Below are positions 1 through 64,000 of a stretch of DNA of 64,000 nt, piece after piece. The translations under genes and the position numbers were made by a program. The notes beneath the pieces are model-generated. The model was given only the letters and a program-made list of their open reading frames with translations. It did not search any database and had not been told where the DNA came from. Position 1 is the first letter of the stretch, and every line of letters begins with the position of its first letter. Source of the DNA: Eledone cirrhosa (lineage: Eukaryota); assembly GCA_964016885.1 (NCBI GenBank), contig OZ024740.1, positions 155,558,001 to 155,622,000 of the forward strand. Direction: 5' to 3'.

Positions 1-392
1 GTTTTCATTGAGCAGACTTATGATCAAAGGATTCAAGCTGTGACCATCTCAATTTCTTTTTACATCATCATCATCCTCATCGCTACCATCATCATTACCA
101 TCATCATCCTCATCATTTAACGTCATTCTCCATGCTAGCTACCAAGGGTTGTATCTTCAATCGCATTATGTGAAATATCCTTTCTTTTTTATTTTAATGA
201 CAAGGTATCATTGAGAAGGGTTGCAGACTTAATTGCTTGGGTTTAGCTCTTATCAAGTAATAATACTGCTGTCTCTTGGCAATCACATTCAACTGCCAAT
301 GGTTCATTTTATTTACTACTTCAAGTATATATATATATTTATTCTTTAGTCAGGTCCTCTGAGACTGGTTGGAGGGAGGGAAGTAATTATCC

Positions 393-590
393 TTAATCAT
401 TCAGCATTTAAAGTCAGAATTCTTTCACCTCTTTCCGGTTCAAACTGGCTATAACTAGCCACTCATACTAATGTTAAGGTATTGTTCTCAAAATAAATAA
501 TATCAAAATCTCATAGATTCGATATTATGTGAGATAATTATGTGAACATATAATAGTAAATATAGAGTAATGTAAATGCTAAAGGATTAA
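393..590. mobile_element. piggyBac-like MITE (decayed copy)
   Basis: TTAA at both ends, degenerate ccctttagcattta/taaatgctaaaggg termini, internal sequence shared with 9246-9468. Confidence 0.65.
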
Positions 591-1264
591 ACCAGAGACC
601 TGGCCTGAATGCTTACAACAAAGTAGACTTTGTTAAAGGCACCTAAGTAACATATTAAGTCTACTATCCAGCAGGATTTGAACTCAGAACGCAAATATCA
701 CAAGTTGTCTCAGCCAATCTACCACACTGGATTAGTACTTTATTTTGTTAACCTCAAAAAGATCAAAGGCAAACTGAAAAAAACAAAAATGTGCATGTCA
801 TCATTTTCAGTTGCTTAATCAGTGAATAATTTTTCACTCAAAATCTACATATTTTTATATTCATACTAATGACTAGTAGGTATACCGTTCAGGGTTCTAT
901 TCTGATGCAAAGCAGGTTTAGCAAATGTCTTTTACTACTAGTCATCCAAAGCCTTGTGAAGGAAATTTGTTAGATAGAAACTGTACAGGACCTTGTTGGA
1001 TGAACAAATTTGATGAACTGAACAAAAAAAAAAAAAAGCACCTTGTGATCCTAATTTCCAAAGTCAACTTGCATTTTGTTCTTTATGAGATTGGTACTAT
1101 TACTAGAAAAAACTAGTGGGATCATAACTGAATTGCTAAAAATATACCATGATGATTTCCCATTATCCCTGTCGTCCAATGACTCAAACCAATAAAGGAA
1201 TAGTAAAAAAAATAATAATCCAGATAATTTTGGTTGGATAAGAAAAAAGAAGACTGACAATATA

Positions 1265-1340
1265 CAGGATGCCCAAAAAATGTATACACACTTTATTAGA
1301 ATGCTGTTGAAGTGTGTATACATTTTTGGGGGACACCCTA
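1265..1340. mobile_element. Tc1/mariner-type MITE
   Basis: ~28-bp imperfect TIRs (caggatgcccaaaaaatgtatacacactt / aagtgtgtatacatttttgggggacacccta), short spacer, TA on both flanks. Confidence 0.75.
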
Positions 1341-2187
1341 TAGAAATGTTTCTGATATAAGAACACTATATCAAAATACGAGACTGAAGTGATGCCAAAA
1401 TGAAAAGATGCCAAAAGAAAAAGAACAAGTTAGCCAAAGATATATATGAAAAAAATATTAAAGATATATATTTAAAAAAAAGTAATAAGATTATTTGATG
1501 AAGTATAAGAATTATTCAACCATATTTTAACCTTTTCAAGACTACAAAATCTGGATGTGTTAATGTTGACTTTGATGTATCACTATTCAAACTTTAAATC
1601 TCCATTGTCATGATGAGATAATGTTTCAAGACTAAATAACAGATTATGACAGACATAACAGTTGTTCATACAGTAAATCATTTCAACTCTTCAGCCCTCT
1701 GTATCATTTGTAATTGGTTAGAACACCGTACATAAGCTGTTATATACTTTTGTCAATGAAATAAGTTATTAATTCCTTCTCTGCAGCTGAAGAATGGCAG
1801 TATATAATAGTTATAACATACATCTGCAGCATGTAGCTATTTTAAAACACATACACATGTATATATAGTAATGTTCACAAATCTCGATAAACAAATACAA
1901 TTTGCTAAATAATTCTTGTTGATACAGATCACTATTACTTTCCTTAGACTCCAATTTTTTTATAATCTATAAGATGTGTAGTTCAATTCCTCGCAGGCAC
2001 CTTTGTCCAATTTTTCCAGTCTTTTCTCAACTATTATTTATAGTGACTGGCTATTATTTTGGTCGTTTGTGTTGGGATGCACACAGTTCATATTTCAAAT
2101 TTTCTTAATGCTTCTTAAGTCAACTGCTTTATTTACACTTCTAGCTACAGGATTAAAATCTTTGAAAAAGATGGAATTAGAGGCCTG

Positions 2188-2340
2188 TGGTTCTTTAGTG
2201 TAGTGGTTAACATACTTGCTCGATATCTGAGAAATGTGGGCTTTAATTCCTTGCAGGAACCTCTATCCATATTTTTCCATCTCTAGGAGTACTTCATCCA
2301 ATTTTCTCAACCATTATTTATAGTGATTTACTATCATTAT
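2188..2340 (+). mobile_element. tRNA-derived SINE-like element; related partial copy at ~1970-2050
   Basis: Head ggttctttagtgtagtggttaa... with A-box-like and degenerate B-box-like motifs. The downstream ttttctcaac(c/t)attatttatagtga segment is shared between the two copies. Confidence 0.5.
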
Positions 2341-2540
2341 GTTCTTAGCTTTGCCTTTCATCTTTACAGGGTCCATAAAATAAAGCACCAGTAATGCACT
2401 GGAGTTGATTTAATCAATTTTAACCCCTCCCCTAAAATGTTTGGCCTTGTGCCTAAATAAGAAACCATTATTACGTTCATTTGCATTGAGATGCACACAT
2501 TTCATATTTCATATTGCTGGCAAAGAAAACCAATGTTAAA

Positions 2541-2724
2541 TAATTGTTTCTACTTTAGGCACAAGGCCAGCAATTATCCAGTACATTACTGGTACTTTAT
2601 TTTATCGACCCCGTAAGGATGAAAGGCAAAGTTAACCTCGGTGGGATTTGAACTCAGATTGTAAAGGGACGTAACTATGCTAGAAAGCATGGCGTCCAAC
2701 CCTCTACCGATACTGCCAATTCAC
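2541..2724 (-). mobile_element. tRNA-derived SINE, family 1 (MetaSINE-like core)
   Basis: Reverse complement carries B-box gagttcaaatccc and the core gcctttcatccttacggggtcgataaaataaagtaccag. Near-identical to 59141-59323. Confidence 0.85.
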
Positions 2725-5700
2725 AATGATATATATATATATATATATATATGCTATTAAGTTAGACATGGCCTGGGCGAATACTGGCCGAAACCTATCA
2801 AAGTTATATATATATATCATCATCATTTTTACATCCATTTTCCCTTGCTTACATGCACCCATATATATATCTACACCCATACATACCTACATACTTACAC
2901 ACATACATACCTATGTACATATTAGCATCAAGTTACAATGAAAGTAAAAGGAACAAGGAAGAATATAAATGATAAAGTAATTTAACATATTTACAAATGA
3001 TTTTACACAATATAAAACTGCAGTTTCAGAAATTGTTTTGCACTTTGATTATTTTCTTTTATTTATTGTCTTTATTCGATAAAATATACAAAATACAGTT
3101 CTGTTAGACTTTGTTCATAGAAATCTATGCCAAGTAAATATTCCACTTCTATCAACAAATGCCATAATTGCTGATAATAAAATATTACTTGCAGAAATCA
3201 GTACTAATCTTCATTAACTAATAATATTTTCATTATATGAAATGCAACTCAATTGCACTAATTACTTGCATAACTGCTAGTGGCAATCAATGTAAGTCAA
3301 TATCTCAGTATTAAACATCATTACTATCATCATCAAAATCATCATTATTACTGTTTTTAAATTTGCCTTTCTATTCTGGCATGGGTCAGATAGGACTTTT
3401 TTGAGGCAGTGTTTTAGGGTGCGGATGATTTCTTACTACCAACCCTTTAAATCATTTCAATATCAAACCTTGTGAACTTCCCCTAGTTCTATGATACAAA
3501 ACTGTCATTGTAAAAAGAATATGAAGGATGTCCAATGATTCACTCTCTCAATGTGTTATGTGATGCTGTCTAAGAATTTAACTGTATCTTATAGTGATTT
3601 AGCCCCCTTTAAACCATATGTATAAATAGGACACCTTGATTGAATTTAAAATCAAAATGTAAAACTTCAAAACAAATAATATTGCAAGGCATTTTGTCCA
3701 ACCCACCAATCTTATAACAACAATGATTTCTAATTTAGGCACAAGGCCAGCATTTTTTTGGGGGGGGGGGGGGGGGGGACTCGATTTAATCGACCCCAAT
3801 AATAATTTTAATATAGGTACAAGGGCTATATTAAAATTACTATGGAATCATGTGATTGTGAAGTAAGCTTGTTAACCACAAGGCTATGCCAATCCCCTAG
3901 CAGCATCAATTCAACACATGCTTATGCACACACAATTATGCATACATATAGCTAAACAATAGTTTATTGATATAATCAAACACATTTTTTTTTCAGATTC
4001 ATTCCCCCATAGTTTAACTATATAAGCATCAGTTTTTGATGGCTGTAAATGTTGCTGTTACAAAACTATTCTTCATTTATCTCAAAATAATAATAATAAT
4101 TGTTTCTATATTTGGGAAGGAGAAAGTCAATTAAATCAAACCCAGTGCATTACTAGTGCTTTAGTTTATCAAATACTCACAAAACACTAGTGACATTTCC
4201 CCACTAATTTCTTTCCTATTTAAAATTTATTTTTATTTAATTAAAATATAAAAAAAAACTGGTTTCAATTTTTTTTTTCAGTTTTTTGTTGCATTGTAAA
4301 ACATACGCTTGTAGTCTGTGATCATGACATCACAGTCTGAGTCAGTTTTCATATGGAGTTACTGCTCTCCAAGCTAGGTTGAGGGATCTCATCATGTATG
4401 TATGATACATTGAAAAGTTTAGCATGTTTTCTACAAGTACCCTTCCTAATGACTTTTCAGAAAGGGTACAGGGTGCATTTTATCATGTTACCTGCACTAA
4501 AAAAGTTTTCATGTTCGCAATATGACTTAAGACTCTTATTTCCTTTACATTATCTTCATTCCATTGTCAACCATAATACTTCACATACAGTATTTATCTC
4601 CTTCCATCTTTGTCATGCTAGCTTGCTCCTACATAGTTTTAGTAGGCCTCTGATAAGGTTCCTTCTCATAGGATGTTTCAATTATACAAACATAAGTCTT
4701 ATCATATCACTTTCTTTTATCAGGTGATGGGAGGCAGAATTTGAACTCAGATTGCACAGAGCTAGAACAGATATCACAAGGCATGCCTTCCAACACTCTA
4801 AACATCTTTACAAATACACTTTCCAGGATTAGTACTTCATCTATCAACCTCCCGAAAGGATGAAAAGCAAAATTGACAGGATTTGAACTCTGAGTGCAGT
4901 TAGTTAAAACATGCTGCAAGGCATGTATATCGATGCTCCAAAAACTTTGCCAATTCTCTGCTTTTGTAAACTTCCACAGCAAGTACAGTAAACACTTTAG
5001 AAAATTCCATTACTAATTTCTCAAAACCAGTATTATGGGAGAGATGTGCCTAACAATATACATCACTTCTATTACACAGCACTCCTTACCATAGCAATAC
5101 TAATTATATTTCCAAAGCAACAGATTTCATCAAACACTTTTGGAGATTCTATAATGTAAATAATGTTACTATCCATCATCATTCATCAGAGAATGCTATG
5201 TCATGCAATATATAGCTTGTCAATACTTGCCTTGTAATAAATGTACTTAGAGAATGGATTTATTACTTTCACACACCCAATACTGAATTGAAGTGGAAAC
5301 AGAGAAGATGGCATAGCAGCAGGAGAGCTTCTATCAATTATAGACTACTTTTCATTAGGCATAGTCATGGAAAGGGTGCAGTTGAATAGATTGACAACAA
5401 AATGTAACTGATGATTATCAATCCCAGAGAAAGGAATAGCTAAGTGAACCTAAGCCAGATTTGAACTCAGAACACTTAGTCAACTAAGATAGAGGGTGCT
5501 ACTAATTATAGACATTCTGAAGAAAGGTAAAAAAAAAAAAATAGATAAATAAACAAAAAAAATCCAGCAAGATTTGAAATCATGACAATCACATTCTCAC
5601 TAAATGTTGATTTTATTTATTGATAAATAACACGTGAATTTAATACAAATTAAAAAAATCGTAAATAAATCTATTTCAAATAACAACAACAGTACAGATA

Positions 5701-6992
5701 TTTAAAAACAGAAAATGAAGGCAAGGGCAAGGGTCACAGAAGAATGGGAGGGGGAAGAGGGAGAGTGATGGGCTCTAGGCCTAGGGCGTGGTGTGTTGGG
5801 GCTGCGCCCTGCAGACAAGACCGCAAAAGCATTTCAGACTAAATTAATCATTAGCCACAATAAAACATCTATTGCAATGTTTTACAATGTTGGTTTCCTA
5901 CCACATACCAGTGTGACAAATTTAGGTTAAAAACAAACAAGAATAGCAACTGGCAAAGCACTGAATACAGTTTGGGGGCAGAGGTTTTTAAAGCCTTCAC
6001 ACAATCTACTTACTCACAAATTAAATTACATAACTAAGAGACTTAGCGTGATACAGAATAGAGGTGTATATGGAAGCATATATATGTTTATGAATAATAA
6101 ACATACATAAGTCTCACTATGAGTATCTTAATGCTTTCATTACTATATCTTCTTCTTCATCCACTTATTTCTGGGATGGTTGTGGAGGCAGAGTGCTCAA
6201 ACATGCCTTCTAGTGGGTCCTATCAGAAGCAACCATCTCCAATTGATCTGACTGGTTCCCCAAGCAAGACCAACCAAGTGCATGGATGTTATTCATCCAT
6301 CTTACTGTTGGTCTGCCTCTTTAGATAAATATAAAGATATTAAAACAACCAGCTTTGCCTCATAGAAACTGGAGCAGTTTCAGATGGTTTAGTATCAAAG
6401 GGGTTAAGTTGTGATCATGTCACAACTACCCCAGAAACCATGTGTGGAGGGTGGGTGGGTTAAAATATGCACTGCAAAACTTATATTTGTTTATTATACA
6501 TAAACATATTACATATGCTTCTGTATATGTTTCTATACATATTGCAGAGTTTGGTAGTTCAGTAAACCATATTGTTATTGTTGTTATGGTTCACACTTAG
6601 ATAAGTTTAGCTGGCCTCCCATGAGGTTGCATTTCATTGGAGGTTTCTTGGGTGTTTTAATGACAAGGGCTCCAATTCTATCATGCCATCACTTTTCCAG
6701 TGATAGAAGGCGGAATTAAATCTCAGAATGTATAGAGCCAGAACAGATGCCACAAGACATTCATATCTGACATTCCAATAATCCTGCCAACCCACTGCCC
6801 TGGACTGGCACTTTATTCATCAACCCCAAAAGGGATTAAGCAATGTTGAGCTTAGTTAGTACTTAGAAGGGCAATCATTTGGGGACACCTAGGTGTTGTA
6901 AGCATTTTTACTATTATACAAACCCACATCAGTAAGAAGAAACAGACATTAAATGGTGGTAATGATGAATACTCATAAACATATATATGCAA

Positions 6993-7150
6993 CAAGCTTT
7001 TCAGAGTCTGCGTCAACCAAATTCATTTACAAGGTATTAGGTGGCCTAAGGCTATAGTAGAAAACATTTGCTCAAAGTGCGGTATAGTAGATGGAGCTCA
7101 AAATTATGTGGTTGTGAAGTGAACTTCTTAACTACACAGCAATGCCTGCA
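6993..7150 (-). mobile_element. tRNA-derived SINE, family 2 (decayed)
   Basis: Reverse complement has the head gcaggcattgctgtgtagttaagaagttc... and core tgttttctactatagcc...ttgtaaatgaatttggttgacgcagactc. Related pieces at ~920-990, 47205-47298, 49555-49990, 52930-53010 and 54650-54735. Confidence 0.6.
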
Positions 7151-7450
7151 CCTCTGCTTTATATAAAAGAAGCTCTCCATTATAAAACAAAATAATTTGA
7201 TGAGCTCAGATTTACCTTCACCAGAAAGTCTATTCAAATATTTGCAAGCCGTCAGCTCACGTTCATAGATAAACTAAGTACTAGTATAATCTTGACTGAC
7301 ATTTACATTTTTGTATCTTGTCTGATAACCAGCTTATATCATAAGCTTAACTTGTAGCTTCTCTACTGACCATATAGTCTTGAAGTGTCATCTTTGCTAT
7401 CCTATGAGACATACTCAGTCTATTCAAGTATTACTAGAGAATTGATATTT

Positions 7451-7982
7451 CATTGTATTTTTCTTTTTCATCAAGGATCCATTACAGATTTTGTAGAAGA
7501 AAATCTCAAAATGTTCTGCTTTGTTATCTATATTCTTCGTCAAAATACTTACGTAACTGAAGAACAAGACAATATACGATTCCATAAGAGAGCAGTATAT
7601 GCAGGCCTGTATATAGCTGGTAATGGGCCCAAACCAGATGTGAAATGTAACCTCTATCCCCAAGCAGGTAACAAGTCCAGAACAGATGTGAATTGTAGAC
7701 CCTATTTCAAACTACTCATTGTATTTTTCTTTTTCATCAAGGATCCATTACAGATTTTGTAGAAGAAAATCTCAAAATGTTCTGCTTTGTTATCTATATT
7801 CTTAGTCAAAATACTTACGTAACTGAAGAACAAGACAATATACGATTCCATAAGAGAGTAGTATATGCAGGCCTGTATATAGCTGGTAATGGGCCCAAAC
7901 CAGATGTGAAATGTAACCTCTATCCCCAAGCAGGTAACAAGTCCAGAACAGATGTGAATTGTAGACCCTATTTCAAACTACT
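7451..7982. repeat. Direct tandem duplication, 2 x 266 bp
   Basis: 7451-7716 and 7717-7982 differ at about 2 positions by eye. TCATT is present at all three junctions. Confidence 0.95.
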
Positions 7983-9245
7983 CATTAAATATTTAAGTAA
8001 CCAGTGATATAGTTTCTGTATGGGTTATGGATGTACATAATGTACTTTTCAAGTAACAGAACAGAATAAAAGGACTGGAAATTGAGGGGAGTAGGACACT
8101 TAAAATAGAAGTCAAATCTACTGTACGTAAATCACAGCCTATTTTCTGTGACACATTCTGTTGTAAGAATTTGGATTAGTCGTCATGGTTTATTTCCCTC
8201 TTTCTCATGTTAGTCTCAGAGAACCTACAGAAATGTCATCAGTATTTACCCTTCCTAAAACTGTATCTTACACACACACACAAAAAAAAATGGCCCATAA
8301 GTTGTATTTCTAATGAAATGCACTATTTTAATTAATTAGTGAAATATTTTGAGGAATTTACTAAAATTATTTATTATTCCATTACTTAGATAGTAACTTA
8401 CCATATGGTCTTTATATAAAATTATCCCAGAAGAGTTTAATTTAAATAAAAACCCTTTAAATTGGTTAGTTTTGTTTCATAGAACCAGTACCAATTTTGG
8501 CTAGGTTGATATGAAAAGGGTTAATTGTGTGACACACACACAGAGCCACTACATAGTTGATGAACTCGCTATAAATAGAAGCCAACATATTAGGTTTACC
8601 AACCAAAAACTGGTACAGTCCATCTGGTATGATTCTACAGAATCTATTTCACCTGTAACCATGTAACTGCATAGCAAACCTTTTAGTCATATTAGCATGT
8701 CATATGCATGCAATATCAACCTAAAATATGGTATGTTTTACAAATAGGCTGATAAAGTTATTTTGTATTTGTGTGCAGGTGTTTTACTATAGATCTGGTT
8801 GTGACATAAATGAGTTAACATACCTCATTCAAGAATGTGATACAATTTGAGGTTATGTAATACCTATAGTGAAAAGGTGAGGTCTAGTGGTTAGGGTGTT
8901 GGTTTCATGATGATAAAATCCAATCTTCAGACCAAGCAGTATATAGTCTCTTTGAGCAAGGTACTTCATGTCCTGCTACAGTCCACTCAGCTGAAAAAAT
9001 GAATAGCAGTAGCAGCAACTAAGGATTAACTTTGTATCAAATTGGTATCTGTCTTGTACTCTCAGTCACTTAACACCACTGACATTTTGATAAGCTGTAA
9101 CCTGATAATCTTCTAGGCTTAAGAATAACTTGAATTTTTTAATATGTATAGGCCATAAGCTCAATTGCTTATAGACATGGACGGCATGGTCCTGTAATTC
9201 CTAAAGGAGTCGTAGAGGCACTATACAGCATTTCTAGGACACTTT

Positions 9246-9468
9246 TTAACCCTTTAGCATTTAAACTGGCCATATCCGACCAGAATTCTCTCACCTCTTT
9301 CTGTTCAAACTGGCCACTCATACTGATGTTAAAGTATTGTTCTCAGCATAAATAATATCAAAATCTCATAGATTTGATATTATGCAAGATAATTATACGA
9401 GATAAATAAAGCAGTTACCATGAAAATACAATAGTAAATATAGAGTAATGTAAATGGTAAAGGGTTAA
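9246..9468. mobile_element. piggyBac-like MITE
   Basis: TTAA|ccctttagcattta ... taaatggtaaaggg|TTAA. Confidence 0.8.
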
Positions 9469-9564
9469 AACTGGCAGAGGCCATCCCTCTCCAGGTATGA
9501 ATACAGCAGATTTCTTCCAGATAGTCAAAGAGAGGAAATGAGAAAGAGATATAGAAGAATAATT

Positions 9565-9712
9565 AACCCCAGTACTAGACTGGTACTTTTTTTATCAATC
9601 TCAAAAGGATGAAAGGCAAAGTTGAACATGGCGGAATTTGAACTCAGTGAGTCGATATGAATACCACAAAGCATTCTATCCGATGTTCTAATGACTCTGC
9701 CAATTTGCCGCC
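9565..9712 (-). mobile_element. SINE family 1 (older copy)
   Basis: ctggtacttt...aaggatgaaaggcaaagttgaa...atttgaactcag core on the - strand. Confidence 0.75.
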
Positions 9713-10134
9713 TTGCTTATGGACATAGACATAGCCAGATGGTCTAGAATTTTGCTTTGCAATCATGAATCACTTGTGCAATCCCACTGTGTTGATATCT
9801 TGGGAAAGTGTCTTTTACCTGAACCTCAAGTTGACATAGGATGTGCATATTCTCAGAGTGACCTTTTCCTAGAGAGATGTCTTAATGAAGACTAGGAGTC
9901 TCTCACTCCACAAAAAAAAGAAAAAAAGAAAAAAAAAATTAATTGGATGGCTCCTGAGTACCCTTTGACACAAGCCTGGTGAGTAAAGTAATAAAGTATA
10001 TGGAAAATATGTGAAAACCTAATATATAGAATGTACATGGAATTCAAAGAACCAAAATTATCAAATATTGCCTATACTGATTCAACTTGAAAATTATTTG
10101 TAGGGGCCATATGTATGTGGAGTATTCAGTACAA

Positions 10135-10332
10135 TTAACCCTTAAACATTTACATTACTCTATATACTATTGTATTTTCACAGTAAAATATCAAATCTAT
10201 GAAATTTTGATGATATATATTTTGAGAAAAATATCTTAACACAAGTATGAGGGGCCGGTTACAGCCGGTTTGAACAGAAAGAGGTGAGAGAATTCTGGCC
10301 GGATACAGCTGGTTTAAATGCTAAAGGGTTAA
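10135..10332. mobile_element. piggyBac-like MITE, opposite orientation to 9246-9468
   Basis: TTAA|cccttaaacattta ... taaatgctaaaggg|TTAA. Interior is the reverse complement of the 9246 copy. Confidence 0.8.
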
Positions 10333-11185
10333 ACAATGATTTAATGCATCAGTAGTACACTTTATTGAACAACTGGATGCTCATCGTCGAAAATGGTGAA
10401 GGATCCATTAAACACAAATACTAAGCTACTGCACTTTTCAATGCTGATAATTAAAATATTTTTGGTGCAATCCAATTGATTCCAACTATAAATGAAGAAA
10501 ATATGTTTAAACATATAGTTCAACAGAATCTATTCATATTCCATTAAATAATAATTTCAAGAATAAATCTTATTTAATGAAAATTAATGTATAAGCATGC
10601 GTGTATATATGACTGTATTTACATACACATATACATACAATTATAAACAACCATTATAAATATGTAAGTATTATTAAAATCACATTTGTCATGAATTGCC
10701 ACTCACTTCATATTAGACAAAAGCAATCTACTTTAAGATTAATTAATCTTGAATATGTGTGGGGTTGGAGTAGAAAAGAAGCACAGAGAGAAAGAGCTGT
10801 CTTTACATTTAAATAACATCATTTGTAGACAAACAAAACAAGATGGAGAATGAAATATTAGGAGAAAGGGAGGAAGGGAAAAACCAAAATCCATACATGT
10901 TATAATAGTTGATCAGATGAAGCGAATTTGAAAATCAGTGACAGCATTGACAGAATTGAGTTGTTACAAGTCCCCAATCATACATATTTAATTCAACTCA
11001 TTGACTTTTCTCATAATATCTTTTTCCAAGATCGAGTGGGTGAAATACCCTCATCAATATGATTTGATTCTAATATGTTCAATATGGTTAAACTTTTACT
11101 TTCATCTATATTTTTCATATTATGTTCTGTTTTCAGACATTGTGTTGATACTTGATAAATACTTTGTTTCAAAATCATATCTGCA

Positions 11186-11386
11186 AACACACACACACAC
11201 ACACACACATATATATTGAGAAAAAGAGAGAGAGAGGGAGGGAGGGAGGAATGTATGTATATATATATATATATATACATAAATATATATAGAGAGGGAA
11301 GTACATATACATACATACATATATATATATATACATAAATATATATAGAGAGGAAAGTACATATACATACATATATATATATATAT
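11186..11386. repeat. Compound microsatellite (CA)n/(GA)n/(TA)n with a duplicated ~56-bp unit
   Basis: Direct reading. tacataaatatatatagagagg(g/a)aagtacatatacatac occurs twice. Confidence 0.9.
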
Positions 11387-11816
11387 GATGAAGGCATGTG
11401 GCTAAGTGGTTAGAGAACTGGATTCACAATCATGGGGTTGTGAACTTGATTCCCAGACTGTTATGTCCTTGAGCAAAACACTTTATTTCATATTGCTCCT
11501 TCTGCCGGGATTTGCAACTGGTAGATAGTATTAGAAATTGGAAAGGCCGATGGAAACATTGTTTCCTTGGTCCAATTTGGCGAGCTCCGCCCAACTCGTT
11601 AAGCAAATGAGGCCTGGGATCTTGATGATCAACTGTTATATATAATCCATGCAAGCATGGAAAGATAGACATTAAACGGTGATGATGATGATGATATATA
11701 CATATATATATGTGTGTGTGGAGATTTATGCGTATATGTACATATATATACATGGTATATTTTCTGTTAATTAATCAACTGACACTAGTGTATGCAGGAT
11801 AGAGCACTCAACAATT

Positions 11817-12178
11817 ATAACAATGAAGTAGAAACCAATAGGTTAGAATTTACATCAATTTATGGATTACATTATCACTGTTATGTATCAGTTACCATCT
11901 CATCACACAGCATGAATAGAAAATTACATGAATAAAATAACACAAACAAAAATAAATGAATAAAAATTACTTAAGCAGTTTCCATTCAGTGATATGCCAC
12001 ATGTGGGTTATTGGTGTTGTTTTCTGAAAGCCCTGCCAGTAAATTTTATTCAAGTAATAGATGTCTGATGAGAACGTAAGTGTTACATATCAGTTACCAT
12101 TGAAATATGTATAACAGTGAGTATGTAATCAATAAAATTAGGTAATTATTACTTACTGGTTTCTACTTCACTGTTTAT
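11817..12178. repeat. Diverged fold-back element, Penelope pseudo-LTR-like
   Basis: 11817-11912 is the approximate reverse complement of 12059-12178 (tgaagtagaaacca / tggtttctacttca; tcactgttat / ataacagtga), with a deletion in the left arm. Confidence 0.7.
12061..12117 (+). ncRNA. Degenerate minimal type I hammerhead ribozyme motif
   Basis: tgt-CTGATGA(12065-71)-decayed stem II-GAAA(12102-05)-tatgta-TA-aca. Same self-complementary stem III as the motif at 57768. Confidence 0.55.
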
Positions 12179-12182
12179 ATAT

Positions 12183-12809
12183 GGGATCAGATGTTGTTTA
12201 CTCGAGAGAAGGCTACATTGGTATGGTCATGTAATGCGCATGAAAGACGACAGCTGTATAAAAAAGTGCAGGGCAATAAAGATAGACGGTAGCCACGGAG
12301 TAGGCAGACCCAGAAAAACCTGGGACGACCTGATAAACTCCAACCTCACACACTTACACCTCCAAGACAATGTCACTGGACCGAGATCTTTGGCGGCACT
12401 CAGTAATAGAGAAGACACGCCTTACCTAAATACAAAGTAAAACCTACTACAGTCAGTAGGCATCTCTAACAAAATACACCCCCGTCCCACCACCCCCACC
12501 GCCCCTTTTGATGTAAAGTTATGTTGGTGCCACAACATCCAGGCCGAAACAAATGAGGTCGTGTAAGTGTCACGACAAAAAAACACACAGTCCACGCTGT
12601 AATGTGACCGTGTAGGCAACACGGTAAAAACCTCCCAGCCCCACACTGTAAATGTGGTTGGTGTTAGGAAGGGCATCCAGCCGTAGAAAACCCGCCAGAC
12701 AGTCCTATACGAGCAAGACAACCACTCTTGCCTCAAGTGGGAAAACTCCCGTCCAAACCCATGCAAGCGTGGAACATGGACGTTAAACGATGATGATGAT
12801 GATGATGAT
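12183..12809 (+). mobile_element. RTE-clade LINE 3' fragment (same subfamily as 13694-15531)
   Basis: Encodes ERRLHWYGHVMRMKDDSCIKKC...GRPRKTW, then the 3' UTR and a (GAT)n tail. Highly similar to the reverse complement of 13694-14313. Confidence 0.9.
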
Positions 12810-13162
12810 ATTGTTATACTTTGGGAGGGTCATGCTGCCAATAATAACACATACACCCGTTGGTTTTCATTTCAATCTATTATAGATTTCTGGTTGGTTG
12901 CTTGGTTGTGTCTCTCCTTTGTTCTGTCCTACGCCATCTTGTTTTTGTGAGGTGGTGTATGACAGAACGAAGGAGAGACACAAAATAAAAACCCAGTTAC
13001 TGAGGAGGTGACCGAATGTGTGAGGAAAGAGCTTTGGCAATATATAAACAACCATCTGGTTATCCAACCAACCAACCGGAAATTTGCAATAAATTGAAGT
13101 GGAAACCAATAGGTGCGTGTGTTTTTATTGACAGCATGACCCTCCCAAAGTATAACAATATC
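12807..13162. repeat. Nested fold-back element (outer ~90-bp inverted repeats plus inner hairpin 12907-12983)
   Basis: gatattgttatactttgggagggtcatgctg / cagcatgaccctcccaaagtataacaatatc; inner tgtgtctctcctttgttctgtc / gacagaacgaaggagagacaca. Confidence 0.85.
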
Positions 13163-13284
13163 TGTTTCAACACACGTTTTCAGATAAGAAATCTTGCAAA
13201 ACAAATTCAAAAACAAAGTATATATATATATATAAAATCCATGTCACCATGAAAATCAGGGATAAAATGATTATATATACATAC

Positions 13285-13326
<42 letters not shown>

Positions 13327-13693
13327 GGGGGATTGGAAATAGCACGAAAAATATATTTAAAGGATCTGTTTTTCTTCTTTCATTCGTCAGTGACATATTA
13401 TAGAAAAAAAATGAGAGGAACAATTTAAAAAAAAAAAGGACTTTTATAATGTATATAAAATATAACCAGTTTCGATGTATCAGTGTAATCCGTCTTATCA
13501 AATGCTGAATATTACAATCGAAAAGAATTTAAAATTAAGTGTTGAAGCAGGTCTGTTCATCTTTCTTGTATATAAATATTTATATTTATTTTCCTAATAT
13601 AAATTTACTGTCAATTCATAATTGTGTTAAATATCTATTTCAGATGATAGGTTGTATACAGAGGTCTGACTAAAACAATTAATCATATTCTAC

Positions 13694-15531
13694 CATCATC
13701 ATCATCATCATCATCATCAACGTTTAACGTCCGTGTTCCACGCTTGCATGGGTTTGGACGGGGGTAGTCCCACTTGAGGCAAGAGTGATTGTCTTGCTCG
13801 CATAGGACTGTCTGGCAGGTTTTCTACAGTTGGATGCCCTTCCTAACACCAACCACATTTACAGTGTGGGTCTGGGAGGTTTTTACCGTGTTGCCTACAC
13901 GGCCACATTACAGCGTGGACTGTGTGTTTTTTTGTCGTGACACCTACACGATCTCATTTGTTTCGGCCTGGATGGCGCGGCACCAACATAACTTTACATA
14001 GGACGGGGTGGTGTGGATGGGTGGGGGTGGTGGCGGGACAGGGTGTATTTTGTTAGAGATGCCTACTGGCAAGGCGGGTCTTCTCTGTTACTGAGTACCG
14101 CCAAAGGTCTCGGTCCAGTGACATTGTCTTGGAGAGGTGTAAGTGTGTGAGGTCGGAGTTTATCAGCTCATCCCAGGTTTTTCTAGGTCTGCCTATTCCG
14201 TGGCTACCGTCTATCTTTATTGCCCTGCACTTTGTTATACAGCTGTCGTCTTTCATGCGCATCACGTGACCGTACCAACGTAGCCTTCTCTCGAGTAAAC
14301 AACATCTGATCCCTCTTATTTCTAATTTTTTCCTTAGTTCGTTTATGCTTTGCCGTTCACGTATATTACTGTTACACATCCAGCGGAGCATGCAAGCTTC
14401 GTTCCTCTCTAGTCTGCGTATATCCTCTGCACACAATGCCCAGGTCTCACTGCCATGCAACATTGCTGTTCGTATGCAGGCATCGTACAACCTGCCTTTC
14501 ATTTTGAGGGAGAACCCTTTAGCAGCTAATAGTGGTATAAGCTCTCTGAACTTTTTCCAACCAGTTCTGACTCTAGCTACAGTACTTTCAGAGCACCCTC
14601 CCCCACTGCTGATTTTATCGCCCAGGTAACGGAAGCTGTCCACTATTTCTATAGAACCCTCTGCGCAATTGAAAGAGCTAGTATTTTGTGGGCACTTGCT
14701 GCTACTTATTGCACCAGAACACCGGCCACATGTAAAATCTATGTTCTTAGTTAGCTTACCTGTGATCCCACTACATCTTTTATGCACCCATACTTTGCAT
14801 TTAGGACATAAAATGGAGTTTCTACCTACGCCTTTCCTACACACCGAGCACGACCATTTCCCAGAAGGGACCGCCGCCTTGTTTTCTTTCCTACAAACTA
14901 GAACTTTGGTCTTAGCCAGGTTAATTTTAAGTCCTTTTGACTCTAGGCCGTGCTTCCATGTTTGGAATTTCTTCTCTAGCTCGACCATTGATTCCGCTAT
15001 GAGTGTCAGGTCGTCTGCGTATAGGAGTTCCCATGGGCAGCCTGTCTTGAACTCCTCTGTTATAGCCTGAAGGGCAATAATAAATAGTAGGGGGCTGAGA
15101 ACAGAGCCCTGATGGACGCCAACTTTTACGCTAAACTCTTCACTATATTCGTTGTTAATTCTAACCTTGCTGACTGTTTCTTTATACATGGCTTGTATAG
15201 CCTTCACAAGCCATTCGTCAACCCCTAGTTTTCTAAGAGCCCACCAGATAATGGAGCGGGGGACTCTGTCGAAGGCTTTCTCCAAGTCGACAAAAGCTAA
15301 GTAGAGGGGTTTACCTTTAGCTAGGAACTTCTCCTGTAGTTGTCGTACTATGAAAAGAGCGTCTGTGGTACTTTTGCCTGACACAAACCCGAACTGCATT
15401 TCATCTAGGTCAATTCTCTCTCTGATTAGTTGCGCTATTACTTTTTCCGTGACCTTCATGACCTGGTCGATTAATTTAATGCCTCTATAGTTACTCCTAT
15501 CTAGGGCGTCTCCTTTACCCTTATAACAGTT
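13694..15531 (-). mobile_element. RTE-clade LINE, 3' part (element A)
   Basis: RT ORF, 3' UTR and (GAT)n tail, read as (CAT)n at 13694-13718 on +. Confidence 0.95.
14053..15531 (-). CDS. Non-LTR retrotransposon reverse transcriptase (5'-interrupted), with an internal PHD-like finger
   Basis: Open frame from NCYKGKGD through QFGF, FVDLEKAFD, GVHQGSVLSP, LLYADD, FRYLG, RLRWYGHV and GRP motifs. Confidence 0.92.
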   Translation of the reverse strand, partial: NCYKGKGDALDRSNYRGIKLIDQVMKVTEKVIAQLIRERIDLDEMQFGFVSGKSTTDALFIVRQLQEKFLAKGKPLYLAFVDLEKAFDRVPRSIIWWALRKLGVDEWLVKAIQAMYKETVSKVRINNEYSEEFSVKVGVHQGSVLSPLLFIIALQAITEEFKTGCPWELLYADDLTLIAESMVELEKKFQTWKHGLESKGLKINLAKTKVLVCRKENKAAVPSGKWSCSVCRKGVGRNSILCPKCKVWVHKRCSGITGKLTKNIDFTCGRCSGAISSSKCPQNTSSFNCAEGSIEIVDSFRYLGDKISSGGGCSESTVARVRTGWKKFRELIPLLAAKGFSLKMKGRLYDACIRTAMLHGSETWALCAEDIRRLERNEACMLRWMCNSNIRERQSINELRKKLEIRGIRCCLLERRLRWYGHVMRMKDDSCITKCRAIKIDGSHGIGRPRKTWDELINSDLTHLHLSKTMSLDRDLWRYSVTEKTRLASRHL

Positions 15532-16884
15532 ATATCAGCTTACGCACCCCAATCGGGGCTGCCAGACGAACTTAAGGATAGGTTTTACGAGTCCCTAATA
15601 CACACTACTGCTCTAACAGACGACAAGGACTTCCTAATCATTGCAGGAGATTTTAACGGACACGTAGGTAAACACTGCGACGGCTTCAATAGAGTACATG
15701 GAGGCCATGGAGTTGGCACAAGGAATGAGGAAGGATTCAGACTTCTAGAATTCTGCGACGCCAATGACATGTCGATATGTAACACAAACTTTAAAAAACC
15801 CGACAACCACCTGATCACCTATAGATCAGGGGAGCACTCTAGTCAGTTAGATTTTATCCTCATCAGAGGACGTGACAGATGGACGGTCGTAAACACAAAA
15901 GCCTTCCCTAGTGAGGAATGTACATCCCAACATAGCTTAGTTGTCAGCGACCTCACGGTCAGAACTAGACGAGCCCTGAAACAGAGGCCAACCTGGAGAA
16001 GAAAGATCTGGAAGCTGAAAGTCCCCTCAACCAGTAACAGATTTAAAGATATTTTACTCAACGCCTACGACAGTAAAGAAGAACAGATAGAGACATTTAA
16101 CGTAGAAGAGAACTGGGAGTTCCTAAAAAATAACTTACTAGAGGCGACGGATGAGGTTTGTGGCTGGAGTAAGACCTCAAGCAGGAGGAGAGTGACTTGG
16201 TGGTGGAACAATAAGGTAGATGAAGCAGTCAAGGCCAAGAGACAGGCATGGAAAGAATGGAAGAACGGGGGGAGCAGGGTACATTACATAGAGACCAAGA
16301 GGGAAGCTAGGCGACAAGTATACTTAGCTAGGAGGAAAGCAGAGGATAGAAAATTCAAGCATGTTTTACAACGTGAGGACCAGAAACAGGAGGTATTCAA
16401 GATTGCGAGGCAGTGTGTCAGAGATAGTTGTGATGTCATTGGAGAGAAGTGTATCCGGAATGATAAAGGTGAGCTTGCCCTCACAAGTGCTGAGAAGAAA
16501 GATGCATGGAAGAGTCATTATGATAGATTACTAAATGAGGAGAATGCATGGGAAGAAGAGACCCTACCCCACGTAGACCCTATAGAGGGACCAGCAGTAC
16601 AAGTCAGCGGCAGCGTAGTAAGTAAGGCAATCAGAGATATGAAGATAGGGAAGGCAACCGGTCCATCGGGTATAGCTGCCGAGATGCTGAAGGCATCTGG
16701 GTCTGTAGGTCACACTATAACCACACGTATCGTTAACCAGGTAATACTAGAGGGGGCCATACCAAAAGATTGGTGCAGTAGCATCATTGTCAACTGCTAC
16801 AAAGGTAAAGGCGATGCACTAGATAGAGGAAACTATAGAGGTATAAAGTTGATGGACCAGGTCATGAAAGTAACAGCTGATTAG
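15532..16884 (+). CDS. LINE ORF2 N-terminal part: APE endonuclease and linker, ended by a frameshift
   Basis: ISAYAP, IIAGDFNGHVG, TYRSG..SQLDFIL, SQHSLVV, WWNNKV, GKATGPSG and NYRGIKL motifs. The frame is open from 15532, upstream of the first ATG at 15769. Confidence 0.9.
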   Translation: MSAYAPQSGLPDELKDRFYESLIHTTALTDDKDFLIIAGDFNGHVGKHCDGFNRVHGGHGVGTRNEEGFRLLEFCDANDMSICNTNFKKPDNHLITYRSGEHSSQLDFILIRGRDRWTVVNTKAFPSEECTSQHSLVVSDLTVRTRRALKQRPTWRRKIWKLKVPSTSNRFKDILLNAYDSKEEQIETFNVEENWEFLKNNLLEATDEVCGWSKTSSRRRVTWWWNNKVDEAVKAKRQAWKEWKNGGSRVHYIETKREARRQVYLARRKAEDRKFKHVLQREDQKQEVFKIARQCVRDSCDVIGEKCIRNDKGELALTSAEKKDAWKSHYDRLLNEENAWEEETLPHVDPIEGPAVQVSGSVVSKAIRDMKIGKATGPSGIAAEMLKASGSVGHTITTRIVNQVILEGAIPKDWCSSIIVNCYKGKGDALDRGNYRGIKLMDQVMKVTAD

Positions 16885-18247
16885 GGACCGGGTGAATATA
16901 GACGAGATGCAATTTGGGTTTGTTCCAGGGAAAGGCACCACTGATGCGCTCTTCCTTGTGAGGCAATTACAGGAAAAGTACCTAGCTAAAAGTAAGCCAC
17001 TCTACTTGGCATTTGTCGACCTTGAGAAAGCCTTTGACAGAGTTCCACGTGCAGTAATCTGGTGGGCTCTTAGAAAACTAGGAGTAGATGAATGGCTTGT
17101 GAAAGCGGTACAAGCCATGTATAGGGGAGCAGTCAGCAAAGTTAGGATTGGCAATGAGTATAGCGAGGAATTTAGCGTACAGGTTGGGGTCCACCAGGGC
17201 TCTGTTCTTAGCCCTCTCCTGTTCATCATAGTCCTGCAGGCAATAACGGAGGAGTTTAAGACCGGATGCCCATGGGAACTCCTGTATGCTGATGACCTCG
17301 CACTCATAGCTGAATCTATGGTAGAACTAGAGAATAAATTCCAAACCTGGAAGCAGGGACTAGAGAGAAAGGGCCTCAAAGTCAACATGACAAAGACTAA
17401 GGTCCTTATAAGTAGACGAGAAAACAGAACCCAGATCCCCTCAGGGAAATGGCCTTGCTCAGTATGTAGGAAAGGTGTAGGTAGGAACTCCATTCTTTGC
17501 CCCAAATGCAAACAATGGGTACACAAGAGATGTAGCGGGATCTCAGGAAGCTTAATTAAGAATGTAGGATTCACATGCAGCAGCTGTGCTGAAACAGCAA
17601 GCAAACAGCCACAGGAAACAAGTACCACCAATCTCTGGGAGGGCCCTGTAGAAACAGTAGACAGCTTCTGCTACCTAGGTGACCGAATTAGCAACGGAGG
17701 TGGGTGCTCAGAAAGTATAATAACTAGGGTAAGAACGGGATGGAAGAAGTTTAGGGAACTACTACCACTGCTAGCTGCAAAAGGCTTCTCCCTCAGAATG
17801 AAAGGCAGACTGTATGATGCGTGTATCCGAACAGCGATGTTGCATGGTAGTGAGACCTGGGCGCTGAAGGTGGAAGACTTACGTAGATTAGAGAGAAACG
17901 AAGCCTGCATGCTCCGATGGATGTGTAACAGTAATATACGTGAACGACAAAGCATAAATGAATTGAGAGAGAGACTGAGCATAAGAGGAATCAAATGCTG
18001 CGTGCAGGAGAGGCGGTTACGCTGGTATGGACATGTGATGCGTATGAAGGATGACAGCTGCATAAAAAGGTGCAGAGCACTAGAAGTTGATGGAAACCGC
18101 GGAGTGGGGAGACCCAAGATGACTTGGGATGAGGTGATAAAAGCCGACCTTACCCAACTACACCTCTCAAAGTCAATGACACACGACCGTGACTTCTGGC
18201 GTCACGCAGTAATACAGGGTACCCGACCTCCCATGGGTACATGCTGA
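16877..18247 (+). CDS. LINE ORF2 C-terminal part: reverse transcriptase with PHD-like insertion
   Basis: QFGF, FVDLEKAFD, GVHQGSVLSP, LLYADD, FCYLG and RLRWYGHV motifs. Continues the upstream ORF after a small deletion. Confidence 0.9.
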   Translation: MIRDRVNIDEMQFGFVPGKGTTDALFLVRQLQEKYLAKSKPLYLAFVDLEKAFDRVPRAVIWWALRKLGVDEWLVKAVQAMYRGAVSKVRIGNEYSEEFSVQVGVHQGSVLSPLLFIIVLQAITEEFKTGCPWELLYADDLALIAESMVELENKFQTWKQGLERKGLKVNMTKTKVLISRRENRTQIPSGKWPCSVCRKGVGRNSILCPKCKQWVHKRCSGISGSLIKNVGFTCSSCAETASKQPQETSTTNLWEGPVETVDSFCYLGDRISNGGGCSESIITRVRTGWKKFRELLPLLAAKGFSLRMKGRLYDACIRTAMLHGSETWALKVEDLRRLERNEACMLRWMCNSNIRERQSINELRERLSIRGIKCCVQERRLRWYGHVMRMKDDSCIKRCRALEVDGNRGVGRPKMTWDEVIKADLTQLHLSKSMTHDRDFWRHAVIQGTRPPMGTC

Positions 18248-18548
18248 AGCATATAAACAATATGCCCCCCCCCCCCCACCGCAAGGTGGTCGTGGAGGTG
18301 CCACGGCAAAAAAGCACCCAGCCCACACTGTAAAGTGGACGTGTAGGCGCCACGAAAAAGCACCCAGCACTCACTGTAAATGAGGTTGGTGTTAGGAAGG
18401 GCATCCAGCTGTAGAAATCAAGCCAGATCAGTTCCTGTATGAGCAAGGCATGGTCAGCCGACCAGACACTGCCCACAACAGGACAACCCGTCTAACCCAT
18501 GCTAGCGTGGAAGAACGGACGTAAAACGGTGATGATGATGATGATGAT

Positions 18549-18852
18549 GATGATGCTGCTATGCCAGTCCTTCGGAACAACCCCATTCTGTACGACTTGG
18601 TTAACTATGCGGGTGACCATGGTGTGTCCCACCGTGCCAGATGCCTTCAGCATCTCAGCAACTATTTCCGAAGGCCCAGCCGCCTTACCTGTCTTCATAT
18701 CCTTGATTGCCTTACTTATTATACTCCCCTCGACTAACACTGCTGGTCCCTCTATTGGGTCGACATGGGGGAGACTGTCTTTCTCCCATTTATTCTCCTC
18801 ATTTAGTAGCCTTTCATAGTGACACTTCCAAGCTACCTTCTTATCAGTGTCG
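18549..18852 (-). mobile_element. RTE LINE fragment C, the upstream part of element A
   Basis: Translates DKKVAWKCHYERLLNEEN...PKDWHSSII, which in element B directly precedes VNCYKGKG, where A resumes. Confidence 0.9.
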
Positions 18853-20496
18853 AAAAAAAGATAACATATCTTGGAGCAGATATATAACAAATGAGCACAT
18901 CTATGTGTGAAAACACATGGCTTTATGGTATTTTGCTCACAATCGTATGGTTATGGGCTCAATTCCTGGTATTGTGTTGAGTTCTTGAACAAGATACTTT
19001 ATTTCACATTGTTCCAGTCCCCTCAGATAGCAAAAACGAATTGGATCTGTAATTCAAAGGGCTAGCCATGTCACAAACATGTCATGCTGAATTTTCCTGA
19101 TAATTACATTATGGGTGCACGTATCTGTGGAATGCTAAGCTACTTGCATGCTAATTTCTGCTGTTCAGACAACTAAAACACTAATCATTGAAAGAAACAG
19201 AGGTCCAACACACATCCATATGGAGATGTTTTTGATTACTAGCTAAATAAGTATTTCATTAACTTGTGGTTTATTTACTTCTACAAAAATATATGATAAA
19301 TACATCTGTACTGTGACTGTAGAATATTTAACTTAAGCTGTGTGAATGTGTCAGTAAATACATTGACATATGTAAACATGTGACCTTTTTGTTTTTACAT
19401 ATTTCTCTGTGGATCTAAACAGCATGAAGGATCTGACTTCAATTTCAAATACAACTGGAGTCATCTTCAGTGATTGTTTATTCATCTCCCATTCTATAGA
19501 GAAATATGCAACTCTATAAACTCACCTGACCCATAGTTAGGGTGTTAGACTCAGGGTTATATGGCCAAGGATTCGATTCTTGGACTGGGTGGCACTTTGT
19601 GTTCATAAGCAAGATGCTTCATTTTAAATGTTTTTTTCATAAGATTGTGGCCCCTATCATTAAAACACCTAAGAAATCTCCTATGGGATGCAATTAACTT
19701 ACATAGCTGTGAGCTGTGAATTTCATTCTTCATTTCAAATATGAAAGTAATCGCCATTTTTAAATCTAAATTTGCATAATATTAGTGTTTACACTGGTAG
19801 TTAAATTGTGCATTAAGCAGCTGAGGTGTACAGTAAACACATATCTATATGGACGCAGTTCAGGATATAACCCTTTTTGTTAATGTATTTCTAATATATT
19901 TCATTTAATTTTGAAACTAGTAAAAAAACTAGTAGAATTTTGTAAAATAACCAACATTTTCATTATTAAGTTAATACTTGGAGCATTACTTAATATAAAG
20001 ATCTTATATAAAATTAAGAACACTTTGAAACAAGCAGTTTTTGTATCTTAGAACCAGAGGCAATTTCAAGAAGATTGATATCAAATGGGTTACCCAAAAC
20101 TGTATAAATGTGTAAATAAATACACTGACATATGTAAACATGTATTAGTGTATCTTTTATGTATTTCTCCACAGACTGAAAAAGAGTGAAAGATCTGTCT
20201 TGAGTTTCAACTCTAATTGAAGCCTCCCTTTGAGATCATTTACACCTATGTCAGTCCACAGAAATATGCAACTAATGGTTTTATAAACCCAACAAAGATT
20301 ATAGTATCAGCAAATTAGAGATCTAATTAATATAATCCAAGCTGTATGCAATATAAACTTGAGATATAGAATATATTAGAAATAGTCTGGTAAAGACATA
20401 ACTCCTTTTGTTACCAGCTTTCTAAAGGAATATACTGCCATTGTATTTCAGTTAATATTGAAAATAATAAATTTCATTATTAGTAGAAACATCAGG

Positions 20497-20915
20497 GTGG
20501 TGGATTGGCAGTATCGGTAGTGTTGGACACTATGCTTTACAGCATAGAGTTTTGTCCCTTTACGTTCTAAGTTCAAATCCTGCCGAGGGTAGCTTTGCCT
20601 TTCATCCTTACGGGGGTCGATAAAATAAAGTACCAGTCACGCACTGGGGTCAATTTAATAGACTTTCTCCTCCCCCGAAATTGCTAGCCTTATTATTAAG
20701 TTGAAATATGGGGAGGGGGATTAGCAGAATCGATAGAGTAACAGATAAAATGATTTACACCATTTAGTTACAGCCCTTAAATTCTGAGTTCAAATTCTGC
20801 TGAGGTTAACTTTGCCTTTCACCCTTGCAGGGTTGATAAAATAATGTATCAAGCAAGTACTGGGGTTAATATAATTGACTTTGCCCTCCCTCCAAAACAA
20901 CTGGCCTTGTGCCTA
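20497..20915 (+). mobile_element. Two tandem SINE family 1 copies
   Basis: Each has the ggattggcag/ggattagcag head, gttcaaat B-box and tttgcctttca core. Confidence 0.8.
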
Positions 20916-21305
20916 AATTATTATTAAACTGAGATATGGCATATATTAGAAATAGTCTGATCAAATTATTTTGTATTGGTTATTGTAAGTTTTGGCGCTA
21001 CGCATGACGATGCTTTGGGATTGCTGGCTTAGGTAAACCCTGAGCTCGTTGAGCAAGTGCAAGAAAAAGAAAATTGTAAGCTGGTTTAAAACATGCAAAA
21101 AAAAAACAAATGAAAGGAAAATAGGTAAGAGTTGATTGAAGGTAGGATTAAACTTTAATCCATCTCTTACTATATTTCAAATGAAATACTACCAATGATT
21201 TCCAAATAATTTTGACGATAATGTAAAAATTTGAAGGGATTTATGAATATAACTAATTTTTCAGGGTTTCAAGCATAAATTAAAAGTTCTTACATAAACA
21301 AACAT

Positions 21306-21720
21306 TAACCTTTTTTGTTACCATATTTTTAGTAAAAGAAACTGCCTATGAATCATCATCATCATCGTTTAACGTCCATTTTTCCATGCTGGCATGGGTT
21401 AGATGAGTTATAATACTGTGAGCAATGCCAGGACAGGTGACCATATCTTGCTCATACAGAACTGATTTTGGCATGATTTCTACAGCTAGGTGCCATAGAA
21501 ACCAAGCCAAAATTGGTTCAGAATGTGGAAATAATTAAGAAATTGGAGGGAATTAGTAATGTAACTAATTTTCTCATTATTAACCTGGTGTTTGGGACAG
21601 AACATAATAGTTCTTACATAGAAGTATAATGAAAACATTTTATAGATACTATAAAACCAATAGTTTTTGTATCATAGAACCAAAGGGAGTTTTCAGGTAG
21701 TTTGGTATCAAAATGGTTAA
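21306..21720. mobile_element. Longer piggyBac-like MITE interrupted by an RTE 3'-tail fragment (~21353-21510, -)
   Basis: TTAAccttttttgttaccatattt ... tttggtatcaaaatggTTAA. Related copies near 19868-20092 and 45439-45626. Confidence 0.55.
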
Positions 21721-22046
21721 TAAACCAGATGGTTGCTCTACCTACTTTGTAGCAGGTAGATGAACCCCACAGAGGTGTCCTATTTACACATATGGTTTAA
21801 AGGGGGCTAAATCACTATAAGATACAGTTAAATTCTTAGACAGCATTACATAACACATTTAGAGAGCGAATCATTGGATATCTTTCATATTATTTTTACA
21901 ATGACTGTGATTCACATATTTTACACACTGCATATATGTGTGTGTGTGTGTTTATACACACACACACATATTATCATTACTTTTTAATGTCCATGTTTTC
22001 ATGCTAGCATGGATTAGATAGAGTATATATATATACATACAAACCT

Positions 22047-22748
22047 GTCAAAAGTGATTACACAGTTTTCGAGATCTCTGGCAATATGTAGTACTACAGA
22101 AGACCTGCCTTCCCATGTGCACAGGGTGAAGTAAACATCTAGAGGACATTAGTATATACCAATGTTCTTCTCTACACCATTCATACACCTCCCATGTCTT
22201 AACATTCCACCCTTCCCCAGCTAAGTGCACCACCTTAGACCTACCTCTACAATCCCCATCCTGCATGCATGTATTACACCCTTCCCCCAACTCCCTATTT
22301 TCAACATCTGATACACCTGTCTTGTCCAACTCATGCATACAAGCATAGATAGCTAGGCATGCTCTTCCAAAATACTGCTGAAATAGTTAACAGTTCTCAG
22401 TCCACCATGTATGGTGCTCATGCTGGTGACATGACAAAATAGCACTCGGTTCACCCTGTAAGTTGGTCATGCTGGTGACATGACAGATAAGCACTCAGTA
22501 CACCGTGTATGGTGTTCGTGCTGGTGACACAAAAATACCCCAGGCCAGTGGGTTGTTATGGTGGCACGATAAAAATCACCCAGCCCACCTTGTAAAGTTA
22601 TTGTATTGGTAACATAACAAAAAGTAGCCAGTTCACCCTGTATGATGGTCATGCTGGTGACACGAAAAGTACCCAGTCCAACCTGTCAGTTGGTCATTTT
22701 GGTGCCACGACAAAAAGGACTGTCCACGGTATAAATGGGGTTGGTATT
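22047..22748 (+). mobile_element. RTE LINE 3' end with expanded 3'-UTR tandem array
   Basis: ORF2 C-terminus homologue (RDLWQYVVLQKTCLPMCTG*) followed by ~7 degenerate 40-49 bp units. Confidence 0.75.
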
Positions 22749-22870
22749 ACAATATCGAAATGATTACAAAACAATACTGATACAGTATCCATACAATATA
22801 AATACAATATCAAACAATACCAAAACAATACTGATACAATACCAAAACAATATAAATACAATATTGATAT
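22749..22870. repeat. 11-bp period minisatellite (ACAATAnnnAn), ~11 units
   Basis: acaatactgat / acaataccaaa / acaatataaat / acaatattgat units, followed by (TA)n(GA)n. Confidence 0.8.
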
Positions 22871-22876
22871 ATATAT

Positions 22877-22939
<63 letters not shown>

Positions 22940-23279
22940 CAGACAGAAAAAGAGGAAGTGAGAGAGAGACACATAACACAATAAAAGATATTAAACATGT
23001 AATGTCTAAATATGTGATAATGTAATAATGTGTAACCAAATATGAATGTAGTTTAGTAGCCAGAATATTATATAAAGAGAATAGAACTAACCTTTCATTT
23101 AAAACTATTACATCAGGTACGCACTTACATAGCTGTATAAGAGGCTATCAAATAGCTTTGTTCCTGATTCACTATAAGTGTATGAAAATGTATTGTCTGA
23201 AAGGATACTTTAGATAGAAATATATATAAGTATATCTGCCATGAAAAAATGCAGCCAGTACACTCTTTTTAGTAATAAT

Positions 23280-23468
23280 TGTTTCTACTTTTGGCACAAG
23301 GCCAGCAATTACCCAGTGTATTACTGGTACTTTATTTTATCGACCCTGTAAGGATGAAAGGCAAAATTAACCTCAGCGGGATTTGAACTCAGAATGGCAA
23401 GGGCCGTAACTCTATGCATCAAAGCATGGCGTCCGACCCTCTACCGATACTGCCAATCCACCGCCCTA
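23280..23468 (-). mobile_element. Young SINE family 1 with TSD, inserted in an RTE 3'-tail relic (~23240-23776)
   Basis: 18-bp direct repeat actctttttagtaataat at 23262-23279 and 23469-23486. Confidence 0.9.
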
Positions 23469-24109
23469 ACTCTTTTTAGTAATAATGTTGGTGCAACAGT
23501 AACATGCACTCAGTACACTCTGTAAAGTGACAGTGCTGGTGCTCCAAAAATGCACCTAGTACACTCTGTAAAGTGGTAGTGTTGCTGTCATGATAAACTG
23601 CACCTAGTATATATTGTAAAGTGATTGGTGATATGTATGGCATTTGGCTGTAGAAACCATGCCAAACTGGAACATATGAACACGTGGTCATCAGACATGT
23701 CTAGTCTCAGAATGTGATAGCTCTTTGAATCCATGCCAGCATGCAACATGGACGTAAAACTATGATGATGATGATGAACAATGGGTTCTAATTTAGGTAC
23801 AAGGCCAGCAATTTTCTGGGAAGTTGATTACCTCAATCCCAGTACTTGACTGGTACTTTATTTTATCAACCCCAGAGGGATTAAAGGCAAAGTTGGCCAT
23901 AGCCAGATTTGAACTCAGAATATAGACAGCAAGAACAAATATTGCAAAGTTTTTTGCCCAATACTCTATCAATTCTTCCAATCCATCATGCTCAATAATG
24001 ATAATTATTATAATAATAAACAAAAATATTTTATTGTAAAAAATGCAAGTGTTTTTTGTGGTTATGAAAATGGAAAAAGAAGGGAAAGGGAAGGGCTCTA
24101 GGTCACAGA

Positions 24110-24333
24110 AGGGTGTAAAGTGGTTGTGTAGATGTCATGACAAAAAGCACCCAGCACAATTGTAAATGAGGTTGGCATCAGGAAGGGCATCCAGCCATAG
24201 AAACCAAGCCAGAAACAGTTCTGCGTGAGCAAGACATGGTCACCTGATCCAACTTGCCTTAAGCGGGACAGCTCGTCTAACCCATGTTAGCATGGAAGAA
24301 TGGACATTAAACAGTGACAATGATGATGATGAT
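24110..24333 (+). mobile_element. RTE LINE 3'-UTR fragment
   Basis: aaaaagcacccagcac...ggaagggcatccagcc...aacccatgttagcatggaa...(GAT)n. Confidence 0.85.
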
Positions 24334-26454
24334 AAATACTTTAAAACAAATAGTTTTCTATCATAAAACTAAACAGATATGTGCCATAAAGTCAATTCCT
24401 GGTTCAAACAGATTGCTATCAAAAGAGTTAACTCTTTGTGTGCAGGTGTACTACCCCAGGTTGAGATGACCTGTAAATTTATCATTTCACCCCAAATTGT
24501 TAGAAGTAAGACAAAAGAGATATTTTGATCAAATTTGCTTTGGTCACATCTTTGGCACACAGGTAGTAAGAGGTAAAAAAACAAACCAGTTTGATTTTTT
24601 TTTACAATCGAAAAGTTAATAACTGCAAATACAAATAAGGTTCTCCAGAAATATCTGTAGGGCTTAAGATATTATATTACCCAGTCAAGTACATGTTGAT
24701 GAGTGTTCCAGTTGTTTGGAAATACCTATTCATCGAACTATAGTATAAATAGCTAAATATTCCTAATACACTTATAGTCTTAACATGTTCCTCAGGCAGA
24801 ATAAGCTTAACACTATAATTCAATGAGCCTCCACGTGGTCAGTCACCATCTGAGAAATAGCAGCTAAATCTTGCTTGTAATACATACTATTGTCTTAAAA
24901 ATAGGAAGGTCACATTGGATAATGTAGTTATAGATGTACTACGCTTGAAAAAAACAAGATGGTCATGGTTGGAAGGACTTTGACCATGACCTGGGACTAA
25001 ACACCAACAACAACTGCTATAACTTGTTGATCAAGAAAAAGATGTGTTCCTTATGTAATATAAGCTACTTAAATTTGAGATGGTGTTCATCTAGAGTGGG
25101 TTGAGCTGGCTCCAGCTAATGGATCTCCACAGTACTGCACACTGAAGCCAATAATACACAGCAATTTCAAAGGTCCAGTGTGGAGAATGTCAACAAGTCA
25201 CACTTCAATGTCAGACACCATATATAACAAGCTACTATTCAATCATTACTAAGTGGCAATATACTCTTTTCAACATGACTTCTTGCTATCCATGCACTCT
25301 ATCATCTTAATACTTTTATACCATCTCACCTGATACCACATCTGGTTTTTTGATGCAAAATCTATTTTAAAGTGTTCATAAGGAAATTAAAATGCTTCAC
25401 AATTTTACTTAAGAACCATTTGTTAACATATGTTCAAATACTAACTTCATAATAGACCAAGTTACTTTATTAAATTCTTCTAAATTCTTGATTATTTTCA
25501 AAACTAAAATAATAAAAAACAACACAGGCTAAATAATTTCATTATGGATATAGTAATGAAAAGATAAAATTAATTAAAAAACAGTATTATATGATATATG
25601 GTAATGAAAGGAGACGTTTGATAATGTAGTCCTAGACATGCCTTTAGAAAGATGGCAAGTGGACACTGCCAGAATGTTTGCTTTTCATTGTAGGTCTACT
25701 TAATTAGGGCTGACCTGGAGCTAAACAACAAATCCACATATGTTACTTGTAATTTGAAACATACAAACAGTTTCCAATAGCCATTAGCAAATTTAATCTC
25801 ATTGCCAATATTTGCCGGCATGGATTATATTTCATGACTACAGGCATATTATCAATTACCTGATGCTGAAGTATTAGAATATTATACAACTATTTTGTTG
25901 TTGTTATTGTATTTTTATAGCCTCATTGCAAAGTCAATAATTAGAAGGGAAAGTAGAAAAAAAATTTTTTTTTTTTTTTAATCAATAAATTTTTCTAAAG
26001 ACTTTTGCTAATCATCTTCATAACTATTTCAACAATGCTTTTTTAATAAGTATATCAAGGAAGCCATTCCAAATCAGAAATTAATTAAAAGCAGGAAGTA
26101 AGATCATCAAAAAGTGCACCAAGCTTGGAAATCTGACAAATTAAGTATGGCCTATTCAAATAATAAATAAATTTACAAAGAAATAAAGATAAGTCAGTTC
26201 AATCAAAGAAGACAGAAATTCTCTTACTTCATGTCATAAAGAATCCTGTGTCTTAACCCTTGCTTACCATATTTCTAATGAAACACACTGCGTATAATTT
26301 TCAAGTGATGTATCAACTGTAACTAACTTTCTCATTATTAACCCTTTAGTATTCACATTACTCTATATTTACTATTATATTTTCATGATAAAGGTTTTAC
26401 CTCACATAAAATCAAATCTATGAACAGAGAGGCAAGGTGTTCAGAGTATGGTAG

Positions 26455-26720
26455 ATGTGTTTATTGAACAATGAAAATAAAACAAAAAGTCAGATATAGG
26501 TAGTTAATTAGTTCATTGTTTTACGATCATTTCAGAGGAAGACAGTTGAATCGATCAGGGATTCCGAGACTAAACACAGGTAGCAACATAATCACTACCT
26601 GCTAGTAGATATATCGATTTACCACAATCAATCAACCCTCTGAAATTATCGTAAAACAATGAACTAATTAACTACCTATCTCTGGCTTTTGTTTTAATTC
26701 ATTGTTCAATACACACACAT
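26455..26720. repeat. Fold-back element (~83-bp arms, ~100-bp spacer)
   Basis: tattgaacaatgaa...ataggtagttaattagttcattgttttacgat..tttcagagg mirrored at 26637-26716. Confidence 0.85.
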
Positions 26721-28016
26721 ATATATATATAAATGACTCTGTAACCTGGGCAGATTCTTCTTCAAGGAAACCTTACGTGATGAGTACCTACCATAAAAAC
26801 TATAGGACTCACTGCTTAATCTCGCTGAAACCATCTCTTCAAAGCCACATTAAGTTCTAACAACATTATCGGAACTACCACAAGCAGGTGGAAACCAATA
26901 TATATATATTAACCCATGCTAGCGTTGAAAATGGACATGTGTGCATAATTACAGTGTCCTACCCCACCTTAATTTGTTTACTTGCAACTTCTATAAAATT
27001 GTATATTTTGAAAATATATTTTCTATATATGTGTGCAATAAGAGTATGATGATGAATATTTTTTTAAATATTGATAAGATTTTCACCTACAGAAATTACA
27101 AAAGTAGCTATATGTATCACTCAAGTTATTTTGGCACTTTTTTAATGTAGATGTTGAAATTGGTAAAAAAAAACAAAATATTGGCTTCAAATATAATTCA
27201 TTATTTACATTTGAGTATATAGTTGAAGAGTTTTACTCAAAAAATCTAAAATAATTAATTCTTCCTTTCACACTGATCAAATTTTGCTTTTGAAAACATT
27301 GATAATACTCTAGTTACTAGATGTATAAAATCTGTCTAACTGATATACTCAACACTCTTACAAAGCTTATTTTTTCATTAGCTTCACATTTGCAAGTATC
27401 TAAAATTTCCCCAGAGAGTGAGTGGACAAGTCCTGAGACTCCTCCCCTCTAACATCTAGTTGTTTGATGCCTGAAGGTATTAGTTACAACAGATTTTTCT
27501 TCAAAAAACTTATTTGTATAGCTATTGCAAGAATGATAAATAAAATCCAAAAGTGAAATGCATAATAAAATAAAATAAAACAAAATTAATTGTAGCTTTA
27601 ATCAAGTTTATTAAGTAATTCATCTTATGTTTCAGATTCAATGTTATATGAGATAGGAAAGAAATTAAAGATAGTTTTAATAAGTTTAATAAACATATGA
27701 AAATATAAAAACTTTATTACAAATTTAAACAAGATGACTGCTCCTATATCAATCACAAGTGGACTGAGCAATGCTAGGTCACTGTTTTAAATAAAATTCT
27801 AAAACCTTCACTCTATAAGTTTACACATTTAATTAATACTGCAGGGAATTGATGTGGAAGAAGGTAGGTGAATAAAATAGCATTTGGAATGGAAAAGGGA
27901 TTTGTTTTTTTAGTCAAGTGCGATCTCTATAACATGCACAAGTAAAACGACTTTTCAGTTCACTATTTTTCTATCCAATACTTATTGTATGTAATTTCCC
28001 AGCTGATGTTAATAAT

Positions 28017-28138
28017 TGTTTCTACTTTTGGCACAAGGCCAGCAATTATCTCAGTGTATTACTGGTACTTTATTTTATCGACCCCGTAAGGATGAAAGGC
28101 AAAGTTAACCTCGGCGGGATTTGAACTCAGACCATAAA
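28017..28138 (-). mobile_element. 5'-truncated SINE family 1 with TSD
   Basis: 12-bp direct repeat gatgttaataat at 28005-28016 and 28139-28150. Confidence 0.85.
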
Positions 28139-30449
28139 GATGTTAATAATACTTTTCTGACTGCTTAGATAACACTCAATACAGGCCAACCCATCGTAAT
28201 GCAAATTATATCACTGTGAAAGTCAACTACCATGATAGAAAACTTTTGATAGCTTCAATGTCTCAACGTGAGAACTAAAATTGCCATATAAATATGGCTG
28301 GGTTTAGCTGAAAGGCAACTGATGATGTCGTGACTGCCAGAGCAGACAGACTGCTCACAGCGGCTGTTGAGCATAGATATGTTAGCAGTTATTGCTTTCT
28401 CATCTGTTCTTGTTTATTCATAATTAGTGAAAATATATTCCCCATAAAGTGGTGGTGCTGGTGCTACAATAAAATGCATCCAGTAGATTCTGTAAAATGG
28501 TTGGCATTAGGAAGGGCATGCAGCCATAGAAACCATGCCAATAATGGAATGCATGAGTAAAATGTGGGTCTCCAACCCATCTAGTCTTGGATCGTGACAC
28601 ATATCCAACCCATGCCAGCATGGAAAATGGCTGTAAAATGATGATATAAAATATGGACAAACAAAAATGTGAAAATGCTTTGTAAATTGTACAATAAGAG
28701 AAAAAAAAGAAAATCGCATTCTGTTCAGTCAACTTTTCATAAATACTCGTCTAAGAAATAATTCAGTTATGAAGTAATTATGAAATAAATGACAAATTAG
28801 TTTCGTTAACCCTTTAGCATTTAAATCAGACGCATCCTGGTAGAATTCTCTCACCTCTTTCTGTGCAAACCGGCTGCCCATACTGATGTTAAAGGTATTG
28901 TTCTCAAAATAAATTATATCAAAATTGCATAAATTCTATATTATGTGAGATAATTATGTGAGGTAAAGACTTTACCATGAAATATAATAGTAAATATAGA
29001 GTAATGTGAATACTCTTCACAGTAAAAACTTATTTTAAAAATGTATTTTTGGAATTCTTAATGAATGATTGAAAGAGTCACAAACACATTGTAATTATTC
29101 CCATTGATTATATTCTTTACGCAATGTGAACTTACATTAATGATAAAAATTAAAAATAAATTACTTGTGCTAAGTGGGATTTGTCTGTACTTAATTCCAT
29201 TGCACCACTATTAATATAAAAAATGGAATTGGATTTGTATGTTGCCTTTAGTCACTGGTATATTTTCAGAAATAACAGAACATCTCATCACACAAAAAAT
29301 CTACATTTATCAATTGACTGCATTGCCAGTGTTCAAGGCCAGTTTAAGCCCCTTTGAAGCCCTAAGCACTGAAAAGATTATGCTGCTCTCCACCCAACAC
29401 CACCATGTGTAAAGTCTGTAATATTTTTTTTTAATGACAAATACAATTAATTTGAATAAAATAGTGCTGCTCTCCCCACTGTAATGTCATTGGTATTAGA
29501 AACCAGACCAAAATACAAATCTGTATGAGCAAGATGAAGTCCCCTGATCTGACTTGTCTCACAATGGGACAACTCATCTAATCCATGCTAGTGTCGAAAT
29601 TGGACATTAAACGGTGATGATGATGATCTTTGTAACAGTACTGAACAAACATTGATCTATGCATAAAATCCCTCAACCAAACCATGTAGTACTGCTGTCA
29701 GAAATTTTGCTAATTTAGAAGTTGTTGATGATATGCAAGTTAGAATATGGATGGGCCACTTGGAATCACCCTATTATCATGAGGTGGCCTAAGTACTATT
29801 AGAAGTAAAGAAAGTTCTGTTATTTGTAAATACATCATGTACCCTACTTGTACATGTATACACCTGTAAGCCATGCATAAGTCACATGGATGAGCAGGTT
29901 GAAAGGGACATACAATTCTTATCTGGTGTGGGTGTGTGGATGTGTATATTATATGATGGCTGTCCACTTGTGCCTGAGAAAGACCATAACTGACTATTAA
30001 AAAGAATCCTCTTTTTGACATAGGCTCTTTAAGCCTACCTGTTTCCTACATGTCTTTTGGTAGACTTTTCAAACAATATTGCTTATGTGTACGTCAGTAT
30101 GCAGAAATGTGTTCTGATGTATTGTAGTCTTTTTTTAATCCATCGATAGACTTTTGGACCTTCCCACATGTACTTATGACCTTGGTGACAGGCCAGTCAA
30201 GTTTACCAAACCCATTTAAAGAACTCTACACTTATATGGGGCTTGCTTAAATTCTGCACGAGAGATGCATACTTTTTTAAAAACATTTGTACTATCTTTA
30301 TTCAATTTCTTCAATGGTGATGATGAAAAGCATTTCTTTCCCAGTTATCCTCATTTATTTTAATGGCTTTAAAAGACTTTACACAATTGTTGAACTGCAA
30401 CCATCATTTATGAGCGTATTCTGCAAACAAGTTCACTATAGAATATAAT

Positions 30450-30790
30450 GATGTCTATGTTTGAATTGCAGTGCTGCATGGTAATGAGCTGTGGACCTTG
30501 AATGCAAATGATTTGCAGCAGCTAAAAATAAATGAGGCATGCATGTTCCGCTGGATGTATAATGTTAATGTACATGAACAAGAGGCAATTGTGGTGATAT
30601 GGTCGTGTGATGTGTAATGAAAGCAAGAGTAGTATAAAGAAGTGTGAAGCACTTGAAACAGGTAGACAGAGGGCAATGTTGTGAAGAATAACCTCAAGAA
30701 CCTGAATCTAATGAAGGAGATGACATGGGACTAGGTTAAGTGGCAATATACCATAATACAAAAAACCTATCCGATACAAGCACAGTAACA
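30450..30790 (+). pseudogene. Decayed RTE ORF2 3' fragment
   Basis: AVLHGNELWTL...NEACMFRWMYN homologous to AMLHGSETWAL...NEACMLRWMCN, with stops and deletions. Confidence 0.75.
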
Positions 30791-31006
30791 ATAATAATGT
30801 GATGAAAGATCAGAGACTATTTGGAGAGGTCCCTTAGCCTGCAGTGGATGAGACAATCTCTAGTGTCAATGGAACATACTGGTATCCCCTGAACTCCCAC
30901 AAAAACTGAGACAGTAAAAAGTAGAGGGAATTCTATGAATTTGATAAATATATTTATATAGTTAATATAAAGAATGGACTGTTCATGTGTGGAGATGCTA
31001 TAAGAT

Positions 31007-32050
31007 ATCTTTCTTTATTTGCCACAGGGGCGTACAAAAATGGGACATTACAAGACGTGACGGGTTTTACATAAAAATAACTTTAACATTAATAAATAAC
31101 AAAAAACTATATATAATAAAATAACAATTGAAATCCTCAATAAGGGGGAATGTTACTGCAGGGTTGTTTTACACCCTGTGGATAGAACAACCCTCAACAC
31201 CAGGAACACGTTTTGTAGGTGTTCATGTCTTCCCTCTGTTTATCTTCCTCAACTTACAGGTTTATATACAGAGAAGGCCCATTCACTCGGGCCATTTTCG
31301 CCACATTCACCCACCTTTCAGCGAATTTACTGGGGTGTAGCACCTTTCTCTCCACTCTCACCCTCCTTCTGAAGTGGTACTTAAGGATAAGTTGTTGTCC
31401 GGAGAGAAAGGTGTTTGCCTTCAGTCCTTTTAACCTCGTCCACCACATTACCTCTTTCGCTATAGCCACCAGAGGTAATGTGGTGGACGAGGTTAAAAGG
31501 ACTGAAGGCAAACACCTTTCTCTCCGGACAACAACTTATCCTTAAGTACCACTTCAGAAGGAGGGTGAGAGTGGAGAGAAAGGTGCTACACCCCAGTAAA
31601 TTCGCTGAAAGGTGGGTGAATGTGGCGAAAATGGCCCGAGGAAAACCGCCTCTCCTTCATTCTTAAATGAAGGCGGCGGGGTGATCCTCACGATGGACTC
31701 GGCTGACAACTGGATGTGTCCCACAGGTGACAGAAGCTGTTTGACATAATTCCACAGGTTGGTCACCCCTGGGCACTGAACAATTGCGTGCAGAACCGTT
31801 TCGACGTCCTGCTTGCATCTTGGATAGGTCCTTTTGGCAGGATCTCTGCCAAGGCGTTCATGCCTGTAGATTCTGTCTCAAACTGGTAGAGCTCCTCGGT
31901 AGCTCCTGGACAGAAAATCCTCCCAAACAGAGTGGTCAGTTCGTCCTCATCGATGCCTAGAGTTTCTCCAAGAATGTCGTCGCACTTATCCTCCACTAAT
32001 CCCCTATAGAATATTGAAGTAGAGTAGCCATGTGTGAGAACCCCCTTGAG
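31007..32050 (-). mobile_element. L1/Tx1-clade LINE 3' fragment
   Basis: Frameshifted ORF2 C-terminus with zinc-knuckle-like (Y)PRCKQDVETVLHAIVQC..LW and AKEVMWWTR...RW, stop at 31254, T-rich 3' UTR and A-rich tail (aaataaagaaaga). Confidence 0.7.
31286..31640. repeat. Apparently perfect inverted duplication, 170-bp arms, 15-bp spacer
   Basis: 31286-31455 is the reverse complement of 31471-31640. The same peptide is read on both strands in the ORF track. Confidence 0.95.
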
Positions 32051-32119
32051 CATCATCAAGTAATCGTACAGTCTTTTTCCCTTCCAGTTACATAGAATTT
32101 CTACTGAAGGAACTAACAA

Positions 32120-34606
32120 CTGTCAAAATCCAAATCTCAGGCCTGCAGCCCTCACTGTTGGCAACCTGAAAGGTAAATCAGGTGAAATTGCAGAGCTGTT
32201 AGAGAAGAGAAAAGCGGATGTATGCTGTTTACAAGAGGTGAGATAGAAGGGTGCCTCAGTGAAACTACTCACAGGCAAACAAGAGATATAAACTTTACTG
32301 GGTAGGAAATGATGATAGGGTAGGTGGAGTAGCCATCCTACTAGCTGAGAAATGGATAGATAAGGTGATAGAGGTAGTTAGAGTGACAGAATTATCAAGC
32401 TTGGTATAGCAGTAGGAAATAGAATGGTGACAATTATATCTACCTATGCATCACAGGCATGACTGAGTAAAAAAACAAAAGGACAGGTTCTTAAATACTA
32501 ATGCCTTCTCTGAGGAAGAATGTGCCACACAACACTAGTAAGTTATTAGTGACATCAGACTAAACACAGAACTAGATACGCAGGGAAATAAGGAGTCGGA
32601 GGGTTTGGAAGCTAAAGGACCGTCTGCTTAAATATAGGTTTACAAAGGCCCTTCAGGATGTTTTTAATGAGAAGGGTGACAAGCTAGATACATATAATGT
32701 TGAGAATATCTGGAAATTCTTGAGTGACAACCTTTTGCGAACTACTGATGAGAATTGTGGCTGGTATAAAGCACCAGCCAGACAAAGGTTGACCTGGTGG
32801 TGGAACAGCACAGTGGATAAAGCCAAGAGACAGACGGAGAAAGACAGGAAAATAGGTGCAGCAGAGACTGGGACCAGGTAGCTAAGAAAGAAATTAGATG
32901 ACAGGTATATACAACTTGGAGAGTGGCTGAAAAAAGTAAGTTTGCCAGTGTCTTGAGACATAAGGATCAGAGATGGGAAGTGTTCCACATTGCAAGGCAG
33001 TGTGTCAGAAATTATACTGGTGCACTTAGCACCACTGATGCTCATGATGCTCTATGAGAGACTGAAGAATGTAGATAATGAATGGGAGGGGGAGAGACTA
33101 CACCCAACTTACCCAACAGAAGGACCAGATATTGAAGTTGACAGTTATAGAGTCAAAGAAGTAATCAAGGAGATGAAGAATGGTAAAACTGTGGGATCAA
33201 GAGATAGTTGCTGAGATGCTAAATGTGTTGTGATATGTAGTTGACCTAGTAACACACAGTCAATCAGGTAATGCAGGACGGTGTCGTCCTGAATGACTGG
33301 TGCATCAGTACAATAATAAATTGCTGCAAAGGCAAAGGTGATGCTCTAGAAAGAAGCAACTACAGAGGAATAAAACTAATGGACCGAGTTATGAAAGTGA
33401 TGGAAAGAGTTATAGCATAGCTAATTAGGGAAAGAGTCAAATTAGATGAGATGCAGTTTTGCTGCATGCCTGAGAAATGTACTGAAGGCGCCCTCTTTTT
33501 TAGTGAGGCAATTACAAGAGAAGTTCCTAGCCAAGAATAAGCTGCTATATTTAACCTTTGTTGATCTATTAAAGGCCTTTGACAGAGTATACCATGATCT
33601 ATTACCTGGTAGTCCTTAAGGAAATTAGCTGTAGAAGAATAGGTTCTGAGAGAAGTGCATATACAGAGGAGCTGTCAGTAAAGCATGAGTGGAAGTGAGT
33701 TTAGTGAGGAATTCAAGGTACATGTAGGAGTTCATCAAGATTCAATTCTTAGCCCATTGCTATTCATCATAATTCTACAAGCCATAGCAGAGGAGTTTAG
33801 GACCAGCTGTCCATGGTAACTTCTCATCTGGTCCTGATAGCTGAATCCATAAAATAACTAGACAATAAATTACGACTACAGAAACAGAAGTTGGAATCAA
33901 AATTTCTAAGAGTAAACTTAGCCAAAACTAAAGTGCTAGTAAGTAGGAAAGAAGATAGAACCCTGATTCCCTTAAGGAAGTGGCCCTGCTCAATATGTAA
34001 TATATGATGTACACAATGTAAATCGTGGATACACAAGAAATGTAGTGGGATATCAGGTAGATTAACAGGGAATGAAGACTGTATGTAAAAGATGCACATG
34101 CATATTTGAGAAAAGCATCAGTGATATAAACCTTTTCCAATCACATGGAGGATCCATAGAAGTGGTTGATAGCTTCTGATATCTAGGTGAGTTAATTGGC
34201 AGTAGAGGAGGGTGCTCTGAGAGCTAGAATAAGGATAGGATGAAAGAAGTTTAGAGAGCTATTCCCACAGTTAACAGAAGCTTTCTCGCTGCATGTAAAA
34301 GTATGACTGTATGATGCCTGTGTGCAAAGTACAATGCTGCATGGTAGTGAAACATAAGTAGTAGCTGTAGAGGACATGCGTAGATTGAAGAGAAATGAAG
34401 CAACCATGCTTTGTTGGATGTGCAATGCAAATATGAGAGAAAGGGAGAGCTGGGTTTAAGAGAAATCTGAAGTTGTGTGCAAGAGAGAAGACTGCAGTAG
34501 TACAGACATGTGATCACAGAGATGATGAAGGAACACGGCGAGTGGGAGATGCTGTGCTGAAAAGGTCCCGTTCAACCCATGCCAGCTTGGAAAATGATGA
34601 TGATGA
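32120..34606 (+). pseudogene. Near full-length, heavily decayed RTE LINE (APE + RT)
   Basis: VGNLKGKSGEIAELLEKRKADVCCLQEVR, WWWNSTV, NYRGIKLMD, KAFDRV, GVHQDSILSP, with many stops and frameshifts and a (GAT)n tail. Confidence 0.9.
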
Positions 34607-34629
34607 TATATATATATATATATATATAG

Positions 34630-36190
34630 ACAGAGACCCCATGCCATAATCTGGTAGGCTCTTACAAAACTGGTTTGTGAAGGTTGTACAAGTCATGTAT
34701 AGGGAAGCAGTCAGAAAAGTTAGGATTAACAATGACTATAATGAGAAATTTGGCATACAGGCTCTGTTCTTAGCCTTCTCCTGTTTATTATCATCCTGCA
34801 GGCTATAACAGAGGAGTTTAAGACCAGATGCCCATGGGAACTTCTGTATGCGGATGATCTTTTACTCATAGGTGAATCTATGGTGGAACTAGAGAAGAAA
34901 TTCCAAACATGGAAGCAGGGCCTAGAAAGAAGAGGTCTTAAAGTCAAACTAACAAAGACTAAGGCCCTAGTAAGTAGAAGGGAAATCAGAACCCAGATCA
35001 CCTCAGGGAAATGGCCTTGCTTAGTATAGAGGAGAGGTGTAGGTAGAAATTCCATCCTCTGCTCCAACTGCAAAATATGGGTATACAAGAGATGTAGTGG
35101 GATCTCAGGAAGTTTAGCTAAGAATGTAGGCTTTACACTGGGACAGTAAGCAGCAAACAACCACAGGAAACAAGCGCTATCAAATTCTGAAAAGGTTTGG
35201 TAGAAGCAGAAGACAGCTTCTGCTACATGGTGACCAAATTAATAGCGGAGGTGGGTGTTCTGAAATGTATAGTAGCCAGAGTGAGAACGGGTGGAAGAGG
35301 TTCAGGTAGCTACTGCCAATGCTAGCTACAAAGGCTTTTCTCTCAAAATGAAACGCATACTGAATGATGAACAGCAATGTTACATGGTAGTGAGGCCTGG
35401 GCACTGCATGCAGAGGACTTGTGAAGAATGGAAAGAAATGAAGCGAGTATGCTTTGATGGATGTGTAACAGTAATATATGTGAACGGGAAAGCATAAATG
35501 ACTGAGAGAGAAACTAGGCATAAGAGGAATCAGATGCAGTGAGCAGGAGAGGAGATTGCATTGGTATGGTCATGCGATGCGTATGAAGGATGAAGGCTGT
35601 ATAAAAAGGTGCAGAGTGCTCAAAGTTGATGGAAGCCATGGAGTGGGAGACCCAAGAAGACTTGGGATAAGTTGATAAAAGCTAACCTTTCACTTCTCAT
35701 AGTCAATGACACAGGACCAAGATATCTGGCATTATGCAGTAATACAGAAGACCTGCCTTCTCATGAGCATAGGCTGAAGCATACATATTGTATGCACCAC
35801 CTTCACCCCACCCTCCCATGAGCACAGGCTGAAACATAGTGTGCACCACCCTCACCTCCACCCTTCCATTTACCTCCCACGTCCTAACACTCCACCCTCA
35901 CACTTCTCCCACCAAAATCCCCAGCCCACATTGTAAAGTGGTGCTGTATGTGTCACAACAAAAAGCATCCAGCCCACCCTGTAAAGTGGTTGTGTGGGTG
36001 TCACGACGAAAAGCACCCAGTACTCACTGTAAATGTAGTTGGCATTAGGAAGGGCAAGAAACCAAGCCAAAATCAGTTCTGTATGAGCAAGACATGGTCA
36101 CCTGACCAGGTTTCTCACATCAGGACAACTCGTCTAACCCATGTTAGTTTGGAAAAATGGACGTTAAACGGTGATGACGACGATGATGAT
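34630..36190 (+). pseudogene. Decayed RTE LINE (RT, 3' UTR, tail), related to element B
   Basis: CPWELLYADDL, GKWPC...WVYKRCSG, RLHWYGH, and the tail gatgacgacgatgatgat. Confidence 0.9.
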
Positions 36191-36990
36191 ATATAATACA
36201 CGCGTATATGTGTGTGTGAAAAATAGACACATGTATTCCACAGGGCATAATTTCCTTTGTTGTTTTAGTCAGGGAAAGATGAATAATAGCCATGGCCGTT
36301 TCCCAAAACATCCGACACAGCGGGAGGGAGAGAGGTATCCTCAAACTCGAGACTCAGTCCGAATACTTGCAACGGAGCGGATTTCCTTAAAGGAAGCTAA
36401 GGGCCAAGTGGTATATATAAAACTGGGGAAACGCATTACATCAACCATCCAAGTAGACTACAGAAGTTGAAAAAAGTGCAAAGAAATCGGAACAAATACT
36501 ACAAAACATCTCGTGGGACACTCTAACAATTCCGCCAATATCCCTCTCAGGACATTATTTTATTGATACCAAAAAGATACTCCGGCAATTCATCACCTGA
36601 ACGAAGAACCTTTTACATATAATTAAAAATTAATGTATGTAAAAATAAATAAATAAAATGGAAAGAAAAATGAAAAACCGATGCAAAGATGATGGATTAT
36701 TTAGTCAGTTGAGAGGAGGGCCCATGACCATTATCAGAGCCTCTAAGACAGGTGTGGAGTCAGTTATCTTCAAAATATAGCCCTTGCAACAGAATAGACT
36801 CTGCTAAAATCAAACCAATTGAAGAATTACGTCTATCACCCCCCAAACAGTATAGATTCTTCTGACCAGCTCCTATGCAGTCACCGTCAACAAAATTTCA
36901 CTTACGAGGCTATACTAAATTATATACACCTGAAACCACATAATTTAGAAGCGGACTTCTTAAATACACAACCATTCATGTACCGAAATC

Positions 36991-37115
36991 ACGCTTAGAG
37001 CACCTTAAATTTTGTAGGCGGTCACCCTTATAAGTTAGTACTGCTTCGCCTAAACGTTGCCTTACTTCGTTGATGAGACAAAAACCGGTGTTTTAAGCGT
37101 GTTATGGATGTAAGT
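36991..37115 (-). pseudogene. 5S rRNA pseudogene
   Basis: Reverse complement acttacatccataacacgcttaaaacaccggtttttgtctcatcaacgaagtaaggcaacgt...agtact...gggtgaccgcc...ggtgctctaagc is colinear with metazoan 5S rRNA over its full ~120 nt, with many substitutions and a small insertion. Confidence 0.8.
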
Positions 37116-37550
37116 TATTGGCACTTAGGAGAAAGATATGACCATGGAAATATAGATATAATGTAATTAATAAATTTAAACGACAGAAGAATCCATACAA
37201 AAGAGATACATTCATTGTATGAGTAGATGGTAAAAAATGTTCGTAAATATATTTACATATCGAAAACCACGTTCAGATGAAATATACACCTGTGAGACAA
37301 AAGCAATATGAAGAAAAACACAAAAATAATAGAATACATTGTTTAAAGTAAGGATGGGAAGATTATTTCTGTGGAAAAGAACTAACAACAAATGGCAGTG
37401 ATATTAGATAACATTTCGAATACATTACTACGTTTTTCAGAGAATAACGAAAAAAAAAATGACTGGATAGGATAGAAATAGCAGTGATTTGTTTAAGAAG
37501 CAAGCACAATAGAAAAAAAAACATGTTTTTATATAGAATGCAATGCTTAC

Positions 37551-37890
37551 CTTTAGAGGTTTCTGGTCTTTCTAATAATAATAATAATTTACGAAAGACG
37601 AAAGGTGTCCCTTTTTTAGAATTATTTTATCAGTTTAAAATTACGTTCTGCTTTTGCGTTTAGTTCACCGCTTTTGACAAGCATAAAGTTGAATGATAAC
37701 TTGCGATTAAAGATGAAATTATGTAATTTTCATTAAAAAAAAAGCAATCCAGTAGTCGTTTGAAGTTATGTATAACGAAGTGAACAACATAAACAGGAAA
37801 AAATACAATGAAAAAAGTAGGACTAAGAAGCAACAGTAGAGTAAATGTTGACTTTCAGTATAACGGATGCCATGTTGGAAAACCCCTTCC
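37551..37890 (-). other. Putative first (probably 5'-UTR) exon of a divergent - strand gene
   Basis: Strong donor AAG|GTAAGC at 37551/37550 and a YY1-like CCAACATGGC on - at ~37869-37878. The 5' end is approximate. Confidence 0.45.
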
Positions 37891-37962
37891 GGTGAGAAAC
37901 TGCGGGAATCCACGACACACGTTACGTGACGTCACATCGTCATGGTGTACAAGATGGCGACG
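37860..37962. promoter_or_regulatory. CpG-rich, probably bidirectional promoter
   Basis: Palindromic CRE TGACGTCA at 37927-37934, YY1-like CAAGATGGCG at 37950-37959 (+) and CAACATGGC (-), ETS-like CTTCCGG, and local CpG enrichment. Confidence 0.65.
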
Positions 37963-38450
37963 GTCGGCTGCTGCACGGACGAGCAGGATAGTGGTGCTAT
38001 GGAAGATGGTGAAGAGGCAGCCAACAAAGAACATAATAATAGTCACAGTACGATGACAACAACAACATCAACGAACTCTCAGTTAGTGGACGTTTGTAAA
38101 AAAAATGGTGTTGTTCTCAATTGTATCCTAGATGAAAAATCGCCGTGCCATGCTTCCATCACCACCACCACTACTCGCACAATCGTCGAAGATGCAAAGA
38201 AGAAGCAGCAGAAAGTAGCGACCAAATCTGACAAGAGTTCTCGGATTAATGGTAGTAATATCAATATCAACAGCAACTCGACGACCAAGGGACTATTGCT
38301 AAATCAACCATCCATTCCGAATTTACGTTCAAGGAAAGATAAACAGCGACCGATAATTGAGTCGCCCCGTAAAAGGAGGAGGTCTTCTCGACATGAAAAA
38401 GCTGATCAGCAGCAGCAACAACTGCCGACAACAGTCTCAACAACAGAGAG
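37954..38450 (+). CDS. First coding exon of an unidentified gene (low-complexity N-terminus with basic NLS-like PRKRRRSSR)
   Basis: AAGATGGCG start context (alternative in-frame ATG at 37942), ~165 open codons with T/N/Q runs, GC step relative to flanks, donor AG|GTAAAA at 38450/38451 (phase 2). Confidence 0.75.
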
Positions 38451-41400
38451 GTAAAACAAACAAAAACATAATAATAATATCTATAGATTTGTTTCTTTGT
38501 TTTTGTTTTAATTTTATTTGTTACTGATTTTTTTTTCACATATATAATTACCGCGTTTATTTGAAAATAGCACGAGTTCATTAAGTTGAGAAAATCATGT
38601 ATTATGTATTAAATACATAACCACTCTTCGATATCTATATTTATTTATTTATGTATGTATGAATGTATACAGGTTTTGCGGAAAAGAAAAAAAAAATAGA
38701 TATATGAAGTAGTCTATGAAGTAGTCAACAACAGCAACAAGCTGACACGAGCATGGTTACTGAACAAATTAAAGGTAAACGTAGTGGAAGGGGAGTAAGA
38801 CGAAGGCCTGTACACACACACATGCCTACGTTCACTTCATTGTAACCGATGTATGTATTCGTTCCTTGGCGATCTGAATTGCTGTAAATAGTTACACGCT
38901 ATATATATATATATAAATGATGTATGTTTGTTTCCTCTACGTATCCCTGTATATATATATATATAAATACTATATAACATGCTAATTTTTATTAGTGAAG
39001 GGCGTATGTAAATAACTGGCAGTGATAATATTTTTCCCTTTCATAAGTAAAAAGCTAACAATGTCTAGTCTATTGAAATGCTTTCATTTTTTTTTCCTTG
39101 CATAAGTATCTCTACAAAAGTAATTCGTTTCTCTTCCTTTTTTTCCCCTCCCACTTCCATTATACTTTTTGATTTTCACAGGATATATGCATATAACCAA
39201 AAGTTGTCTACATTTATTGATATTTTGAATTAATATATATGCATATATAAATATATATATATATATATAAGTGGAAGGGATATTTAATTTGATAGATAGA
39301 ATAAATATGGTTTTATAAATATAGTTTCCATTTATTTAATATCATTGAGTGTGTGTATATATATATATATGGCAGCTAGTTAAGTTTGTCAACTTTAATG
39401 TGAATGTAAAAACAAAAGCGGAAGATCTTTCAAGTTAGAATATGTTTAAATCAATCTCTATGACATATGCTTCACGGTATACCGATCGTCCCCATTTACC
39501 AACATCTCAAAGCCTATTTATTATATTGTTTTATGTTCATCTATTATGTATTCATTCAGTTCACGTAAATTTGTATTTGATTCTATTTTTTTCTGTTTTT
39601 TACCGATCGAATTGTATAAAATATATGCATCTATATACTAACTGTTACACCTGGGAAAAAAGTGGTGGTGGTAGGGCGTTGGAAAAATCGAATATTTGTG
39701 ATATTAACGATTTGCATATATTTTATTTGTAAAGCACCGGATCAGAACTAATTTACATGCCATAACGTCGATTTTTTTTTTTTTTTTTTTTTTATTTATC
39801 ACTCAACACATGTGGTTGTACACTGCCATATTTGAACAGTCTAATACCCAGAATGCTCTTTCCACGTGACGTCACTTCATTGAAAACTACAAACGGAACC
39901 AAATATAAAATTGTTTATTCAATATGTATATATCTTAGTTGTTGCTTCAATTCTTTCTTGAAAGATGCTTGAATGTATTTTAGGTGCATGTCTAAAGTTA
40001 TAATGAAAAATATCTGCCCAAGCACCCACACCATATCGAACCCAGGACCTCATGATAAACCACTCGATCATGCTTCTGTCCAATGCAATATATGTTTATA
40101 TCCATACATGCACAGACATAATCACCCTGTCGATGATAGGGTGAATAGACGTGTGTGTATGTGGACACCGATATGGTTGGCTGGTCAAGAAGTTCCCTTT
40201 GTAATCATGAGATATCGCGTACCTTCCGGCAGAAGCTGTAGACGCAACGTCGAATTGATTCCACCTGCAATTCAAAGGCCCAGCTTTGTCATTAATTGAT
40301 TGTATCGCAGTGTTTCGGCCTGAGAATTGCCTTAAGGATACACGTGTCTGTGGTGGAATTCTCAGCTACATATACGAGTAGCTAACAGTGTAGTAGCAAG
40401 ATCAAACAGCTGAATGCAATCGTCGAAACAAACGGAGGATCCACCATAATCACAATTTCACACAGGCTACGGGTTCATTCAAGAATGTATATGTATATAT
40501 GCCTATCAATTGAAAATATATATTAATGAATAATTTGAAGGCTCATTAAAGTATGGGGTTTAGGAAAAATGATACGATATAACGAATTATTTATGAAATT
40601 GCAATTAATTAAATATCGCCCTTGTCCACTGTGTCTTGTCATCTCGTTCTTTTATTTATATAGAATTGCATGAATTTTTCTTTAGTAGTTCTATGTAAAA
40701 GTAATCTTTTCCTCCCTTGCAAATATCTTAATTTTAAATGGTGATCACGATCGTCTCTGTATTAGATGTTCGGTTAGTTTTACATAATTTAACTAAATAA
40801 TACTATTTCTCTGCTTTCCATCATTTATACTTGACCATTTCTTTCATTTTCCGGGTATTATCACTTGTTTTTTGTTAGTATTTCTAATCTACCGGTGAGA
40901 TTTTGATAGTGTAAGTTAGTAATGGTTGTGTAGTGGCAATACGATTGTACTCCAGAAACGTAGGAGTCATAACTATACATACACAGCTACATTCTTTTAT
41001 CTATATATACACATAGAGGAATTTATCTTACACACTAATCTACACATATTTATGCACACGTACATACATACTTTCAGCTAAAAAAATATTCTACTCTTTT
41101 CTTTCTACGAGATTTTGTTCATTCATTTCTCTTCCATTTCCTCATGTATGAGTGTCTGCTTGCTACTATACTGTTATTTAATAAAAGTTCATTTGTAAAT
41201 AAGTAAAGAAAAAAAAACATCTTAATTTTAGTTAATTTTTTTTGCTTTGAAAGAATCAATGAGCCCCACACGTACACACAAAAGGATTTACAAATAGGTT
41301 TTTTACGATCTTTGACGTGACCAAATTTATGGGTTTGCACTTTTTGTTGAAAGAAAATGTCTGTTTGTAGACTCCACACATGGTTTCTTGGAAATATTTT

Positions 41401-43919
41401 GTCTAAAAGTTATTTTGTTTGATTGTTTTAATTAAATCTAATGATTAATTCACTTAGCTCTCATTTTTTTCGTTCGAGTGTGTCCCGTGCTTGTATCAGA
41501 TTTACACTTTCTACGGTTGTGAATTTTGTAATTTAGTAGCTACATGTTATATTAGACATGGGTATTAAGGACAGTTAGATTGTTGTTGGGTGGAGAGGGG
41601 GTCTGTGTCTGGAAAATATTTAATTCCTGATAACACTTAATAGATATGTAAGTTGCCTACATTAGTTGAAAGATGTATCTCCTGGGAAACAGTCGGGCCT
41701 ATATATATATATACGGATCAAACTTTTTGCTGAAGTTAATTTAGACTTGATTAAACTAGCTAAGCTTGTCTTAAATGTCGAACTTGACCATATAAAAGGA
41801 ATGAGGATTGAAGACTGACATGCAACTAGTTCTCTATTTTTTCCTAATTTTATTCATCCGAGCTATCCGAATAGTTATACATGTATATAGTTATGGGGGT
41901 AAGAAATGAAAACTTTACATTATACCCATAACATTCATAGTATAATTTTGACTAGTGTGCACTGCTCTTTTGAGAGGAATGTCGAAAATATTTATCTTTT
42001 AATGTTTTTCCCCTATTTCCGTTTTTCGTCTGTTCCTTTAACGACTCGAGGGTTTTTATTTTTTTTTTACATTTTGATTAATTGAGCGTTGGGTGATCTA
42101 AAAGTTGTAATATTTAGCCTGGCACATCTGGTATGCATATTGTGCTCTAAGGTCGTTTACACTAGCCAAACTCTAAATAAACATACAAAAGTAGCTTATA
42201 TATGATGTTTTTTTTTTTTTTTTTAATTTGTGCCAGCCCTTTTATTTGTCTTTTCCAATGTTTCTACTTGGTTTATTTTTAAAGTTACGTATTCTGCTTT
42301 CATTTTCTTACACTTGAAGTTTTTCTTAAAGTGGGTTCTGCTTATAAGGTGTCTTAATAAAATTTTTTCTATAAAATAATTTTTGTTCTATTAAAATTAG
42401 GACGGGTGGTCTGTAAGATTAGTATCGTTGGAAAAGGGGGTGTCGTATAAGAGTTCCACGATGATATAAACCTGGGAACCTACTGCACCACTGAGTTCCT
42501 TAGCTGAGAAAATGTCATACTTTCTGAAATGAATAAATTAGAATTTTCCATATTTTTTAAAATCATTTTAGCTGATTTCAGTATATGCGGTTGCAAATAT
42601 ATATATATTTTATTATGAAATTATATCAAGTGTGACTTAAATTGTATGTTGCGTGTGTGGTTTTTAGAAATGAATTGAAACGAAACGGAGACAAGTTAAT
42701 GAAATAAGAGCGTGTGTATTTAATTTGACATAAATAACAAAATAATGTGATTGTTAAAGTAGTTACTGTGGTATAAGTAAGTTTAGTTGTTCTCTTAGTT
42801 TAGTTCGATCAGTATGTTCTGATATATATTGATTCAAACTGTCTTATATTTCAACATTATCTTTATTCTTTTAACCCACAACACGTGTAAGTAACTATGG
42901 TATTAATGTATATTTGGCTTTACTGACTATCATCTGGGATGGGATGGGGCTGGTCAGTTAACATGGGACTACGATTTTGAGAGGGCCTACCCATTTAAGA
43001 TTTTTAATTGTTATTCTGTTACATGTAAATGTATATACCCGTAACCCATAACTTGTATGTATTTAACACATTATTATTTAACGAACAGTTTGAATAAGCC
43101 CTCATTTCACATCTTACCTGGGCCCATTTATTACCAGCTTTGTGTAGGCATGCATGGACGTCATCGGGTTATTAATATATGATGCGTCCCTTCGCAGGGA
43201 TGCTGTAAAATAGGGTGAAGACTCTTAAAAGACGAAGTTGCCATCAGCCGCTATGAGGAATTGAACCTCATAGCTCCAAGATTTGTTGCGATTATTGTTT
43301 GTGCGTGGTGTAGTGGATTCACAATAGTGAGGTTGTGGGTTCGAGTCCCTGACCTGTCAATGCAGTTGCTCCAGTTCAGTCAGCTGTAGAAATTATTTGG
43401 GATGTCCCTGGTGCCATGTTGCATCAGGTTTTGCTTTTCCTTTGGACAATATTGACTAGACATGTACCACAGAGGGAATTTTATTAACCCATAGTCATTC
43501 GTATTTCGAAGCTGGTCGAACTCTACCCTTTTTCTCCCATTACTTTCCTAACTTAGGCCTGCCAAGTTAAAATAGATGACAAATTAGCAGAATCATTAGA
43601 GTATAGGGCAACATTACTTGTGGCATTTGTTCCTGCTATCTCCGCTCTGAGATGAACTCCACACCAAAGTCAACTTTGCCTATTATATTTTTGGTGTTGA
43701 AATAAAGTTTCAGTCAAAGATGATGGAAGTGCTATAGCGTCAGACGAAATGTTTTACAGTATTTGTTCCGGCTCTTGGCGTCCTCAGTTCAAATCACACT
43801 GCGACCTATTTGAGTGGTGAAATTAATCTGTTGCCCGGTTTAACTAATCTTGGGGGCTCTAGAAAGGGTCGTGGACACTGTTCAATCATCCCTAACTAAA
43901 CAGTAAAAAAAAAATTAAT

Positions 43920-44617
43920 TAAACAGTCCACAGAATTTTAACAAACCATTTGCACATGGGAAAAATTTGTGCAAAACTAGTCCCCAAACATTTGGCTGTG
44001 GAACAGAAAGCAAATTGGTCAAGATTTACTAGGAATCTCAAAATTGAGCCAAATTTCTTGGATAAAATAATTACAGGAGATGAATGATGAGTATTCCTGT
44101 ACAATCCTGAAACAAAAGAGTAAAGTGAAGATTGGTACAGGAAATATTCCCCTTGTCCAAAGATAGCACGTATGAGCATATCCAGGGTGAAAATAAGCAT
44201 TATCAAAGATGTATTTATAGAACCTCGAAAACGGGTCTAGCAAGTCCAAAAAGACATTGCAAGAGAATGGGCACTTTACCACAATAAAGCCCCTTTCAAT
44301 TAGAGAATTTCTGGCAAAGAATGACATTCCCACTCTTCCACATCCTCCTCCTCCCTACAGCCCAAATCTAGCTCTATGTGATTTCTACCTCTTCTCGAAG
44401 TTGGAGGGTCATCATTTTTGGAGTGTGAAAGACATGCAAACATTTTTGATCAACAAGCTAAGGAGATCAGAGAAAATGACTTCCAGTATTGCTGCAATGG
44501 AAAAAACGTTGGAACCTTTGTGTGGCTTCTCAAGGGTCATATTTTGAAGGAGATAATTTCATGGACATCTAATATAGATTTAAATAAAACACCAGTACCC
44601 TTGCTTTGGGGACAAAC

Positions 44618-44621
<4 letters not shown>
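43920..44621 (+). pseudogene. mariner-like transposase relic with right TIR
   Basis: TVHRILTNHL..KICAKLVPKHL, FLDKIITGDE..VFLYNPETK, PHPP..YSPNLALCDFYLF motifs with stops and deletions. Ends ...ggggacaaacctca|TA in a (TA)n tract. Confidence 0.85.
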
Positions 44622-44656
<35 letters not shown>

Positions 44657-47600
44657 CACACACATCTGTATGTGTTGTTAAAATAATTATATAGTATTAT
44701 ATTACATAAATCCTCATCCACAAATTTATATTTGTTGTGGATAAAAATTAATCATACCAACCCCTCTATTCCGTTAACAGGAAAGCTGTTTATATTTATT
44801 TAAAAACCTGTCATAATTCTTTATGTTCCAAATTCTTGATTAATTTCAAAATTATTTGAAAACCATGAGCGATAGCTTTCATCAGAAATATAACAGAAGG
44901 GTTAATTGTGTAAAGTTCTGGATATTTCTAATTACCCAAATTAGTCATTTTCGAGGTACTAGTTTGAGTTAGTATGTACTTTTAGTAGCCTATACATTCT
45001 TTGTCTGACCTCTAAGATTCCACTGTTTTTGCAATTATTTCATTGAAGCATGAAGCAATTAAAATTAAGCCCATGGCCAGCACAATCTGTCAGTGTTACT
45101 AATTGCTGAATACCTTTTTGATAAATTCATTATTCAAATTGTCAGCTTATTGAATCTCTTCATTGCAGCTTGACTTGCTAGAGATAGCAGCCAAATCTTC
45201 AAATCACACCTTGCCCTCAAATTTTTCCAAACATTCACTGATAACCTGTATGTTGGGAAATTGTTAGATCTGCTCAACTTTTATGAATATTTGGCTGTGA
45301 AGTATATTTGAAATCTAAAAGCTGCATACAGTTAGCCCCATGATTTGATATTTAATTTCATGTCACTAACAAAACTTCATATCACAAAAAATTAAGTTTT
45401 AAAAAATGTGTAGCCAACATAAACTTTTAGAAAGCCTCTTAACCTTTTTGTCACTATTTTAAATAAAAGCTGCCTATGTTTTTGAAAAGTTTGGAGGGAT
45501 TTATTAATATCACTTCCTCACTAAGCTAGTGTTTGGAGTGTAGATAAATATAAGCACTTTAAAATAAACAGCTTAATTTCATAGAACCAGGGCAGGTTTC
45601 AGGTGGTTTGATATAAAAGGGGTTAACGATGGGACACATTGGGTTGTATGGTCATGTGTATACTGAGCATGAAAGAAAACTGACTGGAATGCTTTTTTGA
45701 TCATGATACATATTGCAAGAAATAGAAAATACAAGGGCTATTATTGATGAGCCTTTAGTTAATTAGCTATAACTATTTTAATTAAGCTTTATTATATTTG
45801 AGTGAGAGAACTGTCTTTTTTTCCCAATTTGTTTTTTCCATTCCTTTTTAAAGTGTTTAGTGTTAACACAAAGATTTAGCTGTAGAAAGCATGTAAAAAA
45901 AAATAGAATATATGAGTGAGACGTCCTCCAACCTTACTAGGTAGGCAGCAGTAGTTTTAACTATGAACTGATCGTATCAACCTGTCCACTCTATGCCAGC
46001 ATGGAAAGGAACATTTAAATGATAATTGATTTTTAATTGCTGGGCTGTTTTAATTATTTATCTTTTTAAAGTTTAAAAAAATGTTTTTTTTATAGAATCC
46101 CTTCTCTTGGGTAAAACTTGGTAAATTTGTATGTTAAATATTTATTTAATGTTATTCTAGCTCACACCTGCACAGGTTTCACTGGACTCCTATGAAGTGT
46201 AACTTCATAGGAGGTTTCTTGTGTGCTTTAAAAATAGGTGGCCCAATCCTATCGCGTGACCATTTTTCTGGCTACTGTGGGCAAAATTTGAATTCAGAGG
46301 GCAGGGATTCAATGTTCTAATGACTTTACCAATTCACCACCTTTATTAATTTGATGGCAAAAGATTAAAGAAGATAGAAAAACTTTTATGAATTGCAACC
46401 TCATAAGAGACCAGTAAAAGCTGCACTGGTGTGAGTTGCAACAAATATTAAAGCTATATTTTTACACTTTTCCTTTCTGTATTAACTATAACCTAAATAT
46501 GATAGAATTTGTCATTACTATTTGGGATTTTTATTCAATTAGTCAAATTTATGGAGGGGTTTTTATGATATCAAATGTGAATTTGTGCATGGTTATTTCA
46601 CACACTTATGATTAATTCTATAGAGATGTGGGAAGGCAGTGTTAGGTTTCTTTTATGAGGAACCTTTTTGAAATATGAAAAGATATGGGTATTAGTGGTT
46701 GGGGTTTGACTGGGAAAAGAAACTATCAATAAATGAATTTTAGTCAGTGTTGGTGATGTATATTTTCTTTTCATCATATTTACTTTTTTTCCATGCTAGC
46801 TTTGGTTGAACAAAGCTTTTGATGGAGGAGGACTGTTTTAATACTAATTCATACTTGTATTTTAAGTAAGGTACTGATTTTTGTATGTCGAGCTGATGAG
46901 TCATGGGACTTTTGTTTGGGGCATAAACAAATATCACTGCTGGTTGTGTCAAATGTGAAGTGGAAACACCTATGGACATCTTTCTAATGGTGATACCACT
47001 ATATAATTCACTCAGTACACTCTGTATCATAGTTGGTATAAGGAAGGGCATCTAGCTATAGAAACCACATACTGAAGGGGACACGATCCCCTGACCTCTA
47101 TGAGGATAGTAGCTCTGATTGGTCTGTAATAATGTGTCCAACTTATGTCAGCATAGAAAAATAGATGTATAATGATTATACACACACACACATATACTCT
47201 TGCACAGTGGGTTTTGTCCAGTTTCCGTCTGCCGAATTCACTCAGATGGCATTAGTCAATTCAAGGCTATAGTAGCAGACATTTGCCCAAGGTGCCATGC
47301 AAGCAAAAAGAATTCTAGGAAAACTAATTGGTTTTATGATAAAGAAATATCATCCACAATATTCTCTAGACAATAAAATTAAAAATTTATCCAAGCAACA
47401 TTCTGCCAGTCTGTGCTTTATCACCATCAGACACTGTGCAGAAGACAACTTTATCCTGCTGTCTCTTGTGGATTTACCACTTGCAGATATATCAAGATAG
47501 CTGGCCAGATGCTAGGATTTTATTTCTAAGTAGCAAAAACAAGAAAATGAAGATGAATCCTAACTGAAAATCTGATTTACTCACATTTTTTTTTTTATGT

Positions 47601-47990
47601 AACATTGGTCAGTAAATAACAGCAGAATAATATAAATAAATTAGATGTTGGGCCATAAAACAATTGGAACATGGTTTAGTCCTCATCAGCATTGAGAAGG
47701 GTGGTTACTTTTTACAGTGGTTTAAATTACAATTGTAACTAATCTTTACCTAAATTAATTAAACATTTTCATATCTAAATTATTGGCTGTAGCCAAAATA
47801 GATAGCAGTGTGTTTCCTGTGTATCTAAAACGATTTTTATGTATACTGAAACATTATGTAATTCTAGATAATGTTAAAATATTTGTTCCTGTTAGCAAGA
47901 TAATTACAATTATGGGGTGTATCGTGTCATTAATCATTAAAGCTTGAATATAGATTTGGAATGGAAATTCTCAGAAGCCACCTGTATTTT

Positions 47991-48025
<35 letters not shown>

Positions 48026-48341
48026 GAATTTTTAATATACATTTTCAAACAGTTGTCCCCTACCAAGGACCCATTTGTCACAGCCAAGCTCAGTCCCCAG
48101 TATTACCTTTGTGGACCCACAGGAGTTTTGCACATCACAGATTGGGAACCAGTTTTTAAAGCTTAGTGTTAGACAAACCTTAAATATTAATGTTTATCAT
48201 AGCAATTCATAGTTGTGTAGATCTCGGGTTAGTTCTGATTAAGCAGTCTTATAGCATGCATGTAGTCAACTGAAGAACTTGGCACAACACATTGAATTCA
48301 TTCAAATGCCATTGGTCATTTTGAGACTTAGTAGAACACTT

Positions 48342-48403
48342 CCTCTGTGTGCCAAGCAATGGATTGAATTTCTCTCTGTGTGCCAAGCAATGGATTGAAT
48401 TTC
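48342..48403. repeat. Short tandem duplication, 2 x ~31 bp
   Basis: ctctgtgtgccaagcaatggattgaatttct occurs twice. Confidence 0.9.
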
Positions 48404-49013
48404 TTAATCACATAGCCATACTTACTGTTTTGGTGGATTTTGATTTTCTTGGATATAAGAGCACATAGCTTGTTGCTTCATTACAGAAAAATATTACAGA
48501 AATTGATTGAGTCTTCACTGAGATAAAAGTTCTATGATAATGGTGTCATCATGTTTGCTTTTGCATGTATTTAAACACATTTTTTGTATAGCTTTTTGAT
48601 GGATTTTTGTTTATTCAGGGAGGAAAGGGTCTCTGCAACTGGTAGGAGGGAAGGAAGGTAGTTATCCCCAAACCAGAGACTGATTTAAGAGAATGGACTT
48701 AGCTGAAGGTATTCAAGGTATGGGTGGTGGTATTAACCCAGAAGATGGAAGGGAAAGGGTTATGTTTTGCTGGGGTTTATCCCCACTATCAATTGTTCAA
48801 CATGAATTTGGAATCCTGCACAATATATGTATATAAAGGCTCTAATTGAGGTTGTGTACTCTGATGTTATCCACACATCAAGTGTCAGTCTACACTGATC
48901 AAAATTATTAAAATGTATTTCATGCAGATAGCTGCTCAGAGATATTACTTTTTTTTCTTTTCTTTTGATGTCATGTCAGTTATTTTCAAGCAATGCAAAT
49001 GATCCTGACCCTG

Positions 49014-49195
49014 CTCTCTCTTCTCTTTGTGTTCTTACCTCTTCTCTCTCTTCTCTTTGTGTTCTTACCTCTTCTCTCTCTTCTCTTTGTGTTCTTACCT
49101 CTTCTCTCTCTTCTCTTTGTGTTCTTACCTCTTCTCTCTCTTCTCTTTGTGTTCTTACCTCTTCTCTCTCTTCTCTTTGTGTTCTTACCTCTTCT
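49014..49195. repeat. 30-bp minisatellite, 6 identical units
   Basis: Unit ctctctcttctctttgtgttcttacctctt. Confidence 0.95.
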
Positions 49196-49605
49196 ATGTC
49201 AAGGCTTGTGAATGTTTATATTGCATCACCCCTTTCTCCCATTATGAGGGAACTATGACTTAGCATATCTATGTATAAAGATATATATATATATGTTAGT
49301 GGAGTTTCTATCTTTAGCTCTTAAGTTGAGGAAGAAGAAGAGTATTCGTAGATGTTCCAACACCTCCTATGTTAGATATAAGAAAGAGTGGGTATATTGA
49401 GTAGATTAATGTTTGGTGTTTGTATGAACAGTTAAAAATAATTTGAGTATAAAGCTGGTTGGGAGAGATTACCAGATATTTAGCCCCAGGTCAGTCATAA
49501 GTGCGCCTGTGATTAAACATCCTGTCGACTACTCCCCTAGATATATACCTCCCAAATCTTCTCACAAGGCATTGGTCATAAAAACTTTCCCAAGGTGCCA
49601 TACAG

Positions 49606-49918
49606 CTGTGCTACTCAAAGTGGTGGTCCACGGACCGGTGCCGGTACGCAAGCCATCAGCTACCGGTGCACGGCCAGTGTCCAGGCCATGCTAAGGAATC
49701 ATTTGAGGAATTTTTTTTATTACTTTTTTATATGTTTTGATATTGTATTATTTGTTTACAAAATAAATAGAAGATAAAAAAAATGGTCAACTATTATTAT
49801 ATTCATTATATATATCGTTTCCGGTATAAATTAATATTACTACGAAATATTAGCGGTACGTGGCACATTGAAAAAAAAAAATGCCGGCCCGCCACATCAG
49901 ATAGTTTGAGAAGCACTG
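49606..49918. mobile_element. hAT (Charlie-like) MITE inserted into a family 2 SINE
   Basis: TIRs ctgtgctactcaaa / tttgagaagcactg, 8-bp TSD ccatacag / ccgtacag. SINE sequence is continuous across the site. Confidence 0.85.
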
Positions 49919-51560
49919 CCGTACAGTAAGATCAAACCCAGAATCTCATAGCTGTGAAGGAAACTTTTTAACCGCACAACCATGCCTGTACCCAGTTAAT
50001 GGTTTTTTTTTTCTTTTTTATAAATGTAATTTATTTTTATTACACATACACACATATCTTGATTTATATTAAGAGAAATTGCCTTAGATATAGCTCCTTC
50101 CACCACCCCTTGTTGCTGGCATATATTACAACTTTTCACTATTTGCTTGAATTGTCAAAGTAAATATTTACCAGCTGGTGTTGGCCACTCAAGCATGAAG
50201 TAGCAGTGGTACTCATAATCTTTTTTCACTCAGTCATGTAAGAGTAAATGCATGTTGTTTGAGAGCCCGACATAGTAATTATGTTACTTAGGTTACCTAA
50301 TGGAAGAAAATATGTCTAGCAGAAAAAGAAGTGTGAAAAGGTATGCCACCCCCTCACAAAACATGCCTATGTAAGAACCTCTACATAGTAGCTGAAACTA
50401 CAAGAAATAGCAGCCAGGTTTTCTTCACTCCACATTATCATCTTTAAAAAAGGGAAGACACATTAGATAATGTAGTTTTAGTGTGTCTTTAAAAAAAAAT
50501 CAGGATGATGACACAGGCCACACTCTAATGTGGTTGGTGTTATGAAGGACATTGAGCCAAAGAAACCAAACAACAATACAGATCTGTATGGGCAAGATGT
50601 GGTCACCTCTCATATCACGACAACCTGTCTTACCCAAACAAGCATGGAAAAATAAATGTTAAATGATAATGTTCAGTTTAATCTTTTTAATATCAAATTA
50701 TGTGAAACTGACCCTGTTTATATTTATCTAAAAATCTTCTTTTAGTGTCATGTAAGAACCCCTGTTATGAACACCAAATCCATAATGAAAAAATTATATT
50801 ACTAAATCACTCCAAATTCTTGTTCATTTTCAAAATAATAGGCAATATCTTTCTATTTGAAATGTTACAAAATGATTAAATGCCATTGTTTATATGTCTA
50901 CTTAATATTTGATGTTTAAGAAAACAGGTATTTTGTATGAGAATGATAATATAGCAATGGATAAAAGCTATTTCTTAAATTGTTTATTTTGATACCATCA
51001 TACCTCAGACAACCTCATCATTCCATTATACCAAGCTCTCCTAAACTATCCTAGTTTTGTCTTGAACTTTTTAAAATTAAAATTTCAACTGTAGTGGTTT
51101 AGCAGACTTGTTAGCACATCAAACAAAACACCTTTCAGTACTTAGATCATTAAAAAAGGATTGTAACTAAGTTGAAATCCTGTTACATTCAACTTTGATT
51201 TTCATTCTTCCGGGGTCAGTAACTTAAAATATAGTACCATTGAAGAACTGAGTTTGGTATAGTCAACTCTGTCCCTCTCAATGTAAGAGATCATTACATG
51301 AGTGATAACCTAAGATTTTGCTAGGTATACATTTCATTAAAGTTTTATATTACAAGGTTTTCTTAGTGTCTTGTCAAAATGAATTTTTAATGTTGGGCTT
51401 TATTTTCTTTTTGTTTATTGGGAATGTTATATGTGCTTTTATGAAAAATATATCAATATTTTGGCTAATAACTCTGTCACATTATTTATATTTTATGAAG
51501 ATAATAAATCAGTAGCTGCAGTGCACCTTTGTGTAGTATATTTATTATTTTACTGTTTAG

Positions 51561-51748
51561 GGCGGTGGATTGGCAGTATTGGTAGAGGGTCGGACACCAT
51601 GCTTTGCAGCAAAGAGTTACGGCCCTTTATGGTCTGAGTTCAAATCCCGCCGAGGTTAACTTTGCCTTTCATCCTTACGGGGTCGATAAAATAAAATACC
51701 AGTAATACACTGGGATAATTGCTGGCCTTGTGCCAAAAGTTGAAACAA
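51561..51748 (+). mobile_element. Young full-length SINE family 1 with TSD
   Basis: 16-bp direct repeat ttattttactgtttag at 51545-51560 and 51749-51764. Confidence 0.9.
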
Positions 51749-54700
51749 TTATTTTACTGTTTAGTTAGGGAGGGAAAGGATATACTCATGACTTGTGGGA
51801 AAGAGAGAGAAAGATATTTTCAAACTGGAGACCTAGCCCGAATTCTAAGACTTTGCCAAAGGCACCCAAAGACTAGGTGGTGGTTTTAAACTAAGCAACT
51901 GATTAAGTCTACCACCAAAGTAGGCTACTGCAGAATTTATGGAGCTGGAAAAAATGTTAAAAGACATCATTTGACACTATAGCAATTCTGTCAATCCACT
52001 GTTCTGGACAGGCAGCTGATTTTATTGGCCCTTAAAGAACACAAAGTAAACTTTATATTGGTGGGATTTGAACTCGGAACACAGAACTGTAACAAATGCC
52101 ACAGAACATTTTGTCCTACACTTTAATAACTCTACCAGTTTGTCGTCACCTATGTTAATAACACTATTTAGTTTTCTACACAGGCAGAGTTCAAATCCTG
52201 CTAATATTGACTTTGTTTTATTTTGTCATTTCTCTGGCGTCTATTATAAAATAAACTGCAATACTGGGATTCTACTCAAGTACCATTAATTTCTTTTCAA
52301 ATGCTCTCTTCCCCACATGCAAAATTTAATTACTATCATAGAGAAAAGCTAGCTCTCAAAGGATTATTTGTAAAGTATGTAGCATTACAGTGGTGTTGCT
52401 ATTCTATCTAGTGAACATAGAGCTGAAAGTAAGATATCTGTAAATTTGATGCTGCAGTTTTGTATTAACTTTTTGATACAAATCTACCTAAAGTTAACTT
52501 TTGTGATATAAAGCCTCTGAGTTTGGATTGTTTGCTTTTGAGGCAGTATTCTATAACTGGATGCTCTTTTTGATGCCAACAGACATTATAATTTATAAGT
52601 ATGGTATTTATTCCACCGACCTTTGCCATACTGGTTATCTACAACACAAACAAATTGCAATGCTTGTTTAACCCCCTTGATACCAACTTAGACCACCTCT
52701 AATTCTGATACAAAAATGTTTAAATTAAAACCTATCATAATTTTATGCAAACACTTTTATGTTTGAAACACCAGCTTAATCACGACAAAGCTAGTTATTA
52801 TACTAAACACTTAGAAAATTTTGATTATTTTCAAGATTAAGTAAAACACAGGCAATTCATTTCTTTAGAAATAGTGTCATAAAATTGTTAAATAGTGTAA
52901 TGAATACATACACACACATGCATGACAGATTTCTATGCAGTTTCTGTTTATCAAATTCACTCACAAAGCATTGGTCAGTTAGAAGCTATATTGGAAGACA
53001 CTTGTCCATAAATTTATGTATGTTAAAACCTTTTAAGATATGATCTAACTATTAACTTAACCCTTTCGTTATATTTCTAATGGAAGACACTGACAATGGT
53101 TTTCATATCATCTTGAAAATAATCTACTTTCTCATTAATTTGGTGTTTAGAATATAGCTTAACAAAACTTCTTACATGAAATTACCATGAAAAGTAATTA
53201 CCATGTTCAGTGATGTTGCTGTTTCTTCATGATAGTAAAACATACCTTCCAAATGGTAACTACCTATTTACTGCTTAATGTAATTGACTATTTTAGATCT
53301 TAGTATCTAGGTCTTGGATGATACAAGCTGTCTCAAAGATACAAAATAGGCTACAGGGGATAAGATTTGTTTTTGTTTCTTTTTATTTATGTATAATCTG
53401 AAGTTGAGAATTTTTGAAATAGGCCTATGCTATTTAAATACCAATTTGTTTTTCTACTGTGTTTTTTACTTCATAATTACCATGTTGCTAATGTTGTAGT
53501 CTAATTCAGAGGAAAATAACTATGCCGAGGAATGAATAACACATTAGAGAGTCCTAATACCAGTTCATCATTAGTTAAGAAAATGAAATAATGTTGTTTT
53601 GTGCTATTATTATTTGAGTTAAGGCATATGACCTACTGGTTAGGCTGTTGGATTGAGTGGAGCATTTCATTCTTGAGCAAGGTGCTTCTTCATTTCACAT
53701 TGCTTTTCATGACATGACGGGCACCTCTCATTAAAACATCTGAGAAATCTCCTATCTGATGCAACCTCATAAAAAGCCAGTTAAATCTGCATGGGTGTAA
53801 GCTGTAAATTTAATTTTTTAATTTTCACTATTGTTATTTGAATCTAGAATAATGTTAAAAACATTACTGTAAACTTTCCCTTGGTTGCTGTATTATTGTA
53901 GAGATGTAAACTCAAATTACTGAATAAAACAGGTTGAGAAGAAATTTACTTTCGAAAAGTTGTCTAGGTGGTAAACAGATAAAAAAAGGTTTGGCAGCTT
54001 GGGCTACACTGGCAACTGTATCAATGTATGTGTTACATGGTTCTGCAAAGTCACCTGAATTAATTTTTTAAAGTGAATGTGTAAGATGAGATTTGTTTAT
54101 CCTTTTTTTACATAGAACACTTAACCCATTAGTACTTACATTACTATATATATGCTATTGTATTATCTCACATAATATCGAATCTGAGATTTTGGTATTA
54201 TTTTGAGAACAATACCTTAGCAACATGGTAATTATGAAGTAAAAAACAGCCGTTTTAAATGCTAAAGGATTAACTCTTTTCATATGCCCCCCCCACGGTT
54301 TTATACGAAACTTTATTCTTATATTGAAATGCTTCATCATAATTTTATGTAAGAAGAACCTTTTGGTAAGTAATGCTCCAAACGTTAGCTTAATATTAAT
54401 TTACTAAATTTCTCCAAACTCTTATTTTCAAAATTAATTGAAACATTGGCAGTATCTTTCTTTAGGCATATGATAATGAAAGGGTTAATATTTTAAGTTT
54501 CTTACTTAGGAGATAATTGGTCATGTATCGTACTGTGTTTGGGTAGCATTTTGAACTGATGCATTTTAATTTTTTTTTTTTTATTCTTATTTCATTTAAA
54601 TAATTGAAACAGTTTTTAACAATTACACTAATTTAGTTTTATGTGAACATGGCCAATCATGTGATTCTTGATTCAATCTCCTACAACACACCACTTTGGG

Positions 54701-54963
54701 CAAGTGTCTTTTACTATAGCCTTGGGCTAAACCATGTATGGAATCCTGTCTGGTGGTAGGCTTAAACTATTGCCTGGTTCTTGACTGCTTTCTAAGTAGA
54801 CTTCACCTTGTTTCAAGCTTTCAGACAAGGTCTCTGATTTCTTCTTCCTTATTTATGACTAACCCTTTTGTTACTGTGTTTCTAATGAAATACACTGCTT
54901 ATGTATTTTAATTAATTTTTTCATTTTAAGCTGATTTTTGAAACACTACTTAACAAAAATGTC

Positions 54964-55171
54964 TTAACCCTTTAAACTGGCTGTATCCGGCCAGAATTCT
55001 CTCTCCTCTTTCTGTTCAATCTGGCAATAACCAGTTGCTCATACTTATATTAAGGTACTTTTCTCAAAAAAAATGATATCAAAATCGTGTAGATTCGATA
55101 TTATGTGGGATAAAGCGTTTACTGCGAAAATACAATAGTAAATATAGAGTAATATAAATGCTAAAGAGTTA
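54964..55171. mobile_element. piggyBac-like MITE
   Basis: TTAAccctttaaa...taaatgctaaagagtta. Same family as 9246. Other copies at ~28806-29011 and 54121-54273. Confidence 0.7.
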
Positions 55172-55919
55172 TGCAAAGTTTTAAAATGAGCAGTTTTGTA
55201 TCAGACTGCCTGGGCAGTTTAACTCGGGCTGGTATCAAGAGTTAAACAGGATACTGAGAGGTTTGGGACAAAACTTGTATTGAAAAGGAAAATTATGTAG
55301 GATGTGAAAAAAAGCAAAAACAGAAGAAAAACAAGCAATGTTTGCTCTTTTAAAGGAAATAAGAAAGCTATTTATTTTTTATTCAGTAAGCAAATCAGAA
55401 TTCTCTTGCTTGACTGGATTTCTATACATTTGTCTGGCTTTAAATATTAACAAGTGGATTGGCAGAATTGTTAGAGCATTGGATGTTTGTATCTTGGATA
55501 TTTGTTCTGGTTATTTGTTTGGGGTTCAAATCCTTTTGAAGTCAACTTTGCCTTTCATCCTGCCAATAGTACCAATCAAGTACTGAAGTTGCTATAATCA
55601 ATTGTTTCTGACATTTTGCCAGCTTCGTCCCTTTTCGTTCTGAGTTCAAATCCTGCCAAAGCTAGCCTTGCCTTTCATCCTTACGGGGGTCAATAGAATA
55701 GAGTACCTGTAACACACTGGCCGATTTCCCCCTCCCCAAATTGTTGGCATTGTGCCTAAATCAGAAAACATTATTATGAACAAAATCAGTAACTTCAAAT
55801 TCAGTGCCTCCCTACCCACATTCATTTTTTTCTCCCTCAAAATTATAAACAAGGAATAAGCATATGACTTTGTGTTTCTGAGAACTATAGTGTGTACTCT
55901 GTATTATCTACAATGCTAA

Positions 55920-56105
55920 GGTAAAGGGATTGGTAGTATCAGTAGTGGGTCGGACGCCATGTTTTAAAGCATAGTTATGCCCCTTTACAATCTGAGTTCA
56001 AATCCCGCCGAGGTTTACTTTGCTTTTCATTCTTACAGGTTCGATAAAATAAAGTACCAGTATTACACTGAGGTAATTGCTGGCCTTGTGCCAAAAGATG
56101 AAATA
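55920..56105 (+). mobile_element. SINE family 1 with TSD
   Basis: Direct repeat attatctacaat(g/a)ctaa at 55903-55919 and 56106-56122. Confidence 0.85.
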
Positions 56106-57144
56106 ATTATCTACAATACTAACATATACAGTAGTTTCTGCTGGACAATATGTATGCAATGTCTACATATACATTTCTATGACCTCATGAGTGGCCATAA
56201 AATTATCCTCTTTCATGTATTAGAAGGAAACCAATGAATAAATAGATCAAATTAGTATTGCATAATTTATTTTATTTTTATTCATTTTTACAAGTGGGAT
56301 TGTCAGTAAAATAGCAAAAATGGTAATATGCTGAATAGAATAAATGGTTTTCATTATTTAGTTGGCTCTCTCTCTCCTAAACTGCACCATCCCCCTCTTT
56401 TTTAAATCCCATTTTTATTCCTCTGGGATAAAGAAAATAAATACCAACTATATTCTGGGATTGATTCAATCAACTAGATTGCTCCCCTCTACAAACTGTG
56501 GCCTTATGCAAATTATAAAATCTTATATTATTATTATTCATGCAGGAGCAGTAAAATGATAGAATCATTAGAGCATTGGACAAAATGCTGTGTGGTATTT
56601 ATTCCAGCCCTTTACATTCTAAGTTAAAATCCTACCACGGTCATCTTTGCCTTGCATCCTCCTGTAGTCGATAAAATAAATGTCTATTGAGTACTGAGAT
56701 TGATGTAATCGACTTTTTTTTTCTCCATACAATGCTGGCCGTAAGCTTCATTTTTTTTTTGTAGGGTGTGGGAGGCTTGGTTAACGGTTTTTATAATATA
56801 TATATTGAAATATATCCTTTCAGTTCTCAATTGCCAAGTACAGAAAAAAATTTTGGATCTGAATTGATAATTACAATATTAAGCTTGTTTATCTGTTATT
56901 TCATCATAATTTAGTGTGAGAAATGCTACTGTGTGAGGGGCAAAGAAATTATTTTTCTAAGTTTTTAGTAAAATTGCCAAAATTATGATATCACTTTTTA
57001 AGAAAGGAGGAGGGGTATAAAAAGAATATGGACTCTCAGTTTTCATTATACACATGCACAGAAGAAAGAGGTTTTAAAGGGTTATATCATATTTAGACAA
57101 ATAGCTGTTTTTATATTAAAAAAGTGTGCGTATTTGTTATATAT

Positions 57145-57461
57145 ATATAAGTATGTATGTATACGTACATACATATATGTATACAGTAGTATGTATATAT
57201 ATATATATGCACGTATCGGTTTACCGAACATTTATTATAATGCTCGGTTTGTTTGTTTGTAAACAAACACACACCCCGAATTACGCCGTAAAAAAGAAAA
57301 AAAAAAAAAAAGGTGACGTGGTTGTCTAAACACTGTACGGCGTAATTCGGGCTGTTTGTTTGTTTACAAACAAACAAACCGAGCATTATAATAAATGTTC
57401 GGTAAACCGATACGTGCATATATATGTGTGCATGTATGTACGTATACATACATACTTATAT
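57145..57461. repeat. Fold-back element with near-identical arms and an A-rich spacer
   Basis: tgcacgtatcggtttaccgaacatttattataatgctcggtttgtttgtttgtaaacaaaca...cccgaattacgccgta mirrored at 57337-57425. Confidence 0.9.
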
Positions 57462-57515
57462 TTAAGTAAGTGCCGTACTAAGAGTGAGAAATGAAATTTC
57501 GTTTCATTCTATTCC

Positions 57516-57553
<38 letters not shown>

Positions 57554-57560
<7 letters not shown>

Positions 57561-57870
57561 CAAATGGAAACTATATTTATAAAACCATATTTATTTCATT
57601 ATACATATTTCAAGGACACCAAGTTAAATTATGGTGTGCTTTCATTAGATAAAATATAATATAGAGCAGTTTTATAAATAAATATTGACATACCCTTAAA
57701 GAATGTAACCATTACTGTTGGAAGCTCCCGGATAGTCAATATTTATTTATAAAACTGCTCTATATTATATTTTATCTGATGAAAGCACACCGTAATTTAA
57801 CTTGGTGTCCTTGAAATATGTATAATGAAATAAATATGGTTTTATAAATATAGTTTCCATTTGTTAATAT
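57554..57870. repeat. Fold-back element, 136-bp arms with 2 mismatches, between (TA)n tracts (Penelope pseudo-LTR-like)
   Basis: 57554-57689 versus 57735-57870, 45-bp spacer. A partial third copy lies at ~39300-39345. Confidence 0.92.
57768..57832 (+). ncRNA. Minimal type I hammerhead ribozyme motif
   Basis: Stem I tattttat/atgaaata; CTGATGA 57776-82; stem II aag.acacc/ggtgt.ctt; GAAA 57813-16; self-complementary stem III atatgtat; predicted cleavage after AUA at 57824. Confidence 0.75.
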
Positions 57871-57963
57871 CGTATTTTTACTCCAATTATTTTGTTGAGT
57901 GCTTTATATCAGTTATAAAAATATTTGCTTGTTGCATCCCAACAATTTAAATATAACTTTTAC

Positions 57964-58041
<78 letters not shown>

Positions 58042-58212
58042 CTAGTAGTCATGCTGAGACACTGTATTTGTTTAGTACCTATCTTATCTGCTTCTGAAGA
58101 ATGAAAGGTGAAGCCGGGTAGAATTTTAACTTTCGATGTAATAAAATACCACAAGGTATTTTGTCTCACATTTAAGTGACCTTTGACACTCACTGCTAAT
58201 GTATGTGTGTGT

Positions 58213-58346
58213 GTGGTTGCTGTTAGGAAGGGCATCCGGTTGTAAAATTCCCGGCCAAATTTACCGTCATCGCCGGAGCAAGGTGTGACATAGACAGACT
58301 TGCCTCCCGTCTAACCCATGGAAAAATGGACGCTAAACGGTGATGA
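58213..58346 (+). mobile_element. RTE LINE 3'-terminal fragment
   Basis: ggttgctgttaggaagggcatccgg...cgtctaacccatggaaaaatggacgctaaacggtgatgat. Confidence 0.8.
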
Positions 58347-58999
58347 TATATGTACATATATAAACAAAGTTTACCAGAGCTTCGGGAGTGTTTGAAATTT
58401 GGAAAGGTGTAAAAATAAGTCAAATCTATAGATAAAAAACCCTGGAATTTTTCTCAAATATTACCTAGTTAATTTTAAATTAAAATCTCCCATAATTTGA
58501 TATTAGAGCTATATGTTAAGTTACTTGTAATGAGATAATTTTTGTAAGTCACTGAAAATCAATTAATAACTGATAGAATTAATGTATTTCATTAGAAATA
58601 CAGCCACGAACGGGTTAACACCAGTAAAGTACATTGGAAGTGAGAGCCTACCAGGTAATGCTTCACTTTAGCTAAGCCTAGCATGTGTGTAGGGAGCGTG
58701 GAAAACAATCTTTTTTCCTTATTAACAATACGAAAGCTACAAATTTTCTAGGGCGTAGGAAGGTGAATAAAAAACAAATTACACACTACTTGAAAAACTG
58801 AGAAATCTTTTTTGGAAGTTATTTGGTCGATATTACATTATGAGATTACAACTGAATAATACATCTTTTGTGAGTGTGAATAAACCAACAATATTAGGAG
58901 ATATATTCATCTGTGAATAGATACATACTCACTTTTATTAAATAAATGTATGTTTGTTGATGTGTATGTGTATATATATATATATCTATCTATCTATAC

Positions 59000-59044
<45 letters not shown>

Positions 59045-59140
59045 CATACATTTTATATTAAAATCAAACTGCTAAATTGAAAAAGCTTATATTTCCACCA
59101 CCCCCTTAAGTAATAACTGACAGAAAGGAAGCTTTTAAAA

Positions 59141-59323
59141 TAATTGTTTCTACTTTAGGCACAAGGCCAGCAAATAGCCAGTGCATTACTGGTACTTTAT
59201 TTTATCGACCCCGTAAGGATGAAAGGCAAAGTCAACCTCGGTGGGATTTGAACTCAGATCGTAAAGGGACGTAACTATGCTGGAAAGCATGCCGTCCGAC
59301 CCTCTACCGATACTGCCAATCCA
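59141..59323 (-). mobile_element. Young SINE family 1
   Basis: Near-identical to 2541-2724. Confidence 0.85.
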
Positions 59324-62304
59324 TAATGATTGGAGAGACAACTGTTAGAAATAAATAGAAGTTAAATAGCCTGTTATAAATGATAGATTTTTTTTTCTTC
59401 CAAAAGATCAGTTAAATAGCAGCAGCACGAAAGAAAAAGTAGAACATGTATTATATTAAAGTTGTAATTTTATGTAAAACGTCACTGAGGGTGTTGATGG
59501 CAGGGGCAACGCGAAGATAATTCTTTTTACACCCCCACCCCCCCCCCCCATATATATATATATATATATATAAGAAAATATGGTAAGAAACCAGGTGGCC
59601 CATAACGCACCAGAGCACTCGGTACTTAGGGTAGTTGAGTGGGTAATAGGAAAAGAGTCAGGACCCAGACGGCCTGAGCTCAGCCGTCTGGGTCTATATA
59701 TATATATCATGTAATTGGCTGTGGCACTATGACTTAATGGGGGTGTATAAGAAAATATAAACATACTATAGATTTATATACAATAAACATATGAGTATCC
59801 TGGCATTTAGAGAAAAAAAAATATTTTTCTCTATTTTCCTTTGTGAATATATTAGTTAGTAACGGTCGAAAATGTCAGTGTTGTTTCAAAATTGTTAATC
59901 TTTCATCAATAACACTAAACTGGTGATGCTTATTTGCATATACTGCGTTTAAATATATGGGTAGCCTCACTATTGATCTGTAATATACATGGGATATTTC
60001 TCATTAAACTGAAATTTCCGCGAGGTCAGCTAGTTTAGATGAAATTTCATTTACGTATCTATAACTTTAAGACGATCCAATAGATTTGGCGAATCATTAG
60101 AGCTTTGAGTAAAATACCTTGCAGTATTTGTTTTGGTTTTTCACATTTTCAATTCAAATCCCTTTGATGTCAACTTTACCATTTATCCTTTCGATGTGTG
60201 TTAATAAAAATAAAGGCCACTTTGTGATATCAACTTTTTCCCTACTCCTAAATTTCTAACCTTGTCTATTGTTCGAAATGGTTATTAGACCAAAGGTAGA
60301 AACAATTATTAGTTAGGTTAGTGCAGGGCCTATCTAAACTTTCAAAAACTACTTACAATTAAAATATATGTTTGACATTACAATAACAGCTATATTAAAG
60401 AATTTGAAATTTTGACATGCTTGACATTTGCCATTACTGGAAGATACACCAGCATGGCCAGAGCCCAATGGTCAACACCAATAAGTGCTTGGTATCGAAA
60501 GGGTCAATAATTTGCTTTGCAATCAGTAGGCCCACTACGTATCATCTTCGGCATGTTGACTCTGGTTTTGTCAATTAAAAATAGACCAATAAACAGCGGA
60601 ACAGTCTGCTCATGAAATTAATGTGAAAGTAGGTGAGTATTCCACATACGTGTGTAGCCATAACGTAGTTAGTTGCCAGTGACATTCGGCGGGACTGTGT
60701 CGGTCCTTTCAATTATGGATACAACTTTGCTGAGTGAACTGAAGCAACATGAAATAAAATGCCTAGATCAAGGACACAGCGCGCTACCGGGGAATCAAAC
60801 TTACGACCATACGATTGTGAGCCGAATACTCCTAACCAGTAAGCCACTCATCTTCACTACATACAGATAAATGAAATCAGTCAGTGTAGCGATTAGTTTA
60901 TGCACAAGAACTGCTGTGTGGACAGTCACACCACGTTACTATGTTAGCTCCATAATTATTACTGTTGTTATTAGTTGTTATCTAATGTTACTTTCATTTC
61001 CTTTTGTACTCGGTATAAACTCTCCATTTCCCGATGTTGCATTTCGTCCTTATACTGTATCAGAATTCGGTGCCCTTGTGGCCAATAAAAACGGTTTACT
61101 ATTAAGACAATAAAAAAAATTATTTTTGTTTCATCTTTGTTGATGTTTTTACTGTATATAACATATGTATATATATGTGTACATATATTTATATAGGGGT
61201 ACGTATATATCTTTTTCATAATTGGCAAGTATTTTGTTGAAATACACGCGTACACTTATTATATTCCTAATTAGAAATATTTTGTAATCTATTGCTAACT
61301 CTTGTTTTAAGTCCCTAATTAAATAGATTGTGTTCTATAAAAGAGTCAATTATGTACTCTGAGAATCAATGAAAAAGTATTAATTAATGCTTGTTAATAT
61401 TTACTAAGTATACAAACACCCTACTGTTATTTTTGATAAACATACCTTATTTATATATGGGGAGGGATGGGACGTATATGTATATACATAAGTGTGTGTG
61501 TATATATACATACGCATGTGTGTGTGTATATATATACATACGCATGTGTGTGTGTGATAGTAATAAGCTAAATATCCTTTCTTTTCTTTAGTTTTTTTAT
61601 TGTTTTGTTTGTTTTTTTATAATATTTGTTAGTCTGAGGATATAATGGATTGCATTGACCTTCAGAAATTTTCTGGTATTTCATTTTATGGATATTAGGA
61701 TAGTGATTGTCAAGGTCGAACTTGACAAGACTTGAACTCAGAACGTAAAGCGACACATTCCAAATAAATATCCCATGGTATTTTGTCTAACTCCCGATTC
61801 TGTCAATCCATTGCTGTCTGTACATATTTATTTTCTGCTAGAAATTATTTTCTACAGTCAATGCATATGTTTCCATATTTAATATTTCCGTGTTTAGTGT
61901 AATCAGCTTTTCATGCCTTAGGGCAACTAGAGAACTCAGTATTTCACCAACTTCATTATTTCATCTTTTTTTTCCCCTTCTTCTAATAAAGCATTAAGAA
62001 TTCAATTATTACAGTTATAAACTGTATATTTCAACATACATATATATATGTATATATTTAAAGAGATATGAAAATCAAATTTGGATTAATACAATGGAAA
62101 TAACAAATATGCATACATCTGTATATCATTAAGGATTCAATTATGTGTGTATTTGACCGCACACGCATGCATGCGTGTATGTGTATATAAATTGCATCTC
62201 TATTATGCATACATTTACCATATATTTTTTGTAGATTCAGTAGTTAAGCCGCGTTTACGTGGGGGGTGGGGGGGGGGGGGTGCGACCTTTAGATGAACAT
62301 GTCC

Positions 62305-62335
<31 letters not shown>

Positions 62336-63168
62336 TTATATATATACGTATATACTTTTATATCTTATATATATATACACAAACACATATACTTATATAT
62401 ATATATACACACACACATATACTTATATATATATACACACACATATGAAAGAGAGATTGATAGACATATTTTGTTGCTCAGTTACAGGTCAGCCCTGATT
62501 CACCAGCCATATGATCATATATATTTTAGCTATGACCATCCTAGCTTTCATTTTGACATATATTCATCATTACTTTGCCCAATACTATATTCCTCTGTGT
62601 ATACCGTGTGGTATACGCCATAAGTTATACATCAAAACTAGGCTTTTCCAGACATATTTCTGGTTTTAAAAGGGTGCGCATTATACACGAATCCCCCCGG
62701 GATACACGGAAGTATACCGTATGTCCTTCCACTTTTTAAATATGGTAGTGTGATTCGAGGGGAATTTGGCTGATATTTTTAGTAGGTATATAGTGGGTCT
62801 TTCGTTGCTTGATTTTAGAGCTAAAGTTGATCATTGTTAATTTTTAGAAAATTAAGACATTCCTGTCTGTGACTCAACTTTTTTTTAAATTTTGTTTCTA
62901 TTTTATTTAATTCATTCTTTATAAATAATTCAAACCTTAAGCTTGATTAGTTTCAGTAGCTAGGAGGTATAATGCGTGTACACACACAGAAGCACGCTCG
63001 AGATATATTATAAAATAATTATCGGGGTTTTGAATATTTACTTGCAATAATCTTTCAATGGGGATTTAAGACATCCATCCTTGTTTTGTATCTTTTCTCT
63101 CCAATATAATTCTTAAGTTTCCTCTATCCAGGTCTTCAACAACAAAGTCCTAAGACAGAAATACGTTA

Positions 63169-63327
63169 CAGGTAAAATTCCGTTATAACGAATTTTTCAG
63201 TATAACAATTTTTTTTTCAATCTCCAGCCACTCGTCAATGTGTTAGGTTGATCTCGTTATAAAGAATGTTTCGTTACAACGATTATTTTTAATTACCCGT
63301 GAATTTCGTAATAACGGAATTTTACTG
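63169..63327. mobile_element. pogo/Tigger-type MITE
   Basis: TIRs ca(g)gtaaaattccgttataacgaa / ttcgtaataacggaattttactg, TA on the left, internal repeats of cgttataa. Confidence 0.7.
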
Positions 63328-64000
63328 TGTCTACAAATGGACAATTTAATCTATATAAAATAATTGAAGTTAACAATTTCTTTTAGGAACCTTTTTTATT
63401 ACCGTATTACTAATGAAGGCACTGCGTCTGTTTGAATTAATTTTGAAAATAACTAAAAACGTGATGGAATTTAATAAAATAATTTTCATTAGTAAGCTGA
63501 TATTTAGAACATTACTTAACAAAAATGTATAAAATAAAATTACGATGGAAAATTTTAATATACGGACAACCATTTTAAAACGAACAGTTTTGTGTCCTAA
63601 TTCAGGGTGGTTTCAAGCTGCTTTGCTTAGTATAAAAAAAGGGTTAAAAGTCATGAAGACACTGCACTTGTTGTTTTACTGACTATTGCTACATACACAA
63701 GTGCATGTATGTGCAGCTGATTGACATAATCAATAGCTTTGTATTTTGCTTCTGAGTTTAGATCCGATCAGATTGACTTTGCCCTTCAAGTAAGAACTAG
63801 ATGTATAAACACTGGTTTAATGTAATCCACTAAACCCTTAGATTGTGAAAATCCGGTAAAAATATATATAGGAAGGGCATTCTGCTGTAGAAGCCGCATC
63901 AAAGACAATGTATGAAGGAGCAAGACAGTCCCTCAAACTGTCTAGTCTTAGACAGCACATATATATGTATGAATTGGTGAATATTTGTTTAGAAACGGGA

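Follow-up and report, generated by a model that had tools for sequence, protein, structure and literature searches.

The inverted repeat at 57554-57870 of a 64,000-nt window of the Eledone cirrhosa genome (contig OZ024740.1; positions below are those of this window), which an earlier note had described as a hammerhead ribozyme facing its own inactivated antisense copy, very probably represents two truncated copies of a transposable element that were joined within a (TA)n microsatellite, likely in a single insertion event, with the G5A change in the left-arm hammerhead core likely a later chance mutation. On sequence comparison the locus is classed as two head-to-head, 5'-truncated copies of the pLTR end of a Hydra-clade Penelope-like element (PLE). 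It is one of thousands of passive insertions, and what the analysis adds on the insertion mechanism is modest and testable: a rule for how the ends of such copies are paired and a sequence motif duplicated next to these ends.

The insertion spans 411 nt (57554-57964) within (TA)n (Table 1). Its two arms (57554-57689 and 57735-57870; 136 nt each and 45 nt apart) are 99% complementary, with exactly two mismatches, at 57632/57792 and 57646/57778; this agrees with the earlier description of the left arm as an inverted copy with only two differences, one of which (T57646) turns the minus-strand core into CUAAUGA. Each arm carries one private change, the one in the right arm being an A>G at 57632/57792, assigned to that arm because the family majority is A; CpG decay was considered for this mismatch and rejected, in view of the A in most copies and of a reciprocal C>T that is uncommon. 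Comparison with other genomic copies revealed that the 45-nt 'spacer' between the arms is element sequence. It is no true spacer: the antisense copy extends further 5' and meets the sense copy at the GT microhomology, and the sense copy in turn continues 92 nt beyond its arm.

Table 1. Positions of the element copies, the hammerhead motif and their surroundings in the window.
Feature	Position	Strand	Basis or remark
First coding exon of AEBP2-like zinc-finger gene, likely host gene	37942..38451	+	
(TA)n target microsatellite, left half	57519..57553	none	sequence
Antisense 5'-truncated pLTR copy including the 45-nt 'spacer', short (S) 3' end	57554..57736	-	reference positions 84-266, type S
G5A in hammerhead core of antisense copy, private to left arm	57646	-	arm comparison
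GT microhomology, 2 nt, joining both truncated 5' ends	57735..57736	none	gap -2
Sense 5'-truncated pLTR copy, long (L) 3' end	57735..57964	+	96% identical to pLTR of L031
Minimal type I hammerhead motif	57760..57839	+	core and stem pairing; covariation across families; cleavage predicted only
Stem I	57760-75/57825-39	+	8 bp + bulged A57767 + 7 bp
CUGAUGA core	57776-82	+	
Stem II	57783-812	+	3 bp + C.C mismatch + 6 bp
GAAA	57813-16	+	
Stem III, palindromic AUAUGUAU		+	self-complementary, duplex -2.2 kcal/mol
'Tail' of ~91 nt between S and L ends, on one arm only	57873..57964	+	
TGTTGAGYGCT motif, ~19 nt 3' of S end	57893..57903	+	second copy 18 nt 3' of L end in tandem copies
(TA)n target microsatellite, right half	57965..58022	none	sequence

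Other genomic copies link the arm to a PLE open reading frame (ORF) encoding reverse transcriptase (RT) and a GIY-YIG endonuclease. One near-full copy (L031) consists, in order, of an inverted short arm, a tail fragment, the RT + GIY-YIG ORF, a 3' region of about 1.8 kb and a pLTR 96% identical to that of the locus, its ORF being broken by frameshifts and stops. Among 20 ORF loci, chosen for long open frames and tallied by hand, 14 were co-linear into a locus-type pLTR and 19 carried a pLTR piece nearby; in tandem copies the hammerhead lies in sense, upstream of the ATG. The single ORF encodes an RT with a C-terminal GIY-YIG endonuclease, with YRDD at residue 271 and the GIY-YIG-type IVY..YVG at 538 of one copy (P0003), and Atlas look-alikes of the element protein carry GIY-YIG (0.95-0.96); Pfam and PDB sequence searches with this protein returned neither an RT nor a GIY-YIG match. 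Pairs of pLTR in tandem, an inverted 5'-truncated copy and a tail at one end, which together make up the insertion structure of EN+ PLEs, were all present. The earlier proposals of a Penelope origin, of a young high-copy family and of an inverted pLTR are supported.

Within the protein, RWR (in L031) is a conservative variant of RWK and SDKT stands for DKT; the CxCX5C linker reads CNCRNKSNC in most copies, with Y for the last C in P0003, and CxxC and CxH surround a conserved E and N as CDLCIE and LN..CCRH. No CX2-5CxxC was found in the P0003 protein, the absence of CCHH being judged by eye. The feature list of the Hydra clade comprises RT + GIY-YIG, DKT, CxCX5C, CxxC/CxH and (TA)n insertion (PMC8557442), and the motif order of our element protein agrees, compared by eye, with the supplementary alignment of that study; an initial assignment to the Neptune clade was dropped once this list had been compared. 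By motifs and (TA)n target, the family is assigned to the Hydra clade. Like Hydra-clade elements such as Hydra-1_Obim and Penelope-13_HM (Craig et al. 2021, PMC8557442), it has the RT followed by GIY-YIG, DKT, CxCX5C, CxxC/CxH, (TA)n targets and a hammerhead near the 3' end, and with Penelope-13_HM it shares an inverted 5'-truncated copy with the same hammerhead on both strands. It differs in its length (about 4.3 kb with a long 3' region, whereas published Hydra-clade families are generally <3 kb; PMC8557442), in RWR instead of RWK, in its tail of about 91 nt instead of 30-40, and in a hammerhead that, unlike that of Hydra-1_Obim, has a longer stem I, a C.C in stem II and AUAUGUAU as stem III. 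An asparagine-rich stretch between RT and linker (RT thumb region of the L031 ORF) varies in length among copies and recalls the N-rich inserts described for Adineta Penelope elements (PMC3846280).

The earlier alternative of a retrozyme-like element was not borne out, since the locus derives from the truncated terminus of an element that has an ORF. Short inverted pairs abound among the sampled loci, as they would be if a non-autonomous retrozyme or foldback element moved as a palindromic unit, yet such an origin is highly improbable: ORF-bearing copies have the same ends, the locus contains no tandem hammerhead array of the kind by which the preprint text defines non-LTR retrozymes (bioRxiv 10.64898/2026.07.22.740005), and the centre junction differs between loci, which implies that pairs form anew at each insertion.

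The plus-strand motif combines the CUGANGA, GAAA and UH core with stems I and II, having C3 at 57776, G5 at 57778, G12 at 57813 and a predicted cut after 57824. The right arm thus holds a complete minimal hammerhead motif with a self-complementary stem III, as first described, whereas its stem I has 8 bp, a bulge and 7 bp rather than 8 + 5 bp. The minimum free energy structure of the isolated motif (-15.3 kcal/mol) is slightly unlike the active-fold skeleton (-13.7 kcal/mol). The Rfam covariance models, through which the earlier note had proposed to verify the motif, gave no hammerhead match at either E<=1 or E<=10. Across the whole 3.0-Gb genome, a 25-mer around the core had 4,031 exact matches and at least 9,241 with up to one mismatch; the reversed-pattern control gave 0, indicating that the motif is more than a chance resemblance. 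A pattern that excluded the family of the locus retrieved 6,399 further motifs with different stems. Rfam thus overlooks a class of hammerheads to which at least 9,241 + 6,399 matches in the genome belong.

Stem covariation, looked for among 20 motifs hand-picked from 141 distinct ones to span families, was found: 14 of the 17 stem pairs change on both sides, and the covariation score was 0.555 compared with 0.300 after shuffling, a test that kinship can inflate, and <=0.168 after sliding. Since these motifs were picked by their core pattern, the invariance of the core is built into the alignment. Among 144 arms chosen without regard to the 5' core pattern, differences affected 2.3% of core positions (26/1,111), compared with 5.2% of other hammerhead positions (370/7,124) and 4.2% of flanking positions (344/8,222). 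By these measures the hammerhead is under constraint within the lineage. Stem II is closed by A-U in the family of the locus and by G-C, G.U or A-U in sister families. The C.C mismatch at the fourth position of stem II (57786/57809), sometimes with another pyrimidine, recurs across families with differing stems and is possibly a site of tertiary contact, and in some subfamilies the stem III G at 57821 is an A, which yields the fully Watson-Crick palindrome AUAUAUAU.

The motif resembles the minimal hammerheads of metazoan PLEs as presented by Cervera and De la Pena (2014, PMC4209133) in its type I core, long stem II and palindromic stem III. It lacks both G10.1-C11.1 and an unpaired base after A9, which in that account are usual features of minimal hammerheads and not descriptor requirements; A10.1-U11.1, read here from sequence, takes the place of the G-C given there for metazoan PLE hammerheads. 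The same account describes dual hammerhead motifs on opposite strands, 100-700 bp apart, in Schistosoma. Opposite-strand pairs in such elements are thus already published.

The designation of G5A as a dead mutant is confirmed by the literature, in which the change abolishes cleavage (PMC4027429). At this position G is the family majority (217,653/220,373 depth in run X1, the kind of run being unrecorded). G5A occurs in 69 genomic copies spread over many subfamily backgrounds. This number equals the average over all possible single changes (69.5 copies each, subfamily variants raising the average), and a function for the change finds no support in these counts. Core G>A changes are rare (G5A 69 and G8A 33 per 4,031; G12A 43 per 8,153), G5A being 2-3 times commoner than G8A or G12A; at the single comparator site, a stem I G>A that keeps pairing has been amplified to 1,428 per 8,153. 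Arms with G5A lean to the S end type (43:20 versus 27:29, p=0.04 uncorrected; loci L059-L088 and L199-L233). Both arms carry G5A at 7 of the 23 loci covered twice, compared with 46/312 for other rare variants (p=0.069), so some G5A copies either predate insertion or were converted; these seven loci suggest that dead RNA is sometimes inserted, or that arms convert each other. Although its surplus over the other two core changes, its lean to S arms and its presence in both arms at some loci speak against this, G5A is probably sporadic decay without meaning; in the left arm it could matter only to a minus-strand transcript. Marks of a deaminase acting on cDNA were not found (G>A 34 versus C>T 26, p=0.52). 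An excess of A>G over T>C (45 versus 31, p=0.02), to which one hot site and loci chosen for that allele contribute, was not accepted as editing, the rare variants over all arms being level (131 versus 134).

Next, we compared the ends of the inverted copies. The 3' ends of the element lie at either of two positions separated by about 91 nt (S and L). After 24 of 116 unique inverted pairs had been dropped for an arm ending elsewhere, 88 of the 92 classifiable pairs consisted of one long and one short arm (50% expected, p=5e-22), two were short+short and two long+long, the four that break the rule. The same bias was evident in the intact-core sample alone (24/25 pairs) and, by hand tally, in a sister family (12/12 classifiable pairs, of 14). 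Both outer ends were (TA)n-like in 67 of the 88 long/short pairs, with (TA)n at 79/88 S ends and 75/88 L ends. The junction position varies; among 64 directly joined pairs the arms overlap in 57, the junction overlap is >=2 nt in 38, and in 7 the L arm shares no overlap with the S arm. The 5' ends cluster at reference positions 84-94, beside a near-palindrome. Divergence within pairs was 3.0%, compared with 5.8% for shuffled ones (48 pairs), and subfamily alleles were concordant within pairs (for example 34/39 versus 15.8 expected); the similarity of arms could come partly from gene conversion. No pLTR alleles were seen to differ between S and L arms. Furthermore, 154 of 176 arms span the predicted cut site and 4 start there, with no pile-up of 5' ends at this site; as a core in one arm or both was the criterion for choosing loci, the read-through count is biased.

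The sequences beyond the two ends are related. In tandem copies that read past the L end, the 40-nt stretches following the two ends resemble each other (for each of two copies, a score as high arose in 2 of 5,000 shuffles), and TGTYGAGYGCT lies 18-19 nt after each end; the recurrence predicted 3' of the L end in the sister family gave 0 matches, among sequences that held no read-through copy. The end rule favours coordinated priming from both target strands and likely records how the element inserts. The endonuclease of the element would cut both strands of (TA)n, each target 3' end would prime reverse transcription on uncut element RNA of one source, one primer starting at the S site and its counterpart 91 nt further downstream, at the L site, and both cDNAs would stop early and then be joined by microhomology. 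The hammerhead would likely serve the parent element by processing its tandem transcripts, either dimerized or aided by protein, and would be a passenger at the locus.

An inverted arm could also form if the near-palindrome let the cDNA or an antisense template fold back and copy itself, as has been proposed for Adineta Penelope elements (PMC3846280). This would account for the alleles common to both arms and for the clustering of 5' ends by the near-palindrome, but it is unlikely: a copy made from an S-ended cDNA cannot hold the tail, a copy of an L-ended cDNA would have no evident cause to stop at the S site, seven directly joined L arms have no S-arm overlap whatever, and elsewhere the inverted piece has its start within the ORF. 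Priming from both target strands also recalls the twin priming of LINE-1, in which primers from opposite target strands give rise to an inversion joined by microhomology, the twin-primed segments being without overlap. The present pairs differ in that 57/64 directly joined arms overlap and in that both ends are fixed sites.

The double priming that we infer fits the in vitro behaviour of the Poseidon protein of Anolis (PAc; Frangieh et al. 2024, PMC11167929), which, in the experiments described there, cuts and extends both strands, uses two internal starts and takes uncut RNA as template, ribozyme cleavage being unneeded. As in our family, the two internal starts bracket the tail, the target is AT-rich and the template is uncut RNA. 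In PAc, however, the hammerhead overlaps the start codon and the starts lie within the ORF (PMC11167929), whereas here both ends are upstream of the ATG. The start site showed no strand preference in the assays reported for PAc, so that the pairing rule was not reproduced there, whereas our genomic pairs have nearly always one end of each kind. A stricter form of the preferred reading, in which double priming is obligately asymmetric and two protomers sit on the two motif copies 91 nt apart on one template, can be put forward only tentatively. If it held, the S site would always be the starting point for one of the cut strands and the L site for its partner; each insertion would then necessarily produce the 'optional tail', the motif spacing would dictate how long this tail is, and RNAs with a dead ribozyme would insert all the same. 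The origin of tandem and inverted PLE ends has been named an open question (PMC8557442). No count of end pairing and no name for the duplicated motif was found in the literature outside subscription journals and Repbase entries, where the family or the end rule may be on record. The family offers a countable end rule, a candidate cis-motif at both ends and numerous ORFs that are nearly intact, which allows an in vitro test to be planned directly.

The first coding exon (37942-38451) of the AEBP2-like gene, the likely host, matches an Argonauta protein at 82%. Later AEBP2-like exons are found on the minus strand, some 528 kb to the left (C1:155,019,098-155,068,226), exon 1 being on the plus strand, and the splice phases of the two AEBP2-like exons fit; a search of 748 kb did not recover Argonauta residues 170-201. 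Assembly gaps at C1:155,341,210 and 155,687,154 bound a 346-kb piece with exon 1 and the locus, and there is a further gap at C1:155,106,080. A flipped 346-kb contig is the simplest reading of this arrangement. The earlier placement of the locus in an intron of a plus-strand gene is likely right, with the intact motif in sense, and rests on this contig appearing flipped in the assembly.

For this setting the earlier note had proposed that the antisense arm would trap the ribozyme in dsRNA, which could make an intronic self-cleaving RNA tolerable or dependent on unwinding or A-to-I editing; on a functional reading the arm would have been kept for this reason. In favour of this, the hairpin expected of a plus transcript has an energy of about -216 kcal/mol, the locus probably lies in an intron whose transcript carries the motif in sense, and retrozymes are depleted from Xenopus introns (bioRxiv 10.64898/2026.07.22.740005). 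Full antisense cover of the core, however, was found for 23/60 intact, 28/69 G5A and 15/30 G8A arms (p=0.86; pooled p=0.62), the intact set being a near-consecutive sample of the earliest places listed on C1, and 30 of 33 making up the G8A set. Intact cores are thus covered no more often than dead cores, 37 of the 60 intact-core arms have no covering arm, and masking is not supported. Of the four host-sense intact motifs in the inferred intron, a tiny sample, two are accompanied by a full antisense copy at most 3.5 kb away and one by a partial copy, which would suit masking, and one is uncovered, which would not. Masking may also be unnecessary, as cleavage was not seen for a single minimal motif of S. 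mansoni in the assay described in PMC4209133 and the anole motif needed protein in that of PMC11167929. As inverted arms are moreover the normal insertion product of the family, we regard a masking role as very unlikely. Under the preferred reading of a passive insertion, the host transcript would contain one sense motif only, folded into a long hairpin, as a by-product without sign of selection.

Other repeats in the window were also noted. A second inverted repeat (57173-57453; 118-nt arms, 88%, 45 nt apart) belongs to another common family, whose arm matches many of the loci compared, often again as inverted pairs; no hammerhead core was seen in it. A more decayed hammerhead motif of another family lies at 12047-12129 (+), also with AUAUGUAU as stem III, and to its left are a partial inverted arm (about 11819-11884) and a TGTTGAGTGCT motif at 11813 on the minus strand. 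Two LINE copies in opposite orientation, which we take from their motifs to be RTE-like, occupy 14053-18950 with long open frames (457-493 aa). Finally, two 144-nt copies of a short dispersed repeat (55927-56070 and 59179-59322; 88%) flank the locus in inverted orientation, 3.1 kb apart, and form another potential intronic dsRNA.
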